A stretch of 58,167 bases of DNA from Candidatus Hydrogenedentota bacterium (lineage in GTDB: Bacteria > Hydrogenedentota > Hydrogenedentia > Hydrogenedentales > SLHB01): the NCBI GenBank assembly GCA_963745075.1, contig CAVUWV010000004.1, positions 1-58,167 of the forward strand, read 5' to 3'. Made by a program: the position numbers and the translations under genes. Shown one piece after another: positions 1 to 58,167 of this stretch; the first letter of the stretch is position 1, and the number at the start of each line of letters is the position of its first letter. The notes beneath the pieces were generated by a model, which saw only the letters and a list, made by a program, of their open reading frames with translations, did not search any database and was not told the origin of the DNA.

Positions 1-752
1 TAACATCGCCGGGCTCGATTGCCCAGTAGTATAGGGTTTTGATGGCTACTCGCACGTCGCTGTTCGTGTACTTGGCCGTGAGCGCTGCAATTTTGTTTAG
101 CACACCGTTGTCCGTTCGGCGTAATCCCAATTCGCCGTTGTTCCAATATGGTCACCAGTTCCTCGGCCGTATAGGGCCGAAAGAATCGCCTCGGGCTGAA
201 GGGTGCTTTGAATGCTTTCATCCAGTGTCGTTGCCCAGCGCGGATTGTTGCTGAGAAGTACCGCCATGTATCCGGCGGGAGAACGGCTAAGGTAGATACA
301 CAGGATCTCCTTGGTTTTATCCTTTTCCGAGAGTAAATCCACTTCATCCAAAATCACCGCCATCTTCCCCGGGTATTTCGCTTCGAATCGCTCAACGAGC
401 TCAGAGAATGAAAGGCCGCGCGGGAACGCCCAAGAAATGTGCCAGCAGGCGAGTGCTGGTGTTGTGGAGCCGGCAATTGCCGTACAGTACGTTTAAACCG
501 CGCTCCTGGAATAGCCCGGCGAGATACCGGAGGCTCAGTGTCTTGCCGCTTCCCCTGCTTCCCACGATCAGCATGTGGTTCGCAATATGGGTCCGATCAT
601 ATCGGAGAAGGGCGTCGATTACGGGCTTGAGCTCATTCCGGAAAAGCGGGTGGGAGGGGAGGTAATTGAAGTCAAAAACGCGCAGATTCGGATTCGTTTG
701 AATCCCGTCTTAGCCGGTACTCCTTATCCCGGAGATAGTGTTCGATGTCCAT
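1..752 (-). CDS. Cdc6/Orc1-like AAA+ ATPase, frameshifted and truncated at the window edge
   Basis: Manual minus-strand translation across several 1-bp shifts gives MDIEHYLRDK..LRVFDFNYLPSHPLFRNELKPVIDALLRYDRTHIANHMLIVGSRGSGKT (Walker A, 539-562)..YGNC..MAVILDEVD (Walker B)..LLSNN..STLQPEAI..FGPYTAEELVTILEQR. This matches the Cdc6/Orc1 motif order. Confidence 0.7.
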
Positions 753-800
753 ACGCGTAAACCTCGCTGCACGGTCAAAGTGAAGCAGGTTTAAAAAGGT

Positions 801-1844
801 TTACGCTCTTCCCCTCTCACATAGCCATTCTGCCGTATTCGAATCGGTGATCAGGTAGTTCACGAATCGATGCTCCAATGCCACGCGAATCGCCTCCACC
901 TTATCCTCACCGCCAGCCACGGCGATGACTTTTCGTTGGGACCTAACGAGTCTCTGCAGATGGTCAATTTCTATGCCGTCCACGAAATAAGACAAGCGGG
1001 GTATTTTTCCGGAAACATCCATCCCTAGTGGATTGTAGGGTCTGTTACACTTCCCCAATTACGTGTTGTTTCTTGAGCTCCTCCGATCGAATGCCATGGC
1101 GCTCCAAAATCTTGATGTATGAACCAGCGTTCGGTCCAGACCTGCATGAACCGATCCCAACTATGGCCACGTGGAGATTTGCGGTACGTCTTTCGATCGT
1201 CTGACGGCAAAGCGCGTATGATGCGCCCAATCTGAATCCTTTCTCAGAGTTTCGGGGAGCGGTTGCACCGCGAAAACGGTGGCATCCTCGCCTTGTGCTC
1301 CAGTTTCCCCTGCTAACCATTTGGCGGCAAGCATTCCAACCAGACAGAATGGGGACTGGTCTATGAGCTGATCAACCTCCGTCTCGACGGTCAACTTCGT
1401 GATCTGATTCCCAGACCACCGATTTGGCGAGAGAGCAAGTATGATGTCGCGAATGGTCGCGCCGCAGCTAATGCCAACCCGACAACCGGGCTTGATTAAA
1501 CCGGATTCGCCCTCGATATGGCGCGCTGCTGAATCCGCTAGTTGCCTCCGGAAGCAGGAAGAATCCCGATCTCGCTTCGATGTAATTATCGGAAAGACCG
1601 CTGCGTCTATCAGGCGATATCGGTCTTGTAGTTGCACTTCTAACTGCTGTTCTCTAGGTAGCTGTATAATTACTTTTATGATGTTATTTTCTCGTGCTTC
1701 CCGGAGAAGACGGGACGCGGTGGCCTTGTTAATCTTCAGCTTTGCGCCAATCGCTTCAAGCGTGGGCGGGGCATCCGAGGCGAAGCGCATTTGCGCAACC
1801 AACGCAGCTAGGAGACGGCGATCTTTTGGCAATTTCTTTGGCAT
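801..1844 (-). CDS. SorC/DeoR(Bacillus)/LsrR-family sugar-binding transcriptional regulator, frameshifted
   Basis: N-terminal HTH (LEAIGAKLKINKATASRLLREARENNIIKVII), then VGISCGATI and ANLHVAIVGIGS, and C-terminal VIAVAGGEDKVEAIRVALEHRFVNYLITD. Split across ORFs 1161-1895, 1045-1320 and 801-1058. Confidence 0.85.
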
Positions 1845-2101
1845 AACGCAAGATCCTCGAGCAGCTTTAGTCCCGGTTTGTCTTCGCAAGTACAATTGCC
1901 CAAATGAAATCCAGTTTCTATTATAGCATTTATCGTCAGGAAATGTGATTTGTTGCTAAAATGTTTCCAGAACGAATACTAGCACGTATGAGCTGCAAGA
2001 GCGCGCTAAACTCAATGATTATAGTAAGCTGTCGTGGGTTACATGGTTTGTGACGTTTCGAGCGCAAATCGCCGAAGTGCTAGCGACAAACAGCAAATTC
2101 A

Positions 2102-2130
2102 TTGACAGTTCAGACATCGTGATTTATCAT
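2102..2130 (+). promoter_or_regulatory. Sigma70-type promoter
   Basis: TTGACA (2102-2107), 17-bp spacer, TATCAT (2125-2130); divergent from the SorC-like gene. Confidence 0.65.
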
Positions 2131-2876
2131 GGAAGGAGGTGAGAGGCTGCGATCTTACCGGCCTTGACCATCCAGCGGAAGGACGCGAAGAATTGGCGCA
2201 GCGAAGGATTATTAAATGCCACGCGTCCTTTTCACTTGTCGCATAGTAAAGCCCTTGCGTGGCGCGGCTACGCCACGGAAGGGCAAGACCTCTGGTCTTG
2301 ACACCGCCCCAGCACTGTTTAACCGTGAGCCGTATCTGTCCCTGAGGGATCTGACAATTTACCAGATCCCTCCACCGTGGTCAAGGGCGGCGATGGCTCC
2401 ATCTGCTTTGATTGGAGAACCGCCCCATGCGCCACCCAATCCGCAGCCGTGAATCTAACCCCCGACCGCGTCCGTTTCGTCGTTGTGAGTCAAATCTGAA
2501 CGCAAGCGTGGGGCGTACCACACCCAGTGGTACAGCCTTTGTCTTCAGTGACTTACGACTCACTTCAGGCTGGTTTCACGCCGTCCCGGGTTCCTCACGC
2601 GAACGGTCTACTATCAAACGACGAATTTGCCGAGGTTCTCTAACTTTCTCCGTGTGGTCCACCGTAATCATTGCCGAACATCCGTTGATGGTGCTCAAGA
2701 GCACTGCTGATGTCGTCCGGCATATCGTTTTTCGCCATCCAAATCCCCACAATACTATCCCGATCAATCACCATATTCCGATCCTGCAACTTCCCCCACC
2801 TCGGAGCCGTCCACCACCAGTCAACGCGACTAGTGTGTACAAGACCCTTTTGCCATAGCGCTTGGGAGGAAGAGCA

Positions 2877-3724
2877 ATGACAAGGAATCACGATGATGAA
2901 GATGGGAGGCGGAGCAAGAAGAAGCGGCGTCGGAAACGGTGCTCGCGTCCCAGAGGGCGGAAGGGAAAGCCACCCCCTAAATTGACCGAGGAAGAGCGCG
3001 CTCGCGTGTGTGAGCTTCTGCAGAATTTTGAAAAAGACCCTCGCCCTATCTTGGAGTACGGAGAGAGCGTGCTGAATAGAGACCGCCGTCGATTCTTGCT
3101 CATCAAACAGGACAAAAAGGACATTCTAGCCAAGTATGCCTGGCGGGTCAGTAAATACAAGCCGAGATTCTTGGAAGCCCAGAACCCTTGGGCATACATG
3201 AAAACGACGGTTCGCCATTGCGTGTATGACCACGTGCGCCGGCGCAAGTTCAAGGTTAACGTCACATTTCGGCCGCGCGCACGAATCAAGTCCTTGATCA
3301 AAAATCTGCGTCTCAACGGTGCAGAGATCAAGGAAAAGACGCCTAAGGGGGAAAGAAACGAAGCTTCAAAATGTGGGTCACTGCGGGCCAGGCTGCGGAT
3401 CTGCGCGATGATCCACGGGTCGAGTCATTAACGGTAGAGTTTGACGGCCGTTATAACGAACCCATCGATCCCGACAATGACGTGCCGGACCCGGATCAAC
3501 CACATTTGCACTGGCAACGACACCACGACGTGGATGCTGCGTTCGCGGAACTTAAACGAGAACTGCCAAAGCCGGCGCGGGTTCTTGAGCTCCGCTTTCT
3601 GCAGGGTAAGGGATGGAGGGAAGTCGCCAAAGAAATGGGTCTGTCAATTCGACAGTGTCAAAACCTCCTTCGCAGGGCCATTAAGTTTCTGAAGGAGAGG
3701 TTTCCGGAATTGGGCGAGTACTAG
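2877..3724 (+). CDS. ECF-type sigma-70 factor with basic N-terminal extension and internal insert (frameshift at G-run 3347-3351)
   Basis: SD GGAGGA before ATG 2877. Region-2-like PWAYMKTTVRHCVYDHVRRR and region 4 ARVLELRFLQGKGWREVAKEMGLSIRQCQNLLRRAIKFLK. Adding one G to the G5 run joins ORFs 2862-3431 and 3371-3724. Confidence 0.75.
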
Positions 3725-4899
3725 TGTATTGACTCATGCTGTTGGGAACTTATCCAACGATAGCCTTCCTGGCGCGTTGGTATTTTTCGAGGATGTCTTC
3801 GGCTTTGGCCGTCCAGGTAAATCGTCGTGGATGGTCGTTGTGTTTCTAATATAGTCGTAGATGGCGTCCTTGAGTTCTTGAACGCTCTTGAAGACGCCGC
3901 GGCGGATACGTTTGTCGGTGATTTCGCCGAACCAGCGTTCGACGAGGTTCAACCAGGATGAACTGGTGGGCGTGAAGTGCATGTGGAAACGCGGATGCTT
4001 GGCGAGCCACGCTTCACCTTGGGATGTTTGTGCGTGGCGTAGTTGTCGGCGATGCAGGTGGAGGTCCAAATCTGAGGCGTCTGATGGTCAATCAGCCTGA
4101 GGAACTTGAGCCATTCCTGGTGACGGTGTTTGGCCATGCAGGTCGCCGATCAGCTTTCCCTCGGCCAGTTCCAGCGCCGCGAACAGCGTCGTCGTGCCGT
4201 TGCGCTTGTAGTCATGGGTCATCGTTCCGCAACGGCCTTTCTTGAGCGGCAGGCCCGGCTGCGTGCGATCCAGGGCCTGGATCTGGCGTTTTTTCGTCGC
4301 AGCACAAGCACCAATGCATGCTCGGGCGGATTCAGATACAGGCCGACCACGTCGGTAGTCTTCTCGGTGAAGTGTTTGTCATTACTCACTTTGAAGGTCC
4401 GGACTCAGATGCGGTTTAAGCGCCGTTGGCTTTCCAGACCCGTTGGACCATCGAACTGCTCACACCCAAGTGTTCGGCCAGCGTACGCGTGCTCCAATGG
4501 GTGGCGTTTTCCGGCTTCTTCTGCGTCGTGGTTTCGATAATCCGGCGGGCTTGCGCGTTTCGCGTGGTGGGTTTCCGTCCGCCCCGAGGCGCATCCTTTT
4601 CGATGCCGCTCAGTCGGCGCTCGGAAAAGCGCTGGCGCCATCGCCCGACGGTATCTCGGCCGACACCCACTTCCAACGCGATATCCTTGTTAAGCCATCC
4701 CTGCGCGGCAAGCAACACGATCTTCGGCGCGGGTCACAAGGCGAACGGGGGTCTGCTTGCCCCGCGCCCATCTCTCCAAAATAGCCCGCTCCCTTTCGTT
4801 CAGCGTAATCGAACCAGCAAGTTTCAGGGCATTCATCCTCCTTTATTAGATGAATACCTCAACAATAACAAAAGTTGCATCAAATATGAGTCAATACAC
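3724..4899 (-). mobile_element. IS630-family insertion sequence (~1176 bp)
   Basis: Perfect terminal inverted repeats GTGTATTGACTCAT (3724-3737) and ATGAGTCAATACAC (4886-4899), flanked by duplicated TA in a CTAG target (3721-3724 and 4899-4902). Confidence 0.92.
3734..4836 (-). pseudogene. IS630 transposase with multiple frameshifts
   Basis: Fragments RAKIVLLAAQG..VGRWRQRF..KDAPRGGRKP..THWSTRTLA, DNYATHKHPKVK and HFTPTSSSWLNLVERWF are typical of IS630 DDE transposases. Confidence 0.88.
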
Positions 4900-5026
4900 T
4901 AGTTTCAGTCCGAACGGGCCTCCTACGTGGCCGGGGAGTTCCGATACGGTGCCCAGGTTGAGTCTGTATTACACGGGGTGGGGTGCGTTAGTGCTCCACC
5001 CCGAGCTTCAACTTGGGAGACCAACA

Positions 5027-5503
5027 ATGGATAAAGAACCTGCCGATCTCGCCGGCCGTCGCCTCGAACGCTTCATCCGGCGAGATCGCGTAATCGACGA
5101 GGAATTCGGCCACGAATTCTCTGCAGAAGTGGGCTCGGACAGTCTCGTGTCATTTGATGGCACCGTGGAAACCGTCGAGCATGCAACTCGCAAGTTATTG
5201 CCTTGTAATCATCTGTACCAGGTAGGCCAGTCGTTGGCCCAATGCGATGCTTGCAGCAAGGCCAAGAAAAGGCCCGTCTACGTCTGCAGAGACAGTTGCT
5301 CAATTGTGTGTCCGGTTACGGGCTCGGTCCTATGTTTACGTTGTTCCCGTCTTGGACCTGATGGCCGCCGGTACAGCCCCGATGGTTTGAAACAAGCAAA
5401 GAAGATGGGGCTGTTCGAGCCGCACTCCTCGCGCGGAACTTCGTTGCCCTCAATAAATACGCGGTGCCGCGGCCTACTGTCGTGGCTTCTGAACTGGTGG
5501 TAG
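5027..5503 (+). CDS. Cys-rich putative Zn-finger protein
   Basis: ATG 5027 after GGGAGA. Clusters CNH, CDAC, CRDSC, CPVTG, CLRC. First gene of a tightly spaced operon. Confidence 0.6.
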   Translation: MDKEPADLAGRRLERFIRRDRVIDEEFGHEFSAEVGSDSLVSFDGTVETVEHATRKLLPCNHLYQVGQSLAQCDACSKAKKRPVYVCRDSCSIVCPVTGSVLCLRCSRLGPDGRRYSPDGLKQAKKMGLFEPHSSRGTSLPSINTRCRGLLSWLLNWW

Positions 5504-5508
5504 TAGAC

Positions 5509-6834
5509 ATGTTCCGCGTTTTAGGCATGCCCCCGCAATCCCGCCCAAACGTAGGCGAACTTCGCCGTAAGGTGACCCAGGAACTGGGTGTCGGCCCGTC
5601 CGATCCCATATACAAGGATCTGGAACTCCTCGAAGCACACTGGAATGACCGCTTGTATGCCCACGTAAAGCGTGCGCTGGATAACCGTATGGCGGCCCGC
5701 AACGCGATACCCCGCGTTGGCGACCGCATACCGGCACCCGAGACGTTGATTGGCGAACTCCTCATTGCGATCTTCGTGACCCTGACCGGTAACCCCGCAC
5801 CCGTATGTATCTCGCCGGACCGGTTGGTATTACACACGCTAGTCGCTGGCCTTCCAGGCATGGGAAAGACGTTCTTTTGCCGTCTACTGCTGACCATGAT
5901 CGCGGCAGCGTGTCCCCACGTGCGAATCCTTATCTTCGACCCCAATCGCTCTTACGAGACACTCTGTAGCGACCCATGGATTTGGCTCTCGGTACCGTGG
6001 GATGGCATCAAACTTGGCCCTTTTGTCCCCCCACCGGGTTATCCGCTTGATCGCTGGATCTCGGAGAAGGTGGACCAATTCTGCCGTGGTGAGTTGATGG
6101 CCAGCCGATACCTCTTTGCCCGACGCCTTGACGAACTCATTGCCGAGGCGCGCATGCGCGCGGATCCTTCCGGGGCATTTGTTTATCCCGCATTTGATGA
6201 CGTACGGGAGAATCTAACCCGCAAAAGATGCCCATCCTGGAGCCCGGAAGAACGGTACCGGCAAAGCCTTTTGAATGTCCTCGATGGCCGTATACGAACT
6301 TCGGGTTCTGTCTACAATTGCTCCACCGGTATGGAATCGCTCCTGACCGACACTCGTGCTCGTATTTCCACGGATGGCCTGGCACCGCTGCAAAGTCTGG
6401 AGTTCCTGGTCACCCACCTTATTCATTACGCATGTCGCCGTCGTGCCGTTCAGCCATTGGTCGAGCCACCACAATTGCATACGCTCATCGTCATCGAGGA
6501 AGCCCAGACGCTGCTTCAGAAACACGGGGACAATATCGCGTACTACCAAGAATTGCTGCTAAAAGCCCGGGCACTGGGTGTTGGATTCATATTCGTTTGC
6601 CAGGACATCAGCCGCATCGATCCGATTGTCTTGGCAGCATGTTCTAACCTCTTTGTCTTCGGGCAAGCCAGCGCCGACGACAAGCACACATGCCAAAAGC
6701 CATTGGACCTCTCTCCCCGCGAAACCGCCTTGCTCAGTGAACTCAACGTCGGCGAGGTGTTTATTCGTCTTATTGGGCACCCGACCTTCCCCTGGCCCTT
6801 CCTTGCGAGGATTCCCGATGTCCGGCTTACCTGA
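5509..6834 (+). CDS. HerA/FtsK/VirD4-superfamily P-loop ATPase (DUF87-like)
   Basis: Walker A HTLVAGLPGMGKT, then ILIFDPNRSY, Walker B LIVIEEAQ, and arginine-finger/Q motif KARALGVGFIFVCQ. Confidence 0.85.
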   Translation: MFRVLGMPPQSRPNVGELRRKVTQELGVGPSDPIYKDLELLEAHWNDRLYAHVKRALDNRMAARNAIPRVGDRIPAPETLIGELLIAIFVTLTGNPAPVCISPDRLVLHTLVAGLPGMGKTFFCRLLLTMIAAACPHVRILIFDPNRSYETLCSDPWIWLSVPWDGIKLGPFVPPPGYPLDRWISEKVDQFCRGELMASRYLFARRLDELIAEARMRADPSGAFVYPAFDDVRENLTRKRCPSWSPEERYRQSLLNVLDGRIRTSGSVYNCSTGMESLLTDTRARISTDGLAPLQSLEFLVTHLIHYACRRRAVQPLVEPPQLHTLIVIEEAQTLLQKHGDNIAYYQELLLKARALGVGFIFVCQDISRIDPIVLAACSNLFVFGQASADDKHTCQKPLDLSPRETALLSELNVGEVFIRLIGHPTFPWPFLARIPDVRLT

Positions 6835-7574
6835 AGACAGCATCCGCATTCCTTCATTCGAGGATTTGCAGGGGCTTGTGGTGCCCCTTACACCGCTCGA
6901 GCCACCCCCAGCACCCATGCCACGCGATACGCCAAAACGGGTACGTCCCACGGCACACGGACCTTTGCGCGAGGAGTTCCTGAGGCCGGATGCGGAACGT
7001 TTTCTTCGCCACGCCGCCGAGCCTCACCATCGATGGATGACCTTGGGCGAACGGTGGGCCGAACTCGGCATACCGTCCGGAAGCGTGCAGAAACGCATTC
7101 TCGACGATCTTCGGCGCCAAGGCCTGATCCGGTTGGAGCGTAAAGGCAGGGCGTATCAGGTCCATCTGTACAAGAAGGCGTATGAGCATCTTGGGACTCC
7201 CCCCGCCCAAGGGAGAAGGCGTCGGGGGCACCAGCCACGTACTCGCGGTAAAGCAAATGACGACCGTGCTCAAACGGCGCGGATATGAGGTCCATATAGA
7301 GCGACAGGTCGGCAGAAGCAAGAAGCGCGTGGACATCGTCGCCTACGGAAAGGATCGGATTATCGGATGCGAAGTCGGCCTCAGTGACGTACGCCAGGAG
7401 TTAAAGAATCTTCGCGAAGACCTCGAGGCCGGGGTTCTTGATCTGCTGCTCTTCGTGACGACGGACAAGGCCTTGCTGGAGAAGGTTAAGAGGCTCGCCG
7501 CGAAAGACCCGGTCGTGAGCAAACACCTGCATCGGGTCAAGTTCTATTTGCTTGACGAGGAAACCGAATCATGA
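6818..7574 (+). CDS. Winged-helix + PD-(D/E)XK-like nuclease (Replic_Relax-like), frameshifted near 7195; probably the C-terminus of the ATPase
   Basis: wHTH-like KRILDDLRRQGLIRLERKGRAYQVHLYKKAYEHLG, then in the next frame SHVLAVKQMTTVLKRRGYEVHIERQV..RVDIVAY..IGCEVG. Confidence 0.65.
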
Positions 7575-7802
7575 AGAAGAACGTCGGGCGTCCTGCGACG
7601 CGTCGCCATTCTCGCCGCCTTTGCATGGGCCTATGACCACTTTGTCATCAACGGAAGTCTTTTCTTATGGAATCCAGCGATTCGGGAGTCCCTGAAATGG
7701 CTGCTCTATGCAGCCGTTGCATGGGGAATCGTCACGCTTTTTGCCGATCGCATTGGACAGGACACGAACCCGAGGGAGGATAACAACAATGAGCCAAAGT
7801 GA
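7571..7802 (+). CDS. Small two-TM membrane protein (~76 aa), absent from the ORF track because of a 1-bp shift near 7587
   Basis: ATGA overlap with the upstream stop. Corrected translation MKKNVGVLRRVAILAAFAWAYDHFVINGSLFLWNPAIRESLKWLLYAAVAWGIVTLFADRIGQDTNPREDNNNEPK; its stop overlaps the PP2C start. Confidence 0.6.
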
Positions 7803-8706
7803 AACGAATCCCGCCGTGATGGAACCACCGGCGGCCGCACCTGCTGGTGAGGACTACACGCCGCGCGTCCTTTATTCATGCCGATCAATCTCAGGAAAGC
7901 GGGAGTCCAATCAGGACGTGGCGCTGATTGCGCAGATTGTCAGCCAAGACGGCGCCCCGGTCACGGCCGCAGTGGCATGCGATGGCATGGGCGGGCATAA
8001 AGCGGGCGAACAGGCATCGCATCTGGCCGCGCACGACAGTCTGGCGATGCTGATGTCCAAACTGCTTGGGTGTCCTCTTGAGGATCTCGACCGGGAGTTG
8101 CCCGCACTGCTTTTGGAGGCTTTCCAAAGCGCCAACATCGCGGTAATGACCGATGCCGCGAAGAACCCAGCCTGCCGCGATATGGGAACGACGATGGTGA
8201 TGGCGGTACTTGTGGGTACCACGTTGTACGTCGCCAACGTTGGGGACAGCCGAGCCTACCAATACCATGAGGAGACCCTTGAACCGCTCACGCGTGACGA
8301 CAGCTTTGTCCGACTCCTTATCGACCTGGGGCAGATTTCCGCCGAGGAGGCGGAAAACCACCCTCGCGCCAATGAAATCATCCGGTGCATCGGCTCCGTC
8401 GACGCCCTGGACGATTTCGGTGTCACGATTCATTCCCTTGAGGCGGGCGACTGCATCATCTTGTGCTCGGACGGCCTTTGGAAGTACGGCGAGGAGGACA
8501 TCCCCGCTACGTGCTCGTGGTTGTCCGCGCAGCCGTTTACTCCCGCCAGTCTCAATCAGGCGACCAAGAACCTGACAGACCAAGCCCTGGCGCGGGGTTC
8601 AGATGACAACATCTCGGTCGTCCTGATTTGGCTCGAACCCACATCGACGGAACCGTTGTATGAGGTATCGGACAACTCGGATCCAACATCCCTGAAGGAG
8701 AACTAA
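7789..8706 (+). CDS. PP2C/PPM-family Ser/Thr protein phosphatase
   Basis: Motifs RESNQD, VACDGMGGH, MGTT, NVGDSRAY, LCSDGL and GSDDNISVV; SD GGAGGA upstream. Confidence 0.95.
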   Translation: MSQSETNPAVMEPPAAAPAGEDYTPRVLYSCRSISGKRESNQDVALIAQIVSQDGAPVTAAVACDGMGGHKAGEQASHLAAHDSLAMLMSKLLGCPLEDLDRELPALLLEAFQSANIAVMTDAAKNPACRDMGTTMVMAVLVGTTLYVANVGDSRAYQYHEETLEPLTRDDSFVRLLIDLGQISAEEAENHPRANEIIRCIGSVDALDDFGVTIHSLEAGDCIILCSDGLWKYGEEDIPATCSWLSAQPFTPASLNQATKNLTDQALARGSDDNISVVLIWLEPTSTEPLYEVSDNSDPTSLKEN

Positions 8707-8708
8707 CC

Positions 8709-9263
8709 ATGGCAAGCGGAAAGTGTCACGATTGCGGCGCCTCATTCGGCAAGGGCGCAAAGTTCTGCAAAAAGTGCGGTGTCAACTTAGTCAAGGAAGA
8801 TCCTGCAGACAGCAGCACTGAAGTCCTGACCGACGCCGCCCTCGATGAACTCGAGGAGACCCCGTGTAAACCCGACACGTCCGAATCCGAAGCATCTGAC
8901 CTTTACGTGGTTACGGAAGCGCACGGCGATCTCTTTGAGGATGCGGTAGCCGCTCCGCCGGAAAAACCTCGCGGCGGCAGCGTCACTATGACTGTGCGCA
9001 ACGGATTGGCGGCTGGCCGGACCCTCCGTATTCCTGAAGGTGCCAAACTCGTTGTTGGCGCCGGCGCCGACGCCGACCTCACGCTTAACGATGAACGCGT
9101 TTCGCGCAAGCACTTGGCGCTGCGCGTGGACGGTGGAAAGCTTCTGGCTGAGGACCTTGGCAGCACCAACGGCACCTTTCTCGCCGTCACGACTCCGCGC
9201 GAACTTTACCCCGACGATGTCATCGTTCTTGGTAGCACCCTGCTGCAGGTGGGAAAGGAGTGA
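8709..9263 (+). CDS. Zinc-ribbon + FHA domain protein
   Basis: N-terminal CHDCG..AKFCKKCG, acidic linker, FHA motifs VSRKHL and DLGSTNGTF. Confidence 0.9.
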   Translation: MASGKCHDCGASFGKGAKFCKKCGVNLVKEDPADSSTEVLTDAALDELEETPCKPDTSESEASDLYVVTEAHGDLFEDAVAAPPEKPRGGSVTMTVRNGLAAGRTLRIPEGAKLVVGAGADADLTLNDERVSRKHLALRVDGGKLLAEDLGSTNGTFLAVTTPRELYPDDVIVLGSTLLQVGKE

Positions 9264-9271
9264 TCCCAATC

Positions 9272-10473
9272 ATGGCTGTTCGTCTTACACCGGGAAGCAC
9301 CATAGGCTCTACACAATTCACAGACACGTCAGCAAGGGCGGCGAGGGGGATGTGTACAGAGGCCGTTCGCGTCGACGGCAGACCCGTGGCGCTGAAGCAA
9401 TTGAACTTCAGCGCCTCGGACCCGCGCAACAAAGAATCTGCTCGAACGTGCATTGCGGCTCAAACGGCTCATTGGCATACGTTCTCCCTTCGTGTGCGAA
9501 GTATATGACGTCTTCATTCACGATGACCTCGTATACATCGTGATGGAATGGGTGACAGGCCTGTCCCTTGAGACAGGTGCTGGCGGAAAGTAGGCCTCTC
9601 TCCTATGGACTGGCTCGTACCCATTATGCGTGACGTGCTCGTGGGACTCGGTTGGCTGCACGATTTGGACATCGTTCACCGGGATGTGAAGCCAGCCAAC
9701 ATCATTGTGGTCGGAGGCAAATCGGAGATCCGGGCAAAACTCGTGGACCATGGGATTATGCTGGATCGGGGACCCCCGCCTCACATGCAAGGGCGGCATT
9801 ATTGGAACCCCCGAATACATTGCGCCGGAGATGGTAAGATGATCTGGGCGTGGAAGACGAGGTGGACGGCCGGGCCGACCTCTATTGTGTCGGGACGACG
9901 CTCTTCGAATTGCTCACAGGAACGTTACCGTTTCCGGAACCGGGATGCCCCATCCGCCGCACATTCGTGGAACGCCTTTTTGCGCCGGAGCGACCCTCGG
10001 TACGCGACTACGTCGAAAAGATTCCGGAGCCATGGACCGGTATATCCAGCGTCTGATGAGCCTGAGTCCCGATGACCGGCCTTCGACCGCTGCGGAAGCG
10101 TGGGAGGAACTGCAGTGGGCGGTAGACGAATCCGGAGAGACCGTGCCACCACCGGATAGCCCCGTCCGTCGGCCCGTTCACGAAGTCCGATGCTGCCGTA
10201 CCATGCCTCACCGTCCAATCCGGCCCGCTGGCGGGAACGGCCATTTCCGTTCCCATAAGCGGCCTTACCCTCGGCCGGGCGGCGTTGAACCCCGAGGACA
10301 CGCGTATTTCCCGCTTCCATATCCGGGTCCGGCCGACAAAACGTGGGCTTGTTGTGCGCGACCAGCGCTCCTTAAACGGTCTTATCTATCGGGGTAAGCG
10401 ATTGAGGCGTGCAGTGCTGCCACCAGGAGAATCCCTCTTGGTGGGGGAAACAACTGTTCGGTTCAGCGAATAA
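9272..10473 (+). CDS. Hanks-type Ser/Thr kinase with C-terminal FHA domain (many frameshifts)
   Basis: Pieces across frames: [31 protein letters not shown] (~9677), [37 protein letters not shown]. The FHA reads [18 protein letters not shown]. Confidence 0.85.
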
Positions 10474-10492
10474 CCAATAAGGGGTAACCATT

Positions 10493-11242
10493 ATGGCGAC
10501 TCAAAGACATTCCAACACGCGGCGCGAGACCGTAAGAGCCGCGTATCCCTCCATCTCAAAGTCCCAGGCGCCCCGTTCCCAAACCCCGGTCCGGATTGCA
10601 TTCGTCATCCTACTCGATGCCACCGGATCAATGGCGACTGCGATCGAGGCGGTGATAAGAGCCCTGCGTCGCATGGTCGATGTCTTCATGACGTCGCAGG
10701 TCATTCCCACGCTGGGGCTCGTCGTCTTCCGCGACGAGACATACGGTGAGCGTCCAATCGTGCTCCCGTTGGGAACCAGTGCAGAGGAGATATGCGAATT
10801 GCTGAAGACTACCGAAGCCTACGGCGGAGAGGACGCTCCCGAGTCATCCCTGCTCGCGGTGATGCGCGCCCTGGACCAGTTGCAACGCGCCGAGCCCGGA
10901 GCAAAGAAGATCATCCTGCTCATCACGGACGCACCGCCTCACGATCCGGAAAGAAGCGACATCGGAAATCTCGTAACGGCTGAGGTTGTCCGGGAGGCAC
11001 TGACCGACCAGCAGGTTCTATTCTTCGCCTGCACGCCCACAATCGAGCCATACAAGAGCTTTGCAAACCTGACCGGCGGTACGCTCTTCCCGCTACAGAA
11101 GGACATGGACGAGGATACGTTCAAAGACCTGCTGGTAGACGTGGCGCACCAGACGGTGAAAACGGTTCGGCATTCGGGACCGGTCATTACCGATGAAGCG
11201 CTCGCCTTGATGAAAAATCTGGACACAAGGGAACGACAATGA
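10493..11242 (+). CDS. von Willebrand factor A (vWA) domain protein
   Basis: MIDAS-like ILLDATGSM, GGEDAPES, IILLITDAPPHD. Confidence 0.9.
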   Translation: MATQRHSNTRRETVRAAYPSISKSQAPRSQTPVRIAFVILLDATGSMATAIEAVIRALRRMVDVFMTSQVIPTLGLVVFRDETYGERPIVLPLGTSAEEICELLKTTEAYGGEDAPESSLLAVMRALDQLQRAEPGAKKIILLITDAPPHDPERSDIGNLVTAEVVREALTDQQVLFFACTPTIEPYKSFANLTGGTLFPLQKDMDEDTFKDLLVDVAHQTVKTVRHSGPVITDEALALMKNLDTRERQ

Positions 11243-12694
11243 GGCAGCGGCGTCTATGCTTATGGTGTTTCACCCGCTTCAAACCGTCGAAGCAGTGCTG
11301 CCCAAAATGCGCAAAGGCGATCATTCGGCGCATTGGGGACCGCTTTGATGTCCTGTCTTGCATCGCGCTCCACGAAGACCAGGCTTCGCTTCGGTGCTGG
11401 GATCGAATAAACCACCGGGAGGTGTTCGTTCGTGTCGCGCGTTCGGACGCTTCCCCAAGTACTGTCGGCGCCATGACCACAGAGGCAATTGTTCTGCGGC
11501 AACTCGCGGGCGAGCCCGGAGTCCCGGCGTTTGTGCATGCGGGAAAACTGCGCGAGACAGACGCCGTGTATACGGTACAGGAGTTCGTGACTGGAGTACC
11601 CCTGGAAAAGGCGCTGAGGAAAGTTTGCCCAGCGACACGCGCGGAAATTCTTCTGGACGCGATTGCGCCAGTCGCGGCCCTGCATCGCCAGGGTTTTGTG
11701 CACTGCGCCATTTCGCTCCATCATTCTCTCCTGACACCCGACGGACAGGTGGTCTTGCTGGATTTCCGCCAGGCACGGCGCGAGGGCCAGCCATCCGCAG
11801 GAACAGGCGTTACCGGATATGCCGCCCCGGAGCAGTGGAATCCCATGCGGCTGGTCACGCCTGCCACGGACGTCTTCGCGTTGGGCGTGTGTCTGTACGT
11901 TGCGCTCGCGCATCACTGGCCCTATGGCAAACGAAAGACCAACAGCGCACGCGCCAGGACGGCGCCGCCCCGGAAACCGTCCGAGCTTTGCCCTAACATC
12001 ACTACCGACCTCGATGACGTCATCCTGCGCGCCCTCGCATTTGAACCGGAGAGGCGATACACCTCCTTGGATGAATTCCGCCGTGCACTCATGACTTCGT
12101 TTGGACCGGACACAGTCCCGGACGCTTTTGATTGCACCTTTCCGTCTCGCTGGCAGGGCGCCATGGCAGCCGTGGGACGGACAGCGTATCGCGCGGCGCG
12201 GGGTATGTTGATTGGTGCTTTGTGGACTGTGCGAACGGTAGGAGAGCCGCTCCCGCCGTGGCACGGTGGGCGTTGAGCCATCCCGGAATGGCACTTGTGG
12301 GCACCGTCGCTGCTGGAGTCGCGCTATTGCCGCTGGTACTGCGTCCTGAGGGCGATACATTGAGGCCGGAGTCCGCACGGAACTCGCACCGAGAGCGCGA
12401 TCGTGTCCGCCGCGTTTCGCGACGACGTCGCAGCGACTTCGACTCCGCCTTCCGCCAGCATCCTGCGAGTACTCACCTGGCCCCCGGCGAAAGTCTATTG
12501 CGACGGGGAGTTACTTACCGAGGCTCCCAGCCCCGAGACATTTGCAATGCCAACTGGAGAACAAAGGATTCTCTTGGTATCCACGCGCGGTGAGCAGCGG
12601 CAACTTACATTCACGACCCAACCGAGCCGTAAATATGTGACTCGAGTATAACTTCGACACCAACGAGCTGAACGTGGAGGAGCGAGCGCCATGA
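11239..12694 (+). CDS. Zn-ribbon + Ser/Thr pseudokinase + TM + PEGA-like domain (frameshifts near 12240, 12390 and 12645)
   Basis: CLWC..CPKC; kinase C-lobe GYAAPEQ, DVFALGV, AFEPERRY but degenerate catalytic motifs. Downstream frames give TM MALVGTVAAGVALLPLVL and PEGA-like LRVLTWPPAKVYCDGELL. A probable stop overlaps the next ATG (ATGA 12691-12694). Confidence 0.75.
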
Positions 12695-13644
12695 AACAGT
12701 CATCCAAACATGCAATCCTCCTGATTCTGATCGCGATTGGGGTGGGTTGCGCGACGTACGATATTCCATACGCGCATCTGCTCCCGGGGTGTGTAGCGAA
12801 GAATACGGCTGTGCAAGCAACTGCCAGTCCATCCCCGGCCGTCCGGGTAGCAGCACCGAGCGCAACGGTGACACAGCCACAAAAAGACCCTGGAAATCAT
12901 GTATCTCGTGGTAACGCGATACCACCCCATCCCGCAGTCGAGGTTAAACCCTTGGCGTCACCGCCGGTTCGGCGATCCTTCGAACGAGACCCCACAGATC
13001 TCGACAGAGAACGGCCCAAGACACCGAACGATCATGTTACTGATGCCCGGCGCATCTTCGAATCGGGAAATCGAGAAGACCCTCACGCGCAATCGGCGGA
13101 AGCGATTCCGATACGGCCTACTATCCAATCTCCCGCAAAGGACATTCCGTACTGGGCCGGCCACGAAGAAAAACCGGACGATGACTTGGCAAGTACCGGA
13201 TCAGGGGATGGGCCGCATCATGCGCGATTATCCGAAGGGCCTGCGTTGGTTACGTGGCCAAGCCCCGCTCTGCTGCCTCCCGTCGTGAACGAAATGTGGC
13301 GTTTGTATCGGGAGTTTGAGTTCGAGCCGGTGATCGAGTCGGCAATGGAATTCGCAGCTCGGGAGACATCGCACGGGTACTCGCTCGCCACGGCGTACAT
13401 GCTGGCAGCGGCATCGGCTCATCTCATAGGAGACTCGACTCGCGCGCGGCAATTCTTGGCTTTGTCGTGGGCCGTAGATCCCGGCGTGCTTCCGGACCCG
13501 AAAGTTTTTCCCGGCACGTTTTGCAGGCTGCACGGTTCAGTAAGTCGACAACATTCTTCTGAGGTGTCCACCTCGAGAGGATTCGAGCTATCGATGAATG
13601 TCCTTGACCGGTGCGGTGATCCAGGGCATCTTGCGGAACGCTGA
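12691..13644 (+). CDS. Lipoprotein with Pro-rich linker and C-terminal TPR-like helical domain
   Basis: Signal peptide with lipobox MKQSSKHAILLILIAIGVG-C; C-terminus AYMLAAASAHLIGDSTRARQFLALSWAVDPGVLPDPKVFP. Confidence 0.7.
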   Translation: MKQSSKHAILLILIAIGVGCATYDIPYAHLLPGCVAKNTAVQATASPSPAVRVAAPSATVTQPQKDPGNHVSRGNAIPPHPAVEVKPLASPPVRRSFERDPTDLDRERPKTPNDHVTDARRIFESGNREDPHAQSAEAIPIRPTIQSPAKDIPYWAGHEEKPDDDLASTGSGDGPHHARLSEGPALVTWPSPALLPPVVNEMWRLYREFEFEPVIESAMEFAARETSHGYSLATAYMLAAASAHLIGDSTRARQFLALSWAVDPGVLPDPKVFPGTFCRLHGSVSRQHSSEVSTSRGFELSMNVLDRCGDPGHLAER

Positions 13645-13663
13645 CAAACTGGAGATGGAAGAA

Positions 13664-13864
13664 ATGGAATTGATGACGCGCAAGGAAGCGGCCGAGAAGC
13701 TGAGGATCGGCGTGCGCACCCTGGACCGGCGGCTCGCAAGCGGTGAATTGAAGTGCTATCGCTTGGGGGATGGGTCGCGCGCCCCCGTCCGGATTTCCGA
13801 GGAACAACTGCGCGCATATCTGGACGATGGTGCCTGCACAATCCGGGGAAAAGCTGGTCCTTAG
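13664..13864 (+). CDS. Excisionase-like HTH_17 DNA-binding protein
   Basis: LMTRKEAAEKLRIGVRTLDRRLASGELKCYRLG..VRISEEQLRAYL; SD GGAG at 13651. Confidence 0.85.
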   Translation: MELMTRKEAAEKLRIGVRTLDRRLASGELKCYRLGDGSRAPVRISEEQLRAYLDDGACTIRGKAGP

Positions 13865-13919
13865 TATTGCAGTGCGATGTCAAGGCCAACGCGCCCCACG
13901 CATGAAAGGCTTTCCAACA

Positions 13920-14168
13920 ATGCATACCGTCAGGAACGAGAACTCGGAGGACCACGGCGACGCCTTGGCCCAGTACCTGTCGCCCCGGGATCTGGCGATG
14001 CGCTGGAGCTGTTCACGGACCTCCGCGCAACGCATCGCCGAGCGGGCGGGCTTCGCCCGGTATCTCCTCGGGCGGGGACGCAACGGCATGGTGCGCTACG
14101 CCCTGGCGGAGATCGAAGCCTACGAACGCGAGAATCGTTTCGGCGCACCTGGAACGGCCCGTCGTTGA
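13920..14168 (+). CDS. Second excisionase/AlpA-like HTH protein
   Basis: YLSPRDLAMRWSCSRTSAQRIA..GMVRYALAEIEAYE; convergent with the integrase. Confidence 0.7.
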   Translation: MHTVRNENSEDHGDALAQYLSPRDLAMRWSCSRTSAQRIAERAGFARYLLGRGRNGMVRYALAEIEAYERENRFGAPGTARR

Positions 14169-14241
14169 GTCGTTCCAGAACGAGCACCCCGGCCGGATTG
14201 TGGACGCGGCAAGTCCCCGGCCGGGGCGCTCCTTTTCCATG

Positions 14242-15480
14242 CTACTCCGCGATGCGCTCACCGTCGCTCGCAATGAGACGCAAACGCGGCCGGTCCGCGG
14301 CGGGGGCTGTGGCCGGGGGCGGTGTGTTCGTTTCCTCCGCGTCGAATTCCACGCTCTGCAGCAGCGACTCTGGCAAGAGCGTCGCATAGTGACGACGGCA
14401 TATCTCCGGGGAGTTGCCCATGAGCGCGGAAATCTTGTAGAGGCTTTCGCCCTTCATGGCGAGATGGCTCCCGAACGAGTGGCGGTAGTCGAGGCAGGTC
14501 CACACCAGGTCCTTGGACTGGTTGAAGTCCCGCAACCACGCGGAGAGATTGTCCGGATCCCAACGGCAGCCCTTCAGACTGGGAAAGTACCAGGGCGACG
14601 CTGAGTCGGGCCGCCGGTACCGGTCTAGGTAGCCGCGCAGGACCTTGCTGATCGGCACGATGCGGTTGACCTTGGTCTTGGGTTCCCAGGCCTCGCCGTT
14701 GACCTCCTTGGCCCGGATCCGGAGAACGCCGTGAATCCCGGCGGTGAGGTCCACGTCCTCCAGCGTGAGCCAGAGGGCCTCTTCACGCCGCAAACCCGCG
14801 TAGATGTAGACCGCGACCATCGCTTGCAGAAGCGGGCGTTCTTCCAGCGCCGCCAGTTGCCGTTCGATCTGCTCCCGGGTCAAGAAGCGGATGCGGGGCG
14901 CCCGCTCGCGGTACCGCTGCACCAGGGCGGCGGGGTTGCGGCCGCCGGGCATGCGCACGCCGTACTCCTGCATGGCCCAGTTAAAGAGCCGCTGGAGCAC
15001 TTCGCGATGCCGGTTGGCGGTCTTCGGCGCCAGGCGGTACCGGGCGACCCGTTCCGTGATGAAGGCGGAAATGTGGGCCGGCGTGATCTGCTCGAGGTGA
15101 TCGGCGCGCAGGAAGGGTTCCCGCTTCCGGGCGTCCACGTCGATCCGGAGACGCTTCGTGCAGCGGCGCCCGTTCTCTAGGGCGGGGCAGATGGGCCCGA
15201 AGATGCGGCGCAGATACGACAGGTCCGCATCGACGCCGTGCTTGGTTTTGCGCGCGCGCATGTAATAGATGTAGGTGGCGACGGCCTTGGGCAGCGGCGT
15301 CTGGGTGGGCAGCGGATTGTCCTCGCCCCGGACCCGGGCCGAGTCGAAGACGCGCTGCTTCTCCTTGGCGACCTGTACGTCCTCGGTGCCGAGACTGAGG
15401 CGCTGGCGCACGCCGTTCTCGAAATAGTGGAGGTAGTACGTGCGTCCGCGTTTCTTCAGATACGAATTGAGGCTGGCCAT
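14242..15480 (-). CDS. Tyrosine recombinase / phage-type integrase
   Basis: Arm-binding N-terminus (KRGRTYYLHYFENGVRQRLSLGT); catalytic YAGLRREE, PKT, DYRHSFGSHL, LMGNS, RHYA; SD AAGGAG; adjacent to the tRNA. Confidence 0.95.
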   Translation of the reverse strand: MASLNSYLKKRGRTYYLHYFENGVRQRLSLGTEDVQVAKEKQRVFDSARVRGEDNPLPTQTPLPKAVATYIYYMRARKTKHGVDADLSYLRRIFGPICPALENGRRCTKRLRIDVDARKREPFLRADHLEQITPAHISAFITERVARYRLAPKTANRHREVLQRLFNWAMQEYGVRMPGGRNPAALVQRYRERAPRIRFLTREQIERQLAALEERPLLQAMVAVYIYAGLRREEALWLTLEDVDLTAGIHGVLRIRAKEVNGEAWEPKTKVNRIVPISKVLRGYLDRYRRPDSASPWYFPSLKGCRWDPDNLSAWLRDFNQSKDLVWTCLDYRHSFGSHLAMKGESLYKISALMGNSPEICRRHYATLLPESLLQSVEFDAEETNTPPPATAPAADRPRLRLIASDGERIAE

Positions 15481-15638
15481 ACCCATGCTCCTTTTCGGTG
15501 GCGTGGTTGGCGGCAAGTCCCAATCGGATAGACCGGCGCGGACGCGGCGATGCGCACGGGCACGACCGCGGGGGAGCGCTCTTTTTGCGATCCGGGAGGC
15601 GTTACAAGTCCACATGGGGAACATGTTTACCGAAAAAA

Positions 15639-15657
15639 GTGGCACACAAAGTGCCAC
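15639..15657. promoter_or_regulatory. Palindrome GTGGCAC-N5-GTGCCAC, possible integrase/excisionase binding site
   Basis: Perfect 7-bp inverted repeat between the tRNA 3' end and the integrase start. Confidence 0.4.
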
Positions 15658-15676
15658 ATCTCGGGGGTCCGGACAC

Positions 15677-15708
15677 AAAAAGAGGACTCACGCTGCTGCG
15701 TAAGTCCT
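15677..15708 (-). terminator. Intrinsic terminator downstream of tRNA-fMet
   Basis: Minus strand AGGACTTACGC-AGCA-GCGTGAGTCCT followed by CTTTTT. Confidence 0.65.
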
Positions 15709-15718
15709 TGGAATTTAA

Positions 15719-15795
<77 letters not shown>

Positions 15796-15812
15796 TCAAC
15801 TATCGAATAGGT

Positions 15813-15841
15813 ATCTTACGCTTTGAATAGGACGAAGTCAA
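15813..15841 (-). promoter_or_regulatory. Sigma70 promoter of the tRNA
   Basis: Minus strand TTGACT-N17-TAAGAT just upstream of the tRNA 5' end. Confidence 0.65.
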
Positions 15842-15902
15842 ATTGACTTCGACGTTTACGAGCCATCAACGTACCGCGACGGGTATCGGGCAGTTGCAAG
15901 TC

Positions 15903-17198
15903 TCACGTATACGGCAGTTTCCACGGACGTCGATATTCGGCCTTGATGAGGTCATCAGCGGCGCGATTGCCTTTTGCGCGCTCTTTTTCCGGGTCCCAGT
16001 TGATCTGGTTTCCGGTTCGGAGCGCGAAATTCCCGAGATGCGCCACACTGGAAACGAAATGGCCGAGTTCAACGTGCTCGACGGGTTGTTCGCGGGTCTT
16101 CACGCAGTCCAGGAAATTGCGGACGTGCGCCGGCCGCGCGTCAGGCCCGGCCTTCGCCTTGAACGCTTCGAGGCTTTTGCGTTTGGGCTCGGGGATGACC
16201 TCCCAGCCGCCCTCGTCGATGATCAGCGTGCCCTCGACGCCGCTGAACAGAATGCCGTGGGGCCGTCCACCGATACCAACCCCGCCGACCATCTGATGTT
16301 CGAAGATCATGGTGTAGCTCGGAAAATCATAAACTGTGATCTGCGTATCCGGCGTCTCGGCGTTGTCGTCGATGACGCGCTTGCCGCCGGATGAGTAGAC
16401 CGACCGCGGCGGTTCGGTGCCCATGCCCCAGAGGGCGATGTTGATGAGGTGCACCCCCCAATCCGTCATGAGGCCGCCCGCGTAGTCCCAGAACCAGCGG
16501 AAGTTGAAGTGGAACCGGTTGGGATTGAACGGCCGCTCCGGCGCGGGGCCGAGCCACATGTCGTAGTCCACGCCAGGCGGCGGATCGCAATCGGGCGGGT
16601 TGCCAATGCCGCCTACCCAGTCCAAGTACGCCCAGACGCGTACCATGCGGATCTTGCCCAACTTTCCGGACTGCACGAACTCGATGGCGTCGCGGTAATG
16701 TTCGCCGCTGCGCCAATGGGTGCCCATCTGGAGCACCCGGTTGTTCTGCTGGACCGCTTCCACCATCGCGCGGCCTTCCTCAATCGTCTTGGCGAGGGGC
16801 TTTTCACAGTACACGTCTTTGCCCGCCTGACATGCGTAGATGGTCGGCAACGCGTGCCAATGGTCGGGCGTCACGACGAGGACAACGTCTATGTCGTCGC
16901 GATCGATCACCCGGCGAAAATCTTTCACCGTGTCGGGCTTGTGCTTGCGCTGGCCTTCGACCACCTCGACGGCCTTGGCGATCTGCGCATCGTCGATGTC
17001 GCATACGATGGGACAATCCACCTCGGGATTTCCCAAGAAGGTGGCCAGATCCCCCTTGCCCATTCCGCCGCATCCGATCAGACCGACGCGGACGCGCTCG
17101 TTCGCTCCAAAGGCCCGCGCCGAACCCGCCGCCATGCCAAATGCCACCGATGCTGCCCCCGCGCGCGCGGAGTGTTGCAGAAACTGTCGTCGATTCAT
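15903..17198 (-). CDS. Tat-exported Gfo/Idh/MocA-family oxidoreductase
   Basis: MNRRQFL Tat motif, VGLIGCGGMG, TPDHWH, YCEKP, DWGVH. Confidence 0.93.
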   Translation of the reverse strand: MNRRQFLQHSARAGAASVAFGMAAGSARAFGANERVRVGLIGCGGMGKGDLATFLGNPEVDCPIVCDIDDAQIAKAVEVVEGQRKHKPDTVKDFRRVIDRDDIDVVLVVTPDHWHALPTIYACQAGKDVYCEKPLAKTIEEGRAMVEAVQQNNRVLQMGTHWRSGEHYRDAIEFVQSGKLGKIRMVRVWAYLDWVGGIGNPPDCDPPPGVDYDMWLGPAPERPFNPNRFHFNFRWFWDYAGGLMTDWGVHLINIALWGMGTEPPRSVYSSGGKRVIDDNAETPDTQITVYDFPSYTMIFEHQMVGGVGIGGRPHGILFSGVEGTLIIDEGGWEVIPEPKRKSLEAFKAKAGPDARPAHVRNFLDCVKTREQPVEHVELGHFVSSVAHLGNFALRTGNQINWDPEKERAKGNRAADDLIKAEYRRPWKLPYT

Positions 17199-17390
17199 GG
17201 CACCCCCTTGGTAACCCGTTTTGTGTACGTTGACGGATTTCATGCTACCCCTTCGTTTCGCCCGACACAAGACGGATCTTTACAACCCTACCGTTTCGCC
17301 GTATGCTGATGGTTGGGGGCACGTACTCGTAGCGGCGCGGTGGAAGACACCTCGTTCGAGGGGGGAGTTGCCGCGTCATGGGGGTGGATC

Positions 17391-18851
17391 ATGGGGCGTG
17401 CCATTCAGCGCAGACAATTCCTTCAACTTGCCGGGGTGGGGGCCGTGTTGTATTTGGCGCCGACGATGCCGTCGTGGGGGCAGGATTCCGGTTTGTACCC
17501 GGGTTTGGTGAGTCCGGGGTGCCGGGGGTCGAAGGTCAAGGTGGCCCGGTTGTATCTGGGCGTACCGCACGCCCATTGGCCGACCCCATCCATGGATCTC
17601 GATGCGGAGGTGCTGCGATACCAGGCCGAGTTCGACATGCGGGCGGACGCATTCGCCGATATTGAGTTTACGCCGGATACCGTCATCACCTCGCGCGAGC
17701 AGGCCCAGGCGGTAGTGCCGCAGCTTGCGGATGTCGACGGGGTATTGTGCATCCACTTGTCCATGGGCGTGCGCGGGATGGTGGACGACCTGCTCGCGGC
17801 AAATAAACCGACCTTTCTCTTTGCCGCGCCGTATTCGGGTCATGAGTGGACAAGCTACGGCGGTCTCCGGGAACAACCGGCGGGCGCGAAGTTTGAGTGC
17901 GTGCTCACGAGTGACTTCGATGAACTGGCGGCGGCGGTGCGTCCGTTCCGCGCGATTCACCATATGCGCGAAGCGAAAATCTTGAACGTAACGAGCCGCG
18001 ACCTGAAGGCCGACTACCTCGACGCCATCGGCGACCGCTTCGGGACTTCGATTCAGGTCATGGACCGCGATCGCGTCATCGCCGCGTACGAGGCCGTTCC
18101 CGAATCCGACGCTGCCGACGAAGCGAAGCGCTGGATTCGGCGCGCCACGGAGGTCGTCGAACCGCCGCAAGATGAGATCGTGCGTTCCTGCCGGCTAGCC
18201 CTGGCATTCGAGAACTTGTTGAATGAAGAGAACGCCACGGTGATGACTGTCGACTGTTACGGTTCCATGTATCGCCAATTGCCCGCGTTTCCGTGTATCG
18301 GCTTCACCCGGCTCAACGACATGGGTCTCGCCGGAATTTGCGAATCGGATCTCCAGAGCGCCATGACATTTATCGCGCTTCAGGGACTCACCGGCAGGCC
18401 CGGATTCATCAGCGACCCGACCGTGGACGAATCGCGGGGAAGTATTATCTTGGCCCATTGTCTCGGTTCGACCAAAATGAACGGACCCGAAGGCACGGCG
18501 TGCCCGTACAAGATTCGGACCATCATGGAGCGCCAGGAAGGCGCCGTGACGCAGGTGCAGATGGACAAGAACCAACCTGTCACCCAGGCGATTCTCATCG
18601 GCGCCGACCGTATGCAGTACTTCACGGGCACCATAATCGACGCGCCGGAAACCGAACGCGGTTGCCGCACCAAGATCGAGGTGGCCGTCGATGGCGATAT
18701 CGAAACGCTCTGGCACAATTGGTCGCATGGGCTGCACCGGGTCACGTGCTACGGGAATATCAAGAAGGATTTGGAGCGCTTCTGCCGCTATACGACGGTT
18801 GCCGCCGTGGACGAAGCTTTTCCGGATAAGACGGCGACTTCAAACGCCTGA
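17391..18851 (+). CDS. Tat-exported L-fucose/L-arabinose isomerase-like protein
   Basis: QRRQFL Tat motif; CESD, ISDP, LAHC and GCRTK motifs of the FucI-like fold; C-terminal HRVTCYG. Confidence 0.7.
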   Translation: MGRAIQRRQFLQLAGVGAVLYLAPTMPSWGQDSGLYPGLVSPGCRGSKVKVARLYLGVPHAHWPTPSMDLDAEVLRYQAEFDMRADAFADIEFTPDTVITSREQAQAVVPQLADVDGVLCIHLSMGVRGMVDDLLAANKPTFLFAAPYSGHEWTSYGGLREQPAGAKFECVLTSDFDELAAAVRPFRAIHHMREAKILNVTSRDLKADYLDAIGDRFGTSIQVMDRDRVIAAYEAVPESDAADEAKRWIRRATEVVEPPQDEIVRSCRLALAFENLLNEENATVMTVDCYGSMYRQLPAFPCIGFTRLNDMGLAGICESDLQSAMTFIALQGLTGRPGFISDPTVDESRGSIILAHCLGSTKMNGPEGTACPYKIRTIMERQEGAVTQVQMDKNQPVTQAILIGADRMQYFTGTIIDAPETERGCRTKIEVAVDGDIETLWHNWSHGLHRVTCYGNIKKDLERFCRYTTVAAVDEAFPDKTATSNA

Positions 18852-18992
18852 TGCGGCGAATTAATGCGGGACGTCACGGTTAAGTTGTCGAATCAAACCG
18901 CTGTGTAAATTGTTAGCACTGCTATAGCCTGGCGCGAGCCGGCATTGCGCGTGCTGCGGTTGCCAGTGCATCAAAGCGGAGAAACGAACGAA

Positions 18993-20162
18993 ATGTTTAC
19001 CAATCGAATTAAGATATTCAACTTACTCGGATTCCCGATCCAGGTGGACGCAAGCTGGTTGATTCTGGCTGTTTTGATAACCTGGTCCCTCGCCCAGGGG
19101 TGGTTTCCCTATTACTACAAAGATTTATCTACCACGGTTTATTGGGTTATGGGCGCGGCCGGCGCCTTGGGCCTGTTCGTATCCATTGTACTCCACGAAT
19201 TAGGCCACTCCGTCGTCGCGCGGAAGTATGGAATTCCCATTCGCGGAATCACGCTGTTCCTGTTCGGCGGCGTCGCGGAGATGGATGACGAGCCGCACGA
19301 AGCCCGCTCGGAGTTTCTGATGGCCATCGCGGGACCCATCATGAGCATGTTGCTCGCCGTATTGTTTTTCGGCGGCTATCTCCTCACGCGGAATCACGAG
19401 AGCATTGCCGCGGTGGCGGGAGTCGTGGGATACCTGGCGTGGCTGAACGGCCTCCTCGCGGTATTCAACATGGTTCCCGCGTTCCCCCTCGACGGCGGCC
19501 GTGTGTTGCGGGCGGCCTTGTGGGCGGCGAAAGGGAACTTCCGTTGGGCCACTCGGGTTTCTTCAGGAATCGGGTCCTTCTTCGGCACGGCATTGATCAT
19601 ACTCGGCGTCGTATCCTTCATCGGTGGCAACTACATTGGCGGAGTCTGGTGGTTCATGATTGGTCTCTTCATGCGCGGCGCGTCACAGATGTCCTACCGG
19701 CAACTCCTCGTCCGTCGCGCGCTGGAAGGTGAGCCGCTCTCGTCTTTCATGCAACCGAACCCCGTAACGGTGGCGCCTTCTGTCTCCGTGAAAGAACTCG
19801 TCGAGGATTACATCTACCGTCACCACTACAAAATGATTCCGGTGGTCGAGGATGAAAAGCTCATCGGGTGCGTAACGACGCGCGAGGTAAAGGAACTGCC
19901 CCAGGATCAGTGGAACTTCCGGATGGTCCGACACATCCTGACGCCTTGTTCGCCCGAGAACACCGCGCGACCCGATGAGGACGCCATGAAGACCTTGTCA
20001 CGGATGAACCAGACGGGGAACAGTCGCCTTCTCGTGGTGGACGGTGAACATCTGGTCGGGATCGTCACGTTGAAAGACCTTCTGCGATTTCTTTCGCTCA
20101 AGATGGACCTGGAAGGGGACCGCGACAGCGCGAACAAGGAGCACGGCGCCCAGGCAAGCTGA
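18993..20162 (+). CDS. Site-2 protease (M50) with tandem CBS domains
   Basis: HELGH, AGP, NMVPAFPLDGGR, TM helices, two CBS repeats. Confidence 0.95.
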   Translation: MFTNRIKIFNLLGFPIQVDASWLILAVLITWSLAQGWFPYYYKDLSTTVYWVMGAAGALGLFVSIVLHELGHSVVARKYGIPIRGITLFLFGGVAEMDDEPHEARSEFLMAIAGPIMSMLLAVLFFGGYLLTRNHESIAAVAGVVGYLAWLNGLLAVFNMVPAFPLDGGRVLRAALWAAKGNFRWATRVSSGIGSFFGTALIILGVVSFIGGNYIGGVWWFMIGLFMRGASQMSYRQLLVRRALEGEPLSSFMQPNPVTVAPSVSVKELVEDYIYRHHYKMIPVVEDEKLIGCVTTREVKELPQDQWNFRMVRHILTPCSPENTARPDEDAMKTLSRMNQTGNSRLLVVDGEHLVGIVTLKDLLRFLSLKMDLEGDRDSANKEHGAQAS

Positions 20163-20437
20163 TCGGTCGCAGCCCGCACCATGCCTTGAGAAAGTGGCCG
20201 AAGCATTTTGACGTGACATAGTGCGTGTGAGCGAATTCCCGGCTAGCGTTTCGAGGACCTTCATCGTCGATGGGGAAAGAACCGTGGATTGGAAGTCTTG
20301 GCCGAGGAATACGTGACCTGACCGGCGAAGCCCCCCGAATCTGCGGCACGTTGGCCGAACCCGGGGACCACAACGATCGATGGGCCCCTAAGCGAGAGAT
20401 CCGCGAAGGATCGGTTCGGCGTTCTGGTCTTTCCCTG

Positions 20438-20489
20438 TTTGGGACATTGGGATTTGTTTCGGTATTCGTGCTTCGGATCTCGAAATTGA
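20438..20489. repeat. Copy of a dispersed AT-rich heptad-type repeat (same family as 37495-37709)
   Basis: Reverse complement AATTTCGAGATCCGAAGCACGAATACCGAAACAAATCCCAATGTCCCAAAC resembles 37496-37561. Confidence 0.6.
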
Positions 20490-20678
20490 ATTCGGATTGT
20501 GCAGCCCTTCAACCCAATAGCCATAAAAGGGGGGAAGGCCGCGCAACGTGTATTCCGAATACTCCGGGCTTAGCATTCGGTCGAGGGAGCCAGTTTCACG
20601 TTGCGCGGCCGGAGTCCAAGGTGGCGGAGTCGGCAACCAAACAGCTGGAGCAGCGCGCTCGAGCCGGAGAGGGGCTCA

Positions 20679-20891
20679 TCAGACCCAGCCAAAACGGACC
20701 TGTTCGGCGACGTGGAGGGCGCGCAATGCCCGCTCCATGAGCGGATTGGCTTCCTCCGTCGAGCCGGGGGCGCACTCCTCTTGCGCGGCATTTCGCGCTG
20801 CCAGAGTCACCCCAAGGCCCTTTCCAGCCTCGCAGGCCGGTCGCGCATTGTCACCTGCGCGACCGCTATGTGCTTGTCTTCGGTGTATCAT
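20679..20891 (-). CDS. Putative small protein (70 aa) downstream of a sigma54-type promoter
   Basis: ATG 20891 after AAAGAGAG; reads MIHRRQAHSG..ERALRALHVAEQVRFGWV; followed by a 14-bp perfect inverted repeat. Confidence 0.35.
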   Translation of the reverse strand: MIHRRQAHSGRAGDNARPACEAGKGLGVTLAARNAAQEECAPGSTEEANPLMERALRALHVAEQVRFGWV

Positions 20892-20954
20892 GTGATTCAA
20901 CTCTCTTTGGGGCCTTCGCCGCACCCTGCGGCGTCGGCCACGTGAATGGGGGAA

Positions 20955-20970
20955 AGCAACCCGTGTGCCA
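20955..20970 (-). promoter_or_regulatory. Sigma54 (-24/-12) promoter
   Basis: Minus strand TGGCAC-ACGGG-TTGCT matches the TGGCAC-N5-TTGC(A/T) consensus. Confidence 0.6.
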
Positions 20971-21253
20971 AGACCAGTCTTATTGTGCCAATTTAGATAT
21001 AACTCACGTGGTACCAATGCTCTACCTACAACGAGCGATCTGAGATTTCGAATTTGAGATTGCAGGGAATACCTACATAGACGTAGGCTTGGACAAAATT
21101 ACTTACGCGAATGTGTCTGCAACAGCCGCACCGGCGCGAATCAGGGGGTACCTGTTCCTTGCGTTCATACCGCTACCCGTTGCACGGCTAGCCCAGTGCC
21201 ACGTATGGTGTCATCCGTTCGTGGTACTGGCTACGAGGAAATGGAGAAAACCG

Positions 21254-22039
21254 ATGACTATCCGAAAGCGTGTGTGGCAAATTCTCGAGCCAGCGAAGGC
21301 TGCCGATCGCGCAAGTAAGATCTTTGATATCGCGATCCTGACTCTTATTGCGGCGAACGTGGCCGCCGTCATGGTCGGCACTGTGGCATCCGTCGAACAA
21401 CGTTTTGGCGCGGAACTCTACGCGTTTGAAGTATTCTCAGTAGCGGTCTTCACGATCGAATACACTCTACGAATCTGGTCTTGCGTCTCGAAGGCAACTT
21501 ACCGAAACGTACTTTCGGGCCGACTTCGCTTCGCACTGACCCCCATGGCTCTAATTGATCTTGTCGCGATTCTACCGTTCTACGTAGGATGGATCGGGTT
21601 CGACCTTCGCTTTCTGCGGGCACTACGACTACTGCGGTTGGTTCGAATCGCGAAAGTCGCGCGTTATATGAACGCCCTACAAATCATGTCACGGGTTCTG
21701 CGCGCTAAACGGGAAGAGTTGCTGCTGACAGCCGCGGTAACGCTACTGTTGCTCATCATGGCCGCCTCACTTATGTACCAGGTCGAACACGATGCGCAGC
21801 CGGAGGTTTTCTCTAGTATCCCGGCGACCATGTGGTGGGCCATTGCGACATTGACCACGGTCGGCTATGGGGACGTATACCCGATTACCCCCATGGGGCA
21901 GGTTGTCGCTTCCGTAGTTGCCATCCTCGGGGTCGGGCTGTTCGCACTGCCCACTGGCATTATAGGGGCCGGATTCGTCGAAGAAATTCAACGATTGAAA
22001 ACAGAGAAACGCTGTCCCCACTGCGGCGAACTTCTTTAG
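21254..22039 (+). CDS. Voltage-gated-type potassium channel (ion transporter)
   Basis: S4 RFLRALRLLRLVRIAKVARY, selectivity filter TTVGYGD, C-terminal CPHCG. Confidence 0.93.
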   Translation: MTIRKRVWQILEPAKAADRASKIFDIAILTLIAANVAAVMVGTVASVEQRFGAELYAFEVFSVAVFTIEYTLRIWSCVSKATYRNVLSGRLRFALTPMALIDLVAILPFYVGWIGFDLRFLRALRLLRLVRIAKVARYMNALQIMSRVLRAKREELLLTAAVTLLLLIMAASLMYQVEHDAQPEVFSSIPATMWWAIATLTTVGYGDVYPITPMGQVVASVVAILGVGLFALPTGIIGAGFVEEIQRLKTEKRCPHCGELL

Positions 22040-22236
22040 AATCAAGCGGCTCCGGTACCTCGGTCAAATGCCTGCCTCTAACCGATAACACCCTACATCG
22101 ACGCGAAGTCCGCATCCTTGGCTGTCCGGCACTGGTTCAAGACTTCCTCGCCGTCGCCATCTCTGCTACTATCTAACTTCCTGACGCAACAACTTCGGAC
22201 GCGACCGTGGCGCGCCCGTCGAAGGAGAATTTTTTC

Positions 22237-23374
22237 ATGCTTCATCTGACCTTGGCCGTGACGACTGCGTTGATCGGGTTTGCCGCACCGGGGCCCGAGT
22301 TGAAGATTTGACCGGGAACGGATCGGGGACGTGATCTACGAGGCCTGCGCGGCGTTTGACGTGAACAATGACGGCGCTATCGACATTGTTTCGGGCGAAT
22401 ACTGGTTTGAAGGGCCGGAGTTTACGAAGGCCCACAAGATTTGCGACATCCGGCGCGAAGTCGATTACTACGACGATTTCTCGGACTATCCCATGGATGT
22501 CAACGGCGACGGGTATCTCGATATCGTTACGGGGGCGTGGTGGGGCGAAAGTTTGGCGTGGCGGGAGAATCCGAAGGGCCAGCCGGTCGAGTGGACGACG
22601 CACGTGATTGCCAAGACGGGCAACATCGAGCGGCCGTGCTTTTACGATATCGACGGCGACGGCGACGTGGAGGTAATTCCCAACACGAAAGGCGTCTCCA
22701 TCTTCAAGCTGGTCCGCGACGCGAACGGCAACGGTACGGGGGAGTTCACGGAAACGAAGATCCTGCCGGAGGGCGCCGGGCACGGCATCGGATTCGGCGA
22801 TGTGAACGGCGACGGGCATGCGGACATCGTCCTAAGTTGGGGCTGGCTGGAGTCGCCCGAGAATCCCTATGAAGGGAAGTGGTCGGAACACCGGGTGTTC
22901 GATTTCGGTATGGCCAGTTGCCCCATGATCGTCATGGACGTGAACAAAGACGGGATGAACGACATCATCGTCGGCCAGGGTCACAACTACGGACTGGACT
23001 GGTGGGAACAGGCTGTTGATGCCGATGGCAAGCAGGCGTGGACGAAGCACGCCATCGAGCCCAACCGTTCCCAGTTCCACGATATGATGCTGGCCGATAT
23101 CGACAACGACGGTGAACCGGAGCTGATTACGGGCAAACGCTATCGCGCGCACAACGGCCACGATCCGGGTTCCGCCGATCCGCTGGGCCTGTACTACTAT
23201 GAAATCAACGGCGGCGATTTCGTCCGCAATACCATTGATTACGGCCCGTCCGGGCAGGCCAGCGGCGCGGGGATCTATCTCTGGGTGCAAGACGTTAACG
23301 GCGATGGGTGGAAAGACATCGTCGCGCCCGGCAAAGAAGGATTGTATCTCTTCCGGAATCTTGGGCCGGCATAA
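22237..23374 (+). CDS. Secreted FG-GAP/VCBS repeat protein (1-bp insertion near 22306 separates the signal peptide)
   Basis: SD AAGGAG and signal peptide MLHLTLAVTTALIGFAAPG in a shifted frame; repeated DxNxDGxxDI motifs. Confidence 0.85.
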
Positions 23375-23498
23375 GCTGTTGCAGAATTGAAAGCTTTTCC
23401 TGTCGCGAGAGTGGCGCGAGAAAGGTTTGATATAGTTTAGCGGTAGCCACAAGGGGGAATTCCCTGTTAGAACCGCACTGACCGTTGGGGGGTCCGTC

Positions 23499-24938
23499 AT
23501 GGAGTTCGACGTCCTCACATTATCCCGTTTGCAGTTTGCCTTCACGATCATGTTCCACTACCTGTTTCCGCCGCTGTCCATCGGGCTGGGGTGGATGCTC
23601 GTGATGCTGGAATGGCGGCACCTGCGCAGCGGCGATCCCGAGGACGAAGCCATTGCCAAGTTCTGGACCGGCATCTTCGCGGTCATCTTCGCGGTGGGCG
23701 TCGCCACCGGTATCGTCATGGAATTCGAGTTCGGCACGAACTGGGCCACATACTCGCGGTTTGTCGGCGATGTCTTTGGGTCCGCCTTGGCCGCGGAGGG
23801 GATTTTCGCCTTCTTCCTGGAGTCCGGATTTCTCGCGGTACTCGTGTTCGGCTGGGATCGTGTGGGGCCGAAGATGCACTTTTTCTCCACATGCATGGTG
23901 GCGCTGGGGGCGCTGTTTTCGTCGGTCTGGATCACGGTGGCCAACTCCTGGCAGCAGACGCCCGCGGGGTTTCACATCGTCGGCGAAGGCATGGAGGCCC
24001 GCGCCGAGATCACGAGCTTCTGGGCCATGGTGTTCAACCCGTCCAGCGTGCACCGATTGACGCACGTGTGGATTGGTTGCGGGATCCTCGGCGGGCTTTT
24101 CGTGATGAGTGTCGCGGCGTGGTACCTCCTGCGCGGGCGGCACGTGAACGCGGCGAAGAAGATGTTCCGGCCCGCGTTGGGACTCGCGCTCATCATGTCC
24201 CTCGCCGCGCCGATATCCGGGCACTTTCAGGCGCGGATGGTCGCCAAGCACCAGCCGCCCAAGCTGGCGGCCTTCGAGGGGCATTACCATACGGGCGAAG
24301 GCGGTACGGCGATGTACCTCTGGGGCGTACCGGATGACGAAACGAAGTCCGTTCGGTACGGTGTGGCAATTCCAAGACTCTTGAGCTTTCTCGTGTACGA
24401 CAACCTGACGACTCCCGTTCCCGGGCTGGATACCGTACCGCGCGATGAATGGCCCCCGATCAATCTCTCGTTTCAAAGTTATCACCTCATGGTCGCGCTC
24501 GGTCTGTACTTCATCGCGCTCACGCTGCTGTGCACGTTTTTTTTGTGGAGGGGCACGCTTTGGGAGAAGCGGTGGCTGCTGTGGGTCTGCGTGTTCAGCG
24601 TGGTGGGCGGTTTCGCGGCCAATCAATTGGGCTGGGTGGCGGCGGAAGTTGGCCGGCAACCCTGGATCGTGTGGGGGCAATTGCGGACCGACGCGGCCTT
24701 ATCGAAAGTGGTGACGGGACGCATGGTGTTGTCGTCCATTCTCATGTTCGGCGTTATTTACTTCCTGCTCTTCTTCGTATGGGTATCGGTGTTGCACACG
24801 AAGATTCTGAAAGGGCCGGAGATCCCCGAAAAGAAGGGGAAGAAAGCATTCCTGGATGTGGCGGCGGAACTCTACGCTCCGGGCGGACCGTCGTATACCG
24901 GTGATAAGACGGACGACAATCCGAAGGAGGAAAACTGA
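23499..24938 (+). CDS. cydA: Cytochrome bd ubiquinol oxidase subunit I
   Basis: [46 protein letters not shown]. Confidence 0.97.
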
Positions 24939-25966
24939 TGGGTACGCTCCTCGATCTGAATACCCTGTGGTTCTTCCTTCTGGGTGTACTGCTCACCGGT
25001 TACGCCATTCTCGACGGATTCGACCTCGGCGTCGGCACGTTGCACCTCGTTGCGCGGAAGGATGAGGACCGGCGCGTCTTCATGAACTCGATTGGTCCGC
25101 TGTGGGACGGCAACGAAGTCTGGCTGGTGACCTTTGGGGGCGCGTTATTTGCCGCTTTCCCGAAAGTTTATGCAACGGCCTTTTCCGGGTTTTATATCGC
25201 TTTCATGCTGCTATTGTGCGCGCTGATTTTCCGGGCTGTGTCGATGGAATTTCGCAGCAAACTGAATTTGCGATGGTGGCGGTCCCTGTGGGATACAATC
25301 TTTTGCGTATCCAGCACCCTCGCGGGCTTCCTCTTCGGCGTCGCCGTGGGGAACGCCATGATGGGCATCCCGATAGGCACCGATGGGGAATATCACGGGA
25401 TCCTGTTCGACCAGTTGCGCCCCTACCCCCTGCTGATTGGACTGCTGGTCGTAGCCATGTTCGCCATGCACGGCTCGATTTATCTCTATTTGAAGACCGA
25501 AGGGGAATTACAGGAACGAGTCCACAACTGGATTTGGCGCACTTTCGGAACCTTCCTGATCCTGTATGTGTTCGCGACCATCTACACCTTGCAGGCCGTG
25601 CCCGACGCGACGCGCAATCTCGAACGGTACCCCGCCGCCTGGATTATCGTGGGGCTAAACGTCCTCGCCATAGCCAATATCCCGCGCGCGATCTTCCAGG
25701 GGCGGCCGTTGTACGCGTTCGTGTCGTCGTGTTGCACGATCGCCGCGTTCAATTTTCTGTTCGCGGTGGCCATTTTCCCGAACCTGCTCGTGTCGAGTGT
25801 CGACCCGGCCTACAGTCTCACGATCTACAACGCCGCCTCGTCGCAAAAAACGCTGGGGATCATGCGCACCATCGCGTTCCTGGGGATGCCCTTTGTCATC
25901 ACCTACACCGCGGTGATCTACTGGACGTTCAAAGGCAAGACGCAACTGGACAAACACAGTTATTAG
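24938..25966 (+). CDS. cydB: Cytochrome bd ubiquinol oxidase subunit II
   Basis: YAILDGFDLGVG, GPLWDGNEVWL; coupled to cydA. Confidence 0.97.
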   Translation: MGTLLDLNTLWFFLLGVLLTGYAILDGFDLGVGTLHLVARKDEDRRVFMNSIGPLWDGNEVWLVTFGGALFAAFPKVYATAFSGFYIAFMLLLCALIFRAVSMEFRSKLNLRWWRSLWDTIFCVSSTLAGFLFGVAVGNAMMGIPIGTDGEYHGILFDQLRPYPLLIGLLVVAMFAMHGSIYLYLKTEGELQERVHNWIWRTFGTFLILYVFATIYTLQAVPDATRNLERYPAAWIIVGLNVLAIANIPRAIFQGRPLYAFVSSCCTIAAFNFLFAVAIFPNLLVSSVDPAYSLTIYNAASSQKTLGIMRTIAFLGMPFVITYTAVIYWTFKGKTQLDKHSY

Positions 25967-25976
25967 ACTTGCGCCG

Positions 25977-26696
25977 CTATTCGCTCTCCAAATAAGGCGC
26001 AAACATGTGCTCGATCTCGGCGAGCTTTGCCTCGATGGAATGGGGCATTGCCAGCGTGAATAGATCCAGGATGACGAGGGCGTTCAGATGGGCGTCCCCG
26101 GCGGGGATGGTGCGCAAGCGGTCGGCAAGAAAGATGTTTACTTCGTGGATATCGTCGTAAATCTTCCGCAGTCCGCCGAGGTCCAGATCAGCGTCCTTTC
26201 CCTTCTGTCGAAGAAAGTACTGAGCGAGAAGGTAGGAGCTTACGGCGCGATAGACCGTTTCATTGGTCGTGGCAAAAGGCAGGTGGTACCGGGCCATGGG
26301 ACGAAACTTCACCAGAACGGGGCAACCGCAGGTCGCCATGCGCAGTCCGACGAGCGAACTGAGCGCTTTTTGCATGGTGGTCTTGGCGGAGATCGTTCGT
26401 TGCGACGTTGTAACGGTGGCTTCCACGTTTGAGAACGAGAGGATGTCGCCGAACTCTTCCAGGATTTCTACAAAGGAGAGCGCCGCGGGGCAATGGGGGT
26501 GCTCATCAGGACGCAAAGGGCAAACGTCGCACTGACAGACCTCGAGGCGCGCCCAATTCGGCGGAGCGGGATCGGTGGCGTGTGTGGTTTCCAGGGTTTC
26601 GGAATCCATGCGGACGGTACAGGTCTTCTCGACCGGTTTCGGGCCGTCTCCGTCGCAGATGAAATGATAGGTGATTTCTATGGGTTCCTTGGCCAT
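25977..26696 (-). CDS. Conserved Cys-containing hypothetical protein (DUF6901-like)
   Basis: WARLEVCQCDVCPL..HCPAA, SSLVGLRMATCGCP, PMARYHLPFA. Confidence 0.65.
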   Translation of the reverse strand: MAKEPIEITYHFICDGDGPKPVEKTCTVRMDSETLETTHATDPAPPNWARLEVCQCDVCPLRPDEHPHCPAALSFVEILEEFGDILSFSNVEATVTTSQRTISAKTTMQKALSSLVGLRMATCGCPVLVKFRPMARYHLPFATTNETVYRAVSSYLLAQYFLRQKGKDADLDLGGLRKIYDDIHEVNIFLADRLRTIPAGDAHLNALVILDLFTLAMPHSIEAKLAEIEHMFAPYLESE

Positions 26697-26763
26697 ACAT
26701 TCTCTCTGTGGCACACGTGATTACCGTGAGTTCCCCAGCGGAAGCGTGAATAACAGTAACCGG

Positions 26764-27663
26764 CTATTGTACAGCCGGTTCGTCCCGGAAGCGGGCCCAA
26801 TGTTGCTCGAACCGGTTCGCGTCGCCTTCCCCATTATGAACGTAAAGGCGGTATCGAAGCGACAGCTTTTTTCCGGGGTCAAGGGTGTAGGGAGCGTCTT
26901 TGGTGAAGCAGGGAGACATCCACCCCTCGTCGCGGACGTGAAACGCAGGCGGATGCCCCGGATTGGCGGGGTGATCGAACAGGGTGATCCCGTTGACGAT
27001 GTCCTGCGCGACCCGGCCCGAGAAGTCCACCCATTCCGACGGCTGCCAGTGGACGCCGCGTTCATTGACCTTGCCTTGCGCGTTGAGGATGCGTCCGCCT
27101 CCTACGGCAACGGTCATGGTGGGCGCCACGCGAACGCCCAGGAGCCCGTACGGGGTCTTGCCGAAGGTCACAGCTTGCTCGATGGGTTCCAGGACCAGTA
27201 ACAAATCGAGATAGTACTCGCCGCCGTCGAGCGTACGTAGGGTCCACGTTCGAATGTCGCGCAGCAATGATGTGCCGTCGCCGGTTTGCCACCGGTGGAC
27301 GACGGTGAAAGAGGCCGAGTCGCTGTTACTCCCGAATTTGAGGAGTTTCTCGAAGACGATGCGATTCTCGTTGTTCTCCGCCCAGAAATCGTAGCCATTC
27401 ACGTCGGCATGTCCGATCCAGACGGAGCGATGGTGTCGGTGCCCATAAGGGTCCACCGGATGGGCCATCGAGGTCAGCCTCCTCCCGCTCGGCCCGATCA
27501 GGGGAAACAGGAACGGTTTCGGCGCATCCGGATTCGCGTAGTACCGGGTTACTTCCTTGCCGTCGATCTCAAAGGCGATTTGGTCGTTCGGCAGCGGTAC
27601 GGCCTGGACGGAGGGGAATGTACCGGCGTGTACGCAAAGGGGAGCGAGCAAGGAGAGCAACAC
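26764..27663 (-). CDS. Secreted DUF6807 (PmoA-annotated) family protein
   Basis: Signal-like N-terminus, KPFLFPLIGPSG..HRHHRSVWIGH, DHPANPGHP; start codon uncertain. Confidence 0.75.
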   Translation of the reverse strand: MLLSLLAPLCVHAGTFPSVQAVPLPNDQIAFEIDGKEVTRYYANPDAPKPFLFPLIGPSGRRLTSMAHPVDPYGHRHHRSVWIGHADVNGYDFWAENNENRIVFEKLLKFGSNSDSASFTVVHRWQTGDGTSLLRDIRTWTLRTLDGGEYYLDLLLVLEPIEQAVTFGKTPYGLLGVRVAPTMTVAVGGGRILNAQGKVNERGVHWQPSEWVDFSGRVAQDIVNGITLFDHPANPGHPPAFHVRDEGWMSPCFTKDAPYTLDPGKKLSLRYRLYVHNGEGDANRFEQHWARFRDEPAVQ

Positions 27664-27777
27664 GGCTATATTAAGATGGGACAGCTTCCGACCCTTTCTC
27701 TATTCTGATTGGACAAGAGAAGTGCGCGGATGACCGCTGACCATGCAAGTATGTGTCTTCACGAAGGCAAACGTCCG

Positions 27778-27954
27778 CTAGCGAGACTGCGGCGCTGGAG
27801 GAGAAACCGCAATTCTTCCACTTTCCTGCTGCTTTCGCTTCGCTTCACTCAGGATACGATCGATATTGAAATCCATGGATCGCGCCAAATCTCCTTTTAT
27901 CCGTCGAGTTTCCTGGATGATCTCGTCGATGGTTTCTATGTCGTCTTGTTTCAT
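27778..27954 (-). CDS. Small putative antitoxin partner of the PIN toxin
   Basis: MKQDDIETIDEIIQETRRIKGDLARSMDFNIDRI..; starts just after the corrected PIN stop codon. Confidence 0.6.
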   Translation of the reverse strand: MKQDDIETIDEIIQETRRIKGDLARSMDFNIDRILSEAKRKQQESGRIAVSPPAPQSR

Positions 27955-27959
27955 TGCTT

Positions 27960-28434
27960 TCACTCTCCAAGCAATTCCTCGGGCGTACACAACACCGGAA
28001 GCTGAAAGCCACAATCCACGACGATTCTTCTGCAGTTCCCTCATGATGGCGGCGTTGGCAATATGGCGGCAATTCCACGTCACCAAAAAGTCGACACCGT
28101 GAACTGAGGCGACAGCAATATGGATGGCGTCACGTGTCGCTTCACGGGGCAACAATCCCGACGCCACAATCGCTTTAGCAACGTCATTGACAGCCTCGGT
28201 AAGGTCGAGAAGGGGGAGGTCATCGAGAAAGAGCAAGCGCATTCGAGCCGCCTCGGCATCGCCGGACGCCGCCTCCTCCAAGACAATCTGCGAGATGCAG
28301 AGGTCGTAATTCTCACGCGCAGCGTTCCACCATGCATGCGTTATCTGTTGCCGGGCGGCTTGGATCAAGTCTCTGCCCGGCCGCGCGGCCAGGTAGCTCG
28401 GTATCGTCGTCTCGATGTAGACTCGCTTGTTCAT
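27960..28434 (-). CDS. vapC: PIN-domain (VapC-like) toxin, 1-bp shift near 28028
   Basis: VYIETTIPSYL, DAIHIAVA, LVTWNCRHIAN; the shifted frame gives the conserved end LPVLCTPEELLGE*. Confidence 0.8.
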
Positions 28435-28458
28435 GGTCGAAGACCAAACAAGATTACC

Positions 28459-28659
28459 TTAGTAATTGATGCGCTGCCGCAAAGACTTTCGACGCGTCGC
28501 GGAGTTCAACCGCCCCCGTATTTCCGTTTGCCAAGCCAGTGAAGGTTCGGGTCCTTGCGCGGTGTTCAGACTCTCCAGAAGCCGTTCCGCGACAAACGCT
28601 CTCACTTCGGGAGGCAAGCGTAGTGCTTCGGACAATATATCTTCAGCCGTTACTGCCAT
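28459..28659 (-). CDS. Addiction-module antitoxin component (TIGR02574-like); C-terminus may be damaged
   Basis: ILSEALRLPPEVRAFVAERLLESL..AWQTEI. Confidence 0.7.
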   Translation of the reverse strand: MAVTAEDILSEALRLPPEVRAFVAERLLESLNTAQGPEPSLAWQTEIRGRLNSATRRKSLRQRINY

Positions 28660-28743
28660 GGTGGTATGGTAGCCTTTTCGCAATCAGCCGTCAATTGCTG
28701 CGTGAACCAAGACGCGCCGTCCGAGGCATACGGCTCAGTAACG

Positions 28744-29254
28744 TTACGCCCCTTGCGCTTCGGTTTGTGGTACCCACAATGGCCGGAAAGATTCCCCGCG
28801 CAGCATCTTGTGATGAACACGATTTGCCCGACGTGTTCGGCGAAATGTCGCTCGGTCTCGTAGATTGCGGAAAGCGCCGTCACATCGAAATCCTGAATCA
28901 CCAAGGTATCCGTCAGCCGCGCCGTGATCCATATGCCGGATCGCGGATCAGCGCTAACTCGACGGTTTCGTCCAACCGGGCCAGGAGATCGGCCTTTGTC
29001 GATTCCGGCTGGTCGACAAACTCGTTGTGTCGATCGCGCGTATCCGGATGCCCTATCCCGACGGAGTTCATCCATTGCCCGATGTTTCCGCACAAATGAA
29101 CGATGATGTTGCCGATGCTGTTACTGGCGTCGGCGGGATGCCACCACACCTCGCGGTCGTCGATCCGATCCAGACAGAGATGGACACGTTCCAGCTCGCG
29201 TGCGAAGCGTTCGTAGGAGTAATCGAGAAAAATACGTTCAGCTTTAGTCGTCAT
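28744..29254 (-). CDS. DinB-superfamily (DUF1572-like) protein, frameshifted
   Basis: NSIGNIIVHLCGN..RDRHNEF, then HFAEHVGQIVFIT and KMLRG in other frames. Confidence 0.75.
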
Positions 29255-29290
29255 ACGAGCCCTATCCAACGGCCGATCGGTCACTAAAGA

Positions 29291-30299
29291 TCACGACTTT
29301 ACCAGAATATCACTGTCACGATACCAAATACGGTTCCGCGCAGAAGAAAGATGTACGCCACAAACCCACTCGTCAATGCCATTGATCGCGACAGCGTTGA
29401 CCTTCCCGTCCAACACATCCAGCCCAGTCTGTGTCATACGCACTTCCGTATCGCGCATCGCGGGACTATGCCCGCTGAGTTCCACCAGTTTTCGGTTCAG
29501 GGCCGCATCACCCATACGTCGGAGTCGGTGGTACAGATAGAAATCCGAGAGATAGTCAAGCGTTCCCCAAAGGTCGCCCAGAGTAGCCCCAATGGCGCGG
29601 ACGGCAGACGGACCCTCGTCGCGTGTATTCTTGAGAAGCGTCTTGTCCAGGTCGTTGAGGCCTGTCTTGCGTTCGGGATAACGACCGAGCAAACACCGCA
29701 AACTCCCATGCAGCAAGGGTAATGGCTGATCATGTGGATCAGCCAGGAGATTGGTTAACCGATCTGGTTCTTGTGAGACGAGTGTTGTCCACACGGTTTC
29801 GAGATAGTTGATTCGCGCACCTGATTAAGGGCTCCGCGTGTCCGTGTTGACGCACGGTTTCCGGTTTCAGCCACGAAAGCGAACCGACTTCGTAGTCTGT
29901 GCCAGGCACGTGTTGGAACTGAAAGACACTTAGTTTGTGGACTTCCCCGCCAACGCATTGGAAAAACCGGACCAACCAGACCAGAAGCAATTGGTCGGCG
30001 AGGCCGCTCCCGAGCCACAGGAAGATGTTCTCAGCTTGCGCCAACTTGTCTGTATCAAGCAGAAGTTCGTATCTATAGTCGCCGGCGCCTTCGGGCATAC
30101 CATAACATTCCCGATAATTCAGCGACCTCGCGAAATTCTGCCTAACGGCGTCCCATTCCTTCAGTTCTTCAAACTCGACCCACGGCCCACAAGACAATTG
30201 GTCCCAGTAGACGAGCAGATTCTCGGGCGCCATGCCGACGGCGCGCAGTACCGTCCCGCCCGCCGCGTCGCCGTTGGTGATGTGGATGGCATTCTTCAT
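29291..30299 (-). CDS. DUF1835-like protein, frameshifted near 29800
   Basis: IHITNGDAAGG, DQLSCGP, WLGSGLADQL; second half RYPERKTGLNDLDKTLL..GIDEWVCGVHL. Confidence 0.7.
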
Positions 30300-30469
30300 T
30301 GTCATGGCCTTGTGAATTCTCTAAGATTGCCCCATAATATGCCGAATCTTTCGGAGAAAGCATAGCTTCGAAATGCAACGCGGCGAGGCGCGCGCCCGAA
30401 ATCTGTATTGCGGTCGCTGGCATTGCCTCGTTAGTTCGACTGGTTAGTCGCGAGGTATAATCATCACCA

Positions 30470-30742
30470 ATGAAGTTTGAATGGGACCCTAGGAAAGCGC
30501 AATCTAACTTCCGGAAGCATAAGGTCTCGTTCGAAGAGGCCGTTACGGGCTTAGCGGATCCAATGGCAGCGACGAACGCAGATCCGGACCATTCTGCGAA
30601 CGAGGAGCGATTCCTTACGTTTGGGGTATCGAATCAAGATCGCCTTTTGGTTATTGCGCACACGGAACAGCGTGATACAATACGGATCATTAGTGCTCGA
30701 TTAGCGACGAAACAAGAACGAACGATCTATGAAGAAGACTAA
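30470..30742 (+). CDS. brnT: BrnT-family toxin (DUF497)
   Basis: MKFEWDPRKAQSNFRKHKVSFEEA..EERF..RIISARLATKQER; TATAAT (30456-30461) 8 nt upstream suggests a leaderless mRNA. Confidence 0.92.
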   Translation: MKFEWDPRKAQSNFRKHKVSFEEAVTGLADPMAATNADPDHSANEERFLTFGVSNQDRLLVIAHTEQRDTIRIISARLATKQERTIYEED

Positions 30743-30960
30743 GACAGGTACCGAAGGACGAATTACGCTCCGAGTATAGCCGGTCGGACTTTGCCAAGCC
30801 ATTCGTCCGCGGGAAATACGCTGAACGCATGCGCGAATCTTCCAATGTCGTTGTGCTTCGGCCAGAGGTTGCGGAAGCATTTCCAAACGAGGAAGCTGTA
30901 AACGATGCGTTGATGTCACTTATTGAAATCGCTCGCAAGACGGCACATACGAAGTCGTAA
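30729..30960 (+). CDS. BrnA-like antitoxin, absent from the ORF track (1-bp shift near the 5' end)
   Basis: Overlaps the brnT end; corrected reading ..KDELRSEYSRSDFAKPFVRGKYAERMRESSNVVVLRPEVAEAFPNEEAVNDALMSLIEIARK. Confidence 0.8.
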
Positions 30961-30997
30961 GATTTGGCATCGGTGCACCAACGTCGTAGGCATTAGC

Positions 30998-31189
30998 TCA
31001 GTAGCTTCTACAACCTCTCACGAACTTCTTCTCAACTTCTTCCTGACTCAGCGCGCCCTCGGTCTCTGCCCTCGATATGCCACGATGAATTTTGCCGGCC
31101 ACATACAGGTGGTACTGCACGTCTTCGAAGCTGCAATCGTCGGGGAGCTTATCGAGAATGGATCTAATCTCATCTTTTGTTTTGCTCAT
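30998..31189 (-). CDS. Small antitoxin-like protein with no toxin seen downstream
   Basis: KDEIRSILDKLPDDCSFEDVQYHLYVAGKIHRG..SQEEVEK; TATAAT upstream on the minus strand. Confidence 0.7.
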   Translation of the reverse strand: MSKTKDEIRSILDKLPDDCSFEDVQYHLYVAGKIHRGISRAETEGALSQEEVEKKFVRGCRSY

Positions 31190-31256
31190 GGGGCCGTGCT
31201 CTCTTACTTTGATTATACCTTGTGTGTACGTGTTCCTTTGGAGAAATGGCGCTCCC

Positions 31257-32594
31257 TCACACCACCTCCGGCATGCGGTAGGGTTCGCGGCCGACCCGTT
31301 TGATCATGGCGTTGGCTTCGTCGTCGTCGATGAAGGTTTCGGTTTCGGCGTCGATGAAGAGTTTCCGGCCGGTGCGGTAGGCGGCGTTGCCGTAGTGGCT
31401 GAGGCTGGTGGATAGGTGGCCTTCGGCGATATCGGCGTTGGGGCGTTTGCGGGTGCGGATGCAGTCGATGAAGTTCTCGAAGTGCTCGTCGTTCGTGAAA
31501 CGGCCCGGTTGGGTGAAGGCCACTTCGCCATCGGCGTTGTAGGCCTGCCAGCCGCCGCCGTGGCGTCCGAAGTACATGAACTGCTTCGTGCCGTAGACCT
31601 CGAAGCGGGTCCCGCTGAAGGGCCAGTTCGGCAACACGTCCTCGTTGCGAATCTCCATCGGCGTCTTACGCATATACGGCGCCCAGAGTACCTGCTCGAA
31701 GGCCATGGTGATCCCGTCGAAATCGTAGTTCACGACGTGCGTGTCCGGGGTCTCCTGGTCGTCGTCGAAGAAGAGCATGCCGCCCGTCGAATAGACCGAC
31801 TTCGGACAGGTCAACCCGGTGACCCATCGCGCGATGTCGATCTGGTGGGTACCGTCATTGGCGATGTCGCCCGCGCCGAAATCCCAGAACCAGTTCCAGG
31901 CATAGTGGAAGCGGTTATCGTTGAACGGCCGCTTCGGCGCCGGACCCAGCCAGAGATCATAGTCGACGCCTTCCGGCGGCTCGCTGTCCTCTTTCTTGCC
32001 GATGGTGCCGCGCACCTTGCTGTTGAGCACGCGGACGAAATGGACGTCGCCGAATTCCTCGGACTCGATGTATTCTTTCGCCTGCCAGCAGTACTGGGCG
32101 CTGCGGTTCTGGTAGCCGACCTGTACGACGCGGTCGTACTTGCGGGCGGCCTCGATCATTTTGCGGCCTTCCCAGATGTTGTGGCAGGTGGGCTTTTCAA
32201 TGTAGACGTCTTTGCCGGCCTGGCAGGCCATGACCGTGCCGAGGGCGTGCCAGTGGTTGGGCGTGGCCATGATGACGGCGTCGATTTCGGGATCGTCGAG
32301 CACACGGCGAAAGTCCTGCACGCACTCCGGCGCGGTCCCGCAGGCATCCTCGATCGCTTTCGACCGGCTCGGGAACAGGCGGCTGTCGGGATCGGCGATG
32401 TATTTGAGAATCACGTCGTCGCGCTTGGCGAATTCGGGTCCGAGAAAGCTGCCGCGACCTCGAACACCCATGATGGCCATGACGACTTTCTCGTTAGCGC
32501 CTTGCGCATTCACGGAAAACGAACCGGCGACGCCCGCCGCCATCGCCGTCGTCGTTGCCGCACTTAGAAACTCCCGTCGGTTCATGGAACTCAT
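31257..32594 (-). CDS. Tat-exported Gfo/Idh/MocA-family oxidoreductase
   Basis: MNRREFL, ATPNHWH, YIEKP, NDGTHQID. Confidence 0.93.
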   Translation of the reverse strand: MSSMNRREFLSAATTTAMAAGVAGSFSVNAQGANEKVVMAIMGVRGRGSFLGPEFAKRDDVILKYIADPDSRLFPSRSKAIEDACGTAPECVQDFRRVLDDPEIDAVIMATPNHWHALGTVMACQAGKDVYIEKPTCHNIWEGRKMIEAARKYDRVVQVGYQNRSAQYCWQAKEYIESEEFGDVHFVRVLNSKVRGTIGKKEDSEPPEGVDYDLWLGPAPKRPFNDNRFHYAWNWFWDFGAGDIANDGTHQIDIARWVTGLTCPKSVYSTGGMLFFDDDQETPDTHVVNYDFDGITMAFEQVLWAPYMRKTPMEIRNEDVLPNWPFSGTRFEVYGTKQFMYFGRHGGGWQAYNADGEVAFTQPGRFTNDEHFENFIDCIRTRKRPNADIAEGHLSTSLSHYGNAAYRTGRKLFIDAETETFIDDDEANAMIKRVGREPYRMPEVV

Positions 32595-32670
32595 ACCCGT
32601 CTCCCTTATCGTCGCTCGCCGCAATCCGATGGCAAACCTATCGTTTCACAATACCCTCACGCTTCTTCGT

Positions 32671-34071
32671 TCAAATGGAGTCTGCGATCCCGTCGTGGTC
32701 CGCGTCCGGGAAATCGCAAACAAAAATCTGTATCGGGTCCAGCCCCGCATAGGTCTTGAAGGGTTTCCCGTCCGCGTCTTTCGTCGGAACGGATTTCCCG
32801 TAGGCCAGAATCTTCCCGTCCTGCGACCACACCAACTCCATGCGGTCCGAACCGTCGCCGTGGGTTGTCAAGAAGACGGTCTTGCCGAAATTCGGACCGG
32901 GCTTGACGCAGGTCACCGCGACCCCACTGTCGCTGAGGCAGGCGATGGAGTTGCCACTGGGATGCCACCGCAATCCGCCATCCACGCCCTTGGGAAGGTG
33001 GGTCGCCTGTACGGGATGCTTCTTCGGATCGGGGTCGCGGTCCGAACCATCCGACGGAATGATGAAGATTTGGGTCGTTCCATCTGCTGCCTCGCCGTAG
33101 TAGGCGATCCGGTCGCCGTCCTCCGTCCCGCGTACGGTCCCGGTCGCCTTGTCGTGGGTGAGCCGGCGGATGGACACGCCTTTTGGAGGTTTGGGATACC
33201 GTGTGGCCGAGCCGGAGTCCGCGGTTGTGATGTCCACGTCGGCGGGAACGTCCACGACAAAGAGCGATTCTTCGTAGGAGACGCCATCGTCGGCGCGAAC
33301 CTTACCGATGAACGCGCGCATGAACCCGTGTCTCCCTATCCACGAGTCGCCGGACGCCACTTCAATCTCGCCCGGTTTCGACGTACCTTCGGGAACGACC
33401 GGAACCAGGAGTGCGAAGTAGTGGGTTGCGCCGTCCGGTGCGTCGTCGCGGGGTTCCATGTATCCGACAGTCCGGCCATATTGGGGCAGCAAAAAGTCGT
33501 CATAGGTGAAGCCGATGCGTTTTCCGTCTAGGGTGTATTCATGCCGATGGGTGCCGCCGCGATGTGCACCGGGGAACGTATCGCGTGAGGTGTCGACGTC
33601 GCGGCAATCCAGCCACGTCATCGTCTGGCTTCCGTCCGCCAGCACTTCGGCGCCGGTCCGGTTGGGCTTGTCGTAGTACCCGCGCTGAGGCACCTGATCC
33701 ACGGGCGGCCCGTGGATGAAGGCGACCTTCTCTGCGACGGGACAAAAGGTGCAGGCCGCAACGCCGGGGGCGGCATCTTCGCCGATGATCGATTTCTTGG
33801 GCGCGTACAACACGGTTTCCGTGCCGGTCGCGATTTCCACCTTTTCAATGGACTGCGAATTTCCGATACCCGATCCCACGGTTTCCCGCGTGTCGTAACA
33901 AAGAAACCGGCCGTCAGGAGAGAAATTGTCGTTGTTATCGAGATTGTGGTTCTTCGGCGAACCGGTGATTTGCCGTTCTTCGGCGTGCGCCACTCCAGCC
34001 ATCACAATAATCCCCATGATCGCGGCGAGGCCGGCCGCGCCTCGCCTCAAGTTTCGTCCAAACCGATGCAT
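32671..34071 (-). CDS. Secreted DUF3748/YidR-like TolB-type beta-propeller protein
   Basis: Signal peptide; ERQIT..NHNLDNNDNFSPDG..YDTR, FIHGP, GAHRGGTHRH. Confidence 0.75.
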   Translation of the reverse strand: MHRFGRNLRRGAAGLAAIMGIIVMAGVAHAEERQITGSPKNHNLDNNDNFSPDGRFLCYDTRETVGSGIGNSQSIEKVEIATGTETVLYAPKKSIIGEDAAPGVAACTFCPVAEKVAFIHGPPVDQVPQRGYYDKPNRTGAEVLADGSQTMTWLDCRDVDTSRDTFPGAHRGGTHRHEYTLDGKRIGFTYDDFLLPQYGRTVGYMEPRDDAPDGATHYFALLVPVVPEGTSKPGEIEVASGDSWIGRHGFMRAFIGKVRADDGVSYEESLFVVDVPADVDITTADSGSATRYPKPPKGVSIRRLTHDKATGTVRGTEDGDRIAYYGEAADGTTQIFIIPSDGSDRDPDPKKHPVQATHLPKGVDGGLRWHPSGNSIACLSDSGVAVTCVKPGPNFGKTVFLTTHGDGSDRMELVWSQDGKILAYGKSVPTKDADGKPFKTYAGLDPIQIFVCDFPDADHDGIADSI

Positions 34072-34299
34072 CGTTGCTCCCTTCAATTGAATACGTACCG
34101 TCGCTCGTGCGCAGGAGTCTCTCAGTGTAACCCTAGACACTAACGAATTCTAACCGGCTGAATTCAGAAACGGAGCAAGGGTCTATCTCGTGTCTCTACA
34201 CGGCAATGACCGGTGCGCATACTCAAGCGCCCATGAAATAGCTCGTTTGATTGGTACTTGAGCACGGTCTATAATTACCCCTTTACTTTGGAGGTCACT

Positions 34300-35313
34300 T
34301 TGATACGCGTAGGTATAGTAGGTGCCACGGGTTACGGCGGACGCGAGTTGATCCGCCTTCTTGCCATGCACCCTGAGACGGAACTCGTCGCGGCGGCGTC
34401 TACCAGCGTTGCGGGGCAACGGCTTGCGGATGTACTGCCCGCATTTCGCAAGCTGACCGACGTGGTGTTCGAGACCTTTGACGCGGAAGCCCTCACGAAA
34501 AAATGTGATGTGGTTTTCATCGCGGTTCCGGGACGCGAATCCATGGCTATCGGGTCGGAGCTGCGGAAGGCGGGCGCCCGGGTGCTCGATCTCGGGGGCG
34601 ATTTCCGGTTGAAGGATACGCAGGCGTTCGCGAAATACTATATGACCGAGCACACGGCGGCGCATCTGCTTGAGGAATGCGTGTACGGTCTGGCGCCCTG
34701 GTACCGGGATGCGCTGAAGACCGCGCGACTCGTTTCCGTGCCGGGCTGTTATCCAATTAGTATCGTATTGCCGCTTCGGCCGCTTCTGGACCATGCCAAG
34801 ACGGATGTGCCCATCGTAGTCGACTCGATTTCCGGCGTCTCGGGCGCGGGCCGTACGCCCTCGGAGGGCTACCACTTTCCGGAGATGAACGGGAATTTGA
34901 AAGCGTATAAGCTGGGGGTACACCAACACATACCGGAGATCGAACAGGAAATCGGCCATCGGGCCGTCGTTCAATTCACCCCCCACGTCGCGCCGCTTAC
35001 GCGGGGCATACTGTCCACGATTACATTCCGGCCGACCGGATCTGTAGACGTCGCCGCCGCGTTGCGTTGTTACGATGCCGAGCCTTTCGTCCGGGTCCTG
35101 CCGGAAGGCGAACTTCCGGAAGTCCGATTCGTCCGTGGGTCGAATTTCTGCGATATCGGCTGGACCATGGACGAGCGGACCGGCAACCTCCTGATAGTCA
35201 GTGCCATCGACAATATGATGGGGGGCACGGCGGGCATGGCTCTGCAATGTCTCAACATCATGTGCGGCCTCGACGAGTCCACCGGGCTTACGTACGGGGG
35301 AATGGCGCCATGA
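34300..35313 (+). CDS. argC: N-acetyl-gamma-glutamyl-phosphate reductase
   Basis: VGATGYGG, DLGGDFRL, PGCYP, SGVSGAGR, HQHIPEI; TTG start after GGAGG. Confidence 0.97.
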   Translation: MIRVGIVGATGYGGRELIRLLAMHPETELVAAASTSVAGQRLADVLPAFRKLTDVVFETFDAEALTKKCDVVFIAVPGRESMAIGSELRKAGARVLDLGGDFRLKDTQAFAKYYMTEHTAAHLLEECVYGLAPWYRDALKTARLVSVPGCYPISIVLPLRPLLDHAKTDVPIVVDSISGVSGAGRTPSEGYHFPEMNGNLKAYKLGVHQHIPEIEQEIGHRAVVQFTPHVAPLTRGILSTITFRPTGSVDVAAALRCYDAEPFVRVLPEGELPEVRFVRGSNFCDIGWTMDERTGNLLIVSAIDNMMGGTAGMALQCLNIMCGLDESTGLTYGGMAP

Positions 35314-36515
35314 ACTTCGTGGAGGGAGGGGTGACCGCTCCAAGAGGCTACCGGGCTGCCGGTGTGGCTGCGGGCATTAAGAAGAGCGGCACGAAGAGAG
35401 ACTGCGCCCTGATTGTCAGCGATGTATGCGCTTCGGTAGCCGGGGTGTTCACGCAAAACGTGATGAAGGCGCCGCCGGTCATGTGGGATGCGGCCGTGTG
35501 TGCTACCGGCAAAGCGCGCGCCGTATTCATCAATAGCGGGAATGCCAACGCGGCAACCGGGGAACTGGGTGTCGCCGACGTGTGCGCCACGGCCGACCTG
35601 GTGGCGAAACAACTAGACGCTTCGCCGCAAGAGATCTGCATCTGCAGCACCGGCGTGATCGGAGTCCCGCTGCCCATGGATCGGATCGCCGCCGGGGTCG
35701 AAAGCGCTGCGCGAGAGTTATCGACGGAGGGAAGTCCCAACGCCGCGCTGGCGATTATGACGACGGACACGGTTCCCAAAGAGAAGGCGGTGGAAGTCGC
35801 GCTGTCCGGCGGCACGGTCCGCATCGGCGCCATCGCCAAGGGGTCGGGCATGATCGCGCCGAATATGGCGACGATGATTTGCGTGCTCACGACCGACGCC
35901 GCGATCGGTCCCGAGACGCTGCAATCCGCGATCCGCGACGCCGTGGACGTTTCCTTTAACTGCATCTGCATCGACAATGATATGAGCACGAGCGACACGG
36001 TGTTGTGCCTGGCAAACGGCGCCGCCGGCCTTCCGGAGATTCGGCTGGACTCCGACGACTACACGGCGTTCCGCAGCGCGCTCACGGAGCTTTGCACGCT
36101 TCTGGCCCGCGAACTCGTCCTCGACGGCGAAGGCGCGACGAAGTTTGTGGAGATCGACGTGTCGGGCACCGCCACCGAAGAGCAAGCCAAAACGGTTGCG
36201 CGGGCCATCGCCTTTTCGCAACTCAGCAAGACCGCCTTTTACGGGCAGGATCCCAACTGGGGACGGTTCGTGTGCGCTGCGGGCTACGCCGGTGTACAAT
36301 TCGACCCGGCGGATTTGGCCTTGTGGTTGGACGATGTCCAGCTTGTCCATGGGGGAACCGCCACGGAATACCGGGAGGAAGACGCCGCGGCGGTGATGAA
36401 GCAACGTGAATTTCGGATCCGCTTGGAGGTTGGGATTGGGCCCGGCAAGGCTAAATTCTGGACGAGTGACCTCAGCAACGACTACGTGCGTATCAACGCC
36501 GATTACCGATCGTAG
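35310..36515 (+). CDS. argJ: Bifunctional ornithine acetyltransferase / N-acetylglutamate synthase
   Basis: NSGNANA, IMTTDT, KGSGMIAPNMATM, DGEGATK, DPNWGR, YVRINADYRS. Confidence 0.97.
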   Translation: MNFVEGGVTAPRGYRAAGVAAGIKKSGTKRDCALIVSDVCASVAGVFTQNVMKAPPVMWDAAVCATGKARAVFINSGNANAATGELGVADVCATADLVAKQLDASPQEICICSTGVIGVPLPMDRIAAGVESAARELSTEGSPNAALAIMTTDTVPKEKAVEVALSGGTVRIGAIAKGSGMIAPNMATMICVLTTDAAIGPETLQSAIRDAVDVSFNCICIDNDMSTSDTVLCLANGAAGLPEIRLDSDDYTAFRSALTELCTLLARELVLDGEGATKFVEIDVSGTATEEQAKTVARAIAFSQLSKTAFYGQDPNWGRFVCAAGYAGVQFDPADLALWLDDVQLVHGGTATEYREEDAAAVMKQREFRIRLEVGIGPGKAKFWTSDLSNDYVRINADYRS

Positions 36516-36548
36516 CGGCCACCATTGTCGAACTCACAGGAGAAGAGA

Positions 36549-37421
36549 TTGAAGTCCTTCGAGGAATTCATACAGAAGGCGGCGGTGCTCGTGGAGGCCC
36601 TCCCCTACATTCGGGAGTTCGAGGGCAAAACCGTCGTCATCAAGTATGGCGGCGCGGCTATGGAAAACCCGAACCTGCGCCGAAGCACGACGGAAGACAT
36701 CGTGTTGATGAAGTACGTTGGCATGAATCCGGTAATCGTGCATGGTGGTGGACCCGAGATTAACCGCACCTTAGCCCGTTTGGGTGTCGAGTCAAAATTC
36801 CACAACGGTCTGCGCGTCACGGATGAAGAAACGATCGCCGTGGTGGAAATGGTTCTCGCCGGCCGGATCAACAAGGAAATCGTCACGCTTATCAGCAAAG
36901 CCGGCGGCGACCCCGTGGGCTTGTCCGGGAAAGATGGAAACCTTTTGCACGCTCGCCGGATGAAAACGGAGGACGGTATTGATATAGGTTTCGTGGGAGA
37001 AATCACGGGGGTGCACTATAAAATCATCAACGTGATATGCGATGCGGGGATGATTCCGGTGATCGCCCCGATTGCGACGGACGCCAAAGGCAATACCTGG
37101 AATGTGAATGCCGATACGGCGGCGGGCGAGATCGCCGCCGCGATACAGGCCGAAAAGCTGGTGTTTTTGACCGACACGCCCGGATTGTTGCGCGATCCCA
37201 ACGACCCGGACAGTCTGATACACCAGCTTTGCCACAAAGAGATTATCGAACTGACGGACAAAGGCATCATCGCGGGCGGCATGATTCCCAAAGTCGAGGC
37301 CTGTTTGAAGGCCCTTGACTATGGGGTGGTCAAGACGCACATTATCGACGGACGCGTACCCCATTCGCTCTTGTTGGAGATTTTCACCGACAAGGGCATG
37401 GGCACGCTGGTAACCCATTAG
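36549..37421 (+). CDS. argB: Acetylglutamate kinase
   Basis: VIKYGG, VHGGGPEI, GLRVTD, NVNADT, GGMIPKV; TTG start after CAGGAG. Confidence 0.97.
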   Translation: MKSFEEFIQKAAVLVEALPYIREFEGKTVVIKYGGAAMENPNLRRSTTEDIVLMKYVGMNPVIVHGGGPEINRTLARLGVESKFHNGLRVTDEETIAVVEMVLAGRINKEIVTLISKAGGDPVGLSGKDGNLLHARRMKTEDGIDIGFVGEITGVHYKIINVICDAGMIPVIAPIATDAKGNTWNVNADTAAGEIAAAIQAEKLVFLTDTPGLLRDPNDPDSLIHQLCHKEIIELTDKGIIAGGMIPKVEACLKALDYGVVKTHIIDGRVPHSLLLEIFTDKGMGTLVTH

Positions 37422-37494
37422 TCCCTTACAAACCGAGCTGAGCAAAAGTAAACAAGAAGTTTGTCGGTGTTGGCGAACGTGATTGGTGCCGGCC

Positions 37495-37709
37495 GAAATT
37501 CGAAATCCGAAGCACGAAATTCGAAACAAAGTCCAAGGATCCAAATTCCAATGACCAAAACCGGATGCAGTTCCGGCGAAATCTTGACGTGGAGCAGCCA
37601 GGGAGCGCTGAGAATCTATCCGCTGGCGTGTCACCTGTCTGCGTTTCTGTCCTTGGGATTTTGGTCATTTGTGCTTGTTTCGGATTTCGAGTCTCGGATA
37701 TTGAATTTG
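37495..37709. repeat. Imperfect inverted-repeat element (~65-bp arms; REP/MITE-like)
   Basis: Arm GAAATTCGAAATCCGAAGCACGAAATTCGAAACAAAGTCCAAGG..ACCAAAAC (37495-37561) and a reverse-complement-like arm at 37643-37709. Confidence 0.65.
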
Positions 37710-37853
37710 GTTCGCACAAGTTGACAATGGGTTGTGGGCAAGGCTCACGTCGGTTTTATTGGCATAAGTTGAAGATGGATTCTGAAGAACGACTACTGCA
37801 ACGACCTCCCAGGGGAATCCGGGTCGTGAAATCAGGCTGGAGGATATACGTTC

Positions 37854-38501
37854 GTGAATGACCCGATAACCGAACGCATGATGAACATCATTTACGAAGG
37901 CGGCGTCTTGATGTTCCCCATCATGGCGGTGTCCATCGTGGCCCTCGCTATTACCATCGAACGGTTCTGGACGCTGCGCCGCGCCACCATCGACACGCGC
38001 GAGTTCATGGACGCCATGCGGACCGTGCTTCGTCAAAACCGCGTTCAGGAAGCCATCGCGATTTGTGATGAGACGGACGCCCCGGTGGCCCGGATCATGA
38101 AGGCGGGCATCCTGAAACACAATCGCAGCAAAGAGGACATCCGCGAAGCCATCGAAGATGCGGGGCACCTGGAGATCCCGCGGCTGGAGCGGTACATGTC
38201 CGCGTTGGCGACCTGCGCGAACATCGCGCCGCTGCTGGGCCTGCTGGGTACGGTCCAGGGGATGATCAAGGCCTTCGCTCAGATTCAGCACAAGCAGGGT
38301 CAGGTCAATCCATCGGACCTCGCGGAAGGGATCGGGAACGCATTGATTACGACCGCGGCCGGGTTGTCGGTGGCGATTCCGACGCTGGTCGTTTACAACT
38401 ATTTCGTGACCCGCGTGGAGAACATGATCCTGGAAATGGAAATCAGCTCGTCGGAATTGGTCGAACTGTTGACCAAACATCGCGGCGAACGCGAGATATA
38501 A
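37854..38501 (+). CDS. exbB: MotA/TolQ/ExbB proton channel
   Basis: APLLGLLGTVQGMI, GIGNALITTAAGL. Confidence 0.92.
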   Translation: MNDPITERMMNIIYEGGVLMFPIMAVSIVALAITIERFWTLRRATIDTREFMDAMRTVLRQNRVQEAIAICDETDAPVARIMKAGILKHNRSKEDIREAIEDAGHLEIPRLERYMSALATCANIAPLLGLLGTVQGMIKAFAQIQHKQGQVNPSDLAEGIGNALITTAAGLSVAIPTLVVYNYFVTRVENMILEMEISSSELVELLTKHRGEREI

Positions 38502-38516
38502 CGCGGAGGCGAAACA

Positions 38517-38963
38517 ATGAAGTTTCGTGTCGCAACAGTCGAGAAGCGTAAGGTGCGAGCCAGTCTCGACCTCACGCCGTTGATTAACGTCGTGTTCCAG
38601 TTGCTGGTCTTTTTCATGTTGTCCTCCACCTTCGTCGTGCAGAGCAGCATTCAGATCGAAACGCCGGTGGCGGAGGGATCGGAGGCCCTCGAGCAGAAGG
38701 ACCTTACCGTAACCCTCCAGTACGGCGACGGCGGTCCGGACGGGAAGGGCCGCGTCTACGTCGACAACAACGAAATCACGAGTTGGGCGGAATTGTCGAA
38801 CCGTATCGCCGACGAAATGGCTACCCGGCCGGAGGCCATGGTGCTGATTCGGCCGGATGCGCGAATCGAAACGGGCCGCCTGGTGCAGGTGCTCGGCATC
38901 GCCACGAGCGTCGGCGTGGAACGCTACGGAATCGCCGCGGAACCTCCGCCTCCAGAAGAATAG
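38517..38963 (+). CDS. exbD: ExbD/TolR biopolymer transport protein
   Basis: LDLTPLINVVFQLLVFFML (the usual TM Asp reads Asn here), IRPDA. Confidence 0.9.
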   Translation: MKFRVATVEKRKVRASLDLTPLINVVFQLLVFFMLSSTFVVQSSIQIETPVAEGSEALEQKDLTVTLQYGDGGPDGKGRVYVDNNEITSWAELSNRIADEMATRPEAMVLIRPDARIETGRLVQVLGIATSVGVERYGIAAEPPPPEE

Positions 38964-38975
38964 CGAGTAAAGCCA

Positions 38976-39797
38976 ATGGCCCGCGACCGCGCCTTCAAAA
39001 TATCGCTGGGCATTTCCACACTCTTCCATTTGTCCATGGTCACGCTGTTTTCCATTTACATTTGGGTGCCGGTGCGGGATATCAGCTACTACACCTTTGA
39101 CATTGTCGACCCCGTGACGCACGAGTCCGTGATCCGCGGCCCCCAGGACGTGTTGCGCGTTCCCACGATGGAGGACGCGTTGCGCCCGGCTGCAACAGAT
39201 GGGACTGAAGCCCTCGAGTCACTGGCCCTTTCCACACCGGAGAACCTGGATCCTGGCTTGCCCCAAATCAGCCTGCCCCGTCTGGAAGTTGCGGAACTGG
39301 AACGGCTGCAAGTGAAAGAAGAGGGGTTGCGGATCCGTTCGCACTTCGAGCAGGAGGGTCCGCAGGATCCTTGGGCGCGGTTTGGGCGGGAAATCGGCAA
39401 GCTTCAGGACGCACTTCGCCAATGGACCACGTTCGAGTCTCTGGACGAGCCGGAGGAACCTGCGTTGCAGCCGGTTTCGCGACCGGTGGAAGGGCTGGCG
39501 CTCTACATCGACTGGATGAGCCCGCCGGAGGATCGGGAACTGATCTTCGCCCCGCCCATCGACGCCCTGTGGAAGCTCGATCCCAAGTCGATGACCGAAC
39601 CGATCGCCATCATGTTCAAAGTAAACCCTGAAGGGCAGGTGATCGAGGTCATGACACCGGTAGAAGATGCAGACGGCGTGATCGCGTCGGCGGGCAAGGC
39701 GTTGATTCGTTATCGCTTTGAACCCCTTGAGCAGGAAAACGCGGGTGACCAGTACGGGACGCTACTTATCGCGCCCGACAAAGGACCGCCCCTGTGA
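38976..39797 (+). CDS. TonB-like energy transducer
   Basis: N-terminal TM with S-x3-H (ISTLFHL); C-terminal FKVNPEGQVIEV..AGKALIRYRFEP. Confidence 0.6.
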   Translation: MARDRAFKISLGISTLFHLSMVTLFSIYIWVPVRDISYYTFDIVDPVTHESVIRGPQDVLRVPTMEDALRPAATDGTEALESLALSTPENLDPGLPQISLPRLEVAELERLQVKEEGLRIRSHFEQEGPQDPWARFGREIGKLQDALRQWTTFESLDEPEEPALQPVSRPVEGLALYIDWMSPPEDRELIFAPPIDALWKLDPKSMTEPIAIMFKVNPEGQVIEVMTPVEDADGVIASAGKALIRYRFEPLEQENAGDQYGTLLIAPDKGPPL

Positions 39798-40162
39798 TCG
39801 CGCTGGAACTGAAATGGGCCTTGCTCCTGTATTCGAGCGTGTTGGGCGCCATGGCCGCGTTCATCTGGGTCTACACGGAAATCACGGTGCGACGGCCCCA
39901 TCGCTATTTGGGAAAGCAATACCTGTGGCGGTGTTCGTTCTGCGGGTACACGTACCTCGACGAGTCAGGCGACGAGTTGTCCCAATGCCCGCGTTGTGAA
40001 AGCTACAACTCCGCCACCGAAGAGCGGGCACGATTTGTGCCGTCCAAGCGGCACGCTCACGAGGAGTCCGACCACGTGCTCGCACCTGCCGATGGGCCGA
40101 AGAAGAATCCGTCCCGCCGGAAACGTCCGCATCAACGCCGGCGTGGGCCCCGCAAACGATAA
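39794..40162 (+). CDS. Small membrane-anchored Zn-ribbon protein
   Basis: N-terminal TM, CSFC..CPRC, basic C-terminal tail; GTGA overlap with the upstream gene. Confidence 0.65.
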   Translation: MIALELKWALLLYSSVLGAMAAFIWVYTEITVRRPHRYLGKQYLWRCSFCGYTYLDESGDELSQCPRCESYNSATEERARFVPSKRHAHEESDHVLAPADGPKKNPSRRKRPHQRRRGPRKR

Positions 40163-40213
40163 ATACCACGGAGCTTCCGCACGCATGTAGTTGGTATCCG
40201 CGCGGACGTCAAA

Positions 40214-40287
40214 GGGGCACGGGCGTCTCGCCCGTGTTTAGCGAAACATCTTGCCTAAGAGATACACGGGCGAGACGCCCGTGCTCC
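40214..40287. repeat. REP-like inverted pair
   Basis: CACGGGCGTCTCGCCCGTG (40218-40236) and its reverse complement CACGGGCGAGACGCCCGTG (40265-40283) between convergent genes. Confidence 0.75.
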
Positions 40288-40294
40288 GTTAATG

Positions 40295-40855
40295 TCAAAC
40301 GAAGAAGGGATTGTATTTGCTTTCGATGGCGACGGTGCTGGAGGGTCCGTGGCCGACGTGGACTTCCGTTTCCGGGGGCAGCGTGAAGATGTGCTTTCGG
40401 ATGGCGTCGAGTTGGCGTTGTTTGTCCGCGTCCGAAGTGGTGCCACCCACGGAGCCCGCGAATAGCGCGTCTCCGGTGAATACACACCCCGGAAAGGCGA
40501 GACTCACGCCCTCCGGCGTGTGGCCGGGGGTTTCGAGCACCGTACCGGATAGTTTCCCCACGGTCACGCTGTCGCCGTGGTGGACATGCGTCGCGGGATG
40601 TCCGTTCACGCGGTCGAGGTTGGCGACCACTTCCGCGTCGAATCGTTTCAGGTACTCACCCAAGCCGTCGGTATGGTCGTAGTGATTGTGGGTAATGAAG
40701 ATCTTCTTCAGAGTGAGCCCGTGCTCGTCGAGGAACTTCGGAACTTCCGGATCGAAAGCGCCCGCGTCGATCAGCATGGCCTCGTGCGTCTCCGGACAGG
40801 CGAGGATAAACGCGTTGACTTCGTTCACATCGAGCAGGAAGTGGCGTACGATCAT
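40295..40855 (-). CDS. MBL-fold metallo-hydrolase (glyoxalase II-like)
   Basis: THNHYDH, TPGHT, FTGDALF, GHGP. Confidence 0.92.
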   Translation of the reverse strand: MIVRHFLLDVNEVNAFILACPETHEAMLIDAGAFDPEVPKFLDEHGLTLKKIFITHNHYDHTDGLGEYLKRFDAEVVANLDRVNGHPATHVHHGDSVTVGKLSGTVLETPGHTPEGVSLAFPGCVFTGDALFAGSVGGTTSDADKQRQLDAIRKHIFTLPPETEVHVGHGPSSTVAIESKYNPFFV

Positions 40856-41370
40856 TGTTTCGCGCCCTCCAGGTTGGCGCGGTCAAAATTGGCCTGGCCC
40901 GTGGCGCCGCGTAAATCGGCGTTGGCGAGGTTCGCGCGGCGGAAGATGGCGCGCTGAATGTCCGCATCGAGGAAACTCGCCCCTTCCATGTCGGCGTTTC
41001 CGGGCCGTGAATAGAACATTTTTGCGTTGTCGAATCGCGCGTTGTGCGCCTTGGTTCCGACAAGGTTGGCGCGTTGAACGTTCGCGCCGGTCAAGTTGGC
41101 GTCTGACAGGTCGGCCGCACCAAAGACCGTGAACTCCATATTCGCGCCCGAGAGGTTTGCCTTACGCAGGTCGGCGCCGTCGAAAAAGGCGCGCCGCAAG
41201 TCCGCTCCGTGCAAATCGCAGCCGGATAGATTCGCTCCGGAAAGCCGGGCGTCCCGAAGGTCCGCCCCGGCGAGGTCCGCGCCGGAGAGGTCCACCGCGC
41301 CGAGGCGTTCACCGGCACACTCACCGGCCTTGATCTTTTGTATTAACGAATCACGATCCATCCCGTTCAC
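40852..41370 (-). CDS. Pentapeptide repeat protein
   Basis: Repeated A(D/N)LxG pentapeptides. Confidence 0.93.
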   Translation of the reverse strand: MNGMDRDSLIQKIKAGECAGERLGAVDLSGADLAGADLRDARLSGANLSGCDLHGADLRRAFFDGADLRKANLSGANMEFTVFGAADLSDANLTGANVQRANLVGTKAHNARFDNAKMFYSRPGNADMEGASFLDADIQRAIFRRANLANADLRGATGQANFDRANLEGAKQ

Positions 41371-41379
41371 CTTACCCTG

Positions 41380-42015
41380 CTAAAATTCATCCCGATGGGA
41401 GAGCTTGCCCTCGATCCAATCGCCATAATACGCCGTCTCTTTGACCGCCGCTTTCATTTCCCAACGCGTCACGTGCTCGGCAAGAAAACAGGTTGTCAAA
41501 ACCAGTCGCTCTTCCTCACCATGCTTCGCGATGGCGAATGCGCCTTGGACGAGTTTCATGTTCGCCCGGAGCGCCCACGCGTACGACCGCTCATCCGGCG
41601 TGCCGGACACGGTGTAGACCTGAATCAAGTGAATACCGTCCTTGCGCTGAAACTTCCGAATGTGAACGGTTTGCTTCCGGTCGTTCCGCAGGCTGACTTC
41701 GACACTGTATTCGTCGTCGTCCTTCTTTGTCACCAGCCGTTCGCCTGCTTTTTCGCACGATCGGACGAGTTCTTCCAGCGTGAACGACCGCTCGACCGGA
41801 CGCGGTTTGACCCCTTCCAACGCGGCCGCGGCCTGCCCGAGGGCTTGATCGACGGCGCGCCGCACGTCAACGTCCATTTCGTCGCTGGCGTCGTGGAGTG
41901 CGCCCAGGGCCCGAATCGCGATCTTGCCTAGGAGATCGGCGCCGTCGCGGCGGTTTACCCATCCCGCATCGCGATTCCGGAGGTTTTCCGCAGCAGAATC
42001 AATGACTTCGAACAT
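41380..42015 (-). CDS. Hypothetical protein (HEAT-like N-terminus, YbjN/CesT chaperone-like C-terminus)
   Basis: DEMDVDVRRAV HEAT-like helix; RKQTVHI..WALRANMKLVQGAFAI..GDWIEGKL. Confidence 0.55.
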   Translation of the reverse strand: MFEVIDSAAENLRNRDAGWVNRRDGADLLGKIAIRALGALHDASDEMDVDVRRAVDQALGQAAAALEGVKPRPVERSFTLEELVRSCEKAGERLVTKKDDDEYSVEVSLRNDRKQTVHIRKFQRKDGIHLIQVYTVSGTPDERSYAWALRANMKLVQGAFAIAKHGEEERLVLTTCFLAEHVTRWEMKAAVKETAYYGDWIEGKLSHRDEF

Positions 42016-42157
42016 GGTCCGGATTCTCCTTTCCCTCCATTCTAGCAAGGGTTCGGAAGTTGTGCCAATTCTCGGTCACTCCGGCCAAGAAATGCCCGCG
42101 TATCGAATGCTAGAATGCCCGGTACGGTTAGACAAGGAAACGAACGGACGGTTTTTC

Positions 42158-43324
42158 ATGAGACTACCCGATAGAAGCTACCGTTGCTCGAAGCCGTGGT
42201 GCATCCTGCTTTCAGCACTCCTCGTCGTTTCCAGTGCGATGGGGCAGGATGCCCTAGACCGGAACGCCTATCTCACCCGGATCGCGGAGCTACAGCAGAA
42301 GGGTCCCGATATCGCCCGGACCCAGGGGAAAGAAGCGTTGATTCGCCAGTACCGCACGCTGATCGACGAAAACCCCGACTACGCCAACAACATTCAGTTG
42401 GAAACTCAAATCGGCTTGATTTACGAATCCGACCTCAGCGACAGCGGCGAACCCCCGAACATGCAAGCCGCGTACAATCAGTATGTCGGGATCATCGACA
42501 CCTATGACCCATCCAATCCGTACATGAAACAGGTGCGTCAGATGGCGGCCGATCGTGCGGTCCAATTGGATCCGGCTGCCGCTGAGGATCTGTACTGGGG
42601 GATGATCGAGGACTATCCCGACGATCCCACCGTGGTGCTGTCGAGTTATTACAAGCTGGGGCAATTGGCCGAGCAGAATGGCGACCCAGCGGCCGCGAGG
42701 GAACTTTACGAGGAAGTCATGAATCACGCGCCATCGGACGATGCGCTGTCAGAAACGGAGCGCGCCATCGTGCAACAGTACGAAGCGAACGCCGTGTTGA
42801 ATCTCATGGCGAGGGAGATCCGTCAAGCGCGGACTCCGGAAGAACGTCTCGCGGTCGTGCAGTCCTTTCTCGACAAATATCCTGAACTGTCGGATACGCA
42901 GAGCGATCTGATCGACCGATTGCTCAAGAGCATCGAGACTATGGGAGAACGGGAAGGCAGCCGTACGGAACTGAGAGAAGCCGTCCGATCGTTGGTGGCG
43001 CTGCTCCAGCAGCGCCGCGACGAGGACGAGGCGGCGCCCCCGGAAGCCCGGGCTTCCGGTCAACAAGAACGCACCATGGCCGCGTCGGAAGACCAACCCA
43101 CCATTGGCGGGAGGCAAGGCGGTCGCGGTTCCCGAAAGGAAGTGGCGTCAGGTTCGGCAGCTCAGCCCGGGGAACGCGGCGAGGATTCCGCGCAACCGTC
43201 GGGCGAGGAACCCCCCTCGCCCACCGTTGCGTTGAAGGGGCATTTCTGGGTTCTTCCGGCGATCGTGATCGCGGCCGCGCTCGTAGCGATCGGTGTCGTC
43301 GTCGCGAAACGCCGGAAGTCTTGA
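42158..43324 (+). CDS. Secreted TPR-like protein with C-terminal membrane anchor
   Basis: Signal peptide, YYKLGQLAEQNGDPAAARELYEEV, C-terminal TM plus KRRKS. Confidence 0.65.
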   Translation: MRLPDRSYRCSKPWCILLSALLVVSSAMGQDALDRNAYLTRIAELQQKGPDIARTQGKEALIRQYRTLIDENPDYANNIQLETQIGLIYESDLSDSGEPPNMQAAYNQYVGIIDTYDPSNPYMKQVRQMAADRAVQLDPAAAEDLYWGMIEDYPDDPTVVLSSYYKLGQLAEQNGDPAAARELYEEVMNHAPSDDALSETERAIVQQYEANAVLNLMAREIRQARTPEERLAVVQSFLDKYPELSDTQSDLIDRLLKSIETMGEREGSRTELREAVRSLVALLQQRRDEDEAAPPEARASGQQERTMAASEDQPTIGGRQGGRGSRKEVASGSAAQPGERGEDSAQPSGEEPPSPTVALKGHFWVLPAIVIAAALVAIGVVVAKRRKS

Positions 43325-43328
43325 GACG

Positions 43329-44579
43329 TTATGCCTTACCGGCGGCGATTTCTTCCGCCGCGCCGTATTTCGCCGCCACGTACTCGTCCACGATTTGCCG
43401 GAATTCTTTTGCGAGTTGATCGGGCGTGCCCGTAAGCGTCTTGTACTTTTGACCATCGATGTAGACCGGACAACTCGGCGCTTCGCCCGTGCCGGGCAGG
43501 CTGATGCCGATGTTGGCGGCTTTGGACTCGCCGGGGCCGTTGACTACGCAGCCCATGACGGCGAGTTTCAACTCTTCAAAACCGCCGTACTGCCGTTTCC
43601 ATTCCGGCATCTTGCCGCGAATGTACTGCTGCGTCTGCTCCGCGAGTTCCTGGAACACCGTGCTCGTCGTCCGACCGCAACCGGGACAGGCCGTGATACT
43701 GGGCGCAAAGGAACGCAGCCCGAGGGATTGCAGGATTTCGCAGGCCGCGTACACTTCTTCACACCGGTCGCCGCCGGGACGGGGCGTAAGCGACACGCGA
43801 ATGGTGTCGCCAATCCCTTCCGCGAGGAGGACACCCAGCGCCGAGGCGGACCACGCCACGCCTTTCGTGCCCATGCCCGCTTCGGTCAGACCAAGGTGCA
43901 GGGGTTGATCGGTCTTTGAGGCGAGGTCGCGGTACACTTCGATAAGGTGCAAGGGTGTCGAACTTTTGCAGGAGATGATGATCTGGTCTTTGCGCAGACC
44001 GCACTCGAGGGCGAGGTCTGTGGACTGCAAGGCCGAAATCACCATGCATTCGTTGATGATATCTTCCGAGTCTTTGCCGAGATTCTGGTCCGTGTTCTCC
44101 TGCATCATTTGCATAACCAGTTCCTGGTTCAGCGATCCCACGTTGACGCCGATGCGCACCGGTTTGCCGTTATCCACCGCAACTTGACAGATGGTCGAGA
44201 ACTGGACGTCGCGTTTGGAGCCGCGCCCCACGTTGCCCGGGTTGATACGGTACTTGTCCAGCGCTTTCGCGCAATCCGGATACTGGGTCAGGAGTTTGTG
44301 CCCGTTGAAATGGAAGTCGCCGATGATGGGCGCGTCGCATCCCGCGTCGCGGACCCGTTGCCGGATTTCGGGGACGGCCGCGGCGGCCTCGGCGGTGTTT
44401 ACCGTGATACGAACGAGTTCCGATCCGGCGTTGGCTAAGTCCACGATCTGCTTGGCCGTGGAAACGGGGTCTTCGGTATCGGTATTGGTCATGGACTGGA
44501 CGACGACCGGGGCGCCGCCGCCCACTTGGATGCCACCGACCAAGACGCCGACCGTGTTCCGGCGTTCATTCAACACCAT
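43329..44579 (-). CDS. ispG: (E)-4-hydroxy-3-methylbut-2-enyl-diphosphate synthase
   Basis: [53 protein letters not shown]. Confidence 0.97.
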
Positions 44580-44743
44580 GGGAAAACTCTCCTGGGGAAA
44601 GGTTTTGTTGTTGACGATTCGTGCACAGGGAGTACCGGCAGCCGCCCGGCGCACCTCAGCGTATTGTAGCATAAGCGGAACAACCGACCCATGGGACCAA
44701 TAAGACGTATGAGACCTATAGGATGCTCGTGCCCGCGGTCCAC

Positions 44744-45190
44744 CTATTGGAACACGATCTTCGGCTTTTTTGACTTGCCGCAGGCACGGCAGTTTCCGCA
44801 GGATTTGATCTTTTCGGTAACGAGATCCACTTCGATCTGGCCGTCGATTACGAGGCGGCCGTCGTCGTAGGAGATTTCGGCGGCGGCACAGGGGTCGCCT
44901 TTCCCGCCGGGCTCCTTGCCGACCAGGACTTCCAGAACGGACTGGATGGCAAAGAAGTGTTTCAGACCCAGGAACTCTTCCAGTTCGTCCTCGACGGGGA
45001 ATTCGGTGACGTAGTGTTCGGCGTCGTAGGCCAGGATTTCATCGACCGTGCGGCCGCGAAACTGTTCGATCAGAAGGTTACCTGCGCCGACCCCTTGGCC
45101 GCAGGTTCGCTTGGAAAAGAAATAGTCCTCCAGCCGCTCGTCGTTGTCGAGTGTCACCTGGATGAGTTCGGTTACGTCGCTACAGGGCAT
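44744..45190 (-). CDS. Cys-rich hypothetical protein
   Basis: [25 protein letters not shown]; last gene of the nfu cluster. Confidence 0.65.
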
Positions 45191-45215
45191 CTATCCTCGA
45201 ATCCGGCCAAATCCG

Positions 45216-45557
45216 TCACGATTGTTTGCTGGCTTCTTCGACTTTCGCCGCGAAGATGAAATCGCTTTCGGTCAAGCCATCAATTTTGTGGGTCCAAATG
45301 GTTACCTTGGTCTTGCCCCAGGTGGTCAAGATGTCGGGGTGATGATTTTGATCTTCGGCGATCTCCCCCACCTTGTTGGTGAAGGCCAGGGCGTCGACAA
45401 AGTTGGGAAATTTGTATTCTTTTTCCAGATGGTGTTCGTTCACCACCTGCCAATCGTGGCCCAGCATCTTGTGCAAACCTTCTAACTGGGAACCTTTCAG
45501 CGGCGGCACGCCGCCCTTGCATGGCACACACTGTTTGCCGGCCAACTCGGTCGTCAT
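45216..45557 (-). CDS. phhB: Pterin-4-alpha-carbinolamine dehydratase
   Basis: CVPCKGGVPPL, AEDQNHHPDI, WTHKIDGLTESDFIFAAK. Confidence 0.92.
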   Translation of the reverse strand: MTTELAGKQCVPCKGGVPPLKGSQLEGLHKMLGHDWQVVNEHHLEKEYKFPNFVDALAFTNKVGEIAEDQNHHPDILTTWGKTKVTIWTHKIDGLTESDFIFAAKVEEASKQS

Positions 45558-45583
45558 ATGGGGATCGCTCCTTTCCGACGCGA

Positions 45584-45928
45584 TTACACGTCAAACACCG
45601 GCTGGGGCCGTTCGTGCCAGATGTTCAGGTCGGACTCGTCATCCAGCGTGACCGCGCCCAGCCGCACCGTATAGGCATCTTCGCCGTTGGGGTAATAGGT
45701 GATGTCCGTGGACTCGATGTCCCAGGCGCCTTCGTCCGGACCCTGCAACAGCAAGGTATGCGGAAAGCTGCCGGGGTTGCCCGTGGCCTCGAACGTTTCG
45801 CCCGGCCCGGTGCCGCCGCTGTGAGCGTCAAATTCTACCGGAAATCCGTTAATGACCCATTTCGGCGGCGTGGTCCGACCCGACTTACCGGTTTTGACGA
45901 CGATATCGAATGTGTTCAGCTTTGGCAT
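45584..45928 (-). CDS. Hypothetical all-beta protein (PLAT/LH2-like)
   Basis: Co-oriented ORF, 1 bp from nfu; FDIVVKTG..WDIES beta-strand pattern. Confidence 0.5.
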   Translation of the reverse strand: MPKLNTFDIVVKTGKSGRTTPPKWVINGFPVEFDAHSGGTGPGETFEATGNPGSFPHTLLLQGPDEGAWDIESTDITYYPNGEDAYTVRLGAVTLDDESDLNIWHERPQPVFDV

Positions 45929-45929
45929 C

Positions 45930-46745
45930 TTATCCCATCCCTGCGGGCAATTCGCTGTAGAACGGATTCTTGCCCGCGCTGTGATCGGTCACATCAAGGA
46001 TCGCGCCGACGCCTGGCATAGCACTGCGGAAGGCCTCGTGGATCCCTTGCCGGAGGGTGATGTCCGACGCCGCGCAGCCCTGACACCCGCCCATCATTTC
46101 GATGTAAACGGTATTGCCCTCGACGCGGTCGAGACTGATGGCGCCGGAGTGAGCCGCGATGCCGGGATTGATCTCCGTGTCGATGACCCGTTGCAAGGTG
46201 TTGCAGATCTCGTCTTCCGACGGCAAACCCGCCAGGAAGGTTTCCGTCACGACCGGCTTCTCTTCCAGAAGATGCCCGCGAATTGCGGACCCGATTTCCT
46301 TGGCCATATGATCCCAGTCGCCGAAGATGGTCGGCTTCCGCGTGACGGTGACGGTGAAGTCGTGAAGAACGACCGAGTCGACGCCGTCTACGGCAAATAA
46401 TGCTTGCGCCAGTGGCGACTCAACGGCTAGCTCCGGCTTCGGAAACCACGCGGAATGGCCCTCGAATACGGGGCGATCCACCATAAACACACACGAGCCG
46501 TTGCCCTTCTCGACGCGGGCTTTGATCCGGATATCGGCGCTCCAACTGGAGTGGTCGGCGTTTTCGGTCAAGACGGGGGCATTCACCACGCGCCGGGGCA
46601 TGGCCGGCTCCGGTTGCGGGGCGGCTGTTTGGTCGTCATCCGAAACGTCGATACCACCGGCCAACGCATCGCGCGGTGGGATCCGTTCGATGGGCTTCGC
46701 CTTGCCCGTGTCATTCTTGAAAACTTTGGAAAACCATGATGGCAT
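45930..46745 (-). CDS. nfuA: NifU/NfuA-family Fe-S carrier
   Basis: SPLAQALFAVDGV scaffold domain; INPGIAAHSG..GGCQGC. Confidence 0.85.
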   Translation of the reverse strand: MPSWFSKVFKNDTGKAKPIERIPPRDALAGGIDVSDDDQTAAPQPEPAMPRRVVNAPVLTENADHSSWSADIRIKARVEKGNGSCVFMVDRPVFEGHSAWFPKPELAVESPLAQALFAVDGVDSVVLHDFTVTVTRKPTIFGDWDHMAKEIGSAIRGHLLEEKPVVTETFLAGLPSEDEICNTLQRVIDTEINPGIAAHSGAISLDRVEGNTVYIEMMGGCQGCAASDITLRQGIHEAFRSAMPGVGAILDVTDHSAGKNPFYSELPAGMG

Positions 46746-46839
46746 GGCACTTAGACTCCTTCTCAGGCATTGGGTGGACCTCTCGCCTCCCTCTAGATAA
46801 GGACACTGGTCTAAAGCATGTTATTCCCGAGGGTTGCGC
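46701..46839. repeat. Direct repeat copy 1 (nfu 5' end plus upstream region)
   Basis: 139 bp; about 20 mismatches to 49457-49595 by manual alignment; last 29 bp identical. Confidence 0.9.
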
Positions 46840-46993
46840 ACTCTGATATCCACCGCATAATGCCTTAAAAGTGCAAAGGCTTCTGCGCGCTCAATGATAC
46901 CTTGTGCAAAAGTTGATACGGGTGTAGACTGGCGTTCTCAAGGGGCAACCGGGCCATCGTCACTCGTGGGGTATCACGAAGGGGGATACGGTG

Positions 46994-49321
46994 ATGGCCG
47001 AATCACGGCGGATGGTAATATCAAGGGCTTGGTTTCAGGTATCAATAGTCACATTCCTCATCGGCTTCGCCGTCCTCGGTTATCTGGCCTACCGAATCAC
47101 GTCCGACCGCCCTCCCATCCCGGCTCGGGTGGTAGATCCCGACGGCACCACCCTGTTCACACGCGAGGATATACTGGCCGGCCAGCACGTGTTTCAGAAA
47201 TATGCACTCATGCAGTACGGGACCCTGTTCGGCCACGGAGCCTATCTTGGTCCCGATTTTACCGCCCAGTACCTCCACCGGCAGGCGGTAGCGATGCAAG
47301 ACCAGTACGTTTCACAGGGCCTGTCGGATGCGGATGCGGCGGCACAAGTTCGAACGGAGTTGAAACGATTCTCGTACGATGCCGAAAACGGTGAACTGAT
47401 TTATTCGAGCGGTCAGGCACAGGCATTCGAAAAGTTAGAGGAATTCTACCGCGAATACTTCACGACCACGTCGGAGCAGAAGGGGCTGAAGCGGCCCTAC
47501 ATAGGCAATGACGAAGCCGTACGCGATCTCGCCTCGTATTTTTCGTGGGCAGCGTGGGTCTGCTCCGCAACCCGACCCGGCACGACCTATTCCTACACCA
47601 ACAATTGGCCGCCGGAGCCGTTGGCTGGCAACGAGCCCACGGGACAATCATTTATCTGGAGCGTGCTGAGCCTGATTGCCCTGCTGGGCGGAAGTGGTCT
47701 GGTGCTGTTCACGATCGGACGATACGATTTGCTGGGGTGGCATCGGGCGGATGAGGATGAGACAGGACGTAGCCTCGAATTCCGGCAGCCGGAACAGGTG
47801 CGACTGACACCGGCCCAACGCGCCACTGCTTGGTATTTTCTGGTGATAGCCGGACTCTTTCTGATGCAGGGGCTCTTGGGGGGCGCAAACGCCCACTACC
47901 ACGTTGAGCCGGGCGGGTTCTATGGCATCAACCTCGGCGAATGGCTTCCCTACAACTTAACGCGGACATGGCACCTTCAACTGGCCTTGTTCTTCGTCGC
48001 GTCCAGTTTTCTGGCCATGGGCATCTTTATCGCTCCGATGATTGCGGGACGCGAACCGCGCCATCAGGAAAAGCTCGCACTGTTTCTTTTCGGAGCGCTG
48101 GTGCTGGTCGTGGTGGGAAGTTTGGCGGGTGAGGCCGCCAGTATCAAGGACTACCTCACCATCGAGGGACCTTGGTTTTGGATCGGCGCGCAGGGATGGG
48201 AGTACCTGGACCTTGGACGCTTGTGGCAGATGTTGTTGGTCGTGGGCATGATCCTGTGGCTGATCATCCTTTTTCGGGGCATGCGGTCGCGGTTGCGCGG
48301 CGAGCACCCCGGTAATTTGCCGTATTTGTTCCTGTACAGCGCTTTCTCAATCCCGCTCTTTTATTCCGTGGGGATGGCTTTCGGCAGAGATACCGAGTTC
48401 GCCATGGTGGATTTCTGGCGGTTTTGGGTTGTCCACCTCTGGGTAGAAGATTTCCTGGAGTTGTTTACGACCATCATGGTCGCGTATGTCTTCGTGCTCC
48501 TGGGAGTCGTCCGGATTACTACCGCCACGCGTGTTGTCTATCTGGATATCATCCTGTATTCCATCGGCGGTGTGATCGGCACGATGCACCACTTGTATTT
48601 CAGCGGAGCGCCCGCCGTACATATGGCCCTTGGCGCGACGTTCTCTGCGATGGAGGTCATTCCACTGCTGCTACTGACTTTTGAGGCTTGGCGATTCATG
48701 CGGTTGGGCGGTTCGGCGCCGGGGCAATCGACCCTTGGGGTATCAAGCGATACATTTCCACACAAGTGGGCGGTCATGTTCCTTATTGCGGTGGGTTTTT
48801 GGAACTTTGTCGGAGCGGGGGTATTCGGGTTCTTAATCAACCTTCCAATTGTGAGCTATTTCGAAATCGGCACACAATTCACGGCCAACCATGGTCACGG
48901 CGCCATGATGGGTGTATACGGCATGCTGGCTATCGGTTTTTTCATGTTTGTTGCACGCTATTTCGTGCCCCCTGACCGTGGATGTGAACGCGCGATGCGT
49001 ATTTCATTCTGGTCTCTCAATGTCGGCCTGGCACTGATGATGTTTCTGAATCTCATACCGATCGGCGTGATCCAACTCTACGATAGCTTTACGGATGGTT
49101 ATTGGATGGCACGTGAGCCCGAGTTCTTTCAGCAACCGCTGGTTCGGTTTTTTGAATGGGCCCGGCTTCCCGCTGATTTTCTGTTCATCCTCGGAGGAAT
49201 TCTTCCGGTCGTCTATCTGGCGGTGCGCATGTTCATCCACCGAAACCGCCACGGCGAAGTCCCCGTGGGCGATGAGACCGAATCGTTGACTCAGCCTCGC
49301 CAGCGGCCCCAGGAAGCATAG
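46994..49321 (+). CDS. norZ: Quinol-dependent nitric oxide reductase (qNor)
   Basis: GHGAYLGPDFTA, SYTNNWP, RTWHLQL, EYLDLGR, VHLWVE, GTMHHLY, HGHGAMMGVYG. Confidence 0.95.
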   Translation: MAESRRMVISRAWFQVSIVTFLIGFAVLGYLAYRITSDRPPIPARVVDPDGTTLFTREDILAGQHVFQKYALMQYGTLFGHGAYLGPDFTAQYLHRQAVAMQDQYVSQGLSDADAAAQVRTELKRFSYDAENGELIYSSGQAQAFEKLEEFYREYFTTTSEQKGLKRPYIGNDEAVRDLASYFSWAAWVCSATRPGTTYSYTNNWPPEPLAGNEPTGQSFIWSVLSLIALLGGSGLVLFTIGRYDLLGWHRADEDETGRSLEFRQPEQVRLTPAQRATAWYFLVIAGLFLMQGLLGGANAHYHVEPGGFYGINLGEWLPYNLTRTWHLQLALFFVASSFLAMGIFIAPMIAGREPRHQEKLALFLFGALVLVVVGSLAGEAASIKDYLTIEGPWFWIGAQGWEYLDLGRLWQMLLVVGMILWLIILFRGMRSRLRGEHPGNLPYLFLYSAFSIPLFYSVGMAFGRDTEFAMVDFWRFWVVHLWVEDFLELFTTIMVAYVFVLLGVVRITTATRVVYLDIILYSIGGVIGTMHHLYFSGAPAVHMALGATFSAMEVIPLLLLTFEAWRFMRLGGSAPGQSTLGVSSDTFPHKWAVMFLIAVGFWNFVGAGVFGFLINLPIVSYFEIGTQFTANHGHGAMMGVYGMLAIGFFMFVARYFVPPDRGCERAMRISFWSLNVGLALMMFLNLIPIGVIQLYDSFTDGYWMAREPEFFQQPLVRFFEWARLPADFLFILGGILPVVYLAVRMFIHRNRHGEVPVGDETESLTQPRQRPQEA

Positions 49322-49456
49322 TTGGGGAGCAATAAGAACACATCGGGGTAGGAAGAGACGTGTGTCGAACGGAGTTCGTGAGTGATCGAGCCGTCCGCGG
49401 CCCTCTTCCTCACCAACGACGGTGAACATACGGCACCGTGCTCCCACAGGCTTAGT

Positions 49457-49595
49457 CTTGCCCGTGTCGTTCCTGAAAACTTTGGAAAACCATGTTGGCA
49501 TGGTACTTAGGCGCCTTTGCAAGGATTGGGCGGACCTGCCGTCTCCCTCTACATAGTGACACCGAGCTAAAGCATGTTATTCCCGAGGGTTGCGC
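49457..49595. repeat. Direct repeat copy 2 (remnant nfu 5' end, MPTWFSKVFRNDTGK)
   Basis: Matches 46701-46839. Confidence 0.9.
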
Positions 49596-49703
49596 GTGGT
49601 GCGCGGCGACGTTCGACCGGTAAGCGATACTGCTTCGCTGGTGGTTTGACTGTCTTCATGCCAGCCCGGTATCCTTTCCTGTTCCCTGGCGCAGAGGATT
49701 CGT

Positions 49704-51011
49704 ATGAAAACGCCGTATTGGTCGAATTGGTCGGGGTCTGTCCGATGCAGGCCCGGCGTGTACAGTGTGCCGCGCAGTGTCGAGGAAGTGGTCGACGTGG
49801 TGCGGAATGCGGAGCGCGATCGTAAGTCCGTCCGCGTTGTGGGGTCGGGCCACTCGTTCACGGACCTCGTAAAGACCGACGAGGTATTGGTCTCGCTGGA
49901 CCATCTGAGCGGCATCCTGGAAGTGGATACCCGTACACGGGAAGCGACGGTTCAGGCTGGGACGAAGCTCTTCAGGCTGAACGACTTGTTGGAGCGATAC
50001 GGACTCGCCATGGAGAATCTGGGCGACATCAACCGCCAATCCCTGGGCGGGGCTATCGGCACGGGCACGCACGGCACCGGCCTAACCTTCGGCAATCTTT
50101 CCACTCAAGTCATTGGATTGACGCTCGTCACGGCTTCGGGTGGGTTGCTCGAATGTTCGGAAGAGCAGAATCGCGACGTGTTCAAGGCGGCGCAGGTATC
50201 GCTCGGCGCTCTCGGGATCATCGTTGAGGTCAAGCTGCGTCTGGTTCCCGTGTACCGGCTGTCTTATGTGCGCAAAAAAGGCGATTTCCGTGAGACGATT
50301 CAGCAAGCCTTCGCCTACGCGCAGGCCAACCGGCACTTCGAGTTCTACCTTTTCCCGCACACAGAAACGGTTCAACTGAAGTTTCTGAACGAGACCGACA
50401 TGCCGGCGGTGCGCCACCCGTTGCGGAAGTGGTTTACGGACACGTTCCTGGAAAATACCGCCTTCGGACTCATCAGCCGCCGCTGCCGGTCCAAGCCCGA
50501 GCGCTGCCCGGCCATGACCCGGTTCATGGCGAATCAACTCAAGGACATCCAGGAGATCGACACGGGCCACCGCGTACTTTCGACCAAACGCACCGTGCGG
50601 TTTAATGAGATGGAGTACGCCGTCCCGATGGACGACGGCATCAAGGCTATCCAGGACATCAGAAGCTGGATCGAGCGGGACGATGTCGCGGTCCACTTCC
50701 CCATCGAGTTCCGGTACGTAAAAGGGGATGACATACCGTTGAGCCCCTGCTATGGCCGGGACTCGGTCTGCATCTCCGTCCACATGTTCCTGGGCATGCC
50801 CCACGAGCGCTATTTCGAGGGGTGCGAACGTATCTTTCGCCGTTACGGCGGTCGCCCCCACTGGGGTAAGATGCACAATCTGACCGCCTCGGATCTCGCC
50901 GAACGCTACCCCAAGTGGGACGATTTCCAGCGCGTGCGGGAGGAGTTGGACCCGGGCGGCGTGTTTCTGAACGGATATCTACGTTCGCTCTTCATAAGCG
51001 GAACTTCGTAA
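49704..51011 (+). CDS. FAD-linked oxidoreductase (aldonolactone oxidase/ALO family)
   Basis: VGSGHSF, GAIGTGTHG, FNEMEY, FPIEFR, GRPHWGK. Confidence 0.9.
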   Translation: MKTPYWSNWSGSVRCRPGVYSVPRSVEEVVDVVRNAERDRKSVRVVGSGHSFTDLVKTDEVLVSLDHLSGILEVDTRTREATVQAGTKLFRLNDLLERYGLAMENLGDINRQSLGGAIGTGTHGTGLTFGNLSTQVIGLTLVTASGGLLECSEEQNRDVFKAAQVSLGALGIIVEVKLRLVPVYRLSYVRKKGDFRETIQQAFAYAQANRHFEFYLFPHTETVQLKFLNETDMPAVRHPLRKWFTDTFLENTAFGLISRRCRSKPERCPAMTRFMANQLKDIQEIDTGHRVLSTKRTVRFNEMEYAVPMDDGIKAIQDIRSWIERDDVAVHFPIEFRYVKGDDIPLSPCYGRDSVCISVHMFLGMPHERYFEGCERIFRRYGGRPHWGKMHNLTASDLAERYPKWDDFQRVREELDPGGVFLNGYLRSLFISGTS

Positions 51012-51020
51012 TGCTTTCCA

Positions 51021-51689
51021 TCAGATAAACGGGTTGCGCCATTCCATGAGGACGGCGTTGTTGCAGGACTCCTTGTCGTCGAGGTAGTTGGGGGTGACGC
51101 GGAGGGGGACACGGCCGCATCGCAGGAGGAAGGTGACAATCGGGTCGGCCAGGTCGCCGGCGAGGACCATGTCGAGGTAGCCTTCGGGCGGGACCTTGTC
51201 CACCATCGTGTGGTAACCGGGCATGCGGGCGCCGCCGAGCAGGCGGGTCAGCTTCTTTTCCACGACGACGTTGTACATGGACAGCATGAGCCACTTGCCG
51301 AGGCCGAGTTTGCGGAAGTCCGGCCGCACGCTGATGTCCACGATGTACAAGGTGTTGCCGTTGGGATTGTGGTTGCGGATGTAGCCGTCGTCGGTAATTT
51401 CGCCCCAGGCATGGTCCGGCTCGTTCGGTTCCCACTGGACGACGAGTCCGGTGATGGAGCCCGCGAGCCGGCCTTCGACTTCGACGCACAACGCGCCTTC
51501 GGGGAAGCGGGACACATGGTTCTGGAGTTGTTCCCTGTTCCACCACAACTCGGATGGGAAAGGCGGCGGAAAACATTCGCGCTGGATGTCGATGAGATTG
51601 TCGAAGTCGGCGGCGGTGTAGGTGCGGATGACGGCCTTGCGGGGTCGATTTTGGTCGAATACGTAGAGTTCGTTGCGGAACATGGTCAT
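51021..51689 (-). CDS. GNAT N-acetyltransferase
   Basis: DISVRPDFRKLGLGK, GGARMPGY, LMEWRNP. Confidence 0.9.
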   Translation of the reverse strand: MTMFRNELYVFDQNRPRKAVIRTYTAADFDNLIDIQRECFPPPFPSELWWNREQLQNHVSRFPEGALCVEVEGRLAGSITGLVVQWEPNEPDHAWGEITDDGYIRNHNPNGNTLYIVDISVRPDFRKLGLGKWLMLSMYNVVVEKKLTRLLGGARMPGYHTMVDKVPPEGYLDMVLAGDLADPIVTFLLRCGRVPLRVTPNYLDDKESCNNAVLMEWRNPFI

Positions 51690-51758
51690 TGCCTCGGTTG
51701 GTTTGGTTCCTTAAGACGACGCTGGACGCCCAACAGTGATTATATTTATATTTAATTA

Positions 51759-51817
51759 TTCGATTTCGATTTCGATTTCGATTTCGATTTCGATTTCGAT
51801 TTCGATTTCGATTTCGA
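51759..51817. repeat. Hexanucleotide microsatellite (TTCGAT)x~10
   Basis: Nine full units plus TTCGA, preceded by an AT-rich degenerate stretch. Confidence 0.95.
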
Positions 51818-51844
51818 AAAAAGGATACTACAAGATCGGATTGA

Positions 51845-53419
51845 TTACTGGGTGCGAATAACATTCACGGGGCGCGTGGGCACCAGGGTATAGAGGTCGG
51901 GGCGGCGGTCGCGGAGGGGGCGCACGGTGCCGACGTCGCGCTGCAACGCGAGGGTTTCGAGATCGAGGTCGGTGATCACGACCATCTCGGTGTTGGGTTC
52001 GGCTTCGGCGGCGGTGGCGTGGGGCGGAAAGGCGAAATCGCTGGGCGTGAACACGGCGGCCTGCCCGTAATTGATGAGGAAGCTGCGCACCTGCGGCAGA
52101 TTCCCCACGCTGCCGGCGATCACGGTGTAGATGTAGTTTTCGACGGCCCGCGCCTGGGCGCAGTAGCGCACACGACAATAGGCCTTCTTCTCATCCGTCA
52201 TGAAGGGAATGAACACGACTTCCGCACCATTCACGGTTAACAAGCGGCTCATTTCGGGAAATTCGATGTCGTAACAGACCTGGATGGCGATGCGGGCGAA
52301 TTCGGTTTCGAAGACGTTGAGTCCATCGCCGGGCTGAATGCCCCAGAATTGCCGTTCATCGGGCGTGATGTGAAGCTTGTCCTGGGTGTAGACCTGTCCG
52401 GTCGGCGAGAAGAGATGGGCGGTGTTTCGCAGCACGCCATCCCGGAGGGTCGGATGGGACCCGCCGATGATGTAGCCGCCGAAGCGTTGCGACATGGCGG
52501 TAAACATTTCGATGTACCGGTTCGTGTAATCCGTGAGATGGCGGACGGCTTCGAGGGGCTCCATGTCCCGGTCCATGGTGCTGATAAGCTGGGCGGTGAA
52601 GAGTTCCGGGAACACGAGGAAGTGGCAGTGGTACTCTTCGGCGGTGGTGACGAAGAAGTCGACCTGCCGCTCGAAATCTTCCCAACTCCGAATGCCGCGA
52701 AGGTCGTACTGGGCGGCGCAGACGCGAATGCGCCGGACCGGGCGCGTGATCGGGGACGAGGCGATTTTGCGTCGCTCGGACTTGAAGTTGGGGTTGATGA
52801 GTTCGAGATGGGTCGCGTAGTTCAGGCTGGCCTCGTCGCTGAGGTAGTCGTAGTGGATGCCCTTGACCTTGTACCCGGCCTTCAAGTGAGCGTTTAGAGC
52901 CTGGTCTTTGAGTTCCCCGGCGACGACCTTGTCGACGTATTCTTCCGCGGTCATCTTGCCGGCGTGTTCCCAGTAGCCGGGGATGCGCCCGCCGGCGACC
53001 ATACGCCGCAGATTGAATCGCTTCATCAACTTAATGCGTTCTTTGTACAAGGCGCCGGCAACGCCCATCCCGCGATAATCGGGATGCACGGCGATCTCGG
53101 CGCCGTATAACGTGTCGCCGCCGGGGTCGTGGGTATTGAACGTGCCGCTACCGGTAATTTCGTTGTAGGAATGCCACGGCGCGGAATCGTCCAGCATGAC
53201 GGTCAGCGACGCACAATACCCGACGACCTTTCCGTCAATCTCCGCCAGGAACTGGCCTTCCGGAAAGGCCGTGTGTTGCATGTGGAACAAGCGTTCGTTG
53301 CAGAGCCGGAAATGGGGAAAGTCGCTGTATGCGGCGTATTGACATTCCACCAGCGCGGGCAGATCTTCCTCTTTCCAGGTCCGGGTAACGATCTTCGGGC
53401 GCTTCTTTGAAGGGGGCAT
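51845..53419 (-). CDS. Bifunctional GNAT acetyltransferase / carbon-nitrogen hydrolase (nitrilase)
   Basis: GNAT VHPDYRGMGVA; nitrilase triad FPE, QDKLH, VCYDIEFPE. Confidence 0.93.
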   Translation of the reverse strand: MPPSKKRPKIVTRTWKEEDLPALVECQYAAYSDFPHFRLCNERLFHMQHTAFPEGQFLAEIDGKVVGYCASLTVMLDDSAPWHSYNEITGSGTFNTHDPGGDTLYGAEIAVHPDYRGMGVAGALYKERIKLMKRFNLRRMVAGGRIPGYWEHAGKMTAEEYVDKVVAGELKDQALNAHLKAGYKVKGIHYDYLSDEASLNYATHLELINPNFKSERRKIASSPITRPVRRIRVCAAQYDLRGIRSWEDFERQVDFFVTTAEEYHCHFLVFPELFTAQLISTMDRDMEPLEAVRHLTDYTNRYIEMFTAMSQRFGGYIIGGSHPTLRDGVLRNTAHLFSPTGQVYTQDKLHITPDERQFWGIQPGDGLNVFETEFARIAIQVCYDIEFPEMSRLLTVNGAEVVFIPFMTDEKKAYCRVRYCAQARAVENYIYTVIAGSVGNLPQVRSFLINYGQAAVFTPSDFAFPPHATAAEAEPNTEMVVITDLDLETLALQRDVGTVRPLRDRRPDLYTLVPTRPVNVIRTQ

Positions 53420-53500
53420 GTTTACATCTCCTCGCGCGCGTAATGCGCGGAGCGTAACGGATACGCCTCGTCACAAGCGGGGAAATCATGGGCGTAAGAA

Positions 53501-53656
53501 CATCCCCCTTGATCCCCCTTCAAAGGGGGAATTGCCGCCGCCGCTTCGCGGCCCGTTGGCCACGGCGGAAGACTGGGTGTACGCACGGTCCCTTTGGCCC
53601 GTACAGGAAACTCAATGATGCAAATTTCCCCCTTTGACGGGGGATCAAGGGGGATG
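53501..53656. repeat. REP-like inverted pair
   Basis: CATCCCCCTTGATCCCCCTTCAAAGGGGGAATTG (53501-53534) and a near-perfect reverse complement (53621-53656). Confidence 0.8.
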
Positions 53657-53711
53657 TGAATTCTGCACTGTATCATTCTATGAATGTATCCTCTCGTATG
53701 CTCCGTAGTAC

Positions 53712-54062
53712 CTATGGAAGGATTGCGAGAACGGATTCGGGCGGACGGCCGATAGCGGCTTTGGTGCCGCAATGAACCAGCGGCCGTTCCATCAGGATTG
53801 GATGCGCAACAATCGCATCCACGATCGCGCTGGTGGAACTATCCGCGGACAGACCCAACTCCTTGTACGGGGCTTCCTTTGTCCGCAGGAGGGCATGGGC
53901 GTCGCCGAGCATGCGCGCCAAATCGCGTAAGCGGCTCTTGCTCGGCGGCGTCTTGAGGTACTCGATGACTTCCGGTTCGATGCCTCGCTCCCGCAACAGG
54001 GCCAACGTCTCGCGGCTCTTGGTGCAACGCGGATTGTGGTAGATAGTGACGGTCTTGCTCAT
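53712..54062 (-). CDS. arsC: ArsC/Spx-family glutaredoxin-type arsenate reductase
   Basis: IYHNPRCTKSR, YLKTPP, PILMERP, IGRPPE. Confidence 0.9.
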   Translation of the reverse strand: MSKTVTIYHNPRCTKSRETLALLRERGIEPEVIEYLKTPPSKSRLRDLARMLGDAHALLRTKEAPYKELGLSADSSTSAIVDAIVAHPILMERPLVHCGTKAAIGRPPESVLAILP

Positions 54063-54170
54063 GGTATTACGTAACGTCCTTTCGGGAAGTGTCCGTGGTG
54101 TCGGCGCACGGAATGTGCGTCGGGTTCAGCCTATCACGCACGTCGACATACCGTCAAAATGTGCTGGAAA

Positions 54171-55289
54171 TCAAGGCATTACGCCGGTGATGAGGTAGCC
54201 GAAGAGGTAGCCGACGATGGCCACGCCCAGACCCACGGCAAACATGTCGAGCCCACTGCGGAAGAGACCGCGTCCGGTGAACAGGCTACGGGCGGCGCCG
54301 ACGGCGAAGTGGGAAAGCATGGCGATGGCGAAAGATACCCAGGCGGCGACTTCGATGTTGGAGATGAACATGAAGGGGGCAACCGGGATCACTGCGCCGA
54401 AGGCGGTGGCGGTTCCGGTGATCCACGCTTCTTTCATGGGAGTCGAATGTTGCTCGCCGATGCGCAGTTCTTCGCGGACCATTTCGTTCAGGGCGCGGTC
54501 GGGGTTTTCCATGAGCGATTTGGCGAGGGCTTCGGCTTCCGCTCGTTCCATCCCCTTGGCTTGATAGATCAACGCCAATTCTTCGCGTTCCAGTTCGGGC
54601 ATGAGCCGGATTTCTTCGCGTTCCATGGCGATTTCGTGATCGTGAACTTCCTGTTCGCTCTTGGCGGCAAGGAAACCCGATGCGCCCATGGACAGGGCGT
54701 CCGCGATGGCGCCGGCCAACCCTGAAAGCACGACGATGTGGGCGTCGACGTTCGCGCCAAGCACGCCGGCCACGAGCCCGAAATTGGCGGTCAGGCCGTC
54801 GTTAAATCCGTAGACGATATTGCGCAAAAGGTCGCCGGATTCGAGTTGGTGCCAGGGCTCGCCTTTACGTCCGCTCAATTTGCGCAGGGATAGGGCGTGT
54901 TCGGCAGATTCTTTGGCGAGCTGCAGGGCGGCGTCGCGCGAGCCCTCGTGGGTGCTGTCGCGGTGGAGGTTGAGGTAGCCTTTCACCTCCTCTCCTTCTT
55001 CTTTGAGCAGAATCCCCAACAGGAATCCGCTGCCGAATCGCTTGGCAAGGGCCAGGCGCAGGCGCGCTTTCAGCGTTGGCTTGGGATCCGGCGGCTCGAT
55101 ACCCGCGTCGCGGAAGAGTCCGGCCCAAAGCTCGACATGGCGTTTCTCGACGTGTGCCAGCCGGTCGTATACGTCGCGGCGTTTCGGATCCGTGTCGACT
55201 TCCGCGAGGGCGGCGTAGAGAAAGGCCGCGTCGGCTTCATCGAGATAGTGACGACGCCAGTCGGCGAGGGTCGCGTTATCGAGTGACAC
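54171..55289 (-). CDS. Rubrerythrin-like + VIT1/CCC1 iron transporter
   Basis: N-terminal ferritin-like E..EKRH / E..EH; VIT1 motifs IVYGFNDGL, ALSMGASGFL. Confidence 0.9.
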   Translation of the reverse strand: MSLDNATLADWRRHYLDEADAAFLYAALAEVDTDPKRRDVYDRLAHVEKRHVELWAGLFRDAGIEPPDPKPTLKARLRLALAKRFGSGFLLGILLKEEGEEVKGYLNLHRDSTHEGSRDAALQLAKESAEHALSLRKLSGRKGEPWHQLESGDLLRNIVYGFNDGLTANFGLVAGVLGANVDAHIVVLSGLAGAIADALSMGASGFLAAKSEQEVHDHEIAMEREEIRLMPELEREELALIYQAKGMERAEAEALAKSLMENPDRALNEMVREELRIGEQHSTPMKEAWITGTATAFGAVIPVAPFMFISNIEVAAWVSFAIAMLSHFAVGAARSLFTGRGLFRSGLDMFAVGLGVAIVGYLFGYLITGVMP

Positions 55290-55409
55290 GTTCGGGGAGT
55301 TCCTCGGTTTCGTTGTGGCCTCGGGACATGATTGGAACCATAGAAGGATACCGGAAAGCGGTGAGCAGAACGATCTACACGTTCGGCATGAGAGAGCCGG
55401 GCGGTGTCT

Positions 55410-55445
55410 CGATTACGATTACGAGAACGATTACGAGCACGAGAA
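55410..55445. repeat. Degenerate hexamer repeat CGA(T/G)(T/A/C)A x6
   Basis: CGATTA CGATTA CGAGAA CGATTA CGAGCA CGAGAA in an intergenic gap. Confidence 0.7.
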
Positions 55446-55490
55446 GAAGCTGCCATAGCGTTGCCAATCTATCAGCGATGCGTTCACGCG

Positions 55491-56984
55491 CTATTTTGCA
55501 TTCTGGGCGGCGGCGACGGTCAGTTCCGTCTGCTGTGGCTGCTCTTGTCTCTCACCGTTGATGAGGTGGTCCAGGTAATCGGTCAGGGCGGCGATTTCGG
55601 TTTCGGTGCCGACCAAGGGCGGCATGTAGGCCCGGTACGGGGAATCGTCCTTGTAGTCGTGGAGCATGGTCAGGATGTTGCCGATGGATTCGCGGTCCCG
55701 GCCCGCGAGCAGTTTCCGCAGGGAACGATACCCGTCGGTGGTATGGCAGGCCATGCACTGCCCGCGCAACACGAGCATCCCGCGGTCCAATTGGGGGGTC
55801 CGGGCGGGCTTCGGGGCATCGGCGGCAGGCGTTGCCTCTCCGACGGTTGGTTCTGCAACGTCGAGTCTTGCCCACGTCGCCTTCTGTTCGGGCGTGGCCC
55901 AGATGGTATGGGTCAGGTATCCCTCCGCGTTGAATCGCGCCACGTCCGTCTTGGGCCGCACGCCGTTGGAGAAGATGTAGTTTACGACCACATAAGGCTT
56001 CCGAAGCATCTCCCGCGCCTGTTCCGTGGAGGCCGTGGCGGCCAACGCCAGGAAGAGCACGGCCACGGCGTGGCCGAAGGTGAAATCCCTTGGATTGCGG
56101 AAGGCGAGGAAGTAGACGATGGCGGCGATCGTGGCGGAGGTCATCATGGTGACCAGCGTTGCGCGCGTAACCTGCGTAAAGACGCCCTGGCCGATGGTCG
56201 CGATACCGAGTTTGATCAGCCCGCGTTGTTCGAAGGGCACCATGTGCAGGAACCACACGAAGAAGATTGGCAACAGGATGAACGCCGGGATGAGCCATTT
56301 CGCCGACCAGCGGATGAACGAGCTTTTGAGATCCGGCTGTTTGAATCCGTCAATCCGGCTGGCGGTCACCAGCGCCCACACGCCCGCGAGCGAGATACAG
56401 ACGAGGGTCCGGATACCGAGACTGGGCCAGTACGTGGGATTGAAGAAGGCCTGCCAAAACCGCGTCGCCTCGTGACCCGTGCCAGCCACCGCGAGCCAGG
56501 CCTGCCCGGGCGTCAACATGAAGGTCAGGATGCCGTTGATAATCACCAGCGTGAGGAAGGAGAAGAAGGCGTAGACCCAGCCGACTTTCAGATGCAGCCG
56601 ATCGGGAATGCGGTCCCAAGTGTAGTAGTAGACGGCGGCCGTCGACAATTCGACGAAGAAGAAGGTCCATTCGATGGCCCACCCGAAGACGAAGTTGTGG
56701 ATGAGCGTGCTGGTGCCTTCCGGATTTGCGAGACCGATGGCAAACCAGATGCCCACGCCCGTCGCCGCGCCGAAGACGCCGGTGAGGATCAGGAAGAATT
56801 TCGAATGCCGTTTGAGGACCGGCATCCAATCCGTGCGCCCTTCGCGAAGCGCTTTGCGCTCGGCCATGGGCAGGTACAGGCCACCGCCGACGGCGAAGTG
56901 GCTGATCAGGATGTGGACGATCGCGATTCCGCCAATCACCCAACCGCTTCCGATCACAGGCACCACCCAGAACGGGTAATTCAT
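55491..56984 (-). CDS. Cytochrome bd subunit I-like membrane protein fused to a C-terminal cytochrome c
   Basis: HILISHFAVGGG, GVGIWF, WAIEWTFF, REMLRKPY; C-terminal CMACH with distal YMPP. Confidence 0.85.
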   Translation of the reverse strand: MNYPFWVVPVIGSGWVIGGIAIVHILISHFAVGGGLYLPMAERKALREGRTDWMPVLKRHSKFFLILTGVFGAATGVGIWFAIGLANPEGTSTLIHNFVFGWAIEWTFFFVELSTAAVYYYTWDRIPDRLHLKVGWVYAFFSFLTLVIINGILTFMLTPGQAWLAVAGTGHEATRFWQAFFNPTYWPSLGIRTLVCISLAGVWALVTASRIDGFKQPDLKSSFIRWSAKWLIPAFILLPIFFVWFLHMVPFEQRGLIKLGIATIGQGVFTQVTRATLVTMMTSATIAAIVYFLAFRNPRDFTFGHAVAVLFLALAATASTEQAREMLRKPYVVVNYIFSNGVRPKTDVARFNAEGYLTHTIWATPEQKATWARLDVAEPTVGEATPAADAPKPARTPQLDRGMLVLRGQCMACHTTDGYRSLRKLLAGRDRESIGNILTMLHDYKDDSPYRAYMPPLVGTETEIAALTDYLDHLINGERQEQPQQTELTVAAAQNAK

Positions 56985-56994
56985 TGCAGGCCTC

Positions 56995-58098
56995 CTATAC
57001 TTCCGCGTAGCCCCAGATCGTCAAGACGACCAGGCCAACCAGGGCCGCCAGGCCGAACCATGTGGCGGCACGTGCGCGCATGGCCGCCCTGCTATCTTTG
57101 TCGAACAAGGGAATCAGGGCCCAGAGCAATCCACCGACGCTGAACAGCAGGATTCCCATGACTTCGCCGATACGCCCGGGGAACCAGCGCCCGAACACTT
57201 TCAGGACCTGGAACTGGTTCATGAAATACCACTCGGGATGAATTCCTGCCGGCGCGGGGGCCGCAGGGTCGGCCGGGGGTCCCAACTGCCACGGGTACAT
57301 GGACGCAAGGATGGCCAGGACGTTCAGCGCGATCAGCCACATCGCCAAGTCCTTGGTCAAAAAGTTTGGGAAGAACGGGATGGACCGGCGCTCGGATTCG
57401 GGGATCAGATCCTCGCTCGGGGGAACGGCATTTCCGTGCCGTTGCACCAGCCAAAGGTGAAAGGCCAGAAACGCGATGAAGATCATGGGCAACACGACCA
57501 CGTGCAACGTGAAGAAGCGCTGAATGGTGACCGACGAAACGGTTTCGCCACCCTGGACGAGGGTCACGATCAACGCCCCCAGACCGGGGATGGTCGCGGG
57601 GATCTCCAGTCCGACTTTCGTGGCAAAGAATGCCAGGTCGTCCATGGGTAGAAGATATCCGCTGAATCCGAACACGAGCGTCAGGCCCAACAGGGCGAGA
57701 CCGCTCCACCAGCCGAATTCGCGGGGTTTCCGGTAGGCCTTCATGAAAAAGACGGAGAACATGTGGACGAAGGCCGCGAATACCATGAGATTCGCCGACC
57801 AGGAATGGGCGGATCGGATGAGCCAGCCGAAATCGATGTCGTACGTTATCTGGCGAACCGATTCGTAGGCGTCGGCGCCGGGCCGGTAGTAGATGAGGAG
57901 CAAGATTCCGCTGACCAACTGGAAAAGGAAGAGAAACAGCGTGATCCCGCCCCAGTAATACCAAAACGAATGGCGGTGTTGCGGCACTTCCTTTTTCGCG
58001 GCAAAGGCGATAAGTTCATCCAGCCCCAGTCGATCGTCGATCCATTCGTAGAGCCCGGAGCGAACGGCATCAGGCGCGAGAGACGATAATCTGCCCAT
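56995..58098 (-). CDS. petB: Cytochrome b of a bc/b6f-type complex
   Basis: FGWLIRSAHSW, HMFSVF, GFSGYLLP, RFFTLHV, HLWLVQRHG, PEWYF. Confidence 0.93.
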   Translation of the reverse strand: MGRLSSLAPDAVRSGLYEWIDDRLGLDELIAFAAKKEVPQHRHSFWYYWGGITLFLFLFQLVSGILLLIYYRPGADAYESVRQITYDIDFGWLIRSAHSWSANLMVFAAFVHMFSVFFMKAYRKPREFGWWSGLALLGLTLVFGFSGYLLPMDDLAFFATKVGLEIPATIPGLGALIVTLVQGGETVSSVTIQRFFTLHVVVLPMIFIAFLAFHLWLVQRHGNAVPPSEDLIPESERRSIPFFPNFLTKDLAMWLIALNVLAILASMYPWQLGPPADPAAPAPAGIHPEWYFMNQFQVLKVFGRWFPGRIGEVMGILLFSVGGLLWALIPLFDKDSRAAMRARAATWFGLAALVGLVVLTIWGYAEV

Positions 58099-58167
58099 CG
58101 GCGACCTCCACGTTGTATTGCTTCAAGGGCTTTGGCGGCGGACCGGCGATGTTTTTCCCCGTGAACA
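58070..58167 (-). CDS. Rieske Fe-S protein, C-terminal fragment at the window edge
   Basis: Minus strand FTGKNIAGPPPKPLKQYNVEVADGQIIVSRA*, a typical Rieske C-terminus, directly upstream of cytochrome b. Confidence 0.75.
   Translation of the reverse strand, partial: FTGKNIAGPPPKPLKQYNVEVADGQIIVSRA

Follow-up and report, generated by a model that had tools for sequence, protein, structure and literature searches.

The question raised by this locus is what a set of closely packed genes, joining an ATPase and a nuclease to protein phosphorylation genes and envelope proteins, does for the element that carries it. The operon occupies positions 5,027-13,644 of the window, the whole 58,167-nt stretch of DNA analysed here (Candidatus Hydrogenedentota bacterium, GCA_963745075.1, contig CAVUWV010000004.1, forward strand). 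An earlier, sequence-only reading described nine co-oriented genes with ATGA overlaps at 7571, 11239 and 12691. These overlaps, the co-orientation and the tight packing are all found, the remaining junctions being small gaps or overlaps of ~20 nt at most. ORFs and Pfam matches give ten genes, however, all on the + strand, as the ATPase and the nuclease, which had been merged into one gene, are both present but occupy separate, overlapping ORFs (5509-6834 and 6818-7574). They are likewise separate in the copies L001, L003 and L004, and fused only in more distant relatives.

The gene order is Zn finger, ATPase, winged helix (wHTH)-nuclease, small transmembrane (TM) protein, PP2C phosphatase, Zn ribbon-FHA, kinase-FHA, vWA, pseudokinase-TM-PEGA-like protein and lipoprotein (Table 1). 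It is identical and unbroken in L001, L003 and L004. Since the order is kept in other genomes at 26-75% protein identity, it is far beyond chance. Pfam matches in the window operon are DUF87 (1e-6) in the ATPase, PP2C (4e-16), DZR and FHA (1.7e-12), Pkinase and FHA in the kinase, VWA_4 (6.6e-13) and a second Pkinase (1.9e-14) in the pseudokinase. The ten-gene architecture was not found in the literature searched, and no named system in the system libraries searched matches it. The sequence-only reading was right about the island, the synteny, the motifs and the lack of a named system; its TerY-P kinship is not supported.

Table 1. The operon and its surroundings in window coordinates.
Feature	Position	Strand	Evidence and remarks
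Orc1/Cdc6-type AAA+ ATPase of the element	1..760	-	truncated by contig end; 5 frameshifts; 86% identity to intact 368-aa L001 protein
SorC/DeoR-like regulator (HTH + sugar-binding domain), fragmented	801..1895	-	divergent from operon; Pfam Sugar-bind E 1.5e-4
Sigma-70-like promoter match, 11/12, 5' of sigma gene	2102..2130	+	consensus match only; 7 found vs 4.0 expected
ECF-like sigma factor	2877..3724	+	one frameshift near 3370-3430; Sigma70_r4_2 E 5e-8; Sigma70_r2 weak
Insertion sequence at sigma stop codon	3722..4901	-	15-bp terminal inverted repeats, TA ends
Cys-rich Zn-finger protein, C-terminal amphipathic LLxWW helix; core gene	5027..5503	+	invariant Cys/His/Trp in 10 homologues
FtsK/HerA-superfamily ATPase, 441 aa; core gene	5509..6834	+	Walker A, Walker B, R354, Q365 invariant in 21 homologues
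Winged helix + PD-(D/E)xK nuclease fold; core gene	6818..7574	+	one frameshift near 7193; AF2 of L001 orthologue pLDDT 86
Small membrane protein, 1-2 TM	7571..7802	+	frameshift right after start; 73% to intact L003; Pfam 2TM weak, E 0.08
PP2C phosphatase, Stp1/IreP type	7789..8706	+	NF033484 E 4.5e-55, under cut-off; metal-binding Asp motifs present
Double Zn ribbon + acidic linker + FHA domain	8709..9263	+	Pfam DZR + FHA; sequence reading
PknB-type Ser/Thr kinase, C-terminal FHA	9271..10473	+	9 frameshifts in window assembly; 80% to intact L003
Stand-alone vWA protein	10493..11242	+	intact MIDAS (DxTxS); no signal peptide; 26% identity to E. coli YegL
Zn ribbon + pseudokinase + TM helix + PEGA-like beta domain	11239..12694	+	3 frameshifts; catalytic Lys, HRD, DFG all replaced
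Lipoprotein	12691..13644	+	lipobox Cys20 invariant; long Pro-rich linker; conserved helical C-terminal domain
HTH_17 excisionase-like gene	13655..13864	+	Pfam HTH_17 E 1e-8; start 10 nt past lipoprotein stop
Second HTH_17 gene	13917..14168	+	Pfam; terminator-like hairpin after it at 14213-14227
Tyrosine integrase, intact	14242..15486	-	98-99% identity to L003 integrase
tRNA-Met(CAT), integration site	15719..15795	-	same site used in L003, L101, L139

The predicted structure of the ATPase (AF2 pLDDT 95) begins with three helices in its first 66 residues; it has no N-terminal HAS barrel, and the protein has no TM helix. Its fold neighbours (VIA Z) are DndH-C (31.4), VirB4 (29.8), HerA (28.7) and TrwB (26.0). 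In a PADLOC search the best match is MADS Mad8 (E 1.7e-19), with the HerA profile also matched. Family members match CedD below the cut-off, with E 5e-23 at best; CedD is an archaeal DNA-import ATPase according to the available part of PMC11868833. In the L001 model of the nuclease protein, a wHTH at 42-127 (Z ~10) precedes a nuclease domain at 133-250, whose best folds are AF1548 (Z 11.1) and a P. abyssi repair endonuclease (Z 9.9). H139, E160 and D171 are invariant in 23 sequences, with E184-x-G/A in place of E-x-K. The Zn-finger protein has a homologue in Hsp70-type loci; a Pfam search with it gives no match and an Atlas lead, IBR-like at 0.84, is weak.

As far as sequence motifs can tell, the kinase, pseudokinase, PP2C and vWA assignments of the earlier reading hold: catalytic motifs are kept in the kinase (K42, H135, D137, K139, N142 and D158 are invariant in 7 orthologues) and lost in the second kinase, and the PP2C and MIDAS motifs are intact. 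The PP2C gene is absent from L010. In all five copies read (window, L001, L003, L004, L054), the stand-alone FHA domain has no Arg in its G-R phosphothreonine motif; the FHA of the kinase retains this Arg in most copies. In the earlier reading FHA adaptors would control the sigma factor or a DNA-targeting effector; the residue missing from the free FHA is the one that binds phosphothreonine. The small membrane protein, previously called a 2-TM protein, has one clear hydrophobic helix and a second that is weaker by hydropathy. The pseudokinase protein has its TM helix in L001, L003 and L004 also, and its C-terminal domain can be aligned with the one in the Hsp70-type protein. Its earlier assignment to PEGA finds no Pfam match in kinase-type proteins, although in three Hsp70-type loci the homologous domain matches at E 0.03-0.08, under the cut-off. 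The lipoprotein matches no Pfam family.

The window operon contains ~15 single-base frameshifts: nine in the kinase, three in the pseudokinase and one each in the wHTH-nuclease, the tail of the lipoprotein and the start of the TM gene. They look like assembly errors, as there are no nonsense codons across the ten genes and the kinase has a dN/dS of 0.21; against L003 the genes range over 0.14-0.49, resembling unbroken genes. Were the frameshifts real, this one copy would be a recently decayed relic, whatever the role of the family. Although unlikely, this would fit their higher density in the island (~15 in 8.6 kb vs 2-3 in ~10 kb of real flanking genes), their concentration in the kinase (9/15, binomial p 5e-5), the parting of the sigma gene from the operon by an insertion sequence and the decay known in the family, L006 being a deletion derivative. 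Every event is, however, a single-base indel, and the Cdc6 gene at the contig end is also rich in frameshifts. Furthermore, a contig piece from run X3 (depth ~2) has zero substitutions against the window and one gap, placed no more exactly than within 7342-7598, a stretch that contains the TM-gene frameshift.

That the operon is island-borne, as first read, is upheld by the tRNA-Met site, the tyrosine integrase and a near-empty integration site in genome G106; of the window element, the right arm only is assembled. The intact Orc1/Cdc6 protein of L001 (368 aa) matches TIGR02928 (E 5e-37, under the cut-off), and both pieces of the SorC/DeoR-like regulator match a 347-aa L105 protein (44% and 57%). 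A sigma-like gene is in the equivalent position in L001, L002, L004, L054, L058 and L100. The insertion sequence, presumably IS630-like, has a 73% relative on contig C18 and is not at the equivalent position in L001 or L004. Downstream, the operon is coupled to the excision and integration genes: a sequence scan gives no terminator match between the lipoprotein stop and the excisionase-like gene, and a co-oriented HTH_17 gene follows the operon in 10 of the 13 loci examined, with a convergent integrase in 7. In L001, an AEP primase-PriCT gene lies between lipoprotein and excisionase.

The family is rare and known only from uncultured genomes. Ten of the 135 genomes from the phylum, probably Hydrogenedentota, encode close orthologues of the ATPase, and the lipoprotein likewise occurs in 10; none of the close relatives is on plasmids or viral contigs, both of which were searched. 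The wider ATPase-wHTH-nuclease family is present in 27/135; its islands carry Orc1/Cdc6, ArdC, MoxR-vWA and integrases, with the signalling genes mostly missing. Eleven of the 16 genomes with Orc1/Cdc6 fall among these 27, a count drawn from kin and hence non-independent. Many elements encode another ATPase-nuclease in addition, one belonging to the general type. Several copies have STAND/NB-ARC-like, SNF2 and restriction-type genes as neighbours.

What recurs is a core of sigma factor, Zn finger, HAS-less HerA/VirB4/DndH-like ATPase and wHTH-PD-(D/E)xK nuclease. The control module upon it varies, being kinase/PP2C/FHA (as in the window), GrpE/Hsp70 or JAB/E1; the vWA, TM-PEGA-like protein and lipoprotein are found in one Hsp70 type as well as in the kinase type. 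The phosphorylation module is not core, a point that the earlier reading missed, since sister elements have the same Zn finger, ATPase-nuclease, vWA, TM-PEGA-like protein and lipoprotein with GrpE/Hsp70 in its place.

By analogy with Thermus TdtA, we suggest that this is a signal-gated mobilisation operon of a tRNA-integrated element family, a tentative reading to which we give a probability of roughly 0.45. The element sigma factor would drive one transcript ending in the excisionase genes, so that excision and the DNA machine would be switched on together. The wHTH-nuclease would bind DNA, then nick or cut it, and the ring ATPase would pump it out of the cell, with the Zn-finger protein and the small TM protein tethering the ring to the membrane. 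Like TdtA, which works with a restriction enzyme and NurA, this pump would need no type IV secretion system. Contact or envelope state may be sensed by the lipoprotein and TM-PEGA-like protein, the pseudokinase acting as a scaffold that relays the signal to the active kinase, and PP2C resetting the switch. Assembly of the complex by the kinase FHA and the vWA protein, under this phospho-switch, would ensure that a dangerous nuclease-pump fires on signal only. Sister elements would gate the same machine through GrpE/Hsp70 or JAB/E1 ubiquitin-like proteins.

VirB4 and TrwB are among the fold neighbours of the ATPase, and the host genome (90% complete) has no VirB4 family match, both of which favour mobilisation. 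The slot next to the excisionase and integrase genes, the CedD matches, the gene content of the wider family's islands and the TdtA precedent also speak for it. A ComEC-family gene in the host adds little, as it is widespread (10/14 control genomes). Against mobilisation, there is no conserved oriT-like motif 5' of the Zn-finger gene, where a ribosome site only is found, nor is a channel protein evident that could span a two-membrane envelope; the top structural match, DndH, is a defence ATPase and the top PADLOC match is MADS Mad8. The lack of a TM helix in the ATPase, of Replic_Relax/MOB-type matches among 23 nuclease sequences and of close relatives on plasmids or viral contigs counts against it too. 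The second, general-type ATPase-nuclease on many elements could perform the transfer, freeing the operon for another job.

The main rival, close to the defence or conflict role first proposed, is quite possible and has to be taken seriously. Here the lipoprotein and TM-PEGA-like protein would detect phage adsorption or mating contact and the phospho-switch would free the ATPase and wHTH-nuclease; incoming DNA would then be captured and cut, or the cell killed, shielding the element's host. The DndH C-domain as closest fold (Z 31.4), the PADLOC Mad8 and HerA matches and the genes that adjoin several copies all agree with it. HerA/FtsK, wHTH, nuclease and Orc/Cdc6 form a proposed 'capture' theme (PMC10853773, PMC12839542, as far as available), vWA-PP2C-kinase triads accompany restriction systems, TerY-P-like modules being anti-phage (PMC10542128), and kinase/PP2C/vWA alternates with Hsp70/GrpE/DnaJ in GAP1-N2 conflict systems (PMC7159879, available part). 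Capture systems are themselves predicted, however, in the accessible text; the present Orc1/Cdc6 is divergent, measures a compact 368 aa and does not contain the inserted inactive nuclease that defines them, and the operon holds no methylase or immunity gene. Nor does it look like cargo, running as it does from a fixed backbone slot into the excisionase genes. It is this fixed place between the sigma gene and the excisionase and integrase that makes mobilisation fit somewhat better than defence. It is very unlikely that the ATPase instead delivers a protein, be it the nuclease or some other effector, to adjacent cells on contact. On plasmids, the closest relatives of the wider family are large ATPases, with an HNH nuclease and an SMI1/KNR4 immunity gene next to them downstream in 2 of the 4 regions opened. 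These ATPases cluster with the general family outside the operon clade, however, and the operon's nuclease is a conserved, often ATPase-fused protein with a DNA-binding wHTH and with neither immunity gene nor variable tip.

Either main reading would be new biology. Mobilisation would add an Orc1/Cdc6 element family to the few cases of type IV-independent DNA donation known so far, Thermus TdtA among them, and would place DNA transfer under a receptor pseudokinase; defence would provide a compact, testable example, with an envelope sensor, of HerA capture systems so far purely predicted. Under both, a single core that carries a phosphorylation, an Hsp70 or a ubiquitin-like module in different elements is a clean natural experiment on switch control of a nuclease-pump. 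More doubtful is the larger proposal of a new class of Orc1/Cdc6 element without type IV secretion, in which a HerA-like pump and wHTH-nuclease are licensed by a surface receptor and gated interchangeably by three recruited switches of eukaryotic style: Ser/Thr phosphorylation through a pseudokinase receptor, Hsp70 chaperoning and ubiquitin-like conjugation.

Like TerY-P, the operon combines a vWA, a PP2C-fold phosphatase and a Ser/Thr kinase with DNA-processing genes. TerY-P has the order vWA-phosphatase-kinase, and its kinase ends in a Zn ribbon or OB fold (PMC10542128, PMC11090510), whereas the order here is PP2C-FHA-kinase-vWA, plus a pseudokinase receptor. Taking E. coli yegL-pphC-yegI as reference, PphC matches PP2C_2 at 5.7e-52, whereas the window phosphatase matches PP2C (4e-16) better than PP2C_2 (3e-13), with Stp1/IreP at 4.5e-55. 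The operon kinase is a canonical Pkinase (E 1.7e-39) with a C-terminal FHA, and YegI has no Pkinase match. The vWA protein aligns with YegL at 26% identity (hhalign probability 91); the PADLOC TerY model does not match it, though YegL itself, as control, reaches only E 0.03. With phosphatase and kinase subfamilies and gene order all different, the operon is not TerY-P and the proposed kinship is not supported.

The Deinococcus radiodurans operon DRA0331-0334, a push-pull phospho-switch, also holds a vWA, Ser/Thr kinase, FHA protein and PP2C (bioRxiv 10.64898/2026.01.23.701218). The portion available describes no ATPase-nuclease, pseudokinase, lipoprotein or mobile element there, and has the FHA fused to the phosphatase rather than the kinase. 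GAP1-N2 systems share the alternative kinase/PP2C/vWA and Hsp70/GrpE/DnaJ modules and PEGA-domain membrane proteins, but are built, in the part of PMC7159879 available, around a double GTPase to which GAP1 and FNIII proteins belong; profile searches give no GTPase or FNIII match in the operon proteins. MADS likewise pairs a kinase with an ATPase whose profile, Mad8, the window ATPase matches (E 1.7e-19), and, in the accessible part of bioRxiv 10.1101/2023.03.30.534895, has Mad6, Mad7 and Mad8 with a methylase and specificity subunit. It was rejected, there being no methylase, specificity subunit or Mad3/4/7 match in the operon; the kinase scores 106 bits against the MAD6 NCBIfam (cut-off 460), a generic kinase match. 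HerA-NurA, Sir2-HerA and HerA-DUF4297 were also rejected, with no HAS barrel and no NurA, Sir2 or DUF4297 partner among the ten genes.

Capture systems, so far as PMC10853773 and PMC12839542 could be consulted, share the DndH-like HerA/FtsK ATPase fold, the wHTH, the restriction-fold nuclease and Orc/Cdc6 in a mobile neighbourhood. In their Orc/Cdc6, an inactive nuclease separates the AAA+ part from the wHTH part, into which chain it is inserted; the L001 Cdc6 (368 aa; lid 210-251, wHTH 285-348) has no such domain and no space for one. The operon also differs in having no triple-wHTH protein, and its Orc/Cdc6 is transcribed divergently and does not adjoin every copy. The kinase, chaperone and ubiquitin-like modules and the envelope proteins lie outside these systems as the available text describes them.

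With MOB_C/Replic_Relax relaxases and their coupling protein the operon shares, by fold and gene pairing, a restriction-fold catalytic domain with a wHTH beside a coupling-type ATPase. The motif of these relaxases is D-x(6-17)-E-x-E. None of the 23 nuclease sequences matches a Replic_Relax/MOB-type family (E 0.1); the clade has E-x-G/A, and E-x-E occurs, by a crude pattern, in 25/88 longer relatives. Relaxases with a restriction-fold catalytic domain are cited in the available part of PMC5365140. The same source describes ICETh1 of Thermus thermophilus, a tRNA-inserted element whose transjugation module comprises the HerA-like ATPase TdtA, NurA and Tth111II; TdtA needs a restriction enzyme and NurA for DNA donation. 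Within its right arm, the window element has the same traits: a HerA-like ATPase without a secretion system of its own and with no type IV secretion genes, a nuclease gene, insertion at a tRNA 3' end and a tyrosine integrase. No NurA, type IIG restriction enzyme or methylase is matched among the operon proteins. Compared with ICETh1 as there described, the nuclease here is a small wHTH-PD-(D/E)xK protein, and the operon adds a sigma factor, a Zn finger, envelope proteins and a post-translational switch.

The operon is a real, conserved system that combines known parts and is carried by a family of integrated elements. Its ten genes encode, in order, a Zn finger, an ATPase, a wHTH-nuclease, a small transmembrane (TM) protein, a PP2C, a Zn ribbon-FHA protein, a kinase-FHA protein, a vWA protein, a pseudokinase-TM-PEGA-like protein and a lipoprotein. 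The gene list and overlaps of the sequence-only reading stand, except for its count of nine, as the ATPase and the wHTH-nuclease are separate genes. An ECF-like sigma gene lies 5' of the operon, from which it is separated in the host genome by an insertion sequence at the sigma stop codon, and two HTH_17 genes lie 3'. The arrangement recurs elsewhere, with all ten genes intact and in the same order in the loci L001, L003 and L004. Across L001-L018, where L008/L009/L017 and L005/L011/L012 are near copies and independent cases are thus fewer than the locus counts, the wHTH-nuclease and TM genes directly follow the ATPase in 10 of 18 loci and the Zn finger precedes it in 11. Eight extend beyond the TM gene, and PP2C comes next in seven of these, L010 being without it. 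Of the remaining loci, L006 is a deletion derivative and L015 has an ATPase fragment adjoining unrelated genes; the others stop within or just past the ATPase. Close orthologues of the ATPase (E under 1e-50) are found in 10 of 135 phylum genomes, many of them incomplete, and the lipoprotein likewise in 10 of 135. A search of viral contigs with the ATPase found no relative, and a plasmid search gave one marginal match to the window ATPase and 10 scattered matches to the vWA protein.

The phospho module is exchangeable, GrpE/Hsp70 or JAB/E1 genes being found instead in sister loci. L058, L057 and L100 encode a vWA protein, a TM-PEGA-like protein without the pseudokinase, a lipoprotein, a Zn finger and a fused ATPase-wHTH-nuclease; in L058 and L100, both at tRNA-Val, upstream genes for sigma, GrpE and Hsp70 replace those for PP2C, FHA and the kinases. 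A J-domain in the membrane protein of this type finds no support in Pfam. L139, at tRNA-Met, carries a sigma-like gene followed by genes for a Zn finger, ATPase, nuclease, TM protein, GrpE, Hsp70, vWA, HTH_17 and integrase, while in L140 a Zn finger, ATPase, nuclease and two small proteins are followed by JAB, ThiF/E1 and HTH_17. Zn-finger homology is weak in both L139 and L140 (hhalign probability 24 and 10, respectively). Judging from gene context, and with no profile match, we read the small JAB/E1-type proteins as putatively 'E2-like' and 'ubiquitin-like'; the 151-residue protein matches no family in the Atlas. Two small proteins of the same kind, one of them a 41% relative, follow the lipoprotein in the kinase-type locus L068. 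In a quick version of the tree, built from 38 rows, one clade (100) unites the kinase-type ATPases and another (100) the three fused Hsp70-type ATPases; these two clades and two unplaced representatives group at 94, below the starred level, and the placement of L139 and L140, both on long branches, is uncertain.

Coordinates of the element, the operon and related loci
Feature	Location	Strand or orientation	Remark
SorC-like regulator and archaeal-type Orc1/Cdc6 ATPase	window:1-1895	divergent from sigma gene	same pair in L105
Ten-gene operon	window:5027-13644	+	
ATPase	window:5509-6834	+	
wHTH-nuclease	window:6818-7574	+	
Tyrosine integrase	window:14242-15486	-	element gene
tRNA-Met	window:15719-15795	-	integration site
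Partial tRNA-Met 3' ends	G000 contig C1: 46642, 78349, 83651		one adjoins integrase remnants
Hsp70-type sister operons	L058:8865-16981; L100:7323-15779; L057		GrpE/Hsp70 instead of phospho module
ATPase-nuclease, small ubiquitin-like-looking protein, 151-aa protein, JAB, ThiF/E1	L140:11915-17100		
Small proteins of L140 kind	L068:76-1052		kinase-type locus
Variable cargo	L001:2483-8561; L004:1668-6557; L100:16026-19901; L055:2298-5462	divergent from sigma gene	
SprT-like metallopeptidase and sigma factor	L004:7616-9307		apparent fusion
Radical SAM gene	L053:11171-12292		spore photoproduct lyase-like
Tad-like cluster	L133:12230-19900		in G106
Plasmid ATPase operons	L117:3260-11659; L120:5618-11580		

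The host genome (6.8 Mb in 36 contigs, 90% complete) includes the window as an entire contig, of which positions 1 to ~15,720 form the right arm of the element. Its named relatives indicate Candidatus Hydrogenedentota. The element is accessory, since G106, a genome of the same genus (99% complete), has the same tRNA followed only by a remnant of the integrase start, a few hundred bases long (a single 549-bp match at 96%, tRNA included), and then unrelated genes. Near this tRNA-Met, G106 also has a Tad-like cluster that includes kinase and FHA-like genes of its own, as seen from the heads of the ORFs. The left arm was not found in the host genome, and the C-terminus of Cdc6 is absent from the assembly. 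On another contig, the tRNA-Met 3' end recurs in three partial copies, which showed no tie to the missing arm and are probably scars of other islands.

More widely, 27 of the 135 phylum genomes have the ATPase-wHTH-nuclease family, on islands that also carry ArdC, MoxR-vWA, Orc1/Cdc6 and integrases. Orc1/Cdc6 itself occurs in 16 of the 135, 11 of which are among those 27. In L102-L108, L113, L114, L056 and L059 a fused ATPase-wHTH-nuclease is accompanied by a coiled-coil-like partner gene, Orc1/Cdc6, MoxR-vWA and ArdC. Four loci carry variable cargo, comprising a beta-propeller/M48/prenyltransferase-like giant protein, NB-ARC or NACHT-like ATPases and an SNF2 helicase; the metallopeptidase apparently fused to the sigma factor of L004 is N-terminal.

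Walker A, Walker B, R354 and Q365 of the ATPase are kept in 21 of 21 homologues. Its model (pLDDT 95) matches DndH-C (Z 31.4, rmsd 3.6, 339 aligned), VirB4 (29.8), HerA (28.7) and TrwB (26.0), with three N-terminal helices at the place of the HAS barrel of HerA; this predicted fold by itself cannot tell defence from transfer. The wHTH-nuclease is predicted to combine a MarR-like winged helix with a restriction-fold domain. Foldseek gave nothing under E 0.001, and no relaxase structures were among the fold matches listed, an absence that does not speak against a relaxase. His, Glu and Asp are invariant in the nuclease domain, yet E-x-G/A stands where E-x-K is expected, so that nuclease activity is likely rather than certain. 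At E under 1e-10 the ATPase matches 752 representatives. In more distant relatives the two proteins are fused, the nuclease profile being matched in 67 of 145 representatives among those listed. One relative, P0026, is an 872-residue protein in which a general-type ATPase is fused to one of the kinase type, a hint that the two paralogues may work together; in another, P0152, a hydrophobic stretch and a Cys-rich region precede the ATPase.

The first kinase has a full set of catalytic residues. The second, which no longer has the Lys, HRD and DFG motifs, is a pseudokinase; behind its kinase region come a TM helix and a small beta domain that weakly resembles PEGA. The MIDAS of the vWA protein and the lipobox Cys of the lipoprotein are intact. 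The stand-alone FHA domain lacks the Arg of the G-R motif and thus may be a substrate or scaffold, not a reader. For the Zn finger, the Atlas offers only a weak IBR-like lead, and alignment of 12 regions upstream of its gene revealed only the ribosome site and no other motif.

Frameshift-aware alignment against intact relatives places 14 single-base events in the operon, nine of them in the kinase, and five further events in Cdc6; the TM gene has one additional frameshift at its start. The flank has six events across 11 ORFs (12.6 kb), four of which fall in two ORFs that resemble shadow frames and were left out of the comparison. The operon contains no nonsense codons, and dN/dS against L003 is 0.14-0.49 (kinase, 0.21). 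Contigs of four DNA sequencing runs yielded short pieces only, one of which, from run X3, covers 7342-7598 with zero substitutions and one gap. Assembly error is the likelier cause of the frameshifts; recent decay, for which the concentration of events in the kinase speaks, is the less likely one.

Beyond gene order, fold and motif, we infer what the operon does. A co-oriented HTH_17 gene lies 3' in 10 of 13 loci and a convergent integrase in 7 of 13; of the three without HTH_17, two stop at a contig edge and in L100 none was detected. In the window, the HTH_17 start lies 10 nt past the stop codon of the lipoprotein gene; the first clear hairpin comes only after the second HTH gene, terminator matches being overall at chance level. 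L001 has an AEP primase gene within the same run. In L053 the radical SAM gene lies between the operon and an excisionase-like gene. The operon may be the element's mobilisation operon, to which we assign a probability of about 45%. A transcript running into the excisionase genes would be switched on by the element at departure, and the envelope proteins and the switch would set the time or place of the event. This reading is favoured by that predicted transcript end, together with the precedent of ICETh1, whose DNA donation uses a HerA-like pump with a nuclease (available text of PMC5365140).

Defence, the function proposed by the sequence-only reading, is a more doubtful account. The DndH match of the ATPase and a Mad8 match argue for it, as do the theme of Orc/Cdc6 capture (accessible parts of PMC10853773 and PMC12839542) and the vWA-kinase-phosphatase and Hsp70 modules known in conflict systems (likewise PMC10542128 and PMC7159879). 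Toxin delivery by the operon is very improbable; it would accord with distant plasmid ATPases that sit 5' of nuclease-immunity pairs. In the plasmid loci L117 and L120, a large VirB4/HerA-like ATPase is followed by an HNH nuclease and an SMI1/KNR4 immunity gene, an arrangement suggestive of toxin delivery between bacteria, with two dynamin-family genes 5' of the ATPase in L117. The vWA-lipoprotein-kinase pathway of the T6SS was discounted here because T6SS genes are absent from all loci read.

The operon had been taken for an expanded TerY-P variant. Its switch would work in a similar style, yet the operon departs from TerY-P in two defining features, and the kinship is not upheld. The TerY model of PADLOC has no match in the operon, but it also scores the control, YegL, at no better than E 0.03 and so does not bear on the comparison. 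Orc/Cdc6 capture systems have parts in common with it, but the inserted inactive nuclease described for them in the accessible text of PMC10853773 is absent here. The layout of TdtA is similar, although the operon is without the NurA and type IIG enzyme that the available text of PMC5365140 gives for that system. A four-gene set of vWA, kinase, FHA and PP2C is known in Deinococcus (bioRxiv 10.64898/2026.01.23.701218, in the part available). Full-text literature searches, with most subscription papers and all supplements outside their coverage, did not return the architecture, in agreement with the earlier view that this is not a named system. The operon appears to be a conserved and so far undescribed system, of which the exchange of control modules among sister elements is a striking trait.
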